Positions 1 through 64,000 of a DNA stretch of 64,000 bases are shown piece after piece (within the stretch, counting starts at the first letter, position 1; each line of letters opens with the position of its first letter). The notes below the pieces were generated by a model. The model saw only the letters and a list, made by a program, of their open reading frames with translations, was not told where the DNA came from and did not search any database. The position numbers and the translations under genes are program-made. The stretch lies in the sequence record PP239276.1. The stretch is one strand, 5' to 3'. Origin of the DNA: Escherichia phage BME3.

Positions 1-55
1 AACGCGATTTTCAGCGCCCCCCGATTTCTGCCGACCGTCCCCCTCAAATATCAAT

Positions 56-84
56 GAGAATAATTATCATTTGCATTATCATTC
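56..84. repeat. Fur-box-like AT-rich repeat (gagaataattatcatttgcattatcattc)
   Basis: Matches hexamer-repeat pattern of Fur box GATAATGATAATCATTATC at about 14/19; one of several related copies. Confidence 0.4.
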
Positions 85-250
85 AATGACTTATAAGACT
101 TTTGATTATTTTCTGAGCGAAAAAGGTGCTACTCACAACAAAACAGATAAATTCTAAGTAAATCAATGACTTGGCAAGTCTAAACATCTATATACACCTT
201 GCCAAATGAAATGATCCTGCGTGAAATAGTGCTACCCGTGGAAGATAGCT

Positions 251-271
251 GATAATGATTATCATTTGCAT
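251..271. repeat. Fur-box-like repeat (gataatgattatcatttgcat)
   Basis: 16/19 identity to Fur box consensus by eye. Confidence 0.45.
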
Positions 272-660
272 ATTTTCTATACTATAAAACGCCCTAAAAA
301 TCAAGATAATTCTACTTTATTGCGCTTTTAAGAAAGTAGGCTCAACAAATAGGGAGATACATTGCAACAAATAGGGGTAATTTTATCCAACAAATAACAA
401 CAAATAGTAAGTTATATGGGGCAATAGTATGAAAAATCATCTATTCAGATATAAATAATTTTGCGCAATAGTAGTAATATTTTCTTGACAAGAAAGATTT
501 CTTTGTGTTCACATAGCGCCCCCTGGAAGGTGGCGCATTATGATCATCGGTGTCATTATTCACGATGTTTACTATTGCATAGCTCATTATTTAGCTTATA
601 TTATAGCCAATGTTCTAAACATTAGCTAATAATAACGCACCGCAACAATGTAAGGGAATA

Positions 661-793
661 CAATATACCATGTATATTGTTGCGCTTGCAATTGTTGCAA
701 GCTACATAAGCACAAATAATAACTATCGGTGATAGTTATTATGTGGGGTGTGTAGTTGCGTTATTATTAGCCGCCTATGTGTCCGGCATAGGC
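661..793. repeat. Cluster of four inverted repeats in non-coding DNA
   Basis: caatatacc-atg-tatattg (661-679), cttgcaa-ttg-ttgcaag (685-701), aataactatc-ggt-gatagttatt (718-740), gcctatg-tgtccgg-cataggc (773-793). Confidence 0.5.
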
Positions 794-1161
794 TGCTAAT
801 GATACGCTTGCGAATTATATTTCTTGTTATAGTTATTGTATGAAATGATTACTGTATGAAATTGTTATTTAGGTAATAAATAGTAAGGTAAAGATTAGAT
901 CATAAATAGATAGGATATTAATTATTTAGCAATGTTACTAACAATTTAATAGTTACTTTGTGCAACAATTCGATAGATTATAGTTATAGTTTTAAAGGTT
1001 AGATAGATTATAGTTAGCTTAGTAATGATTTACATTGATTATTGTTGTTTAATATAAGGTTATCAATGAGATAGTAACAGTAAGTTATAAATAAAGGTGA
1101 GATAATTAGTTTTAATTTAGTTAGATAACTTATTATTTTATAGATTAGATGGTCATAAGTT

Positions 1162-1236
1162 AAGAATGATTATCATTATTGCATTATGCAGTTTATTGCA
1201 TAAATAATCAGCTATAAATAAGAATGATTATCATTT
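1162..1236. repeat. Two Fur-box-like repeats (aagaatgattatcattattgcat; agaatgattatcattt)
   Basis: Copies at 1162-1184 and 1221-1236 share the GAATGATTATCATT core. Confidence 0.4.
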
Positions 1237-1440
1237 AAGAGGAAAGACAAGAAAAAGGCTGTTTTTGCCAGATAGTTGCATGAAGAAATTAAAAATAAGC
1301 GGTCTAAAACACGCTGTAAGCGCCTTATGATCTTCATGGTATGGTTGTTCATCTGCTCCTTGATTAGCTCGATACCGCGATCTATTCACTTTTTTCGGTG
1401 AACGTTTTTGATAGGTAAAAGCTATCATCTTTATTTAGGT

Positions 1441-1467
1441 AAAAAGAAAGGGCGCTTTGTGCGCCCT
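1441..1467 (-). terminator. Rho-independent terminator after early gene 1483..1866
   Basis: Hairpin agggcgc-tttgt-gcgccct; T-tract follows on minus strand. Confidence 0.5.
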
Positions 1468-1482
1468 GGTGTGAAATGTTAT

Positions 1483-1866
1483 TTACTGATAAGCTGGATC
1501 GTTTGTTATATCAATCCAATGAGTTAAATTAATTTTATTTTTTGCTTTCATTTTCTCGATCAAACGTTCGGCTAATGTTTCTGAACGAATATAAACATAG
1601 TCGCTAAAATCTTGCCCCGTTTCTTCGTCGATCATCTCGCGATATTCAATTTTCCCGATAAACGCATGATTCAGCGCATAAGTTTTACCCGTGTACCAGT
1701 TGTGCAAATGAATCTCACATTTATAATCATCGCTATAACCTTCGGTTGTTCTAACTTCAACCAAGTCGCCTTTGAACACGGATAAGCACCACATAGGATC
1801 ACGATCTACAGCGCCGTTAAAATCTTTACCGTTTACAGTAGCCGCCAGGTTGATGATATTGCTCAT
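1483..1866 (-). CDS. hypothetical early protein (127 aa)
   Basis: ORF track 1483..1941 trimmed to ATG at 1866 preceded by RBS acgagg and a sigma70-like promoter. Confidence 0.6.
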   Translation of the reverse strand: MSNIINLAATVNGKDFNGAVDRDPMWCLSVFKGDLVEVRTTEGYSDDYKCEIHLHNWYTGKTYALNHAFIGKIEYREMIDEETGQDFSDYVYIRSETLAERLIEKMKAKNKINLTHWIDITNDPAYQ

Positions 1867-1912
1867 GGTGATTCCTCGTTTACCGTTTAAAATGATTTGC
1901 CCTACGTGATAA

Positions 1913-1941
1913 ATAATAATGTAAGCGTGATCCGGTGTCAA
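1913..1941 (-). promoter_or_regulatory. sigma70-like early promoter (TTGACA-17-TATTAT)
   Basis: -35 at 1936-1941, -10 at 1913-1918 on minus strand. Confidence 0.5.
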
Positions 1942-2284
1942 TAGGCGAGATTGTAAAGATTTGATAGTTTATTCCTTTGATGTTTTGTTGTTTGATAGGT
2001 GGAAGCTATCAATATATAGCGGGATCTTCCGGTGATTATCTTCCCCTGTCCCCAAGTGCCGCCCGTTCCATAATAATAATCAAAAGCAGAATAAAAGGCA
2101 AGATAAAAAGCAAATTATTTCCTATGTGCTTTAAACGCTCTAAACAGCTTTATAACAGCTTTTTCATCCTGGTAAGGGGATTAATCATTACTACCTTGTT
2201 TAAACGGTTACAATCGGTTTTAGGCTGTTTTACGCCACCTTTACGCCTATTCTTTACGTGTTGTTTCCATCGTGAAAAAAGAAT

Positions 2285-2316
2285 ACAAAAAAGGGCGCTT
2301 AGTGCGCCCCTTTCTT
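2285..2316. terminator. bidirectional hairpin terminator gggcgc-ttagt-gcgccc
   Basis: A-tract upstream and T-tract downstream; lies just after stop of 2327..2716 (-). Confidence 0.5.
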
Positions 2317-2326
2317 TTACCGTGTA

Positions 2327-2716
2327 TTAATATTCGTTATAATACATCGCTAACTTTTCATCAAAAGCCGCTTGACGATCTGCATACTCCCAAAACATTT
2401 CCTGATCCTGCTGGTCATCTTCATCCATCATGTTAAACTGTGCCACTTCCTGGTAAGTGATCGCCATATTATAACGATAGGTGATCTCTTCTGCGATGTT
2501 TTCCGGTAAAGATGATTCTACACTGTCTAACAGCATATTTAACATCATTTCAGCCGCTTTTTCATCATTATCAAAGCAGTAAGCAGACCATGCCGCATGA
2601 TGTTTATTTTTCATCTTTGCAATCAAGCCATTGACTAAAAAAGGCGCTACGTTGTTAACGATACCCTGCAAGGATTGGAATTTTTCAACGTTAGAAACAG
2701 AAACCAGGTTGCGCAT
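2327..2716 (-). CDS. hypothetical acidic early protein (129 aa)
   Basis: ORF track 2327..2776 trimmed to ATG at 2716 (MRNLVSV) downstream of leader hairpin; C-terminus rich in D/E. Confidence 0.6.
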   Translation of the reverse strand: MRNLVSVSNVEKFQSLQGIVNNVAPFLVNGLIAKMKNKHHAAWSAYCFDNDEKAAEMMLNMLLDSVESSLPENIAEEITYRYNMAITYQEVAQFNMMDEDDQQDQEMFWEYADRQAAFDEKLAMYYNEY

Positions 2717-2739
2717 AGTATTTACCTTTTTGATTACCT

Positions 2740-2800
2740 GGCGGGAAACCATTTCCCGCCCTATGTGGTAAATCATACCATATTGGGGATCGGTGTCAAT
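2740..2800 (-). promoter_or_regulatory. early promoter plus leader hairpin module
   Basis: TTGACA (2795-2800), 17 nt spacer, TATGAT (2772-2777), box ttaccacatagg, perfect hairpin ggcgggaaaccatttcccgcc (2740-2760). Confidence 0.6.
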
Positions 2801-2805
2801 ACTTT

Positions 2806-3192
2806 TTATTCAATATAAATCAAATTATCTTCACCAATGTAAGCATGCACCGATGGCATTAATTTAGCTGCATTTGTTAGGCGGTTGGCGGTGTTAGTAG
2901 TGTATATTTCAGGGCGATCCCAAAAACCTATGCCGTGACCGTTACGGGTGAAATGTAAGTCATTCCCGATCTGGTTTGCTGTAGCGCCGTCGCTCATTGC
3001 CTCAGAGATAGCGGCAACATTGGCACTACAAAAGGCGGTCACATCGCTGGTAATACGTTTCAGGGCGCTAGAAGAAAAATCATAATCGTCTAGATTCTCA
3101 ATATATTCCCCATTGTGATCCGTCGCTGGTTCGGCAAAAATAAAGGCTTCTTTATAGCCGTTGATCATTTCGTTAATGATTTCAGTTTTCAT
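2806..3192 (-). CDS. hypothetical early protein (128 aa)
   Basis: ORF track; start overlaps stop of upstream gene (ATGA). Confidence 0.6.
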   Translation of the reverse strand: MKTEIINEMINGYKEAFIFAEPATDHNGEYIENLDDYDFSSSALKRITSDVTAFCSANVAAISEAMSDGATANQIGNDLHFTRNGHGIGFWDRPEIYTTNTANRLTNAAKLMPSVHAYIGEDNLIYIE

Positions 3193-3413
3193 GCTGTACG
3201 CTCGACAATAATAATGGTTTGCGGGATCTCGTTTTCTACTACTAACAAGGCTTTTTTCTGTGTGATAGATATTTTAACACGTTGTAAAGTAGCGGTGAAA
3301 TCTTTCATTTCGTCACGTGGTGTTTTAGTGCAATGCCAGATCTCAGGTTTACCTATTTGCAAGCCGCGTAAAAATTCTGTTTTACCTGTCTTATTCGTGA
3401 TCACTTGTTTCAC
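3189..3413 (-). CDS. hypothetical small early protein (GTG start; alternative GTG at 3404)
   Basis: ORF track; translationally coupled to 2806..3192. Confidence 0.45.
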   Translation of the reverse strand: MKQVITNKTGKTEFLRGLQIGKPEIWHCTKTPRDEMKDFTATLQRVKISITQKKALLVVENEIPQTIIIVERTA

Positions 3414-3414
3414 C

Positions 3415-3519
3415 TTAGCCGATACCGTGGGAAGATAGAATCATGTTAGCCATAGTTGCAATCACTCCAACCGATAACGCCAGGCCCACTATTGCAACCG
3501 TGAAAATTTTCTCTAACAT
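3415..3519 (-). CDS. 34-aa hydrophobic peptide MLEKIFTVAIVGLALSVGVIATMANMILSSHGIG
   Basis: Hand-translated; below the 60-aa ORF-track cutoff; sits behind its own promoter/leader module. Confidence 0.35.
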   Translation of the reverse strand: MLEKIFTVAIVGLALSVGVIATMANMILSSHGIG

Positions 3520-3537
3520 GATGCTACCCTCATTAGT

Positions 3538-3600
3538 GGGCGTTGCCTTATTGCCCCGCCCTATGTGATACATATTATCAGCTTATTAGCCGTTGTCAAT
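3538..3600 (-). promoter_or_regulatory. early promoter plus degenerate leader hairpin
   Basis: TTGACA (3595-3600), TAATAT -10, box gtatcacataggg, hairpin gggcg...cgccc. Confidence 0.5.
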
Positions 3601-3704
3601 CACTTTTTTAAACTTCTTTCAAAGAGAAGATCATCGATCTCAGAAACAATAAGCGTTATCAAAGGAATAATAACCGCCGCGCACATCATGGTAAGAATAA
3701 TCAT
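3600..3704 (-). CDS. 34-aa hydrophobic peptide MIILTMMCAAVIIPLITLIVSEIDDLLFERSLKK
   Basis: Hand-translated; single predicted TM helix; downstream of module 3724-3782. Confidence 0.35.
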   Translation of the reverse strand: MIILTMMCAAVIIPLITLIVSEIDDLLFERSLKK

Positions 3705-3723
3705 TTTAGTTCTCTCTATTCTG

Positions 3724-3782
3724 GCGGGAAACCATTTCCCGCCCTATGTGGTACACTTTACCAGATAACCGCATATTGTCAA
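3724..3782 (-). promoter_or_regulatory. early promoter plus leader hairpin module
   Basis: TTGACA (3777-3782), TAAAGT (3755-3760), box gtaccacataggg, hairpin ggcgggaaaccatttcccgcc (3724-3744). Confidence 0.6.
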
Positions 3783-3783
3783 A

Positions 3784-4053
3784 CTATTTTTTCAAGCTCG
3801 ACCAGTCAAAACACGGGGCGATCTCGTTAAAACTTGTACCCTGTAAAGCACATAATTTTTTAGCAATAGCCGCCGTAACCTGGCGTTGTACGCGCGGATC
3901 TGCTACTGATTGGAGAAAATAGGCGGTTTTATACGTGATCATGCTTTCGCCCGTTTCTTTGTTAATATGATGCACTATTTTAGCTTTATCATCTTTCACC
4001 AGGGTGTAACCGGATTCGATGGCCTTGATTGCAACGTCCAATGATATTTTCAT
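3784..4053 (-). CDS. hypothetical early protein (89 aa)
   Basis: ORF track; leader hairpin ggcgggg-n7-ccccgcc (4074-4094) and RBS aagagg upstream. Confidence 0.6.
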   Translation of the reverse strand: MKISLDVAIKAIESGYTLVKDDKAKIVHHINKETGESMITYKTAYFLQSVADPRVQRQVTAAIAKKLCALQGTSFNEIAPCFDWSSLKK

Positions 4054-4101
4054 GATTTACCTCTTTATTGACGGCGGGGAATACTCCCCCCGCCTTATTA
4101 A

Positions 4102-4272
4102 TTACTCTTCATCGTCGCCGTTATAGTATTCAATGCCGTTTTCATCGGTTACAGTAATGTTAACGCCACCGATAGCAACACGATCACGGGCAAACGTCAT
4201 GGCTTCATTTAAATCTTCAGACCAAAAAATATTGTGACCTTTGCGCGATACGTAAAACATAGTTGGGATCAT
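4102..4272 (-). CDS. hypothetical early protein (56 aa)
   Basis: ORF track 4102..4302 trimmed to ATG at 4272 (MIPTMFYV) after leader hairpin. Confidence 0.5.
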   Translation of the reverse strand: MIPTMFYVSRKGHNIFWSEDLNEAMTFARDRVAIGGVNITVTDENGIEYYNGDDEE

Positions 4273-4293
4273 GATTTGTTTCTCTTCTGTTAT

Positions 4294-4351
4294 GAGCGGC
4301 ACTATTGCCGCCCTATGTGATAAACTTTACTACGTTGTTTGCCTAGTGTCA
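4294..4351 (-). promoter_or_regulatory. early promoter plus leader hairpin module
   Basis: TTGACA (4346-4351), TAAAGT (4324-4329), box ttatcacataggg, hairpin gcggca-atag-tgccgc. Confidence 0.6.
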
Positions 4352-4353
4352 AA

Positions 4354-4638
4354 TTATTTTTTAATGTTTTGCCCTACAAAATTAATCACTTCCTTAAGCT
4401 GTTTCTCAGTCATGATCGTGCCTGGCAATTCTTCTTTGATTTCTTCCGGTAGATAGATATTACCGCGCCAGGTTAATAAACAACCGTTTTGATCTTCACA
4501 GATAGAATAAGAGAAGATCCACTCATTATCATTCTCAAGCTCCCAAAAGCACAAAAAATCTTCTTTCCCCAGGTTTTCAACGGATAAGCATAATCCGCGA
4601 CGTGCTGCATAGTTGGAAAGTGCTTTTGTGATCTTCAT
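4354..4638 (-). CDS. hypothetical early protein (94 aa)
   Basis: ORF track; ATG at 4638 follows leader hairpin and promoter. Confidence 0.6.
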   Translation of the reverse strand: MKITKALSNYAARRGLCLSVENLGKEDFLCFWELENDNEWIFSYSICEDQNGCLLTWRGNIYLPEEIKEELPGTIMTEKQLKEVINFVGQNIKK

Positions 4639-4657
4639 ATCTTATCTCTTCTGTTAA

Positions 4658-4720
4658 GGCGGGGAAACCATTTCCCCGCTCTATGAGATACAATATACTC
4701 CTTATCAGGTGTGCTGTCAA
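4658..4720 (-). promoter_or_regulatory. early promoter plus leader hairpin module
   Basis: TTGACA (4715-4720), 17 nt, TATATT (4692-4697), box gtatctcatagag, hairpin cggggaaaccatttccccg. Confidence 0.6.
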
Positions 4721-5044
4721 TCAATAATCTTCAATATTTTCTACATTGACAAAAGCATGTTTATTTTCTAAGTTTTCGCCGTACCATTGCCCCATGTTGA
4801 TTTCTGCGGTGCGTAACCAGGACATGCCGCGTTCTATCTTTTTGCTCGCAATGTCGATCCGGCTTTTGCATAGTGCTTTAGCTTGCAATGTAAAAACATT
4901 ATTGCCATGTAATGCTTCCAGGTCATCATGTGCAAGGCGATACTCTTTAAAGCCTGATTCTATCATTTCAATCGCATCAAGGAAACGAGCGCGATGATAG
5001 AAAAAATCAGAGTTATCCAAATAAACACCGATCACAGATTTCAT
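4721..5044 (-). CDS. hypothetical early protein (107 aa)
   Basis: ORF track 4721..5104 trimmed to ATG at 5044 (MKSVIG) with RBS aaaaggg. Confidence 0.55.
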   Translation of the reverse strand: MKSVIGVYLDNSDFFYHRARFLDAIEMIESGFKEYRLAHDDLEALHGNNVFTLQAKALCKSRIDIASKKIERGMSWLRTAEINMGQWYGENLENKHAFVNVENIEDY

Positions 5045-5144
5045 AATTTTACCCTTTTGTTTGCGGCCTTTGCCGTTTTCAAGATATAGTTTAAAGCATA
5101 ACAAAAAATTGTCAAGCCTTTAAAGCGTACAACTATAAAACCTA

Positions 5145-5264
5145 TTAAAACACAATGCATAACAACATGGTTATAGTAGCAATACAACATAAAGCCATGC
5201 TTGTTTTCCTTCCTTCCTCGTATGCTGGATTTATTACGCTATATTGTACGGGAATAATTTTCAT
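5145..5264 (-). CDS. possible 39-aa peptide
   Basis: Hand-translated ORF with RBS aagga; weak support. Confidence 0.25.
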   Translation of the reverse strand: MKIIPVQYSVINPAYEEGRKTSMALCCIATITMLLCIVF

Positions 5265-5273
5265 GCTGTTTCC

Positions 5274-5369
5274 TTAATGTCTTAAAACGTGGTTTACAAT
5301 AGAAACAAGTATACAGAAGAAAAAAGATCCTGACAATAAGATCCCGAAAAATAAATGTAAATAGGGCAT
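5274..5369 (-). CDS. 31-aa hydrophobic peptide MPYLHLFFGILLSGSFFFCILVSIVNHVLRH
   Basis: Strong RBS aaggag 7 nt upstream of ATG; hand-translated. Confidence 0.35.
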   Translation of the reverse strand: MPYLHLFFGILLSGSFFFCILVSIVNHVLRH

Positions 5370-5373
5370 GGTT

Positions 5374-5676
5374 TTACTCCTTAAAAAAATCATTGACAAT
5401 TAAACTGATAACGCCCAGCACCAGATCACCAGGTAGCGCCGCGCTTTCGTTGTTGCTTGTTTGCACTTCCTCACTAGTACCAGCATGATAGATCGCATGG
5501 TAAGCAATAGTATAATAACCTTTCGTTATTTCTTTAAGATTAATGATTAGCACGTTATTTGTTTCATCTTGAAACAATTTAGCGGTGATAGTATTGTTTT
5601 CTTTTACACTATCGACTTTTATTGATGGATCATTTACACCAGAAAAAAGAAAAAACGTTTTAGCTATGCCGTTCAT
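5374..5676 (-). CDS. hypothetical early protein (100 aa)
   Basis: ORF track; RBS aaaggaga; promoter upstream. Confidence 0.6.
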   Translation of the reverse strand: MNGIAKTFFLFSGVNDPSIKVDSVKENNTITAKLFQDETNNVLIINLKEITKGYYTIAYHAIYHAGTSEEVQTSNNESAALPGDLVLGVISLIVNDFFKE

Positions 5677-5688
5677 GTAGTTCTCCTT

Positions 5689-5717
5689 TGTTGTGTGTAT
5701 CTTATAACGTGCTTTCT
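5689..5717 (-). promoter_or_regulatory. sigma70-like early promoter (TTGACA-17-TAAGAT)
   Basis: -35 at 5712-5717, -10 at 5689-5694; no leader hairpin. Confidence 0.5.
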
Positions 5718-5723
5718 ATGTTG

Positions 5724-6125
5724 TCAATCTTTTATTTCGGTGCATTTTGCTAGGGTATACGTTGCAAGTGCTGCCACTAGTTTTTCATTGCTACGATCTG
5801 CGGCTGTACTGTGTACTTTTTGAATACTTTTTAACCACGGTGTAAAATTTTGAGTAGTCAGCACACTAGTAATAATTTCACATGGTACATCTTCATTTAA
5901 GCCATTAACAATAGATTTATCTATTTTTGCCGTTAGTTGTGTAACAGCACCATAAGCGATCATGTGTGAATCCTCCATGATTTCATCGGGGATCGCATTA
6001 TTAATAAGCATGACGTTTTCCATTGCATCAACGGCGCTTAATTCTGCTACTGTGGAGGATATCGCCGCGCTAGATGTTCCAACCATGCCAAAAGAGATTA
6101 AACCAGCGATCAATAATTTTTTCAT
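5724..6125 (-). CDS. secreted early protein (134 aa)
   Basis: ORF track trimmed to MKKLLIAGLISFGMVGTSSAA signal-peptide-like N-terminus. Confidence 0.6.
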   Translation of the reverse strand: MKKLLIAGLISFGMVGTSSAAISSTVAELSAVDAMENVMLINNAIPDEIMEDSHMIAYGAVTQLTAKIDKSIVNGLNEDVPCEIITSVLTTQNFTPWLKSIQKVHSTAADRSNEKLVAALATYTLAKCTEIKD

Positions 6126-6133
6126 TTCTTGCC

Positions 6134-6316
6134 TCATATATGTTTTATTGAGATTATATTGTCACTATATACAACGTTTTTCAACGTGTCAATAAAAATC
6201 TTATTGCCTTCAATCCCCAGGATCACGCCGCTAGTTATAAAGCCATATTGATCACGATATCGGGCGCATAACCTTTGCCCCTGGGCTAGTGCCTTGCTTA
6301 TTTCGTCTAATTTCAT
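6134..6316 (-). CDS. hypothetical small protein (60 aa)
   Basis: ORF track; RBS acaggag. Confidence 0.45.
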   Translation of the reverse strand: MKLDEISKALAQGQRLCARYRDQYGFITSGVILGIEGNKIFIDTLKNVVYSDNIISIKHI

Positions 6317-6406
6317 TTTTAAAGCTCCTGTAAAGCTGTCTAACGTGGTTTATAGGCTTATCCTGGCGTTACCATTGCCTATGGGTAACAAGCCTCTATA
6401 TAAGCT

Positions 6407-6433
6407 AAAAGGGCGCTTATTGCGCCCTTTTTT
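6407..6433. terminator. bidirectional hairpin terminator gggcgc-ttat-tgcgccc
   Basis: Flanked by A-tract and T-tract. Confidence 0.5.
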
Positions 6434-6434
6434 G

Positions 6435-6572
6435 TTATTCGTTCCAGTATCTTTTTGTGCTGCGATCTCTTTTTGTTTTGTTCCGCTTGTCGCCTTTTTT
6501 GGTGATCTCTTCGTTCCAATCTTTACGCGCTTTGTTGCGGTTGAATTTTTCGATCTGCTGTGATGCGTTCAT
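6435..6572 (-). CDS. possible 45-aa basic protein
   Basis: Hand-translated (MNASQQIEKFNRNKARKDW...); RBS agagga; ends at terminator. Confidence 0.35.
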   Translation of the reverse strand: MNASQQIEKFNRNKARKDWNEEITKKGDKRNKTKRDRSTKRYWNE

Positions 6573-6587
6573 GTTTCTTCCTCTTAA

Positions 6588-6947
6588 TTACGCCACGTTG
6601 TGCTGTTTTGCCAGGGTTACGATCATGCTTGCAATATATAACCAATAATTTTCCCGCTCACGGGTAACGGTTGTTTCTTTGCTTGTTTCTTTTATGTACT
6701 TCCATTCAATTAATAATTGATCGATCTCGTTATAATTAAAAGCTATATTTATTTCTGACGGTAAACCTTGTAACCAGCTTTTAACAGCTTGTACCATGTT
6801 GTTATTATAACGATCACGATTAGATTGATACCAGTATTCAGAATTAAAACGGCGCATCAGTTCGGTGATTTTTTCTTTTTCGGTTGTAGTACCATCAAAA
6901 GAAATAGCCGACAAAATGTAAGTTTTAATTGCTTTTGCTGATTTCAT
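6588..6947 (-). CDS. hypothetical early protein (119 aa)
   Basis: ORF track; preceded by module 6969-7026. Confidence 0.6.
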   Translation of the reverse strand: MKSAKAIKTYILSAISFDGTTTEKEKITELMRRFNSEYWYQSNRDRYNNNMVQAVKSWLQGLPSEINIAFNYNEIDQLLIEWKYIKETSKETTVTRERENYWLYIASMIVTLAKQHNVA

Positions 6948-6968
6948 AATCTTATCTCTTTATTGATG

Positions 6969-7026
6969 GCGGGAAACCATTTCCCGCCGTTGTTGTCACT
7001 TTACTTATAAATGATGCTACTGTCAA
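6969..7026 (-). promoter_or_regulatory. early promoter plus leader hairpin module
   Basis: TTGACA (7021-7026), 17 nt, TAAAGT (6998-7003), hairpin ggcgggaaaccatttcccgcc (6969-6989). Confidence 0.6.
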
Positions 7027-7033
7027 GCGAATA

Positions 7034-7204
7034 TTATTTATTTTTTAGCGTTAACGTTCCCAGCTTATCAGCGTGACGCAGACCAGGGAAGATCCATTTA
7101 CCTGATTCATCTTTTACCGGGGCTTTAAGCGTAGCGCCCAGGTTGGCGGCGTTAACTTTACGTGCAACGTTGCGAGCGGCTTCACGGGTAGCGAAAGTGA
7201 TCAT
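7034..7204 (-). CDS. possible 56-aa protein
   Basis: Hand-translated; leader hairpin ggcggtgg-n-ccaccgcc and TTGCAA-17-TAAACT promoter upstream. Confidence 0.4.
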   Translation of the reverse strand: MITFATREAARNVARKVNAANLGATLKAPVKDESGKWIFPGLRHADKLGTLTLKNK

Positions 7205-7295
7205 GATGTTTTCCTCTTCTCTTTGTTAGGCGGTGGGCTATTCCACCGCCTTGATGAATACAGTTTACTTTATTTTTGCAGTATTGCAAGCGGTT

Positions 7296-7511
7296 TTATG
7301 AAATAAATGTCAAAGTAAAATCATAATCTTTTGATAGTTTATATTGCACCTTGTTACCGTATATGTCACCTTTACGTAAAGATCCACGGATACCGATAAC
7401 ATCTTTCACATCTTTAAGATTTTTCACGCCTGTAATATCTTTATTAAAATATTCGTCATCTGAAAATAAAACTTGCTTTGCATTTTTTAACAAGGTGCGG
7501 ATATTAGCCAT
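7296..7511 (-). CDS. hypothetical early protein (71 aa)
   Basis: ORF track 7296..7559 trimmed to ATG at 7511 (MANIRTLL). Confidence 0.55.
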   Translation of the reverse strand: MANIRTLLKNAKQVLFSDDEYFNKDITGVKNLKDVKDVIGIRGSLRKGDIYGNKVQYKLSKDYDFTLTFIS

Positions 7512-7532
7512 GATGATTTCTCTTTTAGTTGT

Positions 7533-7590
7533 GAGCGGCACTATTGCCGCCCTATGCATTACATTTTACTGATTTTAGTTATCTTGTCAA
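7533..7590 (-). promoter_or_regulatory. early promoter plus leader hairpin module
   Basis: TTGACA (7585-7590); hairpin family gagcggcactattgccgccc (also at 4294 and 11175). Confidence 0.55.
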
Positions 7591-7598
7591 GATTATTT

Positions 7599-7826
7599 TT
7601 AGTTTAATCCATCCAGGCACAACAAGCGATCAACATTCAGATCGGTTAGGCTAATCGTTGGCACCTGGTAGGATTCGATGTACTCAACGCTCGACCATTG
7701 CCCAAAGTTAGCGACCGCCCAGCTATTCAAGGAGGAGTGAAGATCATCCCCTTTCTTCTCGGTGATAACTGCTACTACCTGGGAGATTCCAACCGTACCG
7801 GATACGCGAACAATAACGATAGCCAT
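7599..7826 (-). CDS. hypothetical early protein (75 aa)
   Basis: ORF track. Confidence 0.55.
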   Translation of the reverse strand: MAIVIVRVSGTVGISQVVAVITEKKGDDLHSSLNSWAVANFGQWSSVEYIESYQVPTISLTDLNVDRLLCLDGLN

Positions 7827-7848
7827 AATTATAACCTTTCTTTGATTT

Positions 7849-7908
7849 GGCGGGAAACCATTTCCCGCCTTATGTGATATATCTTACACTAATTTAAAAC
7901 GTTGTCAA
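7849..7908 (-). promoter_or_regulatory. early promoter plus leader hairpin module
   Basis: TTGACA (7903-7908), TAAGAT, box atatcacataagg, hairpin ggcgggaaaccatttcccgcc (7849-7869). Confidence 0.6.
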
Positions 7909-8003
7909 ATTATTTTCTATTTCTTCCGTAATAGCCCAATTTATGATCTAAGCTAAAACGTTTTGTGAGATAGGTCGAACGATGTTTCATTTTTATGTCT
8001 CCT

Positions 8004-8243
8004 TTACATTCCAACCATAGCGGCACGGATCGCGGTTTTACTGAACTTGAATCCGTCTGGCGTTTTATCTTGATCCATACTTTCAAGAAATAACATCATA
8101 TCCCGCGCTGCGTCATTTTTATTGGTGTTAGCTGCGATAAATTCACGCGCAAGATTATAAAAACCTTCATCGTTGTTGATCCAAAGGCTTACATTCCAAT
8201 GAGTTTTATTTTTGTGACCGTTGTACATTTTAGATTTAGCCAT
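8004..8243 (-). CDS. hypothetical early protein (79 aa)
   Basis: ORF track 8004..8300 trimmed to ATG at 8243 (MAKSKMY) after leader hairpin. Confidence 0.55.
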   Translation of the reverse strand: MAKSKMYNGHKNKTHWNVSLWINNDEGFYNLAREFIAANTNKNDAARDMMLFLESMDQDKTPDGFKFSKTAIRAAMVGM

Positions 8244-8264
8244 GATGTTAATCTCTTTTTCAGT

Positions 8265-8326
8265 GAGGCGGGAACTATTCCCGCTCTCGATGTAAACCAT
8301 TATATAGTAATAAAATACTTTGTCAA
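8265..8326 (-). promoter_or_regulatory. early promoter plus leader hairpin module
   Basis: TTGACA (8321-8326), 16 nt, TATAAT; hairpin gcgggaa-cta-ttcccgc. Confidence 0.6.
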
Positions 8327-8328
8327 TA

Positions 8329-8511
8329 TTATTTTTTGGAAAGTTTACGCATTAATTCTACGCTTTCTTGTGAACGTTTCGCTACCTGGCAAGCTGCATG
8401 GGTAGTGAACATTTTTGTATAGTCTGACGGTTTGCCACCGAACTTAGCGGCACGTTCACGGGCACTTGGAACTAATACTATTTCTTTCTTACAGATAGTG
8501 CATTTAGCCAT
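8329..8511 (-). CDS. hypothetical small protein (60 aa)
   Basis: ORF track. Confidence 0.5.
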   Translation of the reverse strand: MAKCTICKKEIVLVPSARERAAKFGGKPSDYTKMFTTHAACQVAKRSQESVELMRKLSKK

Positions 8512-8530
8512 TTTTATTTCTCTCTTTGTT

Positions 8531-8593
8531 AGGAGGGGAAACCGTTCCCCGTCCTGATGTGATACAGTTTACTCTTTTTATTCGTGCTGTCAA
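8531..8593 (-). promoter_or_regulatory. early promoter plus leader hairpin module
   Basis: TTGACA (8588-8593), TAAACT; hairpin ggggaaaccgttcccc. Confidence 0.55.
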
Positions 8594-8599
8594 TACTTT

Positions 8600-8965
8600 T
8601 TATAAATCTTTTTTACGTTTTACATCGCTTGCATGACTGTATACAGTGATCCCATTGTCACGGCAAAAACGGGAAAGATAAGCATAATTTGAAAACTCTT
8701 TACCTTCCAGGTTGATAACCTTGCTAAACTCTTCCAGGGCGACGGTATCAAAATGATCACCATAACCATATTGAAACGGAACGTTAACGACTTCAATCAG
8801 TTTACCGCCGATCTCAACGTCAACCATCAAAGAGAAATAAGTATTACCATAAGACTTTTGAAACCAGCGACGGGCGCTAATATGTACCGCTTCAATGCTG
8901 GATAGTTCAATTTTAGCAGTGTTAGCCAGGGTAGCATAAGCAGAAACATTGATATTTTTAGCCAT
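8600..8965 (-). CDS. hypothetical early protein (121 aa)
   Basis: ORF track. Confidence 0.6.
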   Translation of the reverse strand: MAKNINVSAYATLANTAKIELSSIEAVHISARRWFQKSYGNTYFSLMVDVEIGGKLIEVVNVPFQYGYGDHFDTVALEEFSKVINLEGKEFSNYAYLSRFCRDNGITVYSHASDVKRKKDL

Positions 8966-9012
8966 AGTCTTTAATCTCTTTTGATTAGTTAGGAGTATTC
9001 CCGATAAAAGTT

Positions 9013-9041
9013 ATTATGCTTGTACTATCGTTCGTTGTCAA
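9013..9041 (-). promoter_or_regulatory. sigma70-like early promoter (TTGACA-17-CATAAT)
   Basis: -35 at 9036-9041, -10 at 9013-9018. Confidence 0.45.
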
Positions 9042-9060
9042 TAGCACAAGACTAAAACTT

Positions 9061-9240
9061 TTAACGATAATCATCATATGCTTTATTGACCTGGCGAATA
9101 TAGCTTTCAAAAGCTAGATCAATAGATTTATATTCACGGATATAATCACCATAGGAAACCACATACATTTCTATAGCTTCCTCATATGCCAGGATGATAG
9201 AATCTAAACCTACGATCTCAGTCTTTGCAATAATAGCCAT
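9061..9240 (-). CDS. possible 59-aa protein
   Basis: Hand-translated (MAIIAKTEIVGLDSIILAYEE...); RBS aaggaa; TTGACA-16-TATAAT promoter at about 9268-9295. Confidence 0.4.
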   Translation of the reverse strand: MAIIAKTEIVGLDSIILAYEEAIEMYVVSYGDYIREYKSIDLAFESYIRQVNKAYDDYR

Positions 9241-9387
9241 GCTTTTATTCCTTAGTAATGTTTCAATCTATATAAGCATTATAGCTTACTGATTTCAGGT
9301 GTCAAGTGATTTTTTATTTCACTTTATGGGGGCGTTGCCCCGCTCTATGTGGTATATATTACGGGGCTTGTTTGCATATGTCAAGCC

Positions 9388-9942
9388 TTACACAATGCAA
9401 TTTTCATAATTTTCTAAGGCTTGTCTTTTTTCCTCTTCCGTTGGCATGTATGGCTGGATCTCTTCCTCTTCCAGGGTAGACATGATTTCTTCCTCTTCCT
9501 CCTGGTCGCCCTGGTCTTCCTCTTGCGCTATGGTAACAAGTTTATTGATCTTCTCCTGGGCTTTAATCAATTTTGCATCTAGCACCATTTTAGCGGTGTT
9601 GTATACCGTCCATGCCATGCGCTTTTCTTCGTATGCCTTATCTAGTGCGGCTAATTTAGCGGGATACTCTTCCAACACCTTAAAAGCCGGATCAATGCTG
9701 TATAAGGGATTATTTTTAGCGTCATCGCTTGGATCTGCGGCGCTTGCAATGTCAGCGTTACCATTCGCCAGCCATCCAGGGCGAACGGATCGTGTCCTGG
9801 TGTTGCCGTTGCTCTTTGCCGCTCGATTTCCTATCTGCTCCCCGCTATACCCTACCATGTGATCGATCATGTCATCTGGTATTATGCGCGGATCATTAGC
9901 ATCATGCTTTACCCAGGACTGGATCACATATTCACGCCCCAT
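9388..9942 (-). CDS. hypothetical early protein with poly-acidic C-terminal region (184 aa)
   Basis: ORF track; EEDQGDQEEEEEIMSTLEEEE stretch. Confidence 0.6.
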   Translation of the reverse strand: MGREYVIQSWVKHDANDPRIIPDDMIDHMVGYSGEQIGNRAAKSNGNTRTRSVRPGWLANGNADIASAADPSDDAKNNPLYSIDPAFKVLEEYPAKLAALDKAYEEKRMAWTVYNTAKMVLDAKLIKAQEKINKLVTIAQEEDQGDQEEEEEIMSTLEEEEIQPYMPTEEEKRQALENYENCIV

Positions 9943-9943
9943 G

Positions 9944-10204
9944 TTAGTTCGCCTCTTCTGTTAGTAGTTTACATACCTTAAACATGCTTGCCGCGTCTTT
10001 TGACGGTAGCCAGCCTATGCGATACACTCCAGGGCCTGGGTTAGTTATATCCGTTAATTGAGCGTTACGATGATTAAAGATAGTGTAACCGCCGCCAGCA
10101 CGGGGATAAACATTATCTTTAAACCTGATAGCGTATCTCGCCAGGTCGAACGTTGTAGCATGTTCAAAAGCGATCACATTATCAAAAACTTTTAGAAAAA
10201 ACAA
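9944..10204 (-). CDS. hypothetical early protein (86 aa, TTG start)
   Basis: ORF track; start codon reads TTG with strong RBS ggagga 5 nt upstream. Confidence 0.5.
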   Translation of the reverse strand: MFFLKVFDNVIAFEHATTFDLARYAIRFKDNVYPRAGGGYTIFNHRNAQLTDITNPGPGVYRIGWLPSKDAASMFKVCKLLTEEAN

Positions 10205-10221
10205 GATTATCCTCCCCAGCG

Positions 10222-10353
10222 TTTAAAGCCCGTTGCACGGTTGTTTTTTAGCTCTCGTTTTAGTCTCTTGCAACGGTTTACAAGTGCAAACCGTGCCGGA
10301 GTCGTAACAGTAGCGCCGTTTTTGGTATGAATACTCATTACATATTGTTTCAT
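10222..10353 (-). CDS. possible 43-aa basic Cys-rich peptide
   Basis: Hand-translated (MKQYVMSIHTKKRRYCYDSGTVCTCKPLQETKTRAKKQPCNGL); follows module 10372-10425. Confidence 0.3.
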
Positions 10354-10371
10354 AAAGTTTTATCCTATGTA

Positions 10372-10425
10372 AGCGGGAACTATTCCCGCTTTAAGATAGC
10401 TTATCAGGTTTTAGTGCAATGTCAA
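10372..10425 (-). promoter_or_regulatory. early promoter plus leader hairpin module
   Basis: TTGACA (10420-10425), 16 nt, TAAGCT; hairpin agcgggaa-ctat-tcccgct. Confidence 0.5.
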
Positions 10426-10431
10426 CCGTTT

Positions 10432-10794
10432 TTATTCGTAAATTTTACCGCTTTCTACCCATACCATAACACGGCGCATGTTATCCCATGCATCTTGTCG
10501 CAGATTTAAGGCATGCAATTCTTCCGTGGTGCTCATGCCTGGCACGGGCTTGCTATATGTTACAAAAAGATCGCCAGCATATTCATAAGCCAGAGTAAGA
10601 TCACATTGAATCATCTTTTTAATCATAGCATTAAGCATCATATTAGCGGCATGTTGATCACGTTTTAGCGGTAGCGTTGCGATCTGTGAGCGATAGCTTT
10701 CGATACGTGCATCCACTGCATCACGCGAAAGATTTTTCACGTCATCGCGGAAAGATACCAGGTTAAACATTATAGTATTGATTTGCTTGCTCAT
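10432..10794 (-). CDS. hypothetical early protein (120 aa)
   Basis: ORF track. Confidence 0.6.
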   Translation of the reverse strand: MSKQINTIMFNLVSFRDDVKNLSRDAVDARIESYRSQIATLPLKRDQHAANMMLNAMIKKMIQCDLTLAYEYAGDLFVTYSKPVPGMSTTEELHALNLRQDAWDNMRRVMVWVESGKIYE

Positions 10795-10817
10795 TGTGTT
10801 ACCCTTTCTTTGATTTG

Positions 10818-10876
10818 GCGGGAAACCATTTCCCGCCTTATGTGGTATATATTACTAAATTATTTTTCAGTGTCAA
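10818..10876 (-). promoter_or_regulatory. early promoter plus leader hairpin module
   Basis: TTGACA (10871-10876); box ataccacataagg; hairpin ggcgggaaaccatttcccgcc (10818-10838). Confidence 0.6.
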
Positions 10877-10879
10877 GTC

Positions 10880-11152
10880 TTAAAGCAAAAACGCTACATC
10901 TTTCGCTTTTAGTGTAGTGTCAATCATGTTCGGGCTTTTATAATCCACAAAGCGCGCGGTTTTTTCAATAGCGAAACCGAGATAATCTTGCTTATTGAAG
11001 TTACATTCTTTTTTAAATGTTTCCCGTGCCACTGTGATCGCTGCGTCCAGGGATAAACGCCCGTCAATGTTGATGTTAGCGAAAGATCCGCCACCGCGCA
11101 TAGGTTTACCAGTGATACCCATTACGATCATTGATGCGCTATATGATGCCAT
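10880..11152 (-). CDS. hypothetical early protein (90 aa)
   Basis: ORF track. Confidence 0.6.
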   Translation of the reverse strand: MASYSASMIVMGITGKPMRGGGSFANINIDGRLSLDAAITVARETFKKECNFNKQDYLGFAIEKTARFVDYKSPNMIDTTLKAKDVAFLL

Positions 11153-11174
11153 GATTATTTCTCTCTTCTGTTAT

Positions 11175-11236
11175 GAGCGGCACTATTGCCGCCCCTCGAC
11201 AAGATGAATACTACGCTACCAGGTGAGGAACGTCAA
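11175..11236 (-). promoter_or_regulatory. outermost early promoter plus leader hairpin
   Basis: TTGACG (11231-11236), 17 nt, TAGTAT (11208-11213), hairpin gagcggcactattgccgccc. Confidence 0.55.
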
Positions 11237-11271
11237 CCATTTTTTTAATCTTTTTTTCATTTCTTTTTTGC

Positions 11272-11300
11272 TTGCTATCTATAAAGGAAACGGCTATTAT
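11272..11300 (+). promoter_or_regulatory. divergent sigma70-like promoter (TTGCTA-17-TATTAT)
   Basis: -35 at 11272-11277, -10 at 11295-11300, upstream of ATG 11348. Confidence 0.45.
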
Positions 11301-11347
11301 CTTTCTACCGCGCCAACCAGGGCGCACATCAAAGAAAGGGCGATACC

Positions 11348-11614
11348 ATGACAAATACTCCTTTACATCTCATGCACTCATTGGGCTGGCAAGGCGGCAC
11401 GGTGCACCAGGTAGCAAGCGCAACGGGCTTAAAGGTTGAAACCGTTCTCAACCTGGGCGATCATAAAGTGGAAGAGATAGAACATTTTGATCCGTTCGCT
11501 GATGGTTATCTATGGGCTTGCAGTGGCGGTGGGGAAAGCAAGATCCCACCAGGGGCGCGGGGCGACATGTATTTTTGGTTAGGTGTCCTATCCTGGCAAG
11601 AAAACAAAAAATAA
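11348..11614 (+). CDS. hypothetical protein (88 aa)
   Basis: ORF track; RBS aaagaaaggg. Confidence 0.55.
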   Translation: MTNTPLHLMHSLGWQGGTVHQVASATGLKVETVLNLGDHKVEEIEHFDPFADGYLWACSGGGESKIPPGARGDMYFWLGVLSWQENKK

Positions 11615-11616
11615 TC

Positions 11617-11645
11617 TTGACAAGCCCAGGGATCGGGCTTATACT
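11617..11645 (+). promoter_or_regulatory. strong sigma70-like promoter (TTGACA-17-TATACT) with no obvious downstream ORF
   Basis: -35 at 11617-11622, -10 at 11640-11645; spacer contains hairpin agccc-n7-gggct. Confidence 0.45.
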
Positions 11646-11875
11646 GTTTTACATACAGAAGAGGAAGCGCCACCCCCACGGCGTAAAGGCGGGGCTAACA
11701 TACCAGGGGGCACTGGTTGGAAGGTTGATCGCCGGTAGCTCGTCTAAAATAAATTTGTAAAGAAATGTAAAGATAAAAATAATCGCTTGCTTTTGTTGTT
11801 GGTTATGCTATTCTTATTGTATGGCGAGGGGACACGGGAGCGCGAGACAAACACCACCCCTGCGCGTTATTCTCT

Positions 11876-11990
11876 AAATGAGAAAAATTCTCATTTGCTA
11901 ATGATTCTCATTCTCTTAGTGAGAATGATTATCACTTACATAATTAAATGATAATGATTCTCATTTACAAATGAGAATGATTATCATCCG
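11876..11990. repeat. Array of Fur-box-like palindromes
   Basis: aatgagaa/ttctcatt, tcattctc-ttagt-gagaatga, tctcattt-aca-aaatgaga; gagaatgattatca core recurs. Confidence 0.5.
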
Positions 11991-12010
11991 CACACCCATA
12001 AAAACACGAA

Positions 12011-12225
12011 ATTGAACTTTTCATTTTTGATTTTTCTACGGAAAAAGGCAAAAAAACTTTAAATAAACTGGGGAATTTTTTAAAAATTGAAGTTTTCATT
12101 TTCAAAATCTGGATAGAAATACATACAAAAACTTTAAATAATTTTGACCAAACTTGAACTTTTCATTTTCAAAATTTGTATCCAAAAATCTGTAAAAACT
12201 TTAAATAATTTTGTCCTTTTTATAA
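12011..12225. repeat. Three imperfect tandem repeats of about 68-75 bp
   Basis: Units start near 12011, 12086, 12153; each has ttgaacttttcattttcaaaat and aaaactttaaataa. Confidence 0.6.
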
Positions 12226-12427
12226 AAATGATTTTACTGTTCTGTTATAAATAGTAGTTAAGAGATAGTATGCCTTTTAAAAACCAGATATCATAATCCA
12301 ACAAACAAATTAAATAATTTATTAACAGAGTACAAAATAATATTTACTCTGAATATATTATTCAGAGGGTGAATTTCCGTACATGAAACCCACACCCCTT
12401 TTTATAAAAATAAAAATTTTCAAAATA

Positions 12428-12979
12428 TCAGGAAATATCAGATTGTGCTTTTAGATAAACAGCAAGGTCTGTATGCCATTTTCCTAAAAGATTTTGTCCT
12501 TTCCAACAGTCCTTATTTTCCACGTCACGATCCCACATCCCCATTTTGATACCATAAATAGAATCATAAGGGCTTGCCTCTACGAACTCCTTATCTGCGT
12601 AGGTTATAAGTTTATTTTTGAGATCTTCATTTTGTGTGTATTTAAGATACAAACCACGTTTGACAATCTTCTCCCGTAAAGAAGTCCAGGTATCTTCATC
12701 ATAATCTTTAACTAATCTGCCTAGTCGCTTATAATATGCTTGTTCTTTTTCTCCTGTATATCTTAGATCTCCGGTTAAAATAGAAGATGCAATACTGTAA
12801 TCATAAAACAAACATGCTTTTCTCCACATCATATATTGTTCCACACAAGTAAATTCAACAGAACTTGTAATAGAATTATTATACTTGGGTGCTAAAGGTT
12901 CAATAAAAGATGATAGATACCAGTTGCTAAATTCATCTTTTGCTGAAAAGAAGAACACATACTTATCAGTAATCCGCAT
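12428..12979 (-). CDS. NADAR-domain (YbiA-like) protein
   Basis: FFFSAKDEFSNWY, CVEQYMMWRKA and GMWD motifs fit NADAR pattern; TAA-ATG coupling to upstream gene. Confidence 0.6.
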   Translation of the reverse strand: MRITDKYVFFFSAKDEFSNWYLSSFIEPLAPKYNNSITSSVEFTCVEQYMMWRKACLFYDYSIASSILTGDLRYTGEKEQAYYKRLGRLVKDYDEDTWTSLREKIVKRGLYLKYTQNEDLKNKLITYADKEFVEASPYDSIYGIKMGMWDRDVENKDCWKGQNLLGKWHTDLAVYLKAQSDIS

Positions 12980-13969
12980 TTACATCTCCTTACTGTATAC
13001 TAATTTGCCACCATATTGTGTAATAATTTTTTGAAGATTTTCCAAATCAGAAACACTTACTGTTTCTGTATAACCGTCTTTCAACTCTCTTTCCGTTAAA
13101 ATACCAGTTTTTAATTTTTTCTTTATAGCTCTTTCAGCAGCCTTACATTGTTTTACTGTGCTAAAATCATATAAACAAATACGCTCCATAGGAAACATAT
13201 TACGGCTATTTTGAATTTTTAATCGTCTATCACTATCTTTAGCTATACCAAACTTAAGAGCAACTATAATATTATCATCCTTAACAATATTAATATATAA
13301 CTGCTGCTGACTATGACCAGCACACATAGGACAACCTCGACCGAGGCTTAATAAATTATGAGCACTCCCTATCTGCTCACCATGCACAAGACAAAGATAT
13401 TTAAACTTACCTATAGAAGAGGGTTTGGTAATCCAATCTACCCAGACATACCCTTTCCCTTCTACTTCCTTTTTTACCCTATAGGTGATCTGGTCTTCTG
13501 TATACCGATAGTTCCCACAACGACACGGAATATACCCTCGTTTAAGGTTATCTCCTTCAGAGTAAAATTTACCATCACAAACACCTGCTTGAACATATTC
13601 ATCATGAGAGCAAACAGGACATTCAACCATCCAGATAATATTCCTACATCCTTTACCCCGTGTTCCTGTGTTAGTGAAGATAGTGCCTTCCTTAAATTCC
13701 CCTGTAGAAAAGAAATCTGCAATATGTTGATCGTCGGACATTGTTTGTGACTTCCTTATATTCTTCCTCCTACATTGTGGACAACCGCTACCACATTTAA
13801 AACTGTTAATACTTGTAGTATCCCATTTATAACCACAATGGCACAACAAATCAAGTTTTGTGTGGACCCCTTTCCATTGTCCCGTCCATCCTAAGATTTG
13901 GATTTGCTTACTCTCTGCTATTGGTATACACTCTTCTTTATATTGTTCCCATGATTTTGGTGCTGCCAT
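12980..13969 (-). CDS. Zn-ribbon-rich protein, possible GIY-YIG-superfamily nuclease-like C-terminus
   Basis: CxxC pairs (GCPQC, CPVC, GCPMC); C-terminal LYINIV...FGIAKDSDRRLKI; RBS aagaggag; function low confidence. Confidence 0.55.
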   Translation of the reverse strand: MAAPKSWEQYKEECIPIAESKQIQILGWTGQWKGVHTKLDLLCHCGYKWDTTSINSFKCGSGCPQCRRKNIRKSQTMSDDQHIADFFSTGEFKEGTIFTNTGTRGKGCRNIIWMVECPVCSHDEYVQAGVCDGKFYSEGDNLKRGYIPCRCGNYRYTEDQITYRVKKEVEGKGYVWVDWITKPSSIGKFKYLCLVHGEQIGSAHNLLSLGRGCPMCAGHSQQQLYINIVKDDNIIVALKFGIAKDSDRRLKIQNSRNMFPMERICLYDFSTVKQCKAAERAIKKKLKTGILTERELKDGYTETVSVSDLENLQKIITQYGGKLVYSKEM

Positions 13970-14006
13970 CTACTACTCCTCTTATTAAATCTGGCATTAA
14001 TGCAAG

Positions 14007-14029
14007 AAAACCCGCCGAAGCGGGTTTTT
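14007..14029. terminator. bidirectional terminator aaaacccgc-cgaa-gcgggtttt
   Basis: Perfect GC stem flanked by A- and T-tracts; follows stop of 14044..15171 (-). Confidence 0.6.
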
Positions 14030-14043
14030 ATTTGCTGGCTTAC

Positions 14044-15171
14044 TTAAAACACACTTGCCAAAGTTGCACCATTGGTGATAGTTGGTTCCAGAACAATACG
14101 GAAAGAATCTTCTGGATCATCACTAAACACAACGATTTTACCGCCTGTGATAAGATCTGCTTTCATTTTTGTCGCATTCAATGGAATTCGAGCATCGCCT
14201 TCATCATCAAAAACCACGTAAGAGCTATTAGCAAGGGCTTCTTTAGAGTCTGCATCACTTGGAGATGACAAGTACACGTCTAGTGTGCACGAACCACCTA
14301 AAAAGATTGCAGGTGTAAAGTTATGCCAACTAGATACCCAGCTAACTTTCTGAAGTTTTCCATTAATAACAACGCTGCTGATATCCCATTTATTACCACC
14401 ACCTAAAGAAACGCCCATCATAGAGATGCATTCTTTAAAGGATAAATCAGGGTAGAAATTAAGTTCTTCTACTATACCTTGGATCACATCAAAGGACAAC
14501 TCTAAACTTACATCCCAAAGTCTTTGGAAATTATCAAAGTGTGCTTTGTTATCCAGGTTTTTATCTAAATAGTCAATCATAGTTTCTAGTGAGATTTTAT
14601 CATAATTAAAATTATAAAACACACGACTAGGACGATTTAAAAAGAATTCAGAGATAAAACCACTGTTTTTAGTCAGAATAAACAGTTTATTACCACTGCC
14701 AGTACCATCTAACAAAGTGAGAAGTGCTTCTTGATCTTGTTTCTTCTCATACACTTTATCAAACTCGTCAAAAATAATCACTGCTTTGTCGGTGATCTTG
14801 CTAATAAGTTCAATGAAATTAGCATCGCTGTAGGCTTGAGTAACCATAATAGTTGGAATACCTTCTTCTACAAGGTCACGACTAATGAGTTTGGCTAACA
14901 TAGTTTTACCACTGCCCTTAGTTCCTGTCAGGAGCAAACCTGTATTTTTACCTTGTGCACTCCGGCGATGGAATGTACGAATAACGTGATTTGCTCGTTT
15001 TTCTGTTTCACCATACAGAACATCCGGTACACCTGTTAGATTACCACGGCTTAAAAAATAATTGCCAAGGGGATCACGACTAACAGTATAGAATCCAGGT
15101 GGAAGATAGTTAGATTCCACGCCCATATCTTTATTTACACTTACAATATCACCATAAATCGTGTATTTCAT
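14044..15171 (-). CDS. classic-clade AAA ATPase (paralog A)
   Basis: Walker A GTKGSGKT, Walker B IIFDEFDK, LLTLLDG, sensor-1-like FILTKN. Confidence 0.7.
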   Translation of the reverse strand: MKYTIYGDIVSVNKDMGVESNYLPPGFYTVSRDPLGNYFLSRGNLTGVPDVLYGETEKRANHVIRTFHRRSAQGKNTGLLLTGTKGSGKTMLAKLISRDLVEEGIPTIMVTQAYSDANFIELISKITDKAVIIFDEFDKVYEKKQDQEALLTLLDGTGSGNKLFILTKNSGFISEFFLNRPSRVFYNFNYDKISLETMIDYLDKNLDNKAHFDNFQRLWDVSLELSFDVIQGIVEELNFYPDLSFKECISMMGVSLGGGNKWDISSVVINGKLQKVSWVSSWHNFTPAIFLGGSCTLDVYLSSPSDADSKEALANSSYVVFDDEGDARIPLNATKMKADLITGGKIVVFSDDPEDSFRIVLEPTITNGATLASVF

Positions 15172-15182
15172 TTTAACCCCTT

Positions 15183-15620
15183 TTATCTTTGTTGAGATGA
15201 ACGAATTAAATCAGCAGCAAATTCAATCAGATACACTTTTGGTGCAATAATAATTTTTAGCCAATCGAAATTCGAAAAGAAAATAATAAATCCTAAAAGG
15301 AAAAAGAAAGCAGAGACAACAAGACCAACAATAGGTAAAGCAGATACTCCACCATAGCGATCTCGTGACCACAGGCATTCTTTATCTTTAATTGCTTTTA
15401 TGAGGTTCCGCACAGCAATAAAAGCAATAAACATAAAGCAAATACCAAAAAATTGCCATAAACCTGCGGATACTGCTTTCCACATTAATAATTGATGGAT
15501 TACTTCTGGAATTTGTTGTTTTCCAAACTCTACAACATCACTCATTGTTTGAATAGTGACGTTAACCATGTTCAGAAGTACATCCGTTGCTTTATCTGCG
15601 ATTGCGTTTGTTTTACTCAT
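15183..15620 (-). CDS. membrane protein (145 aa)
   Basis: ORF track; hydrophobic helices (WQFFGICFMFIAFIAV, ALPIVGLVVSAFFFLLGFIIFF). Confidence 0.6.
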   Translation of the reverse strand: MSKTNAIADKATDVLLNMVNVTIQTMSDVVEFGKQQIPEVIHQLLMWKAVSAGLWQFFGICFMFIAFIAVRNLIKAIKDKECLWSRDRYGGVSALPIVGLVVSAFFFLLGFIIFFSNFDWLKIIIAPKVYLIEFAADLIRSSQQR

Positions 15621-15634
15621 TCTTTATTCCTCAC

Positions 15635-15808
15635 TTACCTTTTAAGGAAACCAATCATAATGAAGAACCACATCCATGCAGGAGAGATAATAAAGCCAAA
15701 GAAACCGCAAATAACCGCTTTCTTAATCTCTTCCAGACAACCCACCAGGAAAAGAACGAGTGAGACTACAATCCAGATAGCCATAAACACTGTAACAAAG
15801 AAACTCAT
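15635..15808 (-). CDS. possible 57-aa membrane peptide
   Basis: Hand-translated (MSFFVTVFMAIWIVVSLVLFLVGC...); RBS gggagaaagg. Confidence 0.35.
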   Translation of the reverse strand: MSFFVTVFMAIWIVVSLVLFLVGCLEEIKKAVICGFFGFIISPAWMWFFIMIGFLKR

Positions 15809-15828
15809 ACCTTTCTCCCATCTGTATT

Positions 15829-16080
15829 TTAAAATTCAATCACCACTTTATCGAGGTGCTCTGCTTCAACTTGATCTAATGTTAACACCTCAACTAAACC
15901 CTTGTCAATACCTAATTTAATAACATCAACATATTGTCCAAACAGATCCTGGATAGATATCTTGTGTTCGACAACAACCACCACTTCATTCCCTTTTGTG
16001 AATTCTCTCCATACACGTCCACATTTGAAAATAAAGTCTGCTTCGTCTTCTGTTATCATTTTAGGTTTGATACTTAACAT
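15829..16080 (-). CDS. hypothetical protein (83 aa)
   Basis: ORF track. Confidence 0.55.
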   Translation of the reverse strand: MLSIKPKMITEDEADFIFKCGRVWREFTKGNEVVVVVEHKISIQDLFGQYVDVIKLGIDKGLVEVLTLDQVEAEHLDKVVIEF

Positions 16081-16631
16081 TATAAAACTCCGTACTCCGG
16101 CTCAAAATCATATTTTTCACAAATCATGTCCCAGCGTTCGTTGCCGAAGCTGCGACCACAAATTGCATCGTAAGCATAATGCTCTGCTAACCATTTTACA
16201 ACAGTGTCTACATCATTATCAAGTGATAATCTGAATTCTTTGCCATAGCGCATACGAAGAACAAATTCATCCCCTTCTTCAAACAAGTGCATATGGCTTT
16301 TTGCATAAGAAGCCAGGTTGAAAAAAGATACCTCTTCCCAGCATTCTTTTTCCACTGCAATCCCGTGATCAACAACTAAAGCACCGATAACGCGATACAT
16401 AATAGGGCTAAACAGTGCGCTTGAGCTAGGCTGCTCTTCAACTATAGACCAACCTGTTCCCTGCCAAATTTCATTTTTGAACCATTGTTCCATGTTATTT
16501 CCTTTTTCGTCTACAAGGGATCGGTTACGCATTTCAAACCATTCCCCTTCGCAAAAGTATTTATGTTTAACACGTTTACCTTTTAACATTGCTTCTTTGG
16601 CTTCTACCCAAGTCAGATCGGTGTTTTGCAT
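16080..16631 (-). CDS. hypothetical protein (183 aa)
   Basis: ORF track 16080..16691 trimmed to ATG at 16631 (MQNTDLTWVEAKEAML) with RBS gaggag. Confidence 0.6.
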   Translation of the reverse strand: MQNTDLTWVEAKEAMLKGKRVKHKYFCEGEWFEMRNRSLVDEKGNNMEQWFKNEIWQGTGWSIVEEQPSSSALFSPIMYRVIGALVVDHGIAVEKECWEEVSFFNLASYAKSHMHLFEEGDEFVLRMRYGKEFRLSLDNDVDTVVKWLAEHYAYDAICGRSFGNERWDMICEKYDFEPEYGVL

Positions 16632-16663
16632 TCGTTTATCTCCTCTCATTTGTGTATGCATTA

Positions 16664-16691
16664 AGATTAGCACAATAAAACAGTATGTCAA
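16664..16691 (-). promoter_or_regulatory. sigma70-like promoter for minus block 16631..12428
   Basis: TTGACA (16686-16691), 16 nt, TAATCT (16664-16669). Confidence 0.45.
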
Positions 16692-16747
16692 TACTTGATC
16701 TGAAATTAGTTTCTGGTACTCTGTGTGTATCGTAACAAAAGAGGTAG

Positions 16748-17041
16748 ATGATGAACATTACTTTAGCAACTAAGAATATTTCTGAAACAATTAACGGTTT
16801 TGGTGTGATTGTAGCCTTGCACGGTAACAATGAGAAATGGTTGGCTTCTTTTGAAGAGGATCGGCAGCACAACATCATTTTAGACGCTCCTATAAAAGTT
16901 ATGCATATTGTTGGTGAAAGCAAAGTGCTCACTTCCTCCCGTTCAAGGGAACAAATTACAAATGAATTAGTAAAACTGCTTGACAATGTTCTTAACATGT
17001 TTGATGATGCTCCCACCAACACAAAACGTGTCTTAATGTGA
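16748..17041 (+). CDS. hypothetical protein (97 aa)
   Basis: ORF track; RBS aaagaggtag. Confidence 0.55.
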   Translation: MMNITLATKNISETINGFGVIVALHGNNEKWLASFEEDRQHNIILDAPIKVMHIVGESKVLTSSRSREQITNELVKLLDNVLNMFDDAPTNTKRVLM

Positions 17042-17053
17042 GAGGAGAACCAA

Positions 17054-17341
17054 ATGTATTATTCACAAGACGAAGTAGCAAACATTAAACTGGCAGTGGG
17101 CGATCTTATTGTGTCACCTAACTACTATTGGGATAACACAGATTTAGTTGAAGTAGTAACCTATGTTGGAGTTGAAGGTATTGTGCTCTACACACTAGGT
17201 GGAGGTGTTGTTGGGGAAATGGAACGTTATACGACAACGAAGAAACTGGTAAGCTCTTATCACATGTTTTTACACCAAGGTTCGGAAGAGTATACAGCTT
17301 TCTTGTTGAAATTAGATGCAGATCGGGAGAAGGCACGATGA
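17054..17341 (+). CDS. hypothetical protein (95 aa)
   Basis: ORF track. Confidence 0.55.
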   Translation: MYYSQDEVANIKLAVGDLIVSPNYYWDNTDLVEVVTYVGVEGIVLYTLGGGVVGEMERYTTTKKLVSSYHMFLHQGSEEYTAFLLKLDADREKAR

Positions 17342-17691
17342 AAATTGTACACGATGAAATTCAATTTGAAGAGAGTGATCTTCTTGATCTGGATGTGACA
17401 CTAAGTAAACTGATCTACAATGCACTTTCTGCGTATCGTGTAAAAGTGATAGCCACAAACAATGTTAAAATTCCTAGTGGGTTACTTCGTCGGATGTACC
17501 CACACGCTAAAGGTGATTATCTACCTTATATGGAAGAACGAGCAGCAGAACACTGGTTAGAAATTCTTGAAAAAATGGAGTCTTCTTTTAAGGACTCAAC
17601 TCCACCAGAAGAAGTTAATGAAAAACAGCGGCAAGATCGTTTAGAAGGTCGCATTTTGTTTGCTAAGTATTTTCATAACCTGTGGATGTAA
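17338..17691 (+). CDS. hypothetical protein (117 aa)
   Basis: ORF track; ATGA overlap with upstream gene. Confidence 0.55.
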   Translation: MKIVHDEIQFEESDLLDLDVTLSKLIYNALSAYRVKVIATNNVKIPSGLLRRMYPHAKGDYLPYMEERAAEHWLEILEKMESSFKDSTPPEEVNEKQRQDRLEGRILFAKYFHNLWM

Positions 17692-17703
17692 CAAGGAGTA
17701 AAG

Positions 17704-17859
17704 ATGGTTATCTACAAAAATAAGTTCACTGGCTGTCTGCGTAAATTTATTGACAAAAAAGGGTATGTTTCTGTTGACAATGGTGTTACGTGGGTGCAGA
17801 ATGGCACTTCAGAACAACTGGTCAAGGCTTTACCTTACTACGAGGAGTTTACAAAATGA
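17704..17859 (+). CDS. possible 51-aa protein
   Basis: Hand-translated; RBS caaggag; ATGA overlap with next gene. Confidence 0.35.
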   Translation: MVIYKNKFTGCLRKFIDKKGYVSVDNGVTWVQNGTSEQLVKALPYYEEFTK

Positions 17860-18056
17860 CAGAATGGGTAAAAGTAGAAGATCCATACGATATCCCACTA
17901 GGTGAGTATGTGGTGGTAATGGAAGATGGTGGAAAGGGGTATTGTGAAGTGCATAAAAGTATGTCTGGTAAGATTATTGTGGTGAACCATCATTTTCACT
18001 TTGATTACCCTCCTATTGTGGCATATATGCCTTTACCTAAATATGAAGGGGATTAA
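17856..18056 (+). CDS. hypothetical protein (66 aa)
   Basis: ORF track 17790..18056 trimmed to ATG at 17856 with RBS aggagtt. Confidence 0.5.
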   Translation: MTEWVKVEDPYDIPLGEYVVVMEDGGKGYCEVHKSMSGKIIVVNHHFHFDYPPIVAYMPLPKYEGD

Positions 18057-18203
18057 ATGTTATTCTTTAGACTTAATATTGCTTTCTGTTTGTTTGCAAA
18101 CATTGCATTCTGGGTATTAGGTAGTGTAAAATTAGGCTACTTCTTTACTGTACTGCAAGCTATTTGTTTAGCTGGTCAAATAATCACTAAGGGGCGAGTA
18201 TGA
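18057..18203 (+). CDS. possible 48-aa membrane peptide
   Basis: Hand-translated (MLFFRLNIAFCLFANIAFWVLGSV...); TAA-ATG and ATGA coupling to neighbours. Confidence 0.4.
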   Translation: MLFFRLNIAFCLFANIAFWVLGSVKLGYFFTVLQAICLAGQIITKGRV

Positions 18204-18628
18204 CACAACAAATCCAAGACAAATTTAATGAACTCTATCCAGCAAGCGAAAGCGGCACTCATAACGTGCGTAAATCGCTCTATAACGTCTTTAAAGCCGG
18301 ATGGGAGGCTTGCCTTCAGGCTCAAGAAGAACCAGCGTCAGGGACGCGTAACGGCTTTTATATCCCGATTGTTGAAAGTGAGGAAGGATGGGGTAGCAAA
18401 CATGATGGTTATATGGTAGGATTCACCATAGAAGATCTTGAAGAACGCCGTAAAGTCTTTGAGGCAGCTAATACAGAAAAGTATGGCTACTATTATGAAC
18501 GACCTGTTCGTTACATTCCTGTTGTGCTTAGTCCTAAAGCTGTTGAAACAATATCTGCAACAGAAAAAGAAAGGACTCGCCATTGTGTATGGTTTGATGA
18601 TATTGACGATTTTCGATTTGGAGAATAA
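18200..18628 (+). CDS. hypothetical protein (142 aa)
   Basis: ORF track. Confidence 0.6.
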   Translation: MTQQIQDKFNELYPASESGTHNVRKSLYNVFKAGWEACLQAQEEPASGTRNGFYIPIVESEEGWGSKHDGYMVGFTIEDLEERRKVFEAANTEKYGYYYERPVRYIPVVLSPKAVETISATEKERTRHCVWFDDIDDFRFGE

Positions 18629-18631
18629 TTT

Positions 18632-18904
18632 ATGAAAAATAAACACCCTTACTATAAACTATTGCATGTACTGCGCCGATTGCGCAATAAACAGATTGAA
18701 GATTTCCGTCACTTCAAACGTGATCGTGTGAATCGTAAGTGGATGGATCATCGTTTCTTCTCTTTAACTGTACGTAAGTTCCGTGAAGAGATTAAGAAGA
18801 CAGACCAGGTAATTGCAGGTGCTAAACGTGCAATCTCTATGTCAAAAATCACAGGTGTAAATCATATGTACGACTTCAAAACAGATTCTGTTGTACCTAT
18901 GTAA
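18632..18904 (+). CDS. hypothetical basic protein (90 aa)
   Basis: ORF track. Confidence 0.55.
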   Translation: MKNKHPYYKLLHVLRRLRNKQIEDFRHFKRDRVNRKWMDHRFFSLTVRKFREEIKKTDQVIAGAKRAISMSKITGVNHMYDFKTDSVVPM

Positions 18905-19068
18905 AAGTATTTTGTAAAGTTTTGTGGAGAGTATTGACTTTTTCAGAAAAACATGCTACCCTAAACCTGAAAGGTGACGAGCGAAGCGAGTTAGTATTCT
19001 CTATAGATATTGTTCCTGTCACTCATGGAGGGGCAGGAACAGAGTATATTACTGTATAGGAGAATACT

Positions 19069-19335
19069 ATGGATGTTACTACACTAAGGTTTATACTTCT
19101 CTTCTTACTTATAGTTATAGGATTAATTGTTATACCCTATCTATATGTCTACATGTTATCTCGTAAGTATGGTTATGATCGTATACCATTTTACTATTTA
19201 ATACCTGTCTTAGTTATCTATCTATTTCTCTTTTGTAGATATTGTCCTGAATTAGTTCCTGAACATTGGAAGTTAGAACCTGTTGAAGTTTACCATTGTG
19301 AATGGAAGACAGAATACAGATCTAACAGTAATTAG
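19069..19335 (+). CDS. membrane protein (88 aa)
   Basis: ORF track; TM-like LRFILLFLLIVIGLIVIPYLYVYML; RBS aggaga. Confidence 0.55.
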   Translation: MDVTTLRFILLFLLIVIGLIVIPYLYVYMLSRKYGYDRIPFYYLIPVLVIYLFLFCRYCPELVPEHWKLEPVEVYHCEWKTEYRSNSN

Positions 19336-19395
19336 TTATTGACTCTATCTACTAAATAATCTAGACTCTATGTAAAATTTACTAAGGAGACTACT

Positions 19396-19560
19396 ATGCA
19401 AAACATTTCTATCACTAAAACAAAAAGATCTGTACCTAAACTTACTCACTCTACATACCCTGTTATCATCCGTAAAGGAAAAGAATGGATTAAAGATGAT
19501 CATGGTGGTTATGTAGAAGTGTCAAAGCTGAAAGAAGCAGAAGTTAACTTTGTACGCTAA
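19396..19560 (+). CDS. possible 54-aa protein
   Basis: Hand-translated; RBS aggaga. Confidence 0.35.
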   Translation: MQNISITKTKRSVPKLTHSTYPVIIRKGKEWIKDDHGGYVEVSKLKEAEVNFVR

Positions 19561-19570
19561 GGAGTAGACT

Positions 19571-19864
19571 ATGACTGAAGAATTTAAGCAATGGTTTGAT
19601 AAAAACTTTCCACCACATATGTGGCCTAACGAAGAAGAACGTCAAGAAGTGATGATCTACACTTGGCTTGCCTGGCGGGATGGTATCCGTAGCAAAGAAG
19701 CCCAGGAAGAGGAACCTATTGCTTACATCTTTAAACATCCAGCAGGTAAGTTGTTTTGGGCTTTAACAGATGAAAGTAATAAAGATCATGATGATGTTAT
19801 TCCTGTATATACCAAGAACAATGTAAAGGATCAATCAGATGACAATGTACAGCATATGGGGTAG
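19571..19864 (+). CDS. hypothetical protein (97 aa)
   Basis: ORF track; RBS aaggag. Confidence 0.55.
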   Translation: MTEEFKQWFDKNFPPHMWPNEEERQEVMIYTWLAWRDGIRSKEAQEEEPIAYIFKHPAGKLFWALTDESNKDHDDVIPVYTKNNVKDQSDDNVQHMG

Positions 19865-20321
19865 AATGGGCGAAGACCATGATTACTATTGCTTGAAAAG
19901 TAATGTTGAACAGGCAGATGTTGATAAAATCATAAAGCACTACCTAAAAACGTGGCGTGAAGTGGAGTTTAGAGAGTTTGCTATCCTCCATAGTCAAGAA
20001 GGAGAAAAGGAGATAGACATGAGTACACTAACTAAAGCAGTACAAACGCATAAAGAATATGAGGAAGCAGTTAAAGATGAAGTAAACCCTACTTCACTGA
20101 CCTTCGAAAACCTTACCCCTTTGTTTTGGTCATATGATGGTAATGAAATTTTTACACATGATACACCAGAGGCTGTTAAAAATTGGGAAGGCTGTTGTAA
20201 TTCCTATGAGGTGTTATATGTCGTAGAAGAAGATGATACGTACATTATGTTCCGCATAGATAACGGTTGTGGTGATCAATGGGACATTGTTCTTTCTAAA
20301 CATTTGCAATTGGGTGGTTAA
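19839..20321 (+). CDS. hypothetical protein (start uncertain, 19839 or 19868)
   Basis: ORF track. Confidence 0.5.
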   Translation: MTMYSIWGRMGEDHDYYCLKSNVEQADVDKIIKHYLKTWREVEFREFAILHSQEGEKEIDMSTLTKAVQTHKEYEEAVKDEVNPTSLTFENLTPLFWSYDGNEIFTHDTPEAVKNWEGCCNSYEVLYVVEEDDTYIMFRIDNGCGDQWDIVLSKHLQLGG

Positions 20322-20322
20322 A

Positions 20323-20685
20323 ATGCTAAAGTACCTGATGATCACTTGGTTATGCTTACTTTCATTTGCGGGACATGCAACAGAGGGTTTTAAACTTGGT
20401 GCTGACGGTACTAAATTCTTTACATATTGGGGTGGGAAAGCCTTATACCAAGAAGAAAAGAATAGCATAGAGTGTACGGTTAGTAAGAAGATTAAATCAG
20501 TAGATCAATATGGGGATGCCTATACTGGTGTAGGTTTTAACTGTGGAAAAGATTTATTTCTATTTGTTAAGAAGTATTTAGATGTTAACCTTGTATTGCT
20601 TATTGTTGTAGATCCTGCTAAGTTTGAAGAGCGTAAAGCATATCGTGCAGATATGTTCTTAGAATATGATGATAAGGAGAAATAA
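20323..20685 (+). CDS. secreted protein (120 aa)
   Basis: ORF track 20269..20685 trimmed to ATG at 20323; signal-peptide-like MLKYLMITWLCLLSFAGHA. Confidence 0.55.
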   Translation: MLKYLMITWLCLLSFAGHATEGFKLGADGTKFFTYWGGKALYQEEKNSIECTVSKKIKSVDQYGDAYTGVGFNCGKDLFLFVKKYLDVNLVLLIVVDPAKFEERKAYRADMFLEYDDKEK

Positions 20686-21036
20686 ATGCTTGATGTAACT
20701 ATTAATGGTGTTAAATATATCCCTTATGTAGAGAAAAGCAATCCTGATGCCCTGGATGTTATGTTTGAGGATTCAGATCTTGGTACTGTCACTGTACGGG
20801 AATATTTCCGACAACTACTCTCTACGTTATGGAGAGAAGAAGAGTGTTTTAATGGTAAACGTCCATTTGGTAACTCATGCTGGCAATTTGATATGATCCG
20901 CGCCTTAATTGAGGCAGGGTATATTGAAGGTACAGTTGTGTACGATGAAGATGGATATCCAGAAGAAACTGACTACGACAGTAAAGAAGCTAATAAATTT
21001 ATACAAGGCTTGATCGCGCAGATGTGTTTGGGTTAA
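20686..21036 (+). CDS. hypothetical protein (116 aa)
   Basis: ORF track. Confidence 0.55.
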   Translation: MLDVTINGVKYIPYVEKSNPDALDVMFEDSDLGTVTVREYFRQLLSTLWREEECFNGKRPFGNSCWQFDMIRALIEAGYIEGTVVYDEDGYPEETDYDSKEANKFIQGLIAQMCLG

Positions 21037-21037
21037 T

Positions 21038-21424
21038 ATGAAAGTATTAAATTTTTACCACTTAGGTAAAGTAATACCTGAAGGTGCAGTGTACATTGGC
21101 AGAGCTATGCCTCATATGGGGTTAAAAGCCTCAAAGTTTGCAAATCCTTTTAAGTTAAAGGATGATGAACCACGAGGATCAACTATACAAAGATATAAAG
21201 AGTGGTTGTGGGAACAAATTCGTTGTGGTAAAATCACTCTTGAGGATTTGTTAGAATTGGAAGGGAAAGACTTAGTTTGCTTCTGCTCACCTCAACCTTG
21301 TCATGGTGATGTGTTGGTAGCAGCGGTTGCTTGGGCTAGAACAGAGTGGGATAAAAGGCATCCTACTTACACAGATGATTATTGGATTTGGGAGGATATT
21401 TATGAAGACTACACAAGAAATTAA
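21038..21424 (+). CDS. hypothetical protein (128 aa)
   Basis: ORF track. Confidence 0.55.
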   Translation: MKVLNFYHLGKVIPEGAVYIGRAMPHMGLKASKFANPFKLKDDEPRGSTIQRYKEWLWEQIRCGKITLEDLLELEGKDLVCFCSPQPCHGDVLVAAVAWARTEWDKRHPTYTDDYWIWEDIYEDYTRN

Positions 21425-21767
21425 CGTATTTGATCTGTCAGGTTTAGATATGGAAAAAGCAACCCTGTATCATCACGATAAAGATAACATTACGTACATC
21501 TACATCGGAGCAGATAAATATAACATTCCTGAAAACTCCCTAGCGGTAATGAAGGAAGGGGATATGCCTTTGCAAGAGAAGATGCTTGGTTTTTCCTTTC
21601 GTCAAGATGTTAAGATGGATGGTGTTATTGCTGTCTTCCAGGTGGACGAGTTTTATATGGTTACTTTTGTCACACCAAATTTCACCAATATCAATGGGGA
21701 AGAGGCAGCAAACGATGTTATTCTTCTAACGTTGGGTAATGCCTTAAAAGATTTAGAAAACGTTTAA
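21402..21767 (+). CDS. hypothetical protein (121 aa)
   Basis: ORF track 21327..21767 trimmed to ATG at 21402 with RBS ggagga. Confidence 0.5.
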   Translation: MKTTQEINVFDLSGLDMEKATLYHHDKDNITYIYIGADKYNIPENSLAVMKEGDMPLQEKMLGFSFRQDVKMDGVIAVFQVDEFYMVTFVTPNFTNINGEEAANDVILLTLGNALKDLENV

Positions 21768-21788
21768 TAAACCAATAAGGAAAATATA

Positions 21789-22304
21789 ATGTTTTTTGAT
21801 GCTCAATCTCCACTTGTTGACTCTGTAAGCAGAGCGGTAATATATCCAGACTTTGATGAAAGAGAAATATGGCTTAAGGAACACCATTATAATCCAGAAA
21901 ATGTCAACTGGTGCAATCTGGATGTTGGTAAGTATTCGCGAGATAAGGGCATCTTGAAATATTATGCTTGCTATACGGTGGATAACATCTATGAATACTA
22001 TGTGTTTCGTAGTTTGATTATCCATCTAAATAAATTGGGTGCTCTAACAGGGGATTCTCAATTCACTCTAGGCCACTATAAACCATTTAAGAAAGGTGGA
22101 GAGCACTTTCCAAGCAATTGGATTATACAAACATTAAAAGATAATTCTCGTGCTAGTGATGTTATCCCGGACAAAAAAGAAAAGTGGACATGGCATGAGC
22201 AAATGGAGTATATTATACAACATATGCCACAACGTGTATTGTATGAGGAAAAGTTGGTCAACCGTTGTGCCGAGTTAATACAAATTGTTAAGGGGTTTTA
22301 CTAG
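21789..22304 (+). CDS. hypothetical protein (171 aa)
   Basis: ORF track. Confidence 0.6.
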   Translation: MFFDAQSPLVDSVSRAVIYPDFDEREIWLKEHHYNPENVNWCNLDVGKYSRDKGILKYYACYTVDNIYEYYVFRSLIIHLNKLGALTGDSQFTLGHYKPFKKGGEHFPSNWIIQTLKDNSRASDVIPDKKEKWTWHEQMEYIIQHMPQRVLYEEKLVNRCAELIQIVKGFY

Positions 22305-22312
22305 GGGGAAAT

Positions 22313-22789
22313 ATGTCTAAACGTTTTGGTCGTAATCAAAAAAGAAAGTTAAATGCGCAACTAGCAGCTTTGCAAAAAGAGGTTAACACTTTACAAAAAA
22401 GTGTTTGTGAACTTAAGGAACAAAACCAACTTGAAAAAGAGTGTATTCAGCTTACACAGGAAGTTATTGGGGAGTATTTCCCTTCACTAATTCCTAAGAA
22501 GGTGGCTCTTAGGGAAAATCTACCTTTTACCTTATCCTTGATGCAAACAAGGGATAGATTCCAAACTGAAACTGATGATTTGATGTTTGCAATGCATCAA
22601 TTACGTGGTTTAGAATATACAGCACAAGTGGATAAACTTCGTAACATGCTATATGTGCGGGTAGAAACACCTAAAGGTGAGACAGTAGCGTTTAATTATA
22701 ATTTCCAACAGCTACCTGATCATATTATTGAACAAATTTTAAAACGAGATTTTGTTCCTATGCTTGTTAAACAAATTAAGAGAGGTTGA
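22313..22789 (+). CDS. hypothetical protein with coiled-coil N-terminus (158 aa)
   Basis: ORF track. Confidence 0.6.
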   Translation: MSKRFGRNQKRKLNAQLAALQKEVNTLQKSVCELKEQNQLEKECIQLTQEVIGEYFPSLIPKKVALRENLPFTLSLMQTRDRFQTETDDLMFAMHQLRGLEYTAQVDKLRNMLYVRVETPKGETVAFNYNFQQLPDHIIEQILKRDFVPMLVKQIKRG

Positions 22790-22790
22790 A

Positions 22791-24527
22791 ATGGCTAAGA
22801 AAGAGTTGAGTTTTACTCCAACAGAAGAGCAAACAGCTATTAAGGAGGCTTTTCCAGATCATCGGTTTTTAACTATCCAAGCTAAATCTGGATCAGGAAA
22901 AACGTCAACACTTTATTTGCTGGCTAACAGTACAGAAGATCGCATTCTTTACTTAGCTTTCAATAAAAGCATGGCAGAAGAAGCACGGCGTAAGATGCCA
23001 CCAAATGTAGAATGCCGTACATTGCATTCCATTTGCTATCAATTCCTGGATCATCGTTTACGTGCAAAACTGTCACGACCAGAAGGACAGTATGTTAACG
23101 TTGCAGGTACAGGTAGCGAGATAGCAAAGAAATTTAAGATTAATAATCTTATTGATAAACGAGGGAAAACACTGTTAACTCGTGCTATGATTGGTTTAAT
23201 GATCAAGCAAACCGTAGGTAAGTTTGAATTTTCGGATGATCCTTTTATCAGCCGTAAACATTTTCCTAGTGTACATCTTGCAGATATTAAAAGAAAAGGT
23301 ATTAACGAACACAAACTAATTACAGAAGTAGTTAAGTATGCAAAACAATTGTGGCGAGAGCGCATCGATCCTAATACAGATACTTTGATGACGCATGACA
23401 CCTATGTAAAATTGTTTGAATTGTCTGGTGCTGATCTTGGTTATGATATTATTTTTGGTGATGAATTCCAAGATGTTAACCCTGCATTCTTGTCTATTCT
23501 GCGAAATGCTAAATCTGCAAAACAAGTAGTAGTGGTGGGTGACGAATATCAGAGCATCTACCAGTTCCGTGGAAGCCAAAATATGATGAAGGAAACATCT
23601 ACATATGGGGCAGAGCTTCCATTAACTGCTTGCTTCCGTTTTGGCCCCAAAGTGGCAAACATTGCCAATATGATTTTAAGCGATAAAGAACCTTTGCGTC
23701 ACCCTTTGGTTGGTAAAGGCTTTGATACTGTAGTAGGTAGCTACAAATCAGATGTTGTAGACTATACAAAACCTTACACTATCATCTTTCGCAAGAATTT
23801 AACCTTGCTTATGGAGGCAATGGATCGTATTGCAGATGGGGAAGAAATTATTATTAACGTAGATACCAGGGATTTTATCTCTATGGTAGATAGTGTTAAT
23901 GCTCTTCGGAGAGGAGATATTGAGAAAGTAAAACATGAAACTGTATTACCTTACGCAGACTGGAATGAATTTGTTGAGTGTGCAGAGGCTGATCCAGATG
24001 CTAAACGCTTGTTAAACATCGTAGTTTCTGGTAAGGCAAACACTATAGCACATACACTTAGAACGCATAGAAATTCTCCTACAGCAAAAGTCACACTAAC
24101 TACAGCACATAAGTCTAAAGGTTTGGAGTGGGATCAGGTTATTGTTGCTAATGATTTTCCTTCCAACTATGATAAAAAGACTGGTGAATGGGTAGGACTG
24201 GAAGAGGCAGAGCGAAACCTGCTGTATGTAGCACATACCCGTTGTGTTAAATGCTTACAATGGAATACAACCGTACAGGAGATTATAGATATCAATCGTG
24301 TTGCAACAGAGAAAGTACCAACAAGCACCACTTTACCGATCAATGGTATTAAACTTGGTGTATTTGGCGCTGGCACATCTCGAAAAGCTGTAGAAAAATT
24401 TGTTGCAGATTCTTTTGATGGTAACTATAATCATGCACAAGCATATGAGAGTTGGCTAGAGGAAGGTGAAGGTGATTTTTTAGGTGAAATAAATCTTTTA
24501 CCAGATATAAATAAACTGGTAAACTAA
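22791..24527 (+). CDS. SF1 DNA helicase, UvrD/RecD-like
   Basis: Walker A AKSGSGKTST, motif II IIFGDEFQD, C-terminal TAHKSKGLEWD; start trimmed to ATG 22791. Confidence 0.75.
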   Translation: MAKKELSFTPTEEQTAIKEAFPDHRFLTIQAKSGSGKTSTLYLLANSTEDRILYLAFNKSMAEEARRKMPPNVECRTLHSICYQFLDHRLRAKLSRPEGQYVNVAGTGSEIAKKFKINNLIDKRGKTLLTRAMIGLMIKQTVGKFEFSDDPFISRKHFPSVHLADIKRKGINEHKLITEVVKYAKQLWRERIDPNTDTLMTHDTYVKLFELSGADLGYDIIFGDEFQDVNPAFLSILRNAKSAKQVVVVGDEYQSIYQFRGSQNMMKETSTYGAELPLTACFRFGPKVANIANMILSDKEPLRHPLVGKGFDTVVGSYKSDVVDYTKPYTIIFRKNLTLLMEAMDRIADGEEIIINVDTRDFISMVDSVNALRRGDIEKVKHETVLPYADWNEFVECAEADPDAKRLLNIVVSGKANTIAHTLRTHRNSPTAKVTLTTAHKSKGLEWDQVIVANDFPSNYDKKTGEWVGLEEAERNLLYVAHTRCVKCLQWNTTVQEIIDINRVATEKVPTSTTLPINGIKLGVFGAGTSRKAVEKFVADSFDGNYNHAQAYESWLEEGEGDFLGEINLLPDINKLVN

Positions 24528-24537
24528 GGGGGTTAAA

Positions 24538-24789
24538 GTGGCAGGGTATCATTTGAAGGAGATTAGCAAAGAGGACTATGGTTCTGTTGCTAAGATTCAA
24601 GAAGAGCTTTATGAACTTCAGGATGCTATTGATCAAGATTGCAAGCTGATGCAACTTATTGAGTTATCAGATATTGTAGGCGCTGTTGAAGGTGTTCTTG
24701 AACAGCATTTTCCTGATATGACGCTTCAAGATTTGATCACTATGTCAAACATTACTAAACGTGCATTCCGCAGCGGAGGTCGATCATGA
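24538..24789 (+). CDS. MazG-like NTP pyrophosphohydrolase (small all-alpha type)
   Basis: IQEELYELQDAI and downstream acidic motif resemble MazG EExxE/ExxD pattern. Confidence 0.4.
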   Translation: MAGYHLKEISKEDYGSVAKIQEELYELQDAIDQDCKLMQLIELSDIVGAVEGVLEQHFPDMTLQDLITMSNITKRAFRSGGRS

Positions 24790-25358
24790 ATGTTGCAGTA
24801 ATAGCTCAAGCTATTGATTACTATGGTCGGTTTGCACAAATGTTGGAAGTTCCATATCTCGTGGATGCTGATATACTGGCGTACACACTACCAGAAAATA
24901 AAGAGGATCGCCCATTAGGGCATCCTAACGGTAAATACTATGTAGCCAGTGCAGAACAATCTTTCCTGCAAATGGAGAAGGATGGTTTTGAATTTGCAGC
25001 AGGTAATCCGTATATGGCACTAACACCATGTTACCGTACAGAAGAAAATTTAGATGATACTCATTTTAATATTTTCTTGAAATTGGAGTTGATTGAGTTC
25101 TACCCTGATGCTACAATTGAAGAGTATGCTAACGCTATGCGCTGTTTCTTCTCTACTTATTATGGAGTTAAAACATATTTAGTACCCACTAATATTGGGG
25201 TTGACGTAGAGGATGAATATGGTTTAGAATTAGGTTCATTCGGTATGAGGGAGTCTCCAAAAGGTCATCCTTATATCTATGCAACAGGTATTGCAGAGCC
25301 TAGGGCTTCACTGGCAATAAACCGTGTTGTAAACAAGACTCAAAGCATTAGCAAATAA
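24786..25358 (+). CDS. hypothetical protein (190 aa)
   Basis: ORF track; no confident motif. Confidence 0.55.
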   Translation: MNVAVIAQAIDYYGRFAQMLEVPYLVDADILAYTLPENKEDRPLGHPNGKYYVASAEQSFLQMEKDGFEFAAGNPYMALTPCYRTEENLDDTHFNIFLKLELIEFYPDATIEEYANAMRCFFSTYYGVKTYLVPTNIGVDVEDEYGLELGSFGMRESPKGHPYIYATGIAEPRASLAINRVVNKTQSISK

Positions 25359-25370
25359 GAGGAGAATAGA

Positions 25371-25805
25371 ATGTCTATTGTGACACAAATGAAAGCAGAT
25401 CGTATCTTAGCACGTACAACCGATAAGGGTGCTTTTGCTTTGTTAACTAATATTATTGGTGAGTTTGACCTTGCTCGTACTCAAAAGGCAAATCTAAACA
25501 AATCAGAAGACGATATTATGATTAACATTGTTAAGATTGGTATTGCACACGCTAAAGAGGAACTAGACTCGCTTAAGAAAGTTAATGCCTCCATTAGCAA
25601 ATGTGAGCGAGCTATGCGTGATATCACCACTCTGGAAAAATATTTGCCAGAAATGCTATCTGAAGATGATCTTCGAGCTATTGCTGAAGAATTTGCCTTG
25701 ACAGGCAAGAAAATGCCAGATATGATGAAACACCTTAAAGCAGAGTATCCGAATCAATATGATGGAAAACTTGCTTCTACCATTGCAAAAGAAATTTTAA
25801 ACTAA
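25371..25805 (+). CDS. GatB/YqeY-domain protein
   Basis: KYLPEMLSEDDLRAIAEEF and C-terminal GKLASTIAKEIL fit YqeY family pattern. Confidence 0.55.
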   Translation: MSIVTQMKADRILARTTDKGAFALLTNIIGEFDLARTQKANLNKSEDDIMINIVKIGIAHAKEELDSLKKVNASISKCERAMRDITTLEKYLPEMLSEDDLRAIAEEFALTGKKMPDMMKHLKAEYPNQYDGKLASTIAKEILN

Positions 25806-25822
25806 TTTAGAAGGAGAACATA

Positions 25823-26773
25823 ATGATTGCATTTTACGCTAATAAACTGGAAGTTAAAAAAGCAGCAGAAGAGATGGGTATCCTGCATATTCTTAACGAA
25901 GCAATTCACAAGAGTTTTGGTTACACAACTGAAGCAGAAATCAATGATCTGATTCACAGTGTTAATGATTTGTTCTTCTACCCTAACTTCCTACAGCAAT
26001 TAGATGGTTGTGGATTTGAATATATGGAGCTTCATCCTGAATATAAATTTATGGAAGTAACACCTGAAGGTTTTCTGGAGATTATTCGTACTGAATATCT
26101 TGCTAAAGAGGATAAAGAAAAAGATATGGCTGAAAAAGTACAACTGACTGTGCATAATACGTGTTTCCTGGATACTGATGCCACGGAAGAAGATATTAGT
26201 TATCTGCTTTCCGTTTGTAATTCTCGTTGTCCACAACCACATTGGAAAAATGCAGATCATTATCTGATGTATTCAACTGAAGAAAACATTACTTTCTTCG
26301 ATGAAAACAGTGGTATTAATGGTGCACATAAGAATTCTCCATATAGGAAAGATCGGTTTGTAGTTGATGTAAAAACATTTACTAAACTGTTTGAGGAGTA
26401 TTATTCAAAAAATGAAAGTAAGACTGAATCTTCACCAAAACCACGTTTTCGCCGACCGCGTAAACCTGTGCCTACTCGTTCTGTAAGCTATGTTCGTATC
26501 ATTTACACTACGCAGCAGGTATATACTCTTAAGAACGTAAGTGCTCTTACTGTACAAGAAGATGCAATTAATATTGTGCGCAATAATGTTATTACAGAGG
26601 GTATTGAGGAAAAGATTATGTCTGTTATCGATCCTAAACTTGTTATGGCAATCATTATTAATGAACCAAAAGGTGTAACAACATTGTTCCGAAATATTCA
26701 TGGCACTTGGGAAACTCAAGTTGACGGTTTGACTTCTGACGGTTGTACACGTATTACCAAAAACCTTGACTAA
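25823..26773 (+). CDS. hypothetical protein (316 aa)
   Basis: ORF track. Confidence 0.6.
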   Translation: MIAFYANKLEVKKAAEEMGILHILNEAIHKSFGYTTEAEINDLIHSVNDLFFYPNFLQQLDGCGFEYMELHPEYKFMEVTPEGFLEIIRTEYLAKEDKEKDMAEKVQLTVHNTCFLDTDATEEDISYLLSVCNSRCPQPHWKNADHYLMYSTEENITFFDENSGINGAHKNSPYRKDRFVVDVKTFTKLFEEYYSKNESKTESSPKPRFRRPRKPVPTRSVSYVRIIYTTQQVYTLKNVSALTVQEDAINIVRNNVITEGIEEKIMSVIDPKLVMAIIINEPKGVTTLFRNIHGTWETQVDGLTSDGCTRITKNLD

Positions 26774-26820
26774 GATCAAGGACAATCTTACGAAAAAGAT
26801 TTAAAATAAAGATCCACCCT

Positions 26821-26848
26821 AAAGCCAGCTTAATGCTGGCTTTTATTT
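26821..26848 (+). terminator. hairpin terminator aaagccagc-ttaat-gctggcttt
   Basis: T-rich tail; between 25823..26773 and nrdD. Confidence 0.5.
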
Positions 26849-26862
26849 TCCACGGAGGATTA

Positions 26863-28662
26863 ATGACCCAAAAACTATATGAGGATGTAATCGGATTCCT
26901 CGAACAAACATCCGAAGAATTTACTCGTGAAAATGCAAACAAACCTGCAATGATTGTTAATACTCACCGAGATTTACTAGCAGGTATCCTAAGCAAGCAC
27001 ATGGCAATGACCCATATTTTACCTGAAGATTTAGCAGAATGGCATAAAAGTGGGTATGGTCACATCCACGATTTAGATTATTTACTCTCACCTTTAACTA
27101 ATTGTTGCCTGGTAAATTACCAAGATATGCTTGAGAATGGTTTCCGTATTGGTAATGCACATATTGAAAAACCAAAATCTATTGGCGTAGCAACTACTGT
27201 CCTAACTCAAATTATTCAAGCAGTAGCTTCTAGCCAATATGGTGGACAAACTTGTGCACATATTGATACTGGGCTTAGTCAATACGTTAAAGCAAGTTTT
27301 AATAAAATATATGCCGATGTTGGCGATTATGATATTGCTATGCGTATGGTAGATAAACAGGTTTACGATGCAATGCAAACTTTAATCTACCAGGTGAACA
27401 CCCTAATGAGTGTAAATGGTCAGTCACCTTTTATAACAATTAGTTTAGGTTTGGATACCTCTGCTTTTGGTAGAATGATCACTAAAAACTACCTAATGGT
27501 GCACAAACAAGGATTAGGAAAAGATAGGGTAACTCCTGTGTTTCCTAAAGTTATCTTCTTCTTAGAAGATGGTGTTAACATGAAAGCTGGCGATCCAAAC
27601 TATGATTTGAAGCAACTGGCAATGGAGTGTTGTGCTGAACGCATTTATCCTGATTTTATCTCTGTACCTTTAAACAAAGAAGTTACAGGATCTTCAGATG
27701 GTCGCGTCACAAGCATGGGTTGCCGTAGTTTCTTGTCATACTATGCAACAGAGCAAGGTGAAAAGTATGATGGTCGTTTCAACTTAGGTGTAGTTTCTTT
27801 AAACTTACCTATCATTGCAGCAGAGTCCCGTGAAAAAGGCATCTTATTTACTGAACTGTTGGAACAACATATGGAGATGGCGTATAAGGCACATATGCTA
27901 CGTGTTAACCGTATCAGACATACCAAAGCATCTCAAAACCCTACATTGTTTATGGAAGGGGCTTTAGCTCGACTAGAAGCTAATGAAGAGATTGGTAAAC
28001 TATTTGAAGGTGGTTATGCCTCTATTAGTATCGGTTATGTAGGTTTAGCAGAAGCTATGGAAATTTTATACCCAAATAACACCAATCCAAAAGCAATGGG
28101 TAAAAACATCCTTCAATATATGAAGGATATCTGTTGCACATTTAAAGAACGTTCTGGTTTAGCTTTTAGTTTGTATGGAACACCAGCAGAATCCTTGTGC
28201 TATAAATTTGCCAAAGCGTTAAATGATCGCTATCCTGGTTCTATTGATCGTGACTACTTGACAAACTCTTTCCATCAACCTGTATGGATGCACACTACCC
28301 CGTTCCAAAAATGGGATTATGAGGAAGGTTTTGCACAAATTAGTAATGGTGGGAACATAGGTTATGTAGAAACACCAAACCTTAAAAATAACTTGCAAGC
28401 ACTGGAAACTCTTGTAGATTATGCCTACAACAAAATTCCTTACTTTGGCGTGAACCAACCTGTAGATCAGTGTTTCAAATGTGGTTTTCATGGTGAATTT
28501 AAGGCAACAGCTAAAGGCTTCGAGTGTCCAAGTTGTGGTAATCATGAAGAAGAATCTATATCTGTGATCAGAAGAGTGTCAGGATACCTTTCTGCCCCTA
28601 ACTCTCGCCCTTATAATAAAGGTAAAATGCAAGAGGTACTAGAAAGGGAGAAACACTTTTGA
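26863..28662 (+). CDS. nrdD: anaerobic ribonucleoside-triphosphate reductase (class III)
   Basis: C-terminal Zn ribbon CFKCGF...CPSCGN and glycyl-radical motif RRVSGYL; start trimmed to ATG 26863 with RBS ggagga. Confidence 0.85.
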   Translation: MTQKLYEDVIGFLEQTSEEFTRENANKPAMIVNTHRDLLAGILSKHMAMTHILPEDLAEWHKSGYGHIHDLDYLLSPLTNCCLVNYQDMLENGFRIGNAHIEKPKSIGVATTVLTQIIQAVASSQYGGQTCAHIDTGLSQYVKASFNKIYADVGDYDIAMRMVDKQVYDAMQTLIYQVNTLMSVNGQSPFITISLGLDTSAFGRMITKNYLMVHKQGLGKDRVTPVFPKVIFFLEDGVNMKAGDPNYDLKQLAMECCAERIYPDFISVPLNKEVTGSSDGRVTSMGCRSFLSYYATEQGEKYDGRFNLGVVSLNLPIIAAESREKGILFTELLEQHMEMAYKAHMLRVNRIRHTKASQNPTLFMEGALARLEANEEIGKLFEGGYASISIGYVGLAEAMEILYPNNTNPKAMGKNILQYMKDICCTFKERSGLAFSLYGTPAESLCYKFAKALNDRYPGSIDRDYLTNSFHQPVWMHTTPFQKWDYEEGFAQISNGGNIGYVETPNLKNNLQALETLVDYAYNKIPYFGVNQPVDQCFKCGFHGEFKATAKGFECPSCGNHEEESISVIRRVSGYLSAPNSRPYNKGKMQEVLEREKHF

Positions 28663-29129
28663 ATTACGCCGGATATGAACCTGTTGACATGCTCAACGGT
28701 GACGGTGTAAGATGCTCTTTGTGGGTGAGCGGTTGTAGCCACGGTTGCCGTGGCTGCTTTAACCAGAAAGCCTGGTCGTATAACTACGGACAAGAGTTCA
28801 CTGCTGAAACATTAGATCTTATCTTGGAAGATTTATCTAGACCTTTCATTAAAGGATTAACAGTTTTAGGTGGTGAACCTCTTGACAAAGAGAACATTGA
28901 CACTGTAGAGTATGTTCTTGAGAAGGTAAGAGATTGTTTTGGAAACAAAAAAGATATTGTCTTATATACAGGATATCTTTTTGAGGAAATTCCAGAAAAA
29001 ATTAAAAAACTGGTTGACATAGTGATAGATGGTAAGTATGATATGAATCAACCAACAACGAAACGTTATAGAGGTTCAGATAATCAACGAATGTGGATTA
29101 AGAAAGACAACATTTGGGAATCTGACTAA
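28659..29129 (+). CDS. nrdG: anaerobic RNR activating protein (radical SAM)
   Basis: N-terminus MNYAGYEPVD..NGDGVRCSLWVSGCSHGCRGC closely mirrors E. coli NrdG; TTG start overlapping nrdD stop. Confidence 0.85.
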   Translation: MNYAGYEPVDMLNGDGVRCSLWVSGCSHGCRGCFNQKAWSYNYGQEFTAETLDLILEDLSRPFIKGLTVLGGEPLDKENIDTVEYVLEKVRDCFGNKKDIVLYTGYLFEEIPEKIKKLVDIVIDGKYDMNQPTTKRYRGSDNQRMWIKKDNIWESD

Positions 29130-29149
29130 ATTAAATAGAGGAGAAAACT

Positions 29150-30310
29150 ATGTTTACAGTATTCGGCAATCAAATCTTCCTGCGTCAGAAGTCTGGTACA
29201 GATATTGAAGAAATTCCAGCAGGAACTTTTGGTGTAGGTGTTACTCAAAGTGGTGAGTTCTTCCTATATCCTAAAAACGATATGGAAGTCCCTTCAGTAA
29301 CATACGGTGATACTGATGATAAATCAGAACGTATTATCAAGACGTTCCTTAGCCGCAAAGGTAAAAACACAGGTGTTCTCCTTGAGGGTACGAAAGGTAG
29401 CGGTAAAACTTTGCAAGCTAAAATGCTGTCTTCTGCTCTTCGTGAAATGGGTATTCCTACTATTTCTATCGGTAGTGCTTTTAATGGTGAAGGCTTTATC
29501 AATTTTATGTCTAAAATCACACAACCTGTGATGATTATGATCGATGAATTTGATAAACTGTATGCTGAAAAAGATGCACAAGATGGTTTGCTTACCCTGC
29601 TGGATGGTGTTGGTGGCTACGACAAGCTGTTTGTATTGACTAAAAATGATGGTTATGTATCAGAATTTTTGCGTAATCGTCCTAGCCGTATTTTCTACAG
29701 CTTTAGCTATAAGAAACTACCTAAAGCTACTATGGATGACTATCTGGCTAAAAATCTGGAGAACAAAGCCTTTTTACCAGATTTTGAAACGCTTTATAAT
29801 CTCTCCGTGGATTTGAACTTTGATATTGTTCAGTCATTAGTAGAAGAACTTAACCGTTACCCTAATGACAAATTCTCTGATGCACTTGCATTGATGGGTA
29901 TCAGTATTACTGAACACCGCTATGCTGCAAAAGAGGTTAAACTTCTGAAAGTTAACGGTGTAGATCGTACAGGAGATGTTTCGTCAGATACCGATATTGA
30001 CGGTATGACAGCACAAGGTTTGTTTAGCGGTAATCGTTATGTTGTAGCTGTAGACCATAAACTAGGTGAAGAGCATCTTCCTGAAATGGAAGGGATTGTT
30101 ACCGTAGAAGATAAAGATGAAGAAGGTGACTACTACTGGGGTGTAGACCGTATCTTGCTAACGTATGATGAAAAACACATTCGTACAATGGGTGGTGACG
30201 GCTATCACTTTATGTTCACCGATGATAAAGGTAACAACATTGAAGTTGTTATTAAAAACAAAGAACGTAAAAACTACACAGAGTATGTGTTTGGTGGTCG
30301 TTCTTACTAA
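29150..30310 (+). CDS. classic-clade AAA ATPase (paralog B)
   Basis: GTKGSGKT, MIDEFDK, LLTLLDG, FVLTKN; collinear with 14044..15171. Confidence 0.7.
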   Translation: MFTVFGNQIFLRQKSGTDIEEIPAGTFGVGVTQSGEFFLYPKNDMEVPSVTYGDTDDKSERIIKTFLSRKGKNTGVLLEGTKGSGKTLQAKMLSSALREMGIPTISIGSAFNGEGFINFMSKITQPVMIMIDEFDKLYAEKDAQDGLLTLLDGVGGYDKLFVLTKNDGYVSEFLRNRPSRIFYSFSYKKLPKATMDDYLAKNLENKAFLPDFETLYNLSVDLNFDIVQSLVEELNRYPNDKFSDALALMGISITEHRYAAKEVKLLKVNGVDRTGDVSSDTDIDGMTAQGLFSGNRYVVAVDHKLGEEHLPEMEGIVTVEDKDEEGDYYWGVDRILLTYDEKHIRTMGGDGYHFMFTDDKGNNIEVVIKNKERKNYTEYVFGGRSY

Positions 30311-30316
30311 GTGATA

Positions 30317-30345
30317 AAAGGAGGCGAAAGCCTCCTTTATTTATA
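30317..30345 (+). terminator. terminator aaaggaggc-gaaa-gcctccttt plus T-tract
   Basis: Follows stop of AAA paralog B. Confidence 0.6.
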
Positions 30346-30356
30346 TGGAGGGTATT

Positions 30357-30548
30357 ATGGATCATTATTTTGTTTTTAAAGATAAAGTTGATACCGCAGG
30401 TGGTCACGTTGCTAAAAATGATCGTGACATTAAAGAAGTATTAGGAGATCTGATTAACATTTTAGAACAAAAAGAGTTGCTTTTAGATAAGGATATTGCT
30501 AGACTTCTTGGTGTGGGGATAAGTGACATACAAAGATTACCATTCTAA
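30357..30548 (+). CDS. small putative HTH protein
   Basis: ORF track trimmed to MDHYFVF; C-terminal DKDIARLLGVGISDIQRL looks HTH-like. Confidence 0.4.
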   Translation: MDHYFVFKDKVDTAGGHVAKNDRDIKEVLGDLINILEQKELLLDKDIARLLGVGISDIQRLPF

Positions 30549-30559
30549 AGGGGAAGAAA

Positions 30560-30715
30560 ATGCTTACAGATGATGAATATAAAGCTATCCAAGAAAAACT
30601 AACGGAGCTTGAAATTCTTGCTGTCAATATTAAAGATCAATCACATGCTGGAAAGTTACTACATCAAGAGATCAATAAAATTAAGCAGATGATATTCTTT
30701 TGGACGGAGGATTAA
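30560..30715 (+). CDS. possible 51-aa protein
   Basis: Hand-translated; RBS aaagggg. Confidence 0.3.
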   Translation: MLTDDEYKAIQEKLTELEILAVNIKDQSHAGKLLHQEINKIKQMIFFWTED

Positions 30716-30717
30716 AA

Positions 30718-31374
30718 ATGACTGTTAAGCATATTTCTTTTGATGTATGGAATACTCTTATTACTGCTAATCCTTTGTATGCAGAAGAACGCAACAAGGT
30801 TATTGCCGAGTATGCCTCTTGTTCTGAGGTAGAAGCAGCTACCGTATATAAAGAGGTAAAAACTCTCCTGGATTTAAAAGCAGAAAAAGGCATTTGTGGA
30901 ACATCTAGAAATGCTTGGGAAACACTTTCTGCTCATTTGAACATTGATCTTGATAAGGTGGATGGGTTAAAAAGAGATTGTTTGGCAATGTTTATAAAAC
31001 ATCCTCCAACGTTGAATCCTGAACTTTGCAAGAAGTTGGAAGAGCTAAGTTCAACCTACTCTTTGAGTATTAAAAGCAATACCAATTTTGTACCTGGCAG
31101 TTTCTTAGCTGTATATTCTGGCTTGACAAAATTACCATTCGATTTTATGCATTTTTCTGATGAGTTTTGCTTGTGTAAACCAGATCCCAGGTTTTTTAAA
31201 CTCTCTTTTGATGAAATGGTAACGTTTGATCTCGCACCAGAGGAGATTTTACACGTTGGAGATAGTTTGATCTATGATGGAAAAGCTGTTGACATAGGGA
31301 TGAAGTTCTGTCATATTATTAATCCAGAAGACTTGTTGGCTAAACTTAAAAAAGAGGAACTTATTAATGCGTAA
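30718..31374 (+). CDS. HAD-superfamily phosphatase
   Basis: N-terminal ISFDVWNTLI matches HAD motif I (DxDxT-type); start trimmed to ATG 30718. Confidence 0.6.
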   Translation: MTVKHISFDVWNTLITANPLYAEERNKVIAEYASCSEVEAATVYKEVKTLLDLKAEKGICGTSRNAWETLSAHLNIDLDKVDGLKRDCLAMFIKHPPTLNPELCKKLEELSSTYSLSIKSNTNFVPGSFLAVYSGLTKLPFDFMHFSDEFCLCKPDPRFFKLSFDEMVTFDLAPEEILHVGDSLIYDGKAVDIGMKFCHIINPEDLLAKLKKEELINA

Positions 31375-32224
31375 TCAAATTCAACATTTTGCTAATACTT
31401 TTACTAACCTGAAGGAAGCAAAATTTAACATTGCAGATTATTCCAAACTGAAGTTTGGTAGTAACCAGGCAGCAAAAAGAATGGGGCGCATTTTGGCTGA
31501 AAGTTTCTTTTCCAAGTATGAAGAACGACTGGTAAATGAAAGTTTTGTTGTTATTCCATCTCCATATAACTATGTGAAAAATGCAGCTACAATGTTATCT
31601 GAACATTTTGCAGATCACCTCAACTACCTAATCTCTATCAAAGGAGGTAAAGCAGTGGAGTGGGATATCGTTCATCGTAAAGTGAGCTATATCAATGATT
31701 ATGGATTTCTTAGCAAAGAAGATCGTAAGGCTTTGATCGATGGTGACACTTTCTCTATCAACCGTGATTTCTGGAGTAATAAAACTCTGATTTTCATTGA
31801 TGATGTTAATATTACAGGAACGCACGAAGAAAAACTTATTGAAATTTTAGACAAAGAAGGTGTTGAAAACGATACGTTTTTCCTGTACTTTGCAAAGTAT
31901 GAAGGTACAGAAGCCAATACCGAAGCTGCACTTAACTTCAACTATATCAATAATCTGGCAGCTTTTATTAAAATGATTAAGCAAGAAACTGATGCTAAAT
32001 GTTTGGTTCGTCCTATTAAGTATCTAATGAGTCAAAGCGAAGTTGATTTTAAAATTGCACTTTCACAACTTCCTTTGTATTATGTAGAACAACTGTTCTT
32101 TGGTTGCCTTGCAGAAGGTTACAATAACATTGAAAAATACAAAGAGAACTTTGATTTCCTACGTCAATTTTTTGAAAGCAATATTATCGACAAATCTAAT
32201 GTTAAAGGGGATTATTATGTCTAA
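31367..32224 (+). CDS. type I phosphoribosyltransferase (PRTase)
   Basis: PRPP-binding motif TLIFIDDVNITGTHEE. Confidence 0.6.
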   Translation: MRNQIQHFANTFTNLKEAKFNIADYSKLKFGSNQAAKRMGRILAESFFSKYEERLVNESFVVIPSPYNYVKNAATMLSEHFADHLNYLISIKGGKAVEWDIVHRKVSYINDYGFLSKEDRKALIDGDTFSINRDFWSNKTLIFIDDVNITGTHEEKLIEILDKEGVENDTFFLYFAKYEGTEANTEAALNFNYINNLAAFIKMIKQETDAKCLVRPIKYLMSQSEVDFKIALSQLPLYYVEQLFFGCLAEGYNNIEKYKENFDFLRQFFESNIIDKSNVKGDYYV

Positions 32225-32933
32225 TAAAGTAATGACTTTCGGAGATCCTATTACCAATATTACAGAAAAAGATTTTGGGCGCGTAGCAACAGATAAAGAT
32301 GGTGTCTTAAGAATTCGTGTACAAGGCATTACAGCACAGGATGAATATGCTGTGTATGTTTCAGGTCTTAACTATATTGATGATCGCATTACACAAAACT
32401 TTGCACTGATCGGTGGTGTAGAGAAAATGTACTGGGAAGATGAAATTGTAACAAGTTATCCAGCAGGTATCATTGAGGTATACGGTGATCTTTTAGCAGC
32501 AGCCGAGAGAGGCGATATAGACGCTATAGCACACTGCTGTAACTGTTTTTGCACTATGGGTAGTGGTATTGCACCAAAAATTAAAAGCAAGTGGCCTGGT
32601 GCGTTTAAAGCAGATTGTGCCACTACACGTGGTGATTATAAAAAATTAGGTACGTTTACCAAATATACAGAAAACAATTTGACAATTTATAATTTATATG
32701 GACAATATGGTTATAGTCGTCGTGAGGAAGGTAAGCGTGACCTGAATTATGAAGCTATCTACAATGCGCTAGATAGTATGGGAGACGATGTTGTATCTTC
32801 AGGCGGTAAAATTGTAGGTTTACCAATGCTTGGTTGTGGTTTGGCTGGAGGTTCTTGGAATATTGTAAAACTTATGATCGAAGAAACTCTAGTAAACAAA
32901 GGTTTAAATGTAATTGTTTACAAACTGAAATAA
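32217..32933 (+). CDS. macro-domain protein (putative ADP-ribose binding/hydrolase)
   Basis: GDIDAIAHCCNCFCTMGSGIA and GLPMLGCGLAGGSW resemble the two macro-domain glycine-rich motifs; start trimmed to ATG 32217. Confidence 0.5.
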   Translation: MSNKVMTFGDPITNITEKDFGRVATDKDGVLRIRVQGITAQDEYAVYVSGLNYIDDRITQNFALIGGVEKMYWEDEIVTSYPAGIIEVYGDLLAAAERGDIDAIAHCCNCFCTMGSGIAPKIKSKWPGAFKADCATTRGDYKKLGTFTKYTENNLTIYNLYGQYGYSRREEGKRDLNYEAIYNALDSMGDDVVSSGGKIVGLPMLGCGLAGGSWNIVKLMIEETLVNKGLNVIVYKLK

Positions 32934-32942
32934 GGAGAAAGT

Positions 32943-33149
32943 ATGGCAGGTGTTTTAGCAGTATTAGGTTGTTTTATTGTTGTGTTCTTGATTGTGTTAA
33001 TCCCTAGTTGGCTACTGCTTTTAGCATACAACTATATGATTGACATTATCGGCTTAGACTGGCATCATGTTCCTGTAACGTTTTGGAGTGTAGTCTGTGT
33101 GACGTTCATTCTTGCGGTACTCCGTGGTATCTTTCAATCTAACAAATAA
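32943..33149 (+). CDS. small membrane protein (68 aa)
   Basis: ORF track; two hydrophobic helices. Confidence 0.5.
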   Translation: MAGVLAVLGCFIVVFLIVLIPSWLLLLAYNYMIDIIGLDWHHVPVTFWSVVCVTFILAVLRGIFQSNK

Positions 33150-33163
33150 GAGAGGATCTTTAT

Positions 33164-33412
33164 ATGCGTAAAGTAAATGTTGAAGTGCTTGAAAAATTTA
33201 TAAACACCCGTGATTGTACTATCGGCAAGGTTTACGAGGCTATTCTCATTGAAGATGGGGATGAAGTTCCTGCCCCGTATCATGCCTTTAACGGTCAGGT
33301 TAGCAAAGTGGAAGGTGGTCTTGCTATTTGCTTTATTGATGATGTAGGTGATGCTGTAGCTTTCCCTATCATTAACAAAGAAGATAAACTTAAAATTACA
33401 GAACTGAACTAG
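33164..33412 (+). CDS. hypothetical protein (82 aa)
   Basis: ORF track. Confidence 0.5.
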   Translation: MRKVNVEVLEKFINTRDCTIGKVYEAILIEDGDEVPAPYHAFNGQVSKVEGGLAICFIDDVGDAVAFPIINKEDKLKITELN

Positions 33413-33489
33413 TTGACTTTCTTTAAAAACAGTTTATAGTATAAGACATAGAGCGGAGGATTGTCCTCCGCATTAAAGAGGAGAAAAGA

Positions 33490-34467
33490 ATGCAACTGGG
33501 TTTCCCAATTATTGATGTGGTTGTTTTAGTGGGTATTTTAGTGTTGTCGATTTGTATTGATTTCTTTGGACACAGAGAAAACAAAGAAATTTCATTTAAA
33601 TCTGCAATTGGTTGGTCAATTTTCTGGATTGGGGTATCATTAGCCTACTATGGTTTTGTATACTTCCAACACGGTGCTGATTTTGCGAGCTTGTTTTTGA
33701 GTGGGTATGTGTTGGAGAAATCTCTTTCTGTAGATAACTTAGTAGTATTTGTGGCAGTATTCGCAAGTTTTGGTATTAAAAGCACACACTTGCAACACAA
33801 GATTCTACTTTGGGGTATTGCAGGTGCGATTGTCTTCCGAGGTGTGTTTGTAGCAGTAGGCACTTACTTGTTGAGTTTGGGCTGGTATGTTAATATCTTC
33901 TTCGGTGCGGTCATCCTTTTCTGTGCAGCTAAAATGGTATTCGCTGGAGATAATGACGCAGAAGTTGATTACTCTAAACACTGGGCTACTCGCATTGTTC
34001 GTAAACTGTTCCCTGTATCTGATCAGATGGATGGCGAGAAGTTCTTCACAATCAAAAATGGTGTTCGTGTAGCAACTCCGGCTCTGGTTTGTGTGTTTGT
34101 AATGGAAATGGTTGACGTAATCTTTGCAGTAGACTCTGTTCCAGCAGTAATTGCAGTGACACAAGAACCTCTGCTTGTATTTTCTTCAATGCTGTGTGCA
34201 ATTTTAGGTTTACGTGCTCTGTTCTTTGTCCTTAGTGTTGCACTGAAATATTTGGTTCATCTGGAGAAAGCAGTTATCGTAGTCCTGGTATTTGTGGGTG
34301 TAAAACTGATGTATCACCCGTTTGCAGAAACTCTGCACGCAAAAGTGAGTTTCCTGCCAGCACACATTGATCCGACGATCAGTATGTATATTGTGTTAGG
34401 TACTCTGGGGCTGGGTGTTATTGCAAGTTTAATCTTCCCTGAAAAAGAAGACCAAGCTGTTGCTTAA
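33490..34467 (+). CDS. terC: TerC-family integral membrane protein
   Basis: Signature EKSLSVDNLVVF and multiple TM helices. Confidence 0.8.
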   Translation: MQLGFPIIDVVVLVGILVLSICIDFFGHRENKEISFKSAIGWSIFWIGVSLAYYGFVYFQHGADFASLFLSGYVLEKSLSVDNLVVFVAVFASFGIKSTHLQHKILLWGIAGAIVFRGVFVAVGTYLLSLGWYVNIFFGAVILFCAAKMVFAGDNDAEVDYSKHWATRIVRKLFPVSDQMDGEKFFTIKNGVRVATPALVCVFVMEMVDVIFAVDSVPAVIAVTQEPLLVFSSMLCAILGLRALFFVLSVALKYLVHLEKAVIVVLVFVGVKLMYHPFAETLHAKVSFLPAHIDPTISMYIVLGTLGLGVIASLIFPEKEDQAVA

Positions 34468-34473
34468 TTCATT

Positions 34474-34495
34474 AAGCCCCTTCGGGGGCTTTGTT
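34474..34495 (+). terminator. hairpin aagcccc-ttcg-ggggctt after terC
   Basis: GC stem with tetraloop; weak T-tract. Confidence 0.45.
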
Positions 34496-34506
34496 GAGGT
34501 GATCTG

Positions 34507-34713
34507 ATGGTGGTTTTACGTGTTCTTTGGATTCTGTTTGAAAATATTTGTTTTGCTCTAGGGTTGTTTTGTTTGATTTTTATCTTGACAACATATATTG
34601 ATAACCATACAATTACTATCAACAGGAACGGAGAACAGATGTATTGTTTCTCTAGGGATTTTAAAAATTGTGTTGAGACTTTAAATGAGAGGGTTACAAA
34701 TGAAAAACATTAA
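34507..34713 (+). CDS. small membrane protein (68 aa)
   Basis: ORF track. Confidence 0.4.
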   Translation: MVVLRVLWILFENICFALGLFCLIFILTTYIDNHTITINRNGEQMYCFSRDFKNCVETLNERVTNEKH

Positions 34714-35290
34714 ATCTTTTATTGTTGCAGTTGTTTTAGGTAGTGCATTGTTGGTAGGTTGTGATGATTCTGAAAATGTACAAAACCAACGTTACCAACA
34801 AACACCAAATCAGATGGTAGATGAACAATATGTAAATCAACCTGCACCTCAAGTTGTTCAAGCAGCACCTGCACAACCTTCAACAGTTGTTGTGCAAGGA
34901 GGCGGTAGTGGTTCTTCTGGCGTAGGTGAGTTTGCTACAGGTATGCTTCTTGGTCATATGTTGAGTGGTAATAGTGGCGGTGGTGGTTATAGGGATGGTG
35001 GTAGCAGCACAACAATTATTAATAACAACGCTGCTCCTACAACTAACAATAAAGCATATACAACACAAAAGCATAGTTTTTATGATAAACAAGGAAATAC
35101 ATATACAACCACTAAACAAAACACAATTAAGCAGCAAAGTGTACAAACGTATTCACGCCCATCAACAACAAAAGTGAATAGTGATTACTCTGCTCGTAAG
35201 TCTTACTCAAGTCCTATTAGCTCTTATAGTAAGTCTTCGAAAAGTTATTCTTCGTCGAAACGTAGTTTTAGTAGCTCACGTCGTCGTTAA
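34700..35290 (+). CDS. lipoprotein with Ser/Tyr-rich C-terminal low-complexity tail
   Basis: MKNIKSFIVAVVLGSALLVGC lipobox; tail SYSSPISSYSKSSKSYSSSKRSFSSSRRR; start trimmed to 34700. Confidence 0.6.
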   Translation: MKNIKSFIVAVVLGSALLVGCDDSENVQNQRYQQTPNQMVDEQYVNQPAPQVVQAAPAQPSTVVVQGGGSGSSGVGEFATGMLLGHMLSGNSGGGGYRDGGSSTTIINNNAAPTTNNKAYTTQKHSFYDKQGNTYTTTKQNTIKQQSVQTYSRPSTTKVNSDYSARKSYSSPISSYSKSSKSYSSSKRSFSSSRRR

Positions 35291-35325
35291 TAATTTAATA
35301 CAGATTAAACAAGAAGGAGAAACAG

Positions 35326-36177
35326 ATGAAACTAGAAGTTGGTAAAGTGTATCGCCTGGAAGGTTGGATCTTTAATCAAGAAATTCTTGAGAAGAATAAA
35401 GATGGTTTTGAGTTTGTTGGTACTACCCAGGAAAGTATGCACGATGATGAATACTGTAAATTCGTTGGTAAAAATACAGGTCAAGAACAATTTTGCTTTA
35501 AGAGCGCAATCGGTGATTATGCTTCTGTAATGCCAACACCAGAAAAAACTCCGAAGCAATATACTGTCTTTGGTGTAAAACTTGAAGAACTTGTAGAACA
35601 CCCACGTTTTGAAGAGTTCAAGGTTGCTGCAATGTGCAAGCATTCTGAAATTAAAATACATAATTTGTTTGATTTAGAAGATCGGTTTGATATCTTTATG
35701 TATGATCGCAGGGAAAAGCATTTTGATGCAACGACTTCAAAATTTGCTGCAACAGAGGATATTAAAATTCTTGATGTTGATACCTTTCTTCAGAATGTAT
35801 CGTTTGTATTCATTCCTAAGTACAAAAAACGTAGTGATCATAAACGTGTGAAAGGAACTCCTCGTAAGAAACGTACTGTAAACAAAGCAACTTTGCACTT
35901 CACTTCTGGTGATAAGTATACTCTCAAAGGGTTTGAAAGTGTTTTGTATGATGCTGGAACGGGTAATATCAAGTTTATCATTAAGGCAACCTACAAAGGT
36001 ACGGTATTACACGAAGAGGCTGTTACACTACCTGTATTCGATATCTCTCGTGTTGAGGTACGGGGTGTTAAAGAGTCCTTCGATCTGGATTTCTTAACCA
36101 CTAATGCTACTGGTTATGTTAATCTGGAAGCAGATGGGGCGTTTATTACTACAAATTATTTAGATATGTTTGTTTAA
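35326..36177 (+). CDS. hypothetical protein (283 aa)
   Basis: ORF track. Confidence 0.6.
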   Translation: MKLEVGKVYRLEGWIFNQEILEKNKDGFEFVGTTQESMHDDEYCKFVGKNTGQEQFCFKSAIGDYASVMPTPEKTPKQYTVFGVKLEELVEHPRFEEFKVAAMCKHSEIKIHNLFDLEDRFDIFMYDRREKHFDATTSKFAATEDIKILDVDTFLQNVSFVFIPKYKKRSDHKRVKGTPRKKRTVNKATLHFTSGDKYTLKGFESVLYDAGTGNIKFIIKATYKGTVLHEEAVTLPVFDISRVEVRGVKESFDLDFLTTNATGYVNLEADGAFITTNYLDMFV

Positions 36178-36245
36178 TACTTAATTTGTGTTATGATGGT
36201 GGTACAGAGGTATCACCATCTACTAAAGAATATGGAGGAAATTGA

Positions 36246-37349
36246 ATGTCCAGTCCTTTTATCAGTGCCGTAAAAAGCAAACCGTCTGAAATGAGTGTAT
36301 TCACGGCAACAACAGAAAAAAGTAAGTCTTTGTTTGCTCCAAGTGCTATGGATGCAAGCCCTGTATATGCACCTGCTGTTGCACGACCTGTACAAATGCT
36401 GCCTCCAATGTCTCGTGAAGAGATTGAACAGGTTGGTGCTGATGCAGGACTTACTCTTCGTAACCTTAATGCTGAAGTGCTTAAACACCAGCGTTCATCT
36501 CAGGGAGATGAAATGAGTGAACGTTTAACTGCACTTATTAAGCAAGCAAAGCAACTTGATCCTAATTCTATTAAACAATCTAAAGGTTTAGGTAAGTTAG
36601 TTAAGAAAGTATTAGGTATGAAAGAAGATTTGTTTGGAGAATTTGACACCATCAATAATCGTATTGAAGGTTTGGTAAAGACACTCCAAACAGACTTGAA
36701 AAAAGAAGAAGATTCTTTACGATATCTGCAACGTTTAGAAGAGGCTATTGCAAAATATGCTCTTAGCTTAAACAGAGATATAGAGCTTCTAACAGCTACG
36801 TATGAAAAAGAAGAAGTTCGCCTTAATACACTACCTGAAAATGAAGTAGAAGAGCGTCAACGTACTCGTGATACTATGGATCTGCTTGAAATTCGTATTG
36901 CAGACCTGAAAGCATTACGTTTACTCTGTGTTCAGATGGGGCCACGTGTACAAAGTATGCAGAAAGTATCTGCAAGTTTGATGCGATCAGCACGTAACAT
37001 TGTGAATAATGTTATCCCTGCTTACTCTGCAAACTTTTCTATGTATATTGAAAGTCTACGCCAGAAGAAAGCAGCCGATACACAGAACAATGTACTGAAT
37101 GAATTTAATGCTGCTATTGCAATGGGTAGTGATCTGGCTGCACAAAACCAAATTGAAGCTACACAACTTGCTAATCGTCAAGTATTGGATATTGAAACAC
37201 TACGTCGCGATCAAGAAAACTTAGTTAAAATGTTGGAAGAAACTAACCGAATCAACACTGAAGCCCGTGCTGCTCGTATTGATTACATCCAAGAAGTGCA
37301 ATCTCTTGAAGATGGTATGATTCAAACTGTTAAACGTGGTCTACTTTAA
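36246..37349 (+). CDS. TelA-like toxic-anion-resistance family protein (tentative)
   Basis: 367 aa, long alpha-helical/coiled-coil; size and Ter context fit TelA/KlaB; motif support weak. Confidence 0.4.
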   Translation: MSSPFISAVKSKPSEMSVFTATTEKSKSLFAPSAMDASPVYAPAVARPVQMLPPMSREEIEQVGADAGLTLRNLNAEVLKHQRSSQGDEMSERLTALIKQAKQLDPNSIKQSKGLGKLVKKVLGMKEDLFGEFDTINNRIEGLVKTLQTDLKKEEDSLRYLQRLEEAIAKYALSLNRDIELLTATYEKEEVRLNTLPENEVEERQRTRDTMDLLEIRIADLKALRLLCVQMGPRVQSMQKVSASLMRSARNIVNNVIPAYSANFSMYIESLRQKKAADTQNNVLNEFNAAIAMGSDLAAQNQIEATQLANRQVLDIETLRRDQENLVKMLEETNRINTEARAARIDYIQEVQSLEDGMIQTVKRGLL

Positions 37350-37362
37350 GGAGAAATATATT

Positions 37363-37569
37363 ATGAATATTAAAATTTACAAACTGTCTGGTTCTATGAT
37401 TGCTGTCCAGTACGACAATGAAGATCGTTATGTTCTCCTCCAGGATGCTTGGTTAGATGATCCTAATGTATTCACTGTCCTGCGAGAACTACGTTCTGTC
37501 TATACCTATTCTTCTAAAGATGGTTTTGATAGTTCAACGATGGAATTGGTAAAAGAGGAGAATGTGTAA
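37363..37569 (+). CDS. hypothetical small protein
   Basis: ORF track trimmed to ATG 37363 with RBS aggaga. Confidence 0.5.
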   Translation: MNIKIYKLSGSMIAVQYDNEDRYVLLQDAWLDDPNVFTVLRELRSVYTYSSKDGFDSSTMELVKEENV

Positions 37570-37769
37570 TGAGTAAAGATATTCACTTAACTCGTGAAGA
37601 GTTACAAACCATTATGGAAGATGCTTTCATTGATGGTTGGAAACAAGGTCAAGAGTCAGATTGGTATGATGCCGAAGATTTTTTGTATTATCATATGACT
37701 GCACCTGTAGACGAGCAAACACACTCTGAAACAACTTTGGCTTTAATTGATCTTAAGGCTGGTGTATAA
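37569..37769 (+). CDS. hypothetical small acidic protein
   Basis: ORF track; ATGA coupling. Confidence 0.5.
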   Translation: MSKDIHLTREELQTIMEDAFIDGWKQGQESDWYDAEDFLYYHMTAPVDEQTHSETTLALIDLKAGV

Positions 37770-38332
37770 TGGGGTGTTTTAGTTTCTTGTGCAAAGAGTC
37801 TGGTAATGCTGCTCTTTCTACCTCTTTCGATGGCTCTCCTTGCTACCTATTTCTTTTGAAAGGTGGTAAAGTTGTTGAAGAGATGTATGGCAATTATGAT
37901 AGCTATGGTAGTGTTTTCTCTAACGAAGAAGATAAACATGGCAATCGTAAAAGATTCAAGTGGTCTATGCCTTGGGAAGAAGTTTGTAATTTGATGTTCT
38001 CTTCCGATCCTGGGGATGGTATCGCTATGATATTAGAAGAGCACTTTACAGGTGAGATCCCAACAGAAAGATCTGAAGAAGACCCTAACCAGGGCTGGGG
38101 TGATGGAGAAGAAGATCCAGATTGCTTCTTCAGTATTGAAAATAATAAATTTAAACGTGTTGACAATCCTTACCACAAAGTGCATAATACTTGCATTGAG
38201 ACAGAAGAAGACTCAAAGCTAGAAATTGAAGATGATTTAGTTGTAACTATCTCTTTAAACGAGTTACAAAAGATCACCAGAGAGGCTTTCTACTTAGGCT
38301 TGAGAGCAGGTAAAGGAGAAGACAGTGCTTAA
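37769..38332 (+). CDS. hypothetical acidic protein (187 aa)
   Basis: ORF track. Confidence 0.55.
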   Translation: MGCFSFLCKESGNAALSTSFDGSPCYLFLLKGGKVVEEMYGNYDSYGSVFSNEEDKHGNRKRFKWSMPWEEVCNLMFSSDPGDGIAMILEEHFTGEIPTERSEEDPNQGWGDGEEDPDCFFSIENNKFKRVDNPYHKVHNTCIETEEDSKLEIEDDLVVTISLNELQKITREAFYLGLRAGKGEDSA

Positions 38333-38594
38333 ATTTAATATCAAAGACGACAAATCAGATGAACCTAAATGTTTTGGAGAACTTGACGCAGGTGATACAT
38401 TCGTATATTATGTTGCCTATCAAGATGCTGGTTTAGATACGTTCAGAAACTTAGTGTTTATTAAGATTAATACAAACCAAGCAATGTGTCTGAACGGTTC
38501 ACAAAGAGGTCAACTTAACTGTATCTTATATGATACAGAAGTGGTAGAAGTGGATTTAGAAGTTACTAACATTACAGTCAGAAAGGAGAAATAA
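38325..38594 (+). CDS. hypothetical protein (GTG start)
   Basis: ORF track; RBS aggaga 5 nt upstream of GTG. Confidence 0.45.
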   Translation: MLKFNIKDDKSDEPKCFGELDAGDTFVYYVAYQDAGLDTFRNLVFIKINTNQAMCLNGSQRGQLNCILYDTEVVEVDLEVTNITVRKEK

Positions 38595-38595
38595 T

Positions 38596-39390
38596 ATGTC
38601 CAATAAAATCAGTCTTAAAAAACGTCAAGAAACTCTTACTGTATCTCTGCGTAAGAAAAAGATTAACGATGTTGTTCTTCGTGTCGGTAGCGCCTTAGAT
38701 ATTTCGGGCAGTATGTGTGAACTGTATCGTGATGGCACTGTTAGTGATTTTGTAGGTAAACTGCTGCCGTTTGGTATGAAGTTTGATGATAATGCACAGA
38801 TTGACATGTGGGCTTTCAATAGTTCTTCTTTTGAACTGCCTCCTGCAACGGCTGATGTGTATGATGATTATGTCGGCTCTTGCATGTCTAATGTTTGCAT
38901 CAACGGTGGTACAGCCTATGCTCCAGTAATGCAAGAGATCTATGATACATACTTCGGTAGTGTACCTATGAAAAATATTACACGCGAAGTCGTTGAGTAT
39001 GAAGAAGTTCCGGCTAAAGGTTTCCTTGCTAAACTAACTGGTAAAAAAGAACTTGTAGAAGTAACACGTACTATTGTAGAACAGGTTGTAGATACTGATG
39101 CACAAGTTGATCGTACTCCTGCAATGATTTTCTTCCAAACTGATGGGGAGAACATGGATACTTCAGCAGTACGTAGCTTACTGAACAAACACCGCAACAC
39201 GCCTGTTTACTGGTTTATGGTCGGTGTAGGTAATGCAAACTTTAAATTCCTGAAAGACTTGGCAAAAGAATACGATAATGTTGATTTTATCGGTATTGCA
39301 GATTTGTCCTTGTCTGATGAAGAACTTTACGATAAACTGTTATCCGAAGAGTTTGGTGAGTGGGTTAAAAAATTCGGAGCAAAAGCGTAA
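38596..39390 (+). CDS. von Willebrand factor A (vWA) protein, TerY-like
   Basis: MIDAS residues DISGSM ... TAY ... QTDGEN; N-terminus ISLKK resembles TerD N-terminus. Confidence 0.7.
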   Translation: MSNKISLKKRQETLTVSLRKKKINDVVLRVGSALDISGSMCELYRDGTVSDFVGKLLPFGMKFDDNAQIDMWAFNSSSFELPPATADVYDDYVGSCMSNVCINGGTAYAPVMQEIYDTYFGSVPMKNITREVVEYEEVPAKGFLAKLTGKKELVEVTRTIVEQVVDTDAQVDRTPAMIFFQTDGENMDTSAVRSLLNKHRNTPVYWFMVGVGNANFKFLKDLAKEYDNVDFIGIADLSLSDEELYDKLLSEEFGEWVKKFGAKA

Positions 39391-39462
39391 AAAACGCTTG
39401 ACTTTGTAGAAAAGATTAGTAAAATAGACAACGTAAATTAACAACAAAGGAGATAATAAATT

Positions 39463-40059
39463 ATGACTCAGAAAATTTCCCTGAAAAAAGGTTCTAGCGA
39501 AAAAATTTCTCTGAAAAAGATCGCACCAGCACTGAAACGCATTCGCCTGGAATTCTCTTGGAAATCTAACGAAAAACTGGATCTGGATGTTAGTGCTCTG
39601 ATTTGCCGACACAATGCATCTGGTCTGCCGGAACTGTTGTCTCCTCGTCACCTGGTGTGCTACGCGCAGAAATTTGATCCTGAACGTTCTACTTTTGCAG
39701 GTGAAGATGTTCGTGATGGTGTAGGGCAGATGGAACAGATTGATGTTACACTGGATAATATCTCTGCTGAAGCACAGGAAATTGCATTCGTAATTACTAT
39801 TGATGATGAAACGGGTAAGAAACGCCTTGGTCACGCTACCGAAGGTTTCCTTAAAATCTTCGATGATGAACGTAATGTTGAACTGCTGGACTTTGACTTC
39901 TTGGCCCCAGAACTTGCAGGTAACACCATTTGCCACGTTGCCTCCCTGGTGCGGGAAGATAGCGAATGGAAACTGAAAGCATATGGTGTAGGTAAAGCTG
40001 GGCTTGACATTTACGATGTAGTTAAAGCGTTTGGCGCTGGCGACGATTGGTTCGAGTAA
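39463..40059 (+). CDS. terD: TerD-domain protein
   Basis: Matches E. coli TerD across length: ISLKK, DLDVSALIC, AGEDVRDG, IAFVITIDD, SEWKLKAYGVG. Confidence 0.85.
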   Translation: MTQKISLKKGSSEKISLKKIAPALKRIRLEFSWKSNEKLDLDVSALICRHNASGLPELLSPRHLVCYAQKFDPERSTFAGEDVRDGVGQMEQIDVTLDNISAEAQEIAFVITIDDETGKKRLGHATEGFLKIFDDERNVELLDFDFLAPELAGNTICHVASLVREDSEWKLKAYGVGKAGLDIYDVVKAFGAGDDWFE

Positions 40060-40079
40060 TAAGTCAAGTAATAAATCAT

Positions 40080-40100
40080 AGCGCCCTTCGGGGCGCATAT
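40080..40100 (+). terminator. hairpin agcgccc-ttcg-gggcgc after terD
   Basis: GC stem; A/T-rich tail. Confidence 0.45.
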
Positions 40101-40123
40101 TTAAAATAAAAGAGGAGAAAACA

Positions 40124-40726
40124 ATGAGTATTACTTTAGAAGGTCAAAAACTTATTCGCAGCGGCAATTTTCTTGTAGATATTGACAACAATGAAGATTA
40201 TGCTTTAGAAGTTAGTGATGTGCTGTTTGATGCTTTGCAGTCTGGTTTCAATTTTGAAGTTTATGAAGTAATCCGTGGAACTAAACTCAGAGAAACCCTT
40301 GGATCATCTAGTGATGTTTATTCGGCAATCTGGCAATATTTCGGGTTAATGGATGGTAAGACATATCTTACTGATAGTTATTCTGAAGATGTTGTTTATC
40401 TTGATATGGAAGAGTTTCGTCGTCTGTTCAAAAGTGAAGAAAATGAAGAAGAGGGTGAACTTTTTGAAGGAATTACTCTCGAAGGTAATGTTGAAATTGT
40501 GTATAAAGCAGGAAAAACATTCCACTTACGTGAAAACGGTAAAGCAAAAGTTGATTTTGTAAACAAGACAGTGACAACTGAACATAATTATCTTAAAGAT
40601 GGTCAACCAGCTTTTGAACGTGTAAAAATTAAATTTAAAGTGTTATCTGCACTAGTCACGGATCAAGAACGTATTGATTTTGTAGAAGATGGTGTAGTAA
40701 CTCATACAAAGGTTTACAATATCTAA
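40124..40726 (+). CDS. hypothetical protein (200 aa)
   Basis: ORF track; RBS agaggag. Confidence 0.6.
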   Translation: MSITLEGQKLIRSGNFLVDIDNNEDYALEVSDVLFDALQSGFNFEVYEVIRGTKLRETLGSSSDVYSAIWQYFGLMDGKTYLTDSYSEDVVYLDMEEFRRLFKSEENEEEGELFEGITLEGNVEIVYKAGKTFHLRENGKAKVDFVNKTVTTEHNYLKDGQPAFERVKIKFKVLSALVTDQERIDFVEDGVVTHTKVYNI

Positions 40727-40818
40727 CAGAGTGTAAGAGGGGGATAGTCCCCCTCCACTTGCAAAATAGCCTCTTCTGTGTTACAATAAAAGTTCGTTTA
40801 ACAAAATAGGAGGCAAGT

Positions 40819-41328
40819 TTGTCAATAAAAACCTTTGTCGCAATTGCGTTACTATCCTTAACTGCTTTTACATTTACACCTGTTGTGGCGCAAGCCGAAG
40901 CTGCAAACGTAAAAACTGCTAAAGTAGTTCACAAGTGTACAAAGCGTGATAGTAAAGAAAATCTATTAGCTTGTGCAATCTATGCAGAAAGTCGTAATCA
41001 AGGAAAGCGCGGTATGTCTGCTGTTGGTAATGTAGTATTGAACAGGGCAAGAGATTCATATTTCCCTGATACTATAAAAGAAGTTTTGTTTCAAAAAGGA
41101 CAATTCTCTTACACGAAGACATTCAACGTTATGGAACACGATAAGTGGAAGGAAGCTAAGGCTATAGCAGAACGTCTACTTTATCTCGAAAACCATTTTC
41201 CAGAATTACGAATTGCATTAGATATTACAAAAGGAGCATTATACTTTAAAAAATCTACAATAAAAGCACACTGGGAAAAAGATATGGTTCTAGTGTACCG
41301 CTACAAAGAACATCAATTCTATCGCTAA
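40819..41328 (+). CDS. SleB/CwlJ-like cell-wall hydrolase with signal peptide
   Basis: AIYAESRNQG...VVLNRARDSYFPDTIKEVLFQKGQFS matches Hydrolase_2 pattern; TTG start after RBS aggagg. Confidence 0.7.
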   Translation: MSIKTFVAIALLSLTAFTFTPVVAQAEAANVKTAKVVHKCTKRDSKENLLACAIYAESRNQGKRGMSAVGNVVLNRARDSYFPDTIKEVLFQKGQFSYTKTFNVMEHDKWKEAKAIAERLLYLENHFPELRIALDITKGALYFKKSTIKAHWEKDMVLVYRYKEHQFYR

Positions 41329-41338
41329 GGAGATATAG

Positions 41339-41617
41339 ATGAAAGATGGCGTTATCGTTGCAAGTTATCTTGTTATTGGTCTTACAGAAGAGGATGTACA
41401 TTACATTAGGAAACATTTAGAACAGTTTGCAATGATGTTCATCGAAGACGAAGACAATGTGGATGTTTATTCAATTGAAATGATCAATGATAACGTCTAT
41501 CCTTGTATAGCTTTACGAGTCGATGAAGATGTTTGGGAACGTTTTTCACGTAGTCACGATAATGTTGAATGTTCTATGGTTATGTCACAAAACAACATAC
41601 TGGGAGTGTTACACTGA
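41339..41617 (+). CDS. hypothetical protein (92 aa)
   Basis: ORF track. Confidence 0.5.
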   Translation: MKDGVIVASYLVIGLTEEDVHYIRKHLEQFAMMFIEDEDNVDVYSIEMINDNVYPCIALRVDEDVWERFSRSHDNVECSMVMSQNNILGVLH

Positions 41618-41847
41618 TGGCTGATGTTATTGAAGTTAACTTTAAAACAAAAAAGAAAGTTGATAAGTATACAATCTTAAAAAATATTTGCGTTGTGTGC
41701 TTTAATTCTGTAATATATGACTCACGTAAGGGCGAAAATGAAAATGAACCTTACATCCAGATTTCTAAAGGTAAAGGGCAGTGTATCTGCAAAAACTGTG
41801 CTGTAGCAATTAAGGAGGTTGTAGATGAAAACCATTGGGATCAATGA
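41617..41847 (+). CDS. small CxxC zinc-ribbon-like protein
   Basis: ORF track 41569..41847 trimmed to ATG 41617 (TGATG overlap); CVVCF and CICKNC. Confidence 0.45.
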   Translation: MADVIEVNFKTKKKVDKYTILKNICVVCFNSVIYDSRKGENENEPYIQISKGKGQCICKNCAVAIKEVVDENHWDQ

Positions 41848-42019
41848 TACTGGTGAAGTTGTAAAATCTTGGGATGATCTTAGTGGTATCCCTACAGATA
41901 AACTGATTAAACTGCGTGATGTTTGTCGTGATCATCTTAATGAAACATATAAAGAGTATATGGAAGCACGAGATCACAGTTTAGCTATCCAAATGGAACT
42001 CGCAAAACGTAATCAATAG
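41825..42019 (+). CDS. hypothetical protein (64 aa)
   Basis: ORF track; RBS ggagg. Confidence 0.45.
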   Translation: MKTIGINDTGEVVKSWDDLSGIPTDKLIKLRDVCRDHLNETYKEYMEARDHSLAIQMELAKRNQ

Positions 42020-42076
42020 GTAAAACCATTTGGACTTTTTAGTCTAAAAATGCTAAAGTAATAATACGGAGGGAGT

Positions 42077-42640
42077 ATGATATTTCACATAACTCCCTAT
42101 CTTTCTGGAGATATTGGAAAAGGTATCAATGACACAATAAGTGTCTTACCAGAAGATAGTTGGATTTGCCTAAGAGACATTGATACAATGTTTCTTCTTC
42201 CAGAACAACCTGCTTGGTTGGAATCAATAGTCCGTTCAAATCCTGATTTTGATGTTCTTGGTGCATCTTGTAATAGGTTGGGATCAACATATCAATTATT
42301 TAATAATGAAAGAAGTGAAGATCCAAATATATTACACCACATTGAGATTGCAAAAAGAGCACATCTAGAATGGGGGAACTCAATAGAGGAAGTACCTACA
42401 GATGCTATCTTAGCAGGATTCTTTCTTCTCTTTCGTAAGAGTCTGTGGAATGAAATCCCTTTTGAGGAAAGATCAATACAGTTTGATATAATTTTCTCTA
42501 AAGCATTACACGCTAACAATAAAAGGCTAGGTTTACTACGTGGGTTATATTTATTTCACACATACCGTTTAGGTAATGATGATCCTAGAAAAGCTGTTTC
42601 ACACCTTTTACATTGTCAAGACATGAATAAAATTATTTAA
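42077..42640 (+). CDS. putative GT-A-fold glycosyltransferase-like protein
   Basis: RDID (DxD-like) near N-terminus; weak. Confidence 0.35.
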   Translation: MIFHITPYLSGDIGKGINDTISVLPEDSWICLRDIDTMFLLPEQPAWLESIVRSNPDFDVLGASCNRLGSTYQLFNNERSEDPNILHHIEIAKRAHLEWGNSIEEVPTDAILAGFFLLFRKSLWNEIPFEERSIQFDIIFSKALHANNKRLGLLRGLYLFHTYRLGNDDPRKAVSHLLHCQDMNKII

Positions 42641-42649
42641 GGAGTTATT

Positions 42650-43336
42650 TTGGAAAATACAAAAATTGGTGTTGGTGTTATTACTGTAGGTAAGCGTCCT
42701 CTTAAAGATTATCTTGTGACTGATCCTAATGCTACTTTTGTTGTACAGTATGATCGGGAACGAAAAGGTGTTGCATATGCCCGTAATGAACTGATGAAAA
42801 AGTTTTATGATGAAGGGTATGATTACTGGTTTATCTTTGATGATGATTGCTATCCGGTTGTGCCAGGTTGGGAAACATATTTTGTAAAACAGGCTAAGGA
42901 AAATGGCTGGGATTTCTTTGGTATGCCTGAATACTTTAAAGATAAAGTAAAAGGTATTGAAGGTGAAGTGGTTATTTGGGAACTAGGCATGTGCCAGTTT
43001 GGTATGTATTCCCGTGCAGTTATTGAGAAAGCTGGCTATTTCCGTTCATACACCCACGGTTACGGATATGAAGATGCAGAGTGGATTCAGCGTGTTCCAC
43101 TGGCAGGTTTGAACCGAGGTATTCACGGCGTACCATGTCCTATTCGAATTATGGCGTTTATCCATCCTGACGATGTGTTTGGAGATAATCCTTTACCTTT
43201 TGCGAATCTGTCAAAAGAAGAGAAAGAACAGGGGATTGGTGTAAACTGGGAACAATATAAACAATCACTGGAGGATCTTCGCAATGGTAAAACTTTTATC
43301 TCTTATGAGGAGGCTCAAAAATATGGTAAATCCTAA
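42650..43336 (+). CDS. putative GT-A-fold glycosyltransferase
   Basis: WFIFDDDCYP DxD motif after a predicted Rossmann-like N-terminus. Confidence 0.5.
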   Translation: MENTKIGVGVITVGKRPLKDYLVTDPNATFVVQYDRERKGVAYARNELMKKFYDEGYDYWFIFDDDCYPVVPGWETYFVKQAKENGWDFFGMPEYFKDKVKGIEGEVVIWELGMCQFGMYSRAVIEKAGYFRSYTHGYGYEDAEWIQRVPLAGLNRGIHGVPCPIRIMAFIHPDDVFGDNPLPFANLSKEEKEQGIGVNWEQYKQSLEDLRNGKTFISYEEAQKYGKS

Positions 43337-44297
43337 TACTCCTGTACTTAAGTGTGATAATAAGTTAGGCAGTGGTTGTGATTACCATCGTATTGTAATG
43401 CCATTTGCGGGAAATACGTTTAAGCCTAAGAAAGACGTTTTAGTTTTTAATAGAGTGTATTCTCGTGGATCAGACGAAGTTAAACGCCTGAAGGCACAAG
43501 GTGTTAAGATTATTGTAGACTTAGATGATTTTTATTCACTTAACCCTGAACATTATATGGCTGGCGTATTTAGTAATCACTCAAAGACTATTGTAGAGAT
43601 GATTAAGTTAGCAGATGTTGTTACTGTGACAACAGAATACCTAGCTTACAAAATTCGTCATTTAAACCGTAATGTTGTCGTTATTAGAAACGCACTGCCT
43701 TACGACGAAGGTCAATTTACTTTGACAAAAGACCGTTATTCTGACACGCCTATTATTTGGGCTGGAGGGGCGAGCCATGAGCCTGACTTATCTCTTGTGG
43801 CTAATACATTTGATGATACACTATTGACAATTGCAGGGTATGAAGTGTATCCTTCTGCACCTGTTGGAAATAATAGTCAGTATCTAACTACTGCGGAGTG
43901 GGTTAAAGTCAAACGTAAAATTCCAAATGCACAGTATAAACCAGCTATTAAAAATTTAGGTGAGTATATGTCTGTGTATGACGGTCACAGTATTGCAATT
44001 GCTCCTCTGGTAGATAACGACTTCAACAACTGTAAAAGTAATTTGAAGATTTTGGAAGCAGGTGCAAAGGGTCTTCCTATTATCTGTTCTCCTGTGCTGC
44101 CGTACTTCAATCCGGTAGATGCAAAGGCTGTTATCTATGCAGATTCTAAAGCATCTTGGCATTATGAAGTTGTCAAGCTAATGAGGAACCCTAGATACAC
44201 AGAAGATCGTGGTATGATGCTTGCAGAACACGTTCGTCTTAATTATAATCTTGCAGATGCCAATGAACTGCGTCGTCAAGTTATTGAAAGTCTTTAA
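43323..44297 (+). CDS. putative GT-B-fold glycosyltransferase (paralog 1)
   Basis: C-terminal KSNLKILEAGAKGLPIICSP sugar-nucleotide-binding-like motif; collinear with 44309..45253. Confidence 0.45.
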   Translation: MVNPNTPVLKCDNKLGSGCDYHRIVMPFAGNTFKPKKDVLVFNRVYSRGSDEVKRLKAQGVKIIVDLDDFYSLNPEHYMAGVFSNHSKTIVEMIKLADVVTVTTEYLAYKIRHLNRNVVVIRNALPYDEGQFTLTKDRYSDTPIIWAGGASHEPDLSLVANTFDDTLLTIAGYEVYPSAPVGNNSQYLTTAEWVKVKRKIPNAQYKPAIKNLGEYMSVYDGHSIAIAPLVDNDFNNCKSNLKILEAGAKGLPIICSPVLPYFNPVDAKAVIYADSKASWHYEVVKLMRNPRYTEDRGMMLAEHVRLNYNLADANELRRQVIESL

Positions 44298-44308
44298 TAA
44301 GGAGCGAT

Positions 44309-45253
44309 ATGCCTAATATTATTCTTGACACACGCGGAAATGAAAAGTATAGTGTATGTGATTTTCATAGAATCATTTTGCCATATAAACGCAAGCTGAC
44401 CATTAATCCTAAGCATAATATTTTTGTGTTCAATGGAGTACCAACACGTGGGAAGCCAGGTTTCCTGGCTCTTAAACAACTTGGGTTTAAATTGGTAATG
44501 GATCTGGATGATTCTTTAATTATTCCTGAAGGGCATATGCTTGAAGGATTATTTGAAAATCAAATCCGAGATGACCTAAAATGGTTCCTTGAAAGAAGCG
44601 ATCTTGTAACTACAACAACTCCAGCATTAAAGGTTGAATTAAGCCAATACAATGATAATGTACATATTGTGCCTAACGGACTACCTTTTGATGAAGGACA
44701 GTTTGTTCTTACGAAAGATCGTTATTCTAAAAGTCCACTGGTTTGGGCGGGAAGTGAAACACATAAACATGATTTAGCTATTCTTCCTAGTTTTGGTAAA
44801 GATTTAACTTTATGTGGATTTCGTAGAGATCACGAAGAGTTAAGTAGTGCTCAATGGTTGCAAATTAAAGAAGATATTCAACCAGATTGTGTTTATGAAG
44901 GTATTCGTCCTTATGAGTGTTATATGGAAGCATACGATGGTCATCAAATCTCTATAGCTCCATTAGTAAATAATCATTTTAATAATGCCAAAAGTAATTT
45001 AAAAATTCTTGAAGCTGGTGCTAAAGGTTTGCCACTCGTTTGTTCACCACGAGAGAACTACTATACTGAAGAATTTAAAGATCTAATCTTCTTTGCTGAT
45101 TCAGTTAAAGAGTGGAAAGATATTGTAGAATACTTAATCGAATCTCCTGATGTTTGTATTGAGAAAGGATTGGCTCTTGCTAAGTATGTAAGAGATAACT
45201 ACAATATTGATGATTTAAATGAAACCCGCAGACTGCTTATCGAGGATTTATAA
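44309..45253 (+). CDS. putative GT-B-fold glycosyltransferase (paralog 2)
   Basis: KSNLKILEAGAKGLPLVCSP; shared CDxHRI(V/I) N-terminus with paralog 1. Confidence 0.45.
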   Translation: MPNIILDTRGNEKYSVCDFHRIILPYKRKLTINPKHNIFVFNGVPTRGKPGFLALKQLGFKLVMDLDDSLIIPEGHMLEGLFENQIRDDLKWFLERSDLVTTTTPALKVELSQYNDNVHIVPNGLPFDEGQFVLTKDRYSKSPLVWAGSETHKHDLAILPSFGKDLTLCGFRRDHEELSSAQWLQIKEDIQPDCVYEGIRPYECYMEAYDGHQISIAPLVNNHFNNAKSNLKILEAGAKGLPLVCSPRENYYTEEFKDLIFFADSVKEWKDIVEYLIESPDVCIEKGLALAKYVRDNYNIDDLNETRRLLIEDL

Positions 45254-45522
45254 TGAACACTTTTGATTTTGAGTATAAACAAGATAATAAAGAACCTATT
45301 ATTGTTGAAGTAGATTACTATTATGAAGAACCTAATCCTTTCTCACGAGAAAGTGATTGGGATTATTATGGTGGTCTTATTGTTGATGGTATTAGATTTT
45401 ATTCTGGTACAAAAGAACTTTTTGATATAGATATTTCCCCATCGGAAATTGTTTACCAATTTAAGAAACATATGGAAGATTTGGAAATGCAATATATTAT
45501 GGAGACAAACGAATCATTTTAG
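45253..45522 (+). CDS. hypothetical protein (89 aa)
   Basis: ORF track. Confidence 0.5.
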   Translation: MNTFDFEYKQDNKEPIIVEVDYYYEEPNPFSRESDWDYYGGLIVDGIRFYSGTKELFDIDISPSEIVYQFKKHMEDLEMQYIMETNESF

Positions 45523-45534
45523 TAGGAGAATCAT

Positions 45535-47307
45535 GTGTCTTATGTTGTAAATAAATATGGGTATAACATTGATCTAAGTCAAGAAGGACATACTGGGTGT
45601 CCTCGTTGTATGAAAGGAGGGCGTGATCGATCACAAAACAATTTGATGGTATATGGCTTAGATGCCGATGAAGACCATCGAGGCGCACATTGTTTTTCTT
45701 GTGGCTTTACTATCCCTGATCAAAAATGGTTAAATGCACACGGCGAAGAAATTGAAGAGGAGGATATCTTGGGTAGTGAGTTTAATCCAGAAGTACATGA
45801 TAAACTAAAAGCCAGCACTGGGACTAATCCAAAAGGTTATCGCGGTATTCGTGAAGATATCTCTAAGCCTTTCGGTGTACGCTATATGTACGATGAAGCT
45901 ACTGGCGAAGTAATTTCAACACTATACCCTACAACTAAAGATTACAATATTGCTGGGTATAAACAACGTATCGATCCAAAAGATTTTTCGCATCCTATCG
46001 GTGAAACAGGAAAGGATTGTGATCTTTTTGGGGAGTTTAAATATCGTAACCACAGCGGTACTATTCTAATCGTTGGTGGTGAACACGATATGCTGGCTGC
46101 AACACAGATGCTAAAAGATTATAACAAGGGTGGTAAATATCCTGTTCCTGCTGTAGTATCTGGTACTTGTGGCGAAACATCTCTGCATAAGCAGCTTCAA
46201 CATCGTTATAAATTCTTAGATCAATTTAAAAAGATTGTTCTGTGTATGGATAATGATGAAGCTGGACGTGCAGCAGTTGAGAAATGTGTTAAAATCTTAC
46301 CACGTAATAAAGTTTACGTGATGGAACTAACGGATGTTAAAGATCCTAACCAGGCACTAGTAGAAGGAAAAATTGATCACTTTCTTGATCGCTTTTTCAA
46401 AGCTAAACTGTACACACCTGCTGGTGTTTATGCTTCTAACGTACTGTATGAAGCAGCCTTGGAATGTCTGGAAGCTAAAATGATTACTCTTCCTCCATTC
46501 ATGCGTGTTGCTTCTAATATGTTAGGTGGAGGCTTGGTAGAAGAAGAAATTACTGTTATACTTGCAAAAACAAGTATTGGTAAGACACTGTTGGTTAACG
46601 AGATTACGAAACACATTATTCTTGCACACCCAGAACATACTCTTGGTATTTTATCTTTGGAGGCAACGTATAAGAAGTATTCTCGTAACTTACTGTCTTC
46701 ATTCTTGCACATCCCTCTTCACCGTAAAACAAAAGAAGAGAAGGAAAAGATTTTAAAAGATAATGAAGAAAAGATTCGTGATTTTTACGAACGGGAAGAT
46801 GGAACACCACGTTTCTATGTTTGTGATGATCGTGGAGCTAACGTAGATGTGATTAAAGAGAAGGTTCTGGAAATGATTATTTATTTCGGAGTAACCATTC
46901 TTGTTATCGACCCTTATTCTGACTTGCTTTCTGGTATGGACGTGTCACAACAAGAGGAACTTGCGACGTGGCTCAAACGCATTATGAAAGAGTACGCAAT
47001 CACCATTGTTGTAATTTCACACGTTAAAAAGTCTTCTAACAATAGTAATGAACATATTGTAGAAGATGATGCAATGGGTAGTAGCTTCCTTGCTAAAGGT
47101 GCTGGTATCACAATTGCGCTGGAGCGTGATAAACAAGCTGAAGATCCTATGGAACGTAACCGCACATATTGCTACATCCTAAAGAACCGTGAGTTCTCAG
47201 AGACTGGTGCAGCAGGTAGTTTCTTCTATGAGATTAAAACAGCGACACTTCACGATTACGATCAATACACAAGTAACCCAGAGAATATTCCTGATGGTTC
47301 TTATTAA
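45535..47307 (+). CDS. bifunctional DNA primase-helicase (T7 gp4-like)
   Basis: Zn-binding CPRC/CFSCG, TOPRIM (EHD, DNDEAG), DnaB-like Walker A KTSIGKT; GTG start with RBS aggaga. Confidence 0.8.
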   Translation: MSYVVNKYGYNIDLSQEGHTGCPRCMKGGRDRSQNNLMVYGLDADEDHRGAHCFSCGFTIPDQKWLNAHGEEIEEEDILGSEFNPEVHDKLKASTGTNPKGYRGIREDISKPFGVRYMYDEATGEVISTLYPTTKDYNIAGYKQRIDPKDFSHPIGETGKDCDLFGEFKYRNHSGTILIVGGEHDMLAATQMLKDYNKGGKYPVPAVVSGTCGETSLHKQLQHRYKFLDQFKKIVLCMDNDEAGRAAVEKCVKILPRNKVYVMELTDVKDPNQALVEGKIDHFLDRFFKAKLYTPAGVYASNVLYEAALECLEAKMITLPPFMRVASNMLGGGLVEEEITVILAKTSIGKTLLVNEITKHIILAHPEHTLGILSLEATYKKYSRNLLSSFLHIPLHRKTKEEKEKILKDNEEKIRDFYEREDGTPRFYVCDDRGANVDVIKEKVLEMIIYFGVTILVIDPYSDLLSGMDVSQQEELATWLKRIMKEYAITIVVISHVKKSSNNSNEHIVEDDAMGSSFLAKGAGITIALERDKQAEDPMERNRTYCYILKNREFSETGAAGSFFYEIKTATLHDYDQYTSNPENIPDGSY

Positions 47308-47317
47308 GGAGAGAAAT

Positions 47318-47713
47318 ATGAAAGACAACGAAAATATCCTCTATGGTGTAGCCCCTTCTGCGTTAGGGTATGATTATACAAAAACTGTTGCTAAGTTTAA
47401 ATTTCAAGATGGATCGGAGTTAGAACCATACGGTTATGCTTATGGTGAACATTTGTGGTTTGAGGATGGTTGTCTATACCTTCTCATTCAAACTACCAGT
47501 GGTTTTGTGGGAGAGCTTGTAGATCGTATGCTGAAAAATGTTAGTGATAAAGTTGTTCTTGATATCGCTAGTAAGGATGAAAACATTAATAACATTGTTT
47601 CCACTTTTAGTGGCTTAACAGGGACAGTTAAAATTGACCGTGTAGGCTTGAGAAATACCAATGGTGTCCCTAATTGCCTTATTAAAGTACAATTAAGTGC
47701 TGACAATAAATAA
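47318..47713 (+). CDS. hypothetical protein (131 aa)
   Basis: ORF track 47189..47713 trimmed to ATG 47318 with RBS aaggagag. Confidence 0.5.
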   Translation: MKDNENILYGVAPSALGYDYTKTVAKFKFQDGSELEPYGYAYGEHLWFEDGCLYLLIQTTSGFVGELVDRMLKNVSDKVVLDIASKDENINNIVSTFSGLTGTVKIDRVGLRNTNGVPNCLIKVQLSADNK

Positions 47714-47717
47714 CAAG

Positions 47718-47740
47718 AAGGGGCGAAAGCCCCTTTACAA
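47718..47740 (+). terminator. hairpin aaggggc-gaaa-gcccctt
   Basis: GC stem with GAAA loop; weak T tail. Confidence 0.4.
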
Positions 47741-47803
47741 AACAATTAATTTATGGTACAGTATTAACAAATTAAGACTTTAGAAATATTTTAAGGAGGG
47801 AGA

Positions 47804-50383
47804 ATGGGAGCTTTTACTTTCGACATTGAAAGTAACAACTTGCTTAATGACGAAAGTGTAGATTACTTGGCAAGTCCATATCGTTTAAAAGATAGTTTTG
47901 CAATGCACTGTATTGTGTGCGAAAGTCATGATACTGGAGAGATTATTGCTTTCCATGATGGTGATAAATATCTTTTCGATGGTCGTCCGTATGTTGAGAC
48001 TGACGGAAAGTATGAATACCGACTGGAGGAATATGAGCATTTAGAATATACCCATTTCCCTCTTAAAGATTTTCCTGATTTTGTAAATGGAACAGGTAAA
48101 TTTAAAGGTAATTCAAACTATAAAATTACCAAAGTAGTTGGACACAACATCATTAACTTCGACTTACTGGCAATTAAATTATTTTTTAAACTCAACTACA
48201 GTATTAAGTACAATACTTGGGGTAATAGTAACATTGAAATTTGTGATACTATGATCTTAAGTAAGACACTAAACCCTGATCGCTTCGGTGGTCATAGTCT
48301 GGCAGAGTTATCTAAGAAAGCTGGAGGGGATGTTAAAATTGATTTCAGAAAAAACATTCCTGAAACTGAAAGATTTAGAACATTTGCAGCAGATATGCTG
48401 TATTACTGTATTTACGATAACAAAGCTAACACCGCAGTGTTCCGTTATCTGATGGAAGAATGGGGTGATTATAGTAAGTGGTCTGAACCATTTAACTTAG
48501 AACAACGTGTAGCTGATATTATTACACGTCAAGAGCACCGTGGCTTTGCTTTCAATATGAAACAAGCAGAAGATAATATTCGTGATCTGGATGCTCGAAT
48601 GGAAGCATGTCGTTTAGAGGCAGAACCTGTACTACCTCCTAAACCTGCTACTAAAGGTTATTTGAAATCATTCATTCCACCTAAACTACAGTTTAAAAAG
48701 AATGGTGAACCTTCAAGTAACATGATAAAGTTTGCAGAGAAACATTCTGGTGAACTTGTACAAAAAGAAGATGGTTGGTGGTTATTTGCTTTAGGTAAAG
48801 AATTCAAACTCCCTATTCCAGCAGAAGAACCTATTTGTGATCCTACAGTACCTGCTACTTTAGACGACACTACACATATTAAAAACTGGTTAGTTGGTTT
48901 AGGTTGGAGTCCATCTGAATATAAAGATAAAGATATCACTCTTAAATCTGGCACTAAGATTAAGAAAGATGAAGCACAAATGGAGAAAGCTATTCGTGAC
49001 TATGTTGATCAAACATTAGCATCTAACTTCTGCCAGGATAGATGTGATCATCTGGAGTGCACACCAGAAACTTTGGAATGGAAACTAAGAGATCGTATTG
49101 CTAAAGCTAAAGGTCGTGGTGTTAAAGTGCTTACTAACCCTTCCTTTACAAAAGGGCAAGAGAAAGATATTTGTCCTAACTTGGAAGCACTAGGTGAAAA
49201 GTTTCCTTATGCTACGCAGATTGTGCAATATCTTACGTATAAACATCGTAGAAACTCTATTCTAGGTGGTGGTGCTGATTGGGAAGAAGATGAAGAGGAT
49301 TACGATAAAGGTTATCTGGCGGCAGTAAGGGCTGATGGTCGTATACCAACTCCTGCTGCAACGTGTGATGCAGCTACGTCTCGTATGAAACATAGGTTAG
49401 TAGCAAATATCCCACGTGTAACATCTCTGTACGGATATGAAATGCGTAACTTATTTGGTGTAGAAGTTCCAAAATACTTCCAGATTGGTTATGACTTCGA
49501 TTCTCTTGAAGCAAAAATAGAATCACACTACTGTTGGCGGTACGAGCAGGAGCCACACGAATATTGTAATGCTCTATTGTTGGAAAAACCTAATGATGTT
49601 CATACAATGATGGCTCGACGTATTTCTGACACTATTGGTCGTAAGTTTGAACGAAGCCCTGCTAAATCTGTTAAGTATGGTATTACCTATGGTGCTCAAG
49701 CTGCAAAAGTAGCAAAAACTATTGGTAGTGATATGTATACAGGACAGCTTGTATACGATGCTTTCTGGGAAGCTGCAAAACCTCTTGCGCTTCTTAAAGA
49801 ACGTCTGCATGATTTTTGGGTTAAAACAGGTAAGAAATACATTCTTGGTATTGATGGTAGAAAAGTACCTACACGATCTGCACACGCAATACTTAACTCT
49901 CTGTTCCAGAGTGGTGGTGTTATTTGTGCAAAAAGAGCAATGGTTATCTACGACGATCTTATCGAAGAAGAAGGATTAGCTGTTGACTTTTTTGTTGATG
50001 ACTGGAAAAATAAGTCATTCGTTCAACAAATGATTGCATATCACGATGAAGCACAGCTTGAAGTAACTCGTGATCTGGTGCATTTTAAATGGTTCTCTAA
50101 AGAATCTTTAGGTTGGACTCAAGTTGATGATCCAGAAGAACAAAAGAAAATTGATAAAGAATGTTTGGATAAAGTTAACGCCTGGAAAGAAGAGGAAGAG
50201 AAACGTACTGGCAAGATTTGGGCTAACGTACATGAATCTCCTAAAGGTGGTTGGTTTACAGCCTACAGTCGTGCTGGAGAATTAGCATCTATTGCTGTTA
50301 ATAAAGCTGGTGAGTATTACAATCTTAATGTACCTCTCACTGCTGGTTACGATGTTGGTAACTCATGGGCTAGTTGTCACTGA
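47804..50383 (+). CDS. family A DNA polymerase with 3'-5' exonuclease domain
   Basis: Exo I FTFDIESNNL, motif B KSVKYGITYGAQ, motif C IAYHDEAQLEV; RBS aaggaggg. Confidence 0.9.
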   Translation: MGAFTFDIESNNLLNDESVDYLASPYRLKDSFAMHCIVCESHDTGEIIAFHDGDKYLFDGRPYVETDGKYEYRLEEYEHLEYTHFPLKDFPDFVNGTGKFKGNSNYKITKVVGHNIINFDLLAIKLFFKLNYSIKYNTWGNSNIEICDTMILSKTLNPDRFGGHSLAELSKKAGGDVKIDFRKNIPETERFRTFAADMLYYCIYDNKANTAVFRYLMEEWGDYSKWSEPFNLEQRVADIITRQEHRGFAFNMKQAEDNIRDLDARMEACRLEAEPVLPPKPATKGYLKSFIPPKLQFKKNGEPSSNMIKFAEKHSGELVQKEDGWWLFALGKEFKLPIPAEEPICDPTVPATLDDTTHIKNWLVGLGWSPSEYKDKDITLKSGTKIKKDEAQMEKAIRDYVDQTLASNFCQDRCDHLECTPETLEWKLRDRIAKAKGRGVKVLTNPSFTKGQEKDICPNLEALGEKFPYATQIVQYLTYKHRRNSILGGGADWEEDEEDYDKGYLAAVRADGRIPTPAATCDAATSRMKHRLVANIPRVTSLYGYEMRNLFGVEVPKYFQIGYDFDSLEAKIESHYCWRYEQEPHEYCNALLLEKPNDVHTMMARRISDTIGRKFERSPAKSVKYGITYGAQAAKVAKTIGSDMYTGQLVYDAFWEAAKPLALLKERLHDFWVKTGKKYILGIDGRKVPTRSAHAILNSLFQSGGVICAKRAMVIYDDLIEEEGLAVDFFVDDWKNKSFVQQMIAYHDEAQLEVTRDLVHFKWFSKESLGWTQVDDPEEQKKIDKECLDKVNAWKEEEEKRTGKIWANVHESPKGGWFTAYSRAGELASIAVNKAGEYYNLNVPLTAGYDVGNSWASCH

Positions 50384-50520
50384 CATCTCTTTGATTTTAA
50401 AGGAGTTTTTATGTGGGACAATCTGTTATTGCCAAGGTTGTTCCACACTTTTAAACCATTTCATAATTAGATGTTTGAACATCTAGAATAACGCAAAGAC
50501 CATAAGAGATAGGAGAAAAT

Positions 50521-51114
50521 ATGAATATTGAAGATCAAAAAGTACGAGCTTTAGAAGTATTACGTATGTGCCAACTGGTAGATCCGTTTGCAATTGTAGC
50601 TGGCGGCGCTGTACGTGACTGGCGATTAGAGAAACCTGCGCAAGATATTGATATTTACTTGCGTATGCCTAACCACAATACACTCGTACTAGTAGAGAAA
50701 TTTTTGATGTTGGGTGTTGGTGCACGTAATGTTAAACAACTTACTAAGCAAACAGAACACACTTATGCCGAACTACCACATTTGAAATGGGTATTTGAAG
50801 CATACTATAAAGACCTTAAATTTAATTTTATGATCATGGAAGAGGGTGTACGCAGTGAAATCGTATGGAACTTTGACGTAGCTATTTGCCTGTGTTACTG
50901 GGATGGTCAAAATTATGTATATCATCCAGATTTTGAATTTGCACTGAAAACTAATATTTGTACTATTAATCACCGATACACAGGTAAAGAAGCACACGTC
51001 CGTAAAATGGCAGAACGTTTCCCTATGTTCCGCTTTGTAAAAGACGTTTTCATTCCCAAAGAACCCGAAGTACGTACACTGGATTCATTTAACAACGAAG
51101 AATTTAAGATTTAA
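50521..51114 (+). CDS. minimal nucleotidyltransferase of CCA-adding/poly(A) polymerase head-domain type
   Basis: VAGGAVRD followed by DIDIY, as in class II CCA-adding enzymes; only about 197 aa. Confidence 0.55.
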   Translation: MNIEDQKVRALEVLRMCQLVDPFAIVAGGAVRDWRLEKPAQDIDIYLRMPNHNTLVLVEKFLMLGVGARNVKQLTKQTEHTYAELPHLKWVFEAYYKDLKFNFMIMEEGVRSEIVWNFDVAICLCYWDGQNYVYHPDFEFALKTNICTINHRYTGKEAHVRKMAERFPMFRFVKDVFIPKEPEVRTLDSFNNEEFKI

Positions 51115-51157
51115 GTGTTGACAAACATTATAATTATGTGTTATTATGAGGACTTGA

Positions 51158-51556
51158 ATGACAGATAATCGTTCTAAAATCTTAGTCGAGACGTTCTATA
51201 GTAGAGAAACTAATCGTCTTGAGTTAACTAAAAAAGATGTTGAACCTCAAGATAATACCTTTTTTATTCAAATACTATGTCTCTTTGGTGGATACAACCG
51301 TTTAACAGTGAGAGTAGAAGACAAAGAGATATCTGAAACCACTATCACAAAACGTGAACTAATGCTATTACAGGACACAATACGAGATGTTTTGGATAAT
51401 CCTGGAAAAGCAAAAGTAATTAACCTTGGTGGAGAAAAGATACAAATTCTCCATTTTGAAAGTGGTGAAATAGGATTTGGTATTGGTCTTGGTAAATACC
51501 TGTTGGAAGAAACTGACGCTACTCTTTTACGAGAGTTTTGTGTTAAAGTAATGTAA
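51158..51556 (+). CDS. hypothetical protein (132 aa)
   Basis: ORF track. Confidence 0.55.
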   Translation: MTDNRSKILVETFYSRETNRLELTKKDVEPQDNTFFIQILCLFGGYNRLTVRVEDKEISETTITKRELMLLQDTIRDVLDNPGKAKVINLGGEKIQILHFESGEIGFGIGLGKYLLEETDATLLREFCVKVM

Positions 51557-51572
51557 TTATAGAGGAGAATTT

Positions 51573-52520
51573 ATGCCAGTAATTAATTCTGAAATCGACC
51601 GCCGTACTAAAAAAGAAGCATTCTGGGCTGAAGGTATTGTCGAATATGTCAAACTAGATAAGTTTGATGAAATGAAAGTCTCTTATATTAAGGTTGCAGG
51701 TCAACCAGATAAGAAAATTGAATCAACTCACAAAGCATCTCTGCTTATTAAAGAGAAAGGTGCTAGTGCTGATGATAAAGGTGTTTGGGTTAGCCTAGGT
51801 GAAGTTAAACTGCATCCAGAACATGAAAACCTGCAAGTTAAAGATGGTGACAAGTGGGTTACTATCGAAAAAGGTGTAGAACTAACTATGGATGTTAAAC
51901 CTTCTGAATGGAATGGCAAAACATACTACAATTCCTCTAAAGGTAAAATCACTATTCTTTCAACAGAAGGTGTTCAGCAAGCACAATCTTCTTCAAAAGG
52001 TGGAAATAAGCCATCTAATAACGAAGGTAGCAAGCCTAACTACAAAAAACGTGATACCGTAGGGATTGAAACAGGACACGCTGTAAATGGCGCTCTGGAG
52101 CTTCTACGTGCTGGTGTGAAAGGTGATGCTTTCGACTTGGCTGGTGTGGTACAATCTGCAACTGTTACTCTGAAAGCAGAAATTGCTAAAGATCGTGGTG
52201 TTGATGTGACTGATTATGATCTTGGTGCTTCAGTTGGACACGCAATTCTTAACGCTTGTCGTGATCATACAGGTAAGACTGTAACTGCAGAAGAGATTAT
52301 TGAAGCTGCTCGTGAAGTTCTTGCTTTGTCTGATAAAGTAGCTGCTGCTATCCGTGGAATGTCTACCCCAGTACAAGAAGTTAAGAAAGAAACTAAAAAA
52401 GTAGAGAAGAAAGAGCCAGCACCGAAAGAACCAGAACCTGTTGTTCAAGATTTCGATGATGATATCCCATTTGCTCCTATTGGTTTGCAGTATGGTCGAA
52501 ACTTCCTGCACTGTTTCTAA
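51573..52520 (+). CDS. single-stranded DNA-binding protein (putative)
   Basis: C-terminal tail DFDDDIPF mirrors bacterial SSB interaction tip; flexible G/S/K-rich linker; RBS agaggag. Confidence 0.55.
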   Translation: MPVINSEIDRRTKKEAFWAEGIVEYVKLDKFDEMKVSYIKVAGQPDKKIESTHKASLLIKEKGASADDKGVWVSLGEVKLHPEHENLQVKDGDKWVTIEKGVELTMDVKPSEWNGKTYYNSSKGKITILSTEGVQQAQSSSKGGNKPSNNEGSKPNYKKRDTVGIETGHAVNGALELLRAGVKGDAFDLAGVVQSATVTLKAEIAKDRGVDVTDYDLGASVGHAILNACRDHTGKTVTAEEIIEAAREVLALSDKVAAAIRGMSTPVQEVKKETKKVEKKEPAPKEPEPVVQDFDDDIPFAPIGLQYGRNFLHCF

Positions 52521-52542
52521 TAGTTAAATATTGTGTGAATAT

Positions 52543-52569
52543 AAGGAGCCTAACGGCTCCTTTTCTTTG
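52543..52569 (+). terminator. terminator aaggagcc-taac-ggctcctt plus T-tract
   Basis: Follows SSB stop. Confidence 0.55.
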
Positions 52570-52580
52570 AAGGAGATATA

Positions 52581-53312
52581 ATGAGCGAATTTGTAAACAA
52601 CACCGCATTAAACTACCTGCAAACCCTCGAAAGCAATAGTGTAGATTTGATTCTTACTGACCCACCATATGCTATTTCTCGTGACACAAATTTTCAGTCT
52701 GGAGAGCCTACTGGAAAAGATACGGATAGATTCCGTGTATCTTACAACTTTGGTGATTGGGATGTTGTAGATATTCCTTACTTTAAAGAAGTATTCAAAG
52801 AAGCCTACAGGGTGCTTAGAAAAGGTGGTACTTGCATAGTTTGGTATGATATCTGGAAGATCCAGGAGCTACGTGAAATCCTTGAACCGCTTGGTTTTCG
52901 TATGTTCCGTACTATTGAATGGATTAAAACAAACCCTGTACCCATCAACAGTGGTGTTAACTACCTTAGTAACGCTAAAGAAATGGCTATTGTTTGTGTT
53001 AAAGGTTCTAAGCCAACCTTCAATGCTTCCTACCATAAGGGTGTGTTTGAGTATCCTATCTATCAAGGAGCAGATCGTTTTCATCCAACACAAAAACACT
53101 TGACTTTGTTTTGTGACCTTATTAATATACACACCAACGAAGGAGATGTAGTCTTAGACTTCTTCTCTGGAAGTGCAACAACACAAGTTGCGGCACTTTT
53201 AACAGGTAGAGAATACTTAGGCTGCGAAGCCGATGTAAATATTTTTAAGCAAGCGGAGGAACGACTAAATGAGTACACTGAACAGCAAAATCACCCTGAA
53301 AGCACTGATTAA
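52581..53312 (+). CDS. beta-class DNA methyltransferase (N6-adenine or N4-cytosine), orphan
   Basis: Motif IV DPPY near N-terminus, motif I FFSGSATT near C-terminus; no adjacent restriction enzyme. Confidence 0.8.
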   Translation: MSEFVNNTALNYLQTLESNSVDLILTDPPYAISRDTNFQSGEPTGKDTDRFRVSYNFGDWDVVDIPYFKEVFKEAYRVLRKGGTCIVWYDIWKIQELREILEPLGFRMFRTIEWIKTNPVPINSGVNYLSNAKEMAIVCVKGSKPTFNASYHKGVFEYPIYQGADRFHPTQKHLTLFCDLINIHTNEGDVVLDFFSGSATTQVAALLTGREYLGCEADVNIFKQAEERLNEYTEQQNHPESTD

Positions 53313-53700
53313 CAATGGTATGAACCTGGACTCTGGTCTGTCTCCAAAGATTTCTATGGCACGACTGGAACAAGTTACTGGTCTTCGTCAAGTAAGTAAT
53401 GGCGGGAAGATTATTCGTGATGACGCTGTACCTTTTAATAAATTTCAGATTGAACGTCATTACGATCCTGTAACTGCAAGTCTCACTGGTGTAACTTTCT
53501 CAGGTTATCGTACTGCTGGATACCAACGTAAGGTTGTAGCTGAACGTATTAAGAGTCGCAAACAGAAAATTGCAACATTGAAGAAACTGGTAGAGAAAGA
53601 TGTTTCAGAACTTCTTAACCTGTATGAAACTCTTGAAACAAAAGGTGAAGATCATAAACTCTTTTCTAAAGAAGATGTAAGCGTAATTTTCACTGATTAA
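53269..53700 (+). CDS. hypothetical protein (143 aa)
   Basis: ORF track; RBS ggagga; overlaps MTase 3' end. Confidence 0.5.
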   Translation: MSTLNSKITLKALINNGMNLDSGLSPKISMARLEQVTGLRQVSNGGKIIRDDAVPFNKFQIERHYDPVTASLTGVTFSGYRTAGYQRKVVAERIKSRKQKIATLKKLVEKDVSELLNLYETLETKGEDHKLFSKEDVSVIFTD

Positions 53701-53708
53701 GATAAAAG

Positions 53709-53734
53709 AAAAGGAGCCTAATGGCTCCTTTTTT
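53709..53734. terminator. bidirectional terminator aaaaggagcc-taat-ggctcctttttt
   Basis: Sits between convergent genes 53269..53700 (+) and 53736..56555 (-). Confidence 0.65.
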
Positions 53735-53735
53735 A

Positions 53736-56555
53736 TTAGTCGTAATATTTCAAACCTGTAATAAAGACTGATCCCCAATCGTACAAGCTGGAGTAGTTTA
53801 TTGTCCAAGTAGATGCCGTACCAGAGAATACGTCACGAACAACGTCGCCGTTGGAATAGTAAACATCCACACCAGTATGTCCGTTCCTTGGTATAGTGAA
53901 GGATACTCCTCCTAAATTTCCAGGATATGTGCAGACATAAGGCGATCCAGCTTTTGATGTTTCTCCTGTAGAAGCACCTTCAAGCTGTGGCAACCAAACT
54001 GCAAGGTTACTAGTACCATCTCCAGCGAAAATCTCCGCACCAGTTGCATCCAAGGCAATTATTTCAAAACTTATGGAGGACTGTTTGGCTATCCCTGTTT
54101 TATGCAGAATAGCACGATACCAACCGTTGCCCATAGATATAATATTAGCTTCACTTCCTGTGAATGTACCTGCTGCTAAATCAAAAGTACCCTCATTAAC
54201 TTCAGTTCCTGCTTTTAATCTTAGTTTGGCCTTAGTAATCCCGTTCGCTTTCAAGAAAACAGAGGCAGACCAGTTACGTCCGGCAGATATGTTGTACGCG
54301 TTAGTATATGTCGCAGTTAAGATATGACTACCAGAGGTTGTAGTCGGAGTTAATTTGAATACATTAGCAGTGGTTCCAGCCGGAGAGTTATCAGATGAAG
54401 CTGCAACAGTTAAGTTGGTCTTTACCCACGGGCTTGCGCTTGTTAAGGCGTTGTTGACAAAAATTTGTGTAGCTGTGTTAGCTGTTACACGTCTACCTAC
54501 AGGGGTAGTGCCAACATACTCCAACGGAGCAACCAAGGTGTTAGTGGCTACAAGTGTATCTCCAGAAGCACGAGCAAAAGAGTTCCCACCATTAACCTTA
54601 ACATCTGATGGAAGAGTTTCTTGTGTCAAATCATAGTCCATCACGACAGGTTTATCTTCTACTTTTCCTGCTGTAACGCTAACATTAAAACGTACTAAAG
54701 GAGATAACACATCATTTGCTTCGTCATAATATGCAACATCAAATATCGTAGTACCTGCTGCAAAACCATATTGTTCTACTTGATCTGCATAGGTAAACGT
54801 ATAACTGTTCGTATTAAGCGTTTGTTCAGTTAATACAGATGCTGTTAAGACGTTAATATTACGGAAGTAGTGTTTACTATAACCTTGAGCATCCCATGCT
54901 AAAATTGTATCTTGATTAGACTGGGAAGTAGCTGTTGCTCCAGTTGGAACAGCCATATCAACCCAAACAGGTGATGTTGATGTTAAGTCTGTACCGTCTG
55001 CTGCTGATTTAGCAAGTTTTGTAGCTGCTGTTTGGTATACAGAAGAAATATAATGGATACGACCATCAATACCTTCTTCATAAACATAACCACTGTAGCG
55101 TTCAGCACCATCCACCCAAGAACCAATGATAACATCATCACGTGCCGTAGAGATGGCTCTTTGTACATTTCTGTATTTCTGCCAATCCACACCATTAACT
55201 TCTACACCATATAGATAAGAACGTCCTAGGATCTGCCAAACAATTTTTGCTTGAGAAGCAGGAACTATTGTACGCATCTTATCAAAGATAGCTATCGTAG
55301 CATCATGGTAACGTGTAGTGTTACTGTATCTACCTGCAACAGTCGAAGATGCTGATACAGCATCATTTTCACCTTGTCCCCAAATAATCGCTTTAACCTT
55401 ACTTGCATAAGGTGTGACTTTAGTGATAAAGTTAGTTAAGCATGGCCCATCTGCTGTATTATCCAGATCATACCAGTAGTTGTCTGGTGTACCTGTTCCA
55501 GCTTTATCATCTGCATATTTATCTGCTGCTGATGATCCAGAAGCTGTATTTAACGGGAGAACTTCAGCATTTGCTAAACCACGTTGCGTAGCATATGCAT
55601 TACGGGCTGTTGTGCTACTCATTGCTGCTTTATTTGCACCAGATAGTTCTGTAAAGTGTGCATTTACGTTATCTTGTCCAGCAAAGACAATAACTTCTTT
55701 AATGAATGAATCATCTGTAGCTATTGAGTTATTAAAGATAACGGGTGCTGCTTTGGTGCTCTTAACGCTAATTTTAAGGTATGTTGGAGCAAACCCATAA
55801 AGAGGAATAGAGTCAGAGATATCAAAGTAAGCGTAAGTATTCGTGGTTGTTGTAGTCCACTGGACACTGTTATTACTTAAATCTAATACTTCTACAGTAT
55901 AAGTATCACCATCTAGCGGATCAGCTACATCCCAAGCAACACGAATGTCTCCATAGCTGTTTGCCACGGCTGTTACATTAGAAATAACAGGAATAGCATT
56001 AACACCTAAATAAGAACTATCAGAGGCCACCACTGTTCCTTGATAAGTTGCAGTACAACCTATACGGCAACTGCCATCTTTAAGAGCAGTTATTAATCCT
56101 GTAGGGCTTACAGTAGCTACTTCTGGATCTGTTGTGGTGTACGTAATTACCATGTCTGGAAGGTCTTTAGCACCTTCTGGACTGATTGTAGCAACCAATT
56201 GTTGAGTAGTTCCTGCATCCATAGCAGACAGACTTTCAGTGTACACACTTAATTCTGAAGCATAGCCACCAGATTGATCAGTTAAGACAGCACCTAAATT
56301 ATTTTTAGCTGTCATTATTGCATCAAAACCGCCTTCAGCAACAAACTCCATCATACCATTATTATCTATAACCATTTTGGTATTATCTGAAGATGAAAAA
56401 GCTATATCAAATAACGCACCATCTTCTGGTGAAACTGTGTATGTCAGTTGCTTTTTACTACCAACTATTGCAATACCAATAGAGGAAGTGGTTATAGATG
56501 TAGCTGTTACTACTGAAGCTGATGTTGTTGACATAAATAAAGGAATAGGATACAT
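53736..56555 (-). CDS. tail fibre/spike with Ig-like domains and putative SGNH/esterase-like domain
   Basis: 939 aa; Big_2-like segments (DPEVATVSPTGLITALKDGSCRI); VIVFAGQDNVNAHF recalls GQSN esterase motif; RBS aaggag. Confidence 0.65.
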   Translation of the reverse strand: MYPIPLFMSTTSASVVTATSITTSSIGIAIVGSKKQLTYTVSPEDGALFDIAFSSSDNTKMVIDNNGMMEFVAEGGFDAIMTAKNNLGAVLTDQSGGYASELSVYTESLSAMDAGTTQQLVATISPEGAKDLPDMVITYTTTDPEVATVSPTGLITALKDGSCRIGCTATYQGTVVASDSSYLGVNAIPVISNVTAVANSYGDIRVAWDVADPLDGDTYTVEVLDLSNNSVQWTTTTTNTYAYFDISDSIPLYGFAPTYLKISVKSTKAAPVIFNNSIATDDSFIKEVIVFAGQDNVNAHFTELSGANKAAMSSTTARNAYATQRGLANAEVLPLNTASGSSAADKYADDKAGTGTPDNYWYDLDNTADGPCLTNFITKVTPYASKVKAIIWGQGENDAVSASSTVAGRYSNTTRYHDATIAIFDKMRTIVPASQAKIVWQILGRSYLYGVEVNGVDWQKYRNVQRAISTARDDVIIGSWVDGAERYSGYVYEEGIDGRIHYISSVYQTAATKLAKSAADGTDLTSTSPVWVDMAVPTGATATSQSNQDTILAWDAQGYSKHYFRNINVLTASVLTEQTLNTNSYTFTYADQVEQYGFAAGTTIFDVAYYDEANDVLSPLVRFNVSVTAGKVEDKPVVMDYDLTQETLPSDVKVNGGNSFARASGDTLVATNTLVAPLEYVGTTPVGRRVTANTATQIFVNNALTSASPWVKTNLTVAASSDNSPAGTTANVFKLTPTTTSGSHILTATYTNAYNISAGRNWSASVFLKANGITKAKLRLKAGTEVNEGTFDLAAGTFTGSEANIISMGNGWYRAILHKTGIAKQSSISFEIIALDATGAEIFAGDGTSNLAVWLPQLEGASTGETSKAGSPYVCTYPGNLGGVSFTIPRNGHTGVDVYYSNGDVVRDVFSGTASTWTINYSSLYDWGSVFITGLKYYD

Positions 56556-56573
56556 TTAATCTCCTTAAATAAT

Positions 56574-56591
56574 AAGCCCCCGAAGGGGCTT
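56574..56591 (-). terminator. hairpin aagcccc-cgaa-ggggctt between tail-fibre genes
   Basis: T-rich tail on minus strand. Confidence 0.45.
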
Positions 56592-56594
56592 TGA

Positions 56595-58556
56595 TTATGT
56601 GCGTTTAGCAACAATAGCATCCACGTAATCGCCAACACCACAATATGTTAGTTGTAGTATTGTTACTCCGTTAGGATCTGTATTAATATCACTAGAACCA
56701 ATTACTTTGTAAGATGGATCTAAAGTAACAGTACGACCTCCAGTGGCATCTTGGATAAGATAAACTATTGCAGAGAATGGTTTAGGTTTTGTACTATCTT
56801 CGACACCAGGCCATGCTTTTATAGTAGCGTTACCAGTAAGATTCAACACATTCATGTTATGTGTTCCTGGAGGTGTCCAGTCTCCTGTAACAGAATTGTT
56901 GGTATATGCTGTAACCTCTATAAAATTAGTTGTTACTTTTGTTGGAACTATATCTTGACCATCTACAGAACTAGTGAGTTCTTCCCATGCTCCATCTTTA
57001 CGAGCATAAGTCTTACCATCACTAGGTGCATCTGTGATACTAGGTAGTGTACCTTGAGAAGTCCAGACAGTTGCAGATGTTTTTAAGAACACCTCGCCCG
57101 TGGAGATATTAAAGGCATAATCACCTTGTTTACCATCACTAGAGATTGGATCTGTTGTTTTAACAATCCAAGTTGCACCGTCTGTACCGTTAGTACCAGC
57201 GTCACCTTTTTCACCCTTATCACCTTTCAAACTACCCATATCTACATATTCAGCAGTTTGAGTTTGTTCATCATAGGTGTAAATGTAAAGATGACCTGTA
57301 TCTTCCGTCAGATAAGCATCACCGTAATTAGCTGTAGGGGGAAGTGCACTTGCAGACGCAACGTGTCCTTTTGCAGTGATTGGAGTACCAGCTAAACGAC
57401 CAACATTTGTCCACTCTGTGGCTCCTTGCAACCAGACCCAAAGTTCATTATTGATCAGATAACCATCACCCTCTTCTCCAGTTTGTGGTAGTTCAGAAGT
57501 GCTAGTCAGAATGTCAATAATGGTCAACCCTGCACCAGTTGGCCCCGTCAAGCCTTGTATACCCTGTTCACCTTGATCACCCTTGTCTCCCTTATCACCT
57601 TTTTCTCCTTTCAGAGAGGCAATATATTCGTCAATAGTACCAACGTTACCAGCATTTAACCAGACTTGATAAGCTGAATCACCAGTGTTACCCTTATCTC
57701 CTTTGTCGCCTTTATCTCCTTTTGGCCCCACTATAGCGCCCATATTGATCCATTCTACACCGTTTGACACGTATAGATATGTACCAATACTCCATGCTTG
57801 AGATGTGTTTCCATGAGATGCAGAAGGAAGATCTGAAACGGAATTAGCTGCGCCTTGGTAATCAAAACCATTAGCATTGTTACCTGGCACACCTTGTGGC
57901 CCCTCTGGGCCAGGCTCCCCTTTATCACCTTTAATTGAGGCAAGATAATCTAGTTCTGTACCTTGGTTTCCTGCTGCAAGCCATACTTCATAAGCAGATT
58001 TACCTTCTGGCCCCTGTGAGTTTACTTTTCTCCAAGCAGTACCATCCCAAGCATACATATTCTCGCCTACAATCCATGCATCTCCTGCATTGTTTCCAGT
58101 TGTAGGTAATTGGTTGGTATTAGATAGCGTCCCTAGTAGCTTTAATGGAGCACCTGGATCACCTTTTAAAGAAGCCAACCACTGTGTCTCAGTGCCTTGG
58201 AAACCATTGTCTACGGCAATCTGGTAAGCTGATTTACCAGCTTCTGGGATGGATTCTCTAAGATCTTCAATTTCAGCTTCAATAGCATCTAATTCTGATT
58301 CTATTTGAGCAATGTCATCTGCATTACCCACATTTTTCCAAGCTGTATCTGAAATCCCTCCAGTAGATGTAGGAGTAGAGTTAGCAGGTACAACTTTAGG
58401 TAGAGAACCTTTCCACTGATAGTAGTTACCGTCAGCTTCAAAGAGCAATGCTTCACGAGCATCTCTTAAGGTAAAACCACTTGCAAAACTTCTACGCTTT
58501 CTATAGCGAGACTCTACCATGTCTGCAATGGCACTATTTGGACGTGTTAAAATCAC
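56595..58556 (-). CDS. tail fibre protein with collagen-like Gly-X-Y repeats
   Basis: GPKGDKGDKGDKGNTGD, KGEKGDKGDKGDQGEQGIQG; threefold repeat SAYQ(V/I)...G(F/N)xGTE...(L/I)ASLKG. Confidence 0.75.
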   Translation of the reverse strand: MILTRPNSAIADMVESRYRKRRSFASGFTLRDAREALLFEADGNYYQWKGSLPKVVPANSTPTSTGGISDTAWKNVGNADDIAQIESELDAIEAEIEDLRESIPEAGKSAYQIAVDNGFQGTETQWLASLKGDPGAPLKLLGTLSNTNQLPTTGNNAGDAWIVGENMYAWDGTAWRKVNSQGPEGKSAYEVWLAAGNQGTELDYLASIKGDKGEPGPEGPQGVPGNNANGFDYQGAANSVSDLPSASHGNTSQAWSIGTYLYVSNGVEWINMGAIVGPKGDKGDKGDKGNTGDSAYQVWLNAGNVGTIDEYIASLKGEKGDKGDKGDQGEQGIQGLTGPTGAGLTIIDILTSTSELPQTGEEGDGYLINNELWVWLQGATEWTNVGRLAGTPITAKGHVASASALPPTANYGDAYLTEDTGHLYIYTYDEQTQTAEYVDMGSLKGDKGEKGDAGTNGTDGATWIVKTTDPISSDGKQGDYAFNISTGEVFLKTSATVWTSQGTLPSITDAPSDGKTYARKDGAWEELTSSVDGQDIVPTKVTTNFIEVTAYTNNSVTGDWTPPGTHNMNVLNLTGNATIKAWPGVEDSTKPKPFSAIVYLIQDATGGRTVTLDPSYKVIGSSDINTDPNGVTILQLTYCGVGDYVDAIVAKRT

Positions 58557-58574
58557 TTTACTACTCCTTTTATA

Positions 58575-58593
58575 AAGGGGCTTTCGCCCCTTT
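58575..58593. terminator. hairpin aaggggc-tttc-gcccctt
   Basis: Between 58597..61011 and 56595..58556. Confidence 0.4.
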
Positions 58594-58596
58594 TAA

Positions 58597-61011
58597 TTAA
58601 GCATTATTGACAGTAACAAAAGTAACAGGGTTCAGAGCTTTAATTTTTGTATTCTCTGCTGTAGGTGTTACAATTGGATCTGCAATATCTATTGTGTACA
58701 AACTATTTGTCACATATGTAGCACGTGCTATAGTTGTCACAAGATCGCCGCCATTTGCACCTGCACCTGGAATAACAATCTTAGTACCTGCTGCTTTAGC
58801 GTAGCCATTACTAGCCCAGTTTAAAGCATTAGACTGTAGATAGGTTTGACCTGTAACAGTTGCTTTTATTTTCTCATTATCACTAAAGAAAGCACCACCT
58901 GCTGTAACAACGTGTTTTTTACCGCTTGCACAATGAATAACTGTTCCAGTAGGGAAGTCACGCCCACCTGGGAATTCATCATAATCTGTAAAATATTGTT
59001 CAGAAATAGTGGTTAAGACTGGCCCACGATGACCTGTACCATCAACAGCAGTTGGAACACCAAAGTTATTTCCAACCTGATCGCAACGATCCGTGTAGAT
59101 TTTAGCAAAAGAAACTGTTGTTTTATCTCCGCTAAGTGCTGTACATCCTACCCACTTCATATAAGTGAATTGGCTGCGAGTATAGAAACCGCCACCACTT
59201 CCTTCTCCGCTTCCGTGTTGACCAATAAAGTCAATACTACGGCAACGAATATTATTAAAAGTAGAGCTAGATGGTAGCCCACGCCATTTAAAATCATTAC
59301 AATTGATGTTACTAACAATTGTAGAGTTTTCCCAGGCGTCTGATCCAGCCGTTGCAATCTCAATCGAAGATTCTGGAATATCCAAATTCTTAATTGTAAA
59401 GTTAATTGGTGGCCCCGCATATCTTCCACCGTTAACACCCCAGTCAATAAAGACCATGCGTGTTGAAACAGACGGATCATTAAGCAGATAACCAGTTAAA
59501 CCATCAACTTCAAAGTCTTGGCATCCGTATAATGCAACACCACAAGTAGTTAAACCTGTACCTGTTGAAACTGCTGTGTTAGGATAAACTTCGTTATCAC
59601 GTATTGTGAAGTTTTTACCCATTTCAACGTGTAGACATTGACGGCAATTGTAAACTCTATTTCCAACGATACTGAAGTTACGTACATATTGTGAATCAGG
59701 AGCATCAACACCATATGGGCCACTACCTGCTACACCAATACCAATACCCCAGTTTGCACCTTGTCCAGAAGCATCTACGTTAGCAATGTGGTTATTCTCG
59801 ATGATCAAACCTTCAGTGTAGTGTCTTTGAACTACGTTAAGTTCAATAGCATCACCTTTGATATCGTGAATGTAGTTGTTAGAGTAACGCCCATAGGTCA
59901 TTACTTCTCCAGTACCTTGTTGCAGGATCGCATATTTACAACCATACATCTCGTTGTAACTGAAGTCCAACGTACCTTCACTTGTCATTGCTTGCATTAA
60001 GAATGCTGCTGTAGATGTTGCGTTGGAGAAGATATTACGATAGAATCGGCAATCACCACCTAACATCTTAACATAACATTTTTCAAAGCGAACGTTTTCA
60101 ATCCAACAGGACACAGTAGAAATCATTGTTCCACCGTTACCAGTGAATGTACCACCATACCAACGAATACCAGACATAGCAATTGAGCTTGTGAATCTAT
60201 AATTCTTATCTGCACGTACTTGAATGTTATTCGTGTTAGCGAAAGTAATGGTTTTTAGAATTGCTTGAGTATCATCGGTAACTCCATCACCAATTGCACC
60301 AAACTGCTCAGGCGTTACAAAGTATTGAGCTTGTAACAGGTTGCCTCCAGATGGAAGACCAACCATTGCTGCACCAGTAGTAGATGACAAAAGGTTTTTC
60401 TCTACGTAAGAAGTAGAGGCTGTTGTTTTACCAATAAAAGCAAACAATTTGTTAGGTAGACCAGTAGACGGATCTAAACCTAATGGTTCTGCCAGAATAA
60501 TTTTACTATCTTTAATAGTAAATGCTTCACCCTGAATCTGAATTACACCGTTAATGGTGACAATAGCATTATCAAAGATATAAGGAGGACTGATTTCTGT
60601 TTCATATCCTGTAGCACCTTTAAAATACCAAGGATACACATCTGAAGCTAACTGTTCAGTTTTAAGAGCGTACAGAGTCCAGTTACTGTCTCCTACAGGT
60701 GTACCCTGCATAGGTACAGGGTTCGCAGTAGTGGCAGATGGGGCATAGTAGTACCCACTCAAGATACCGTTTTCAAAATAACGTAACTGGTTAAATACAG
60801 TTTCAGTTGATCCTGCTGACCAAGCAACAGGACTCTTAAAGAAGAAGTTATCAACAAGTGCTTTACGCAGTGTAGGTATTAAACCTGTTTCGGTTTCTAC
60901 AGTTGCTGTAGCATCCCCGTTAATAACATCATGCATCTGGTTAGACGAGAATATAACCAGATCAACACCTTGTTCTAGTGTCGTAGCAGGATATGTTGGA
61001 AAATTCGCCAT
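58597..61011 (-). CDS. tailspike with pectate-lyase-like beta-helix (putative polysaccharide depolymerase)
   Basis: FGAIGDGVTDDTQAI motif typical of Pectate_lyase_3 tailspikes; 804 aa. Confidence 0.8.
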   Translation of the reverse strand: MANFPTYPATTLEQGVDLVIFSSNQMHDVINGDATATVETETGLIPTLRKALVDNFFFKSPVAWSAGSTETVFNQLRYFENGILSGYYYAPSATTANPVPMQGTPVGDSNWTLYALKTEQLASDVYPWYFKGATGYETEISPPYIFDNAIVTINGVIQIQGEAFTIKDSKIILAEPLGLDPSTGLPNKLFAFIGKTTASTSYVEKNLLSSTTGAAMVGLPSGGNLLQAQYFVTPEQFGAIGDGVTDDTQAILKTITFANTNNIQVRADKNYRFTSSIAMSGIRWYGGTFTGNGGTMISTVSCWIENVRFEKCYVKMLGGDCRFYRNIFSNATSTAAFLMQAMTSEGTLDFSYNEMYGCKYAILQQGTGEVMTYGRYSNNYIHDIKGDAIELNVVQRHYTEGLIIENNHIANVDASGQGANWGIGIGVAGSGPYGVDAPDSQYVRNFSIVGNRVYNCRQCLHVEMGKNFTIRDNEVYPNTAVSTGTGLTTCGVALYGCQDFEVDGLTGYLLNDPSVSTRMVFIDWGVNGGRYAGPPINFTIKNLDIPESSIEIATAGSDAWENSTIVSNINCNDFKWRGLPSSSTFNNIRCRSIDFIGQHGSGEGSGGGFYTRSQFTYMKWVGCTALSGDKTTVSFAKIYTDRCDQVGNNFGVPTAVDGTGHRGPVLTTISEQYFTDYDEFPGGRDFPTGTVIHCASGKKHVVTAGGAFFSDNEKIKATVTGQTYLQSNALNWASNGYAKAAGTKIVIPGAGANGGDLVTTIARATYVTNSLYTIDIADPIVTPTAENTKIKALNPVTFVTVNNA

Positions 61012-61352
61012 TAATTTTTGTCCTTACTTTGTGTGCGCTTCGTAATCTCCTCTAGCATTAATTGAACAGGAGCATTTTTTAAATCCATTATTTTTTCAAT
61101 CTTCTGTTCTAAGGCAGTATTATTTGCCATTAATGTAGAGTTGATCTGGTTAAGCATTTGCGCAAGTTCTGCTTTGGTAGCATAAGTGGATTCAACAAAC
61201 ACCAACTTCTTTTCTAGTTCGCGGTATTTGTCTTCCATTTTATCCAAATCACTTGCTATATCATCTATCTTCTGTTTGAAGACCACCCAGATTACGCCAA
61301 TAAGAGGGATAATCGCCTCTTTAGCGATATCCCATACTTCTGTTAGCTCCAT
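61011..61352 (-). CDS. small membrane/coiled-coil protein
   Basis: ORF track; TM-like IIPLIGVIWVVF then coiled coil. Confidence 0.5.
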   Translation of the reverse strand: MELTEVWDIAKEAIIPLIGVIWVVFKQKIDDIASDLDKMEDKYRELEKKLVFVESTYATKAELAQMLNQINSTLMANNTALEQKIEKIMDLKNAPVQLMLEEITKRTQSKDKN

Positions 61353-61361
61353 ACATTACCT

Positions 61362-61913
61362 CTATTTCTTAGGTCTTGTAGGCCAAGTTATATTAGGTGC
61401 ATCTTCAACGTTAATTTGAATTAATGTTGCACGATAGAGTTTAACTTTTCCTAACCAATCTTTTTGTTCTTCAGATAAACCTTGTAATTCCTCTAAATCT
61501 TGAATCGCAGACACTTGATTCGTAGCCCAAGTTAACTCCTTTTCTAACTTAAGAGTAGCATCTTCAATAGCAAGATTATTGTGAGGAACAAATTTACCTT
61601 CAACATATTGCCAAGAGCCAATATTACTTTCATCTTCTATTTTATCTGGTACATTATATGTAACTAAAATAGATTGTCCGGCAGGGAAATAGGTAGTAAC
61701 ATCTTTAGTAGCACCACGTACAATATTATTATCATCTAAGGTAATAAAATAAGCGTCGGGATATTCAGCCATCAAGGTTTTTTGAAGTTGATACCAATCA
61801 TTACCATCCTTGTCTTGCAAAAAACCACCGCCAACAGAAAGATAAAGAATGTTTTCCTCTGTTAATTCCGGTTCGTACAATTCAAAACCTGTAAAAATAA
61901 CATCTTTTTTCAT
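61362..61913 (-). CDS. tail fibre assembly chaperone (Tfa-like)
   Basis: C-terminal WLGKVKLYRATLIQINVEDAPNITWPTRP resembles Caudo_TAP signature. Confidence 0.55.
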   Translation of the reverse strand: MKKDVIFTGFELYEPELTEENILYLSVGGGFLQDKDGNDWYQLQKTLMAEYPDAYFITLDDNNIVRGATKDVTTYFPAGQSILVTYNVPDKIEDESNIGSWQYVEGKFVPHNNLAIEDATLKLEKELTWATNQVSAIQDLEELQGLSEEQKDWLGKVKLYRATLIQINVEDAPNITWPTRPKK

Positions 61914-61922
61914 AGACTCTCC

Positions 61923-62906
61923 TTATGAAACGTTGGTTACTGTTATCCAGCTACCATTAATATAATATTGTAGCGGGGCTGACCAATACCAAGCACCACG
62001 AAGTTCTTTCTTATCACCAAAGCCCCAACCTGTGATCACGTGACCAGCATAGAAACGAGACTCAGACACACCAGCTTGGATACGTGCTCCTAGACGGATA
62101 GCAGACACAACAGAAGAAACTCTATTGTTAATGTTATTAATTTGGCCTTGCAAGTTGCTATTAACGTTGTTAATATTATTTTGCAGTGTGCTTTGCAATG
62201 AGTTTAGTCTTGAGTTAAGATAATCTAATCTTACAAGAGCATTACCATTACCAGTATCTTGACCAGAATTAGAACGAGGGTTGTCTATTAAAACATAACC
62301 TGCATCATACAAACGGACTCCACAAGATGTTCCTCCAGTAGATGGATTTATTCTATAAATATAGAGTTGACCACCTGCACCTGGTTCAGAAGACATATTG
62401 CCTACTGTTTGTCCGTTATAGTTTCTAAAAAATAATGTTGCAGGATCTGTAGCACCTGTACCACAAGTGTAAATATCACCTGCATAGATAGCACCACCAT
62501 TATCACGCTTAACAAGGACATTTCCTACAACTTGGTTTGATGTTGCGTCTGTAATGTTAGCTGATAAGTGATTATGACTATTATCTACGACTTGAATAGA
62601 TAATGTTACAGCAGCATTACCATTCCATGTAACTTCACCTGTAGCATCACCTGCCATTGTAATTTTAGTACCGACTATAGGAAGATATGTAGTAGGCAAT
62701 GTTGGGAAGAATTCATCTTGCATATAGCGAATCCAAGACCCAATATTGTTTAAGATCCAGTTCATTTCTTCACAAGTCATAATCTGACCAAAATCCATAC
62801 CAACATTACGGATGGTTTCTTTTGGTCTAATCTTGTTTGTGTTTCCCGTTCCTGGGAGGGTTACTGTTTGTGTCGCCCAGTCAGGGTAGTATTGTGGCTT
62901 TGCCAT
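61923..62906 (-). CDS. tail fibre-like protein (third fibre/short fibre)
   Basis: Asn-rich coiled repeat NNINNVNSNLQGQINNINNRV; sits directly upstream of Tfa-like gene. Confidence 0.55.
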   Translation of the reverse strand: MAKPQYYPDWATQTVTLPGTGNTNKIRPKETIRNVGMDFGQIMTCEEMNWILNNIGSWIRYMQDEFFPTLPTTYLPIVGTKITMAGDATGEVTWNGNAAVTLSIQVVDNSHNHLSANITDATSNQVVGNVLVKRDNGGAIYAGDIYTCGTGATDPATLFFRNYNGQTVGNMSSEPGAGGQLYIYRINPSTGGTSCGVRLYDAGYVLIDNPRSNSGQDTGNGNALVRLDYLNSRLNSLQSTLQNNINNVNSNLQGQINNINNRVSSVVSAIRLGARIQAGVSESRFYAGHVITGWGFGDKKELRGAWYWSAPLQYYINGSWITVTNVS

Positions 62907-62919
62907 TAAGGGTAACTCC

Positions 62920-63549
62920 TTATTCTATTTGAGCTATCAGCATAGTCATTCGCCCTGTATCATCTCCTTCAGCCTCTGTGTAAAGAGAACCTAAACCACC
63001 TATACCATGAGGTGGCTTTGTGGCATAATAGGAAGTGAAACCAAAGGCTGCACCCGCTTTCGCACCTAAGCGATAACTGCTTAGGATCGGGAAAACGTTA
63101 AGTAACTGTGCTACTGCCTGATCGGATTGTAGACACAAATTATAAAAGAATACGTCGAATGTTTTATTTAATCCAACGTATGTATTGATCGTTTCTTTTT
63201 CTGTTCCTGTAAAACGAGCGAACATATCAATGATATCATCTCGCGTACCAGAAGACGCAACACGATAAGCCCTGATTTTTAATATTGTACGATACTCTTC
63301 ATCCGTAGCACCATTTCTCTCCATCCCCATCTCTTCACCAATAAGATCTAAATACTTACCAGTTGCAGTAGAGATTAAGCGGTGTTTGGCAAGATAGATC
63401 ATTGCCTGATCTATCTTTTGTTTTTCGCTAGAAATGATATAGAGTAGTTTGACAATGTTCGGAGAAGATTTAAAATCTTCAATCAGTAGGTCTTTAACAT
63501 CTTCATTGATACTATCCCACGTTGTCACATGGTCAACACTCACTGCCAT
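62920..63549 (-). CDS. putative tail/baseplate protein
   Basis: ORF track; position in structural module. Confidence 0.5.
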   Translation of the reverse strand: MAVSVDHVTTWDSINEDVKDLLIEDFKSSPNIVKLLYIISSEKQKIDQAMIYLAKHRLISTATGKYLDLIGEEMGMERNGATDEEYRTILKIRAYRVASSGTRDDIIDMFARFTGTEKETINTYVGLNKTFDVFFYNLCLQSDQAVAQLLNVFPILSSYRLGAKAGAAFGFTSYYATKPPHGIGGLGSLYTEAEGDDTGRMTMLIAQIE

Positions 63550-63551
63550 TT

Positions 63552-64000
63552 TTAGACTCCGTACTCGTAGGAAATATTATCAAGGTCAAAGGATGGTACA
63601 ACATTGTACGCTGGAGTGATATCTCCCTCATTATATTTACTGTCATCCTCAGTATTAAGTTTAACATAAACACGGAGAGAAGTCAAGCGTCCGAATGCAA
63701 GTGCAGAATAAATTACACCTTTTATCTGGTCGTTAGTTACTGTTGACCCTAATTCAAAATAAGCCTGTAAGTTTGCAAGAGCAGAAACAATATTTTCCCT
63801 TTCTGTTGTACTTAACACACTACCATTACCAGTTTGATATACCAGTTTAAGTGAGTATTCCGCATTATCACCAGGAGAAAAACGAATTACTTCTTGACCA
63901 CCATCTTCTGTTATGATAGTAATTGCTGTCGTACCATAAGTTAAGGTGTTAATAGGCTTAGTATTATAAATAACCTGTGCAACTTCTTCTGCTGTACCAC
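63552..64000 (-). CDS. structural protein, partial (5' end beyond window)
   Basis: Frame of ORF 63552..63818 stays open to position 64000; listed M is an internal GTG. Confidence 0.5.
   Translation of the reverse strand, partial: GTAEEVAQVIYNTKPINTLTYGTTAITIITEDGGQEVIRFSPGDNAEYSLKLVYQTGNGSVLSTTERENIVSALANLQAYFELGSTVTNDQIKGVIYSALAFGRLTSLRVYVKLNTEDDSKYNEGDITPAYNVVPSFDLDNISYEYGV

Follow-up and report, generated by a model that had tools for sequence, protein, structure and literature searches.

Stand-alone class-II-like nucleotidyltransferase (NTase) heads of ∼170–215 aa have been described in Autographiviridae, where they are called small 'tRNA nucleotidyltransferases' (Pectobacterium PP47 gp28, PP2 and Friunavirus; PMC7693777, PMC8092837). 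Their genes are found among replication genes or beside the DNA polymerase gene, they are considered accessory, and their role is stated to be unknown (PMC7693777, PMC8092837). The MenT and AbiEii toxins (PDB 8an4; PMC10435456, PMC11541572) are small Pol-beta NTases; they have neither body nor tail and modify the acceptor ends of tRNAs, and the MenT toxins show that proteins of ∼200 aa are able to modify tRNA ends (PMC10435456, PMC11541572). The 3' tails of tRNAs are also an immune target of Cas12a3 (PMC12851939).

Here we describe a minimal class-II-like NTase encoded in a 64-kb window (64,000 nucleotides of Escherichia phage BME3, PP239276.1). The Autographiviridae heads are fold-level matches to this NTase in BFVD (TM ∼0.6, E ∼1e-7), but they constitute a separate sequence family, with 13–19% identity in the fold alignment, and were not recovered by tblastn at E≤1e-5. 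Compared with minimal Pol X enzymes (the palm of T. thermophilus Pol X and ASFV Pol X; PDB 3au2, 5hr9), the NTase lacks the Pol X motifs and carries in their place a GGxxRD helix motif of the class-II type; it also has no fingers or thumb and shows no sign of template use. The Streptococcus pneumoniae protein NP_344798.1 (PDB 2LA3, 191 aa), labelled 'CCA-adding enzyme head domain', shares 9% identity with the NTase; it is bacterial rather than viral and was missed by the NTase sequence profile. Nor does 2LA3 offer a function that could be transferred.

Gene, protein and annotation

The NTase gene (50521..51114, + strand) runs from an ATG start to a TAA stop and encodes 197 aa. A ribosome-binding site, AGGAG (50511..50515, +), lies 5 nt 5' of the ATG, as seen in the sequence and in the RBS annotation of the phi92 record. 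The source of the window is an E. coli myovirus of the phi92-like kind (Justusliebigvirus, Stephanstirmvirinae) with ∼98% nucleotide identity to many records, and the NTase protein is identical at every residue (100%) to phi92 gp158 (UniProt I7HXH1), which is found on 226 contigs. It has a pI of 6.3 and a C-terminal end reading NNEEFKI. The gene differs from that of phi92 at 13 nucleotides, and all of these differences (13/13) are synonymous, which indicates a real gene under purifying selection.

Database records name the gp158 protein variously as 'nucleotidyltransferase', 'putative tRNA nucleotidyl transferase/poly(A) polymerase' or 'hypothetical protein'. The structural reading of the original prediction repeats this existing annotation, and both protein and family can likewise be found in public databases. 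As a sequence feature the NTase is ordinary, being an exact copy of an annotated phi92 protein that belongs to a catalogued phage family.

Predicted structure and putative active site

The original prediction had pointed to a 197-aa reading frame in which VAGGAVRD (aa 26–33, nt 50596–50619) is followed by DIDIY (aa 42–46, nt 50644–50658), and both were found as described. Together they form motif A, VAGGAVRDWRLEKPAQDIDIY (aa 26–46, 50596..50658, +), with a GG helix cap and the two catalytic aspartates D42 and D44. The class-II form of this motif (GGxVRD, 8 residues, then DxD) is matched by AGGAVRDWRLEKPAQDIDIY (aa 27–46), and the 12-residue spacing between GG and DxD equals that in the class-II enzymes of E. 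coli, Geobacillus, Aquifex and Planococcus.

Conservation was assessed in an alignment of 81 diverse homologs that share 23–51% identity. The positions D21, P22, A27, G28, G29, W34, D42, D44, Y46, Y82 and M104 are invariant, and the two catalytic aspartates are thus conserved in the alignment, as the prediction called for. Nearly invariant are R32 (96%), E93 (94%, 76/81), F118 (93%), K162 (98%) and P168 (91%). E93 (codon 50797..50799, +) is located on a predicted β-strand (residues 88–96) and, by analogy with the Pol-beta fold, is a putative third metal-binding carboxylate with a role in catalysis. A second conserved region, K156–P168 (50986..51024, +), has the family consensus KExHVxKMxxxFP and forms a helix (residues 158–166) in the model; besides K162 and P168, it includes K156 (78%) and H/Y159 (100%).

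At three near-invariant positions the window protein departs from its family: V31 (codon 50611–50613; P in 80/81), Y126 (50896–50898; W in 80/81) and D128 (50902–50904; K in 68/81), all on the + strand. With V31, motif A of the NTase (GGAVRD) looks closer to cellular class-II enzymes than does that of most of the family (GGAPRD).

An AlphaFold2 model calculated from the 81-sequence alignment is confident (pLDDT 88.9, pTM 0.82) and shows the class-II-type head-domain fold. The top 42 Foldseek matches in the PDB are all class-II enzymes, of which the nearest folds are CCA-adding enzymes. Farther off in the fold comparison are Pol X (8.9), TENT5 (8.2), MenT1 (8.1), antibiotic NTases (≤7.6) and CD-NTases (≤6.5). 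A sequence-profile search of the PDB returned just an insignificant match to motif A (E = 0.34). The structural matches are 344–517 aa long; relative to the class-II enzymes (∼370–450 aa), the NTase is half the size, and in its model the loop that joins the two central strands is shortened to a tight hairpin. Nearly all family members are stand-alone proteins of 175–250 aa that match the family profile from end to end, and the predicted lack of body and tail domains thus holds for the family as well as for the window protein. Many other small stand-alone heads, from T7-like phages and giant viruses, were seen in BFVD.

Within the Pol-beta nucleotidyltransferase superfamily, the NTase is a folded and conserved protein that stands alone. 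The original view of a stand-alone class-II-type head agrees with the intact catalytic carboxylates, the head fold of the model and the absence of a body and tail; from the order of the predicted secondary-structure elements, we read the protein as a head followed by the first elements of the neck. It is probably an active two-metal enzyme, since the GG motif, the DxD pair and the putative third carboxylate on the next strand are all retained. The chance that it is instead an inactive remnant or a purely structural protein appears close to negligible. Most class-II motifs are missing and the copy in phage ICP1 is truncated (see below), as might be expected of a remnant, but the catalytic residues are invariant across homologs of ∼25–50% identity, purifying selection is strong, and the family comprises thousands of clusters.

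Comparison with canonical CCA-adding enzymes

A search for the Pfam PolyA_pol head domain (PF01743), proposed with the original prediction, gave a match below threshold. The motif A part is matched (profile positions 3–59 of 126, E = 0.0017), but the score of 19.1 bits falls below the gathering score of 23. The same profile reaches E<0.01 in just 7 of the 81 family members. The NCBIfam equivalogs for CCA tRNA nucleotidyltransferase, NF009814 and TIGR03671, reach 15 and 13.9 bits, where the cut-offs are 290 and 281. When the NTase was aligned by hhalign with four class-II head and neck sequences, only the 26 columns of motif A could be aligned.

Outside motif A, the class-II signature is missing. 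Motif B (RRD, the ribose/NTP sensor) is absent from the NTase and is not conserved among the 81 homologs; judged by secondary-structure order, its probable equivalent is W116-N-F-D119, which reads x-x-F-G in the family, with G at position 119 in 65%. The NTase likewise lacks motif D (EDxxR), the amino-acid template by which CTP and ATP are selected, and the motif is not conserved in the family. Going solely by the order of secondary-structure elements, the K156–P168 helix appears to occupy the place of the motif D helix without carrying EDxxR; the helix in that place reads KEAHVRKMAERFP (family consensus KExHVxKM), and no hhalign alignment was obtained there. The NTase ends soon after this helix, with no motif E, no further neck elements and neither the body nor the tail by which the tRNA acceptor and T-arm are bound.

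Membership among the canonical CCA-adding enzymes was rejected on these grounds: the sub-threshold PolyA_pol match, NCBIfam scores far under their cut-offs, and the absence of RRD, EDxxR, body and tail. Because it has neither the tRNA-measuring body and tail nor the amino-acid 'template' motifs RRD and EDxxR, the NTase is not a canonical enzyme of this class, and we infer that it cannot work like the textbook ones.

tRNA genes

The 64-kb window contains no tRNA genes. Phage tRNA genes elsewhere in the genome, a check suggested along with the prediction, were sought in the near-identical complete genome MG065639 (MG065639.1, 97.7% identity). Fifteen tRNA genes are clustered there, ∼40 kb away from that of the NTase, and 3'-CCA is already encoded by all of them (15/15). 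Since every one of these tRNA genes encodes its own 3'-CCA, a need for CCA addition in phage tRNA maturation was rejected. Linkage of the NTase to phage tRNA genes was rejected as well. In addition to the empty window, tRNA genes were found within 8 kb of the NTase at 6 of 32 family loci, and a complete 46.9-kb Vibrio podovirus (Zobellviridae) carries the family gene and has zero tRNA genes. Repair of host tRNAs is compatible with these findings.

At one family locus, on a 147.7-kb viral contig, 11 tRNA genes start 2.6 kb downstream of the NTase (L019 11155–14622). At another (L044 16100–16198), a nearby tRNA with a CUA anticodon, of the amber suppressor type, is predicted (tRNA-Pyl in the ARAGORN call). 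Several records titled 'UNVERIFIED Campylobacter phage' (A150, A145, C3 and A110a, with C. jejuni as host), MG065639.1 among them, share 97.7% identity with the E. coli phage type, which looks like a mis-assignment of the host or contamination.

These data bear on the reading of the NTase as a true tRNA CCA-adding or repair enzyme, which would rebuild C-C-A on phage or host tRNAs cut by host exonucleases or by tail-cutting immune nucleases. Such a role would suit the nearest folds, the identical motif A spacing, the 15 tRNA genes of this phage type and the documented immune attack on tRNA 3' tails by Cas12a3 (PMC12851939). An influence of host tRNA nucleotidyltransferase on phage infection is attributed to Morse & Deutscher (1976) where that work is cited in PMC7693777. 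We nevertheless regard this role as distinctly improbable: the CTP/ATP-selecting RRD and EDxxR are not conserved, no body or tail is available for binding the tRNA elbow, the NCBIfam equivalog scores are minimal, all 15 phage tRNA genes encode CCA, and the family occurs in a tRNA-free phage genome and is rarely close to tRNA genes. The genes that recur beside it, described below, also serve DNA replication and dNTP metabolism and not RNA repair.

Family, distribution and homolog variants

The NTase matches PHROG 1614 ('nucleotidyltransferase') over its full length (aa 7–193, E = 2e-34), well above what chance would give. Pfam PF26128 (PF26128.2) is listed, as a precomputed entry of the protein database, for a 99%-identical cluster representative and for many homologs. 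We found no paper on PF26128, on 2LA3 or on biochemical tests of the NTase family. By tblastn, the family is present in 195 phage records, from phages of Escherichia, Klebsiella, Citrobacter, Pseudomonas, Vibrio (including ICP1) and Aeromonas. A HMMER search with a profile of 81 diverse members recovered 2,388 clusters (at 50% identity) at E≤1e-3, 887 of them at E≤1e-10. In ten longer members, the extensions contain no Pfam domain and reveal no informative fusion. Carriers include therapeutic-type phi92-like and rV5-like phages, the BASEL phage Bas60 and ICP1-related Vibrio phages.

A pattern scan of one genome per species from 185,579 prokaryotic species gave a single hit, on a short MAG contig, against 95 hits on viral contigs. 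Within the limits of such a pattern-based scan, the family looks restricted to viruses. The PADLOC defence-system models gave no match to the NTase protein, and neither a defence-model match nor a partner gene was found that would place it with the MenT/AbiEii toxins or other defence NTases (CD-NTases and the like). The median pI of the family is 6.4; such a lack of basic character is uncommon in proteins that bind nucleic acid on their own.

The near-neutral pI and the virus restriction, which is typical of host-manipulation genes, fit an acceptor other than nucleic acid. The NTase could then adenylylate a host protein or small molecule, in the manner of ANT or MNT, or it could act in counter-defence by making or decoying a nucleotide signal; chemistries of this kind are supported by the Pol-beta fold, and related phage groups show accessory gene behaviour (PMC8092837). 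We judge this alternative improbable.

Two variants were noted among the homologs. An acidic tail ending in D(D)IPW, resembling the C-terminal docking peptide of SSB, is present in the homologs of Citrobacter phage Tr1, Pseudomonas phage PsgM04F, Phapecoctavirus nepoznato and a few metagenomic sequences (L003 3995–4615, L004 3923–4603 and L005 3974–4564; proteins P0152, P0210 and P0241). It was rejected as a family feature, occurring in 7 of 326 members and being absent from the window protein. In Vibrio phage ICP1_2006_A (L010 3959–4378), the copy is 139 aa long and ends right after the head β-sheet (FGASVCMAW, then the stop). A split gene was considered and rejected, the next small ORF being unrelated, so the ICP1 copy is truncated. 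The truncation appears to be fixed in this lineage, as all ICP1 isolates listed show 59–63% coverage.

Gene neighbourhood

Upstream of the NTase lies a gene for a family-A (T7-type) DNA polymerase of 859 aa (47804..50383, +; PHROG 17 DNA polymerase, E = 1.5e-111). The 137-nt spacer between the two genes (50384–50520, +) has 3 differences from phi92 and contains no terminator-like site, and co-transcription of polymerase and NTase is therefore likely. Between the NTase stop and the start of the gp157 homolog, a sigma-70 promoter-like site (51118..51147, +; TTGACA-18-TATTAT, with TG before the −10 element) was identified by consensus match only. It is the best match in 47000–54000 (11/12), no promoter of such strength being seen ahead of the NTase, and is kept in phi92 with one change in its spacer. 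This site probably starts a unit of gp157 and gp156, leaving the NTase as the last gene of the polymerase unit. The gp157 homolog (51158–51556, +; PHROG 16560) and the gp156 homolog (51573–52520, +; 315 aa; PHROG 4477, no Pfam match) are followed by a terminator-like hairpin (52543–52562, +) 3' of gp156. The order polymerase, small ORFs, NTase, gp157-like, gp156-like is common to the Klebsiella, Citrobacter, Pseudomonas and Phapecoctavirus relatives.

Several further features of this region were observed. The 137-nt spacer folds into a 13-bp stem (50412–50447) and a 7-bp stem (50468–50485), with z = −2.76 against shuffled sequences. It also holds a mini-ORF of 19 codons (ATG at 50411 to TAG at 50470), 5 nt after AAGGAG, and small ORFs are annotated there in relatives. 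The gp156 homolog, which some records call a single-stranded DNA-binding protein, has DFDDDIPF near its C-terminus, followed by 18 more residues; we take this to be the C-terminal tip motif of E. coli SSB. The phi92 polymerase gp159 is annotated with 1,104 aa (L001 5070–8384), compared with 859 aa here; one record reads 'DNA polymerase, part I', and in Klebsiella phage FKP3 an HNH endonuclease gene is directly upstream of the polymerase. This suggests a variable homing-endonuclease insertion at the polymerase 5' end, or differing start calls. Three glycosyltransferase genes, phi92 gp163–165 (L001 1–2519), are located a few kb upstream of the polymerase/NTase block.

Recurrent neighbours were surveyed in 56 non-redundant lineages (70% identity), in which ORFs were called, the neighbouring proteins clustered and their identities checked. 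A replication gene is present within ±8 genes of the NTase in 40 of the 56 lineages and within ±3 in 31. A DNA polymerase occurs within ±8 genes in 26 lineages; the counts for the other replication genes are 22 for primase-helicase, 15 for SSB-like proteins, 12 for FEN-type exonuclease and 8 for ligase. Homing endonucleases, ribonucleotide reductase and dCMP deaminase are other recurrent neighbours, and the gp157 homolog accompanies the NTase in 6 lineages. Most close neighbours (289/322) point in the same direction as the NTase. Neither an RNA ligase nor a polynucleotide kinase was found among the annotatable recurrent neighbour clusters of the 56 lineages; four small clusters (58–144 aa) are unannotated.

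The family is thus usually located in a DNA replication or dNTP module, a context that is not decisive on function. In phage T4, the tRNA-repair genes pseT and rnlA are also mapped among genes of dNTP metabolism, so the same setting is compatible with RNA repair, including the rebuilding of CCA discussed above.

The context would suit a replication-associated terminal transferase, which would extend the 3' ends of DNA or primers with (deoxy)nucleotides at the replisome, for instance in end protection, primer handling or gap processing. Besides the frequency of replication genes, and of DNA polymerase in particular, near the NTase, the analogous small NTases of T7-like phages are similarly placed (PMC7693777, PMC8092837), and a small clade of homologs ends in the SSB-docking-like acidic DDIPW tail. 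The RRD motif of class-II enzymes senses ribose, and its loss could permit the use of dNTPs. Gene clustering in phages, however, mirrors timing as much as function, and we know of no class-II-type enzyme that uses DNA as its substrate. The DIPW tail is confined to seven members other than the window protein, similarity to Pol X is weaker than to the class-II RNA enzymes, and fingers and thumb are missing. On balance, a role as a terminal transferase at the replisome is unlikely.

Proposed function

The best explanation, which we favour tentatively and with somewhat less than even confidence, is that the NTase is an accessory, template-independent nucleotidyltransferase with an RNA 3' end as acceptor, acting in short tailing or in repair of the terminal nucleotide. 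In this scheme, the enzyme would act without a template, with an NTP (possibly also a dNTP) as donor and a 3'-OH as acceptor of the nucleotide, and the C-terminal helix would serve as a nucleotide-binding element. It would extend nucleic-acid 3' ends by one or a few nucleotides, with no recognition of tRNA shape. The acceptor could be, for example, a tRNA or another RNA on which a terminal nucleotide is restored or added during infection; an RNA 3' end is deemed the likeliest acceptor because of the ancestry of the NTase. The activity would be an accessory function, expressed along with the replication genes. That the protein is instead a poly(A)-polymerase-like RNA tailing enzyme, marking host (or phage) transcripts for decay, is very improbable in our estimate.

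Several observations count against this explanation. The family is not basic, and its recurrent neighbours are genes of DNA replication and dNTP metabolism rather than RNA ligase or polynucleotide kinase. With Cca and PcnB already present in the host, a second RNA-end enzyme would be of doubtful benefit. The ICP1 copy ends after the head sheet, suggesting either that the C-terminal helix may be dispensable or that this copy may be dead.

A bolder possibility, rather improbable in our view, is that the family represents a new class of viral enzyme, a 3'-end nucleotidyltransferase that acts independently of shape. It would restore tRNA tails cut by immune nucleases or exonucleases, or extend DNA or primer ends with dNTPs at the replisome. 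In the first version, cuts of the Cas12a3 type or by host exonucleases may be mended without the tRNA-measuring domains; in the second, loss of the ribose-sensing RRD may be what allows action at the replisome. If true, this would provide a function for ∼2,400 uncharacterised viral protein clusters and for their small counterparts in T7-like phages and giant viruses.

The NTase belongs to a very large family, apparently confined to viruses, of mini-enzymes that seem to be active, derive from CCA-adding enzymes and are located in the replication modules of many phages. Assigning its members to the mending of RNA ends, or instead to action on DNA ends, could give a function to thousands of viral proteins.
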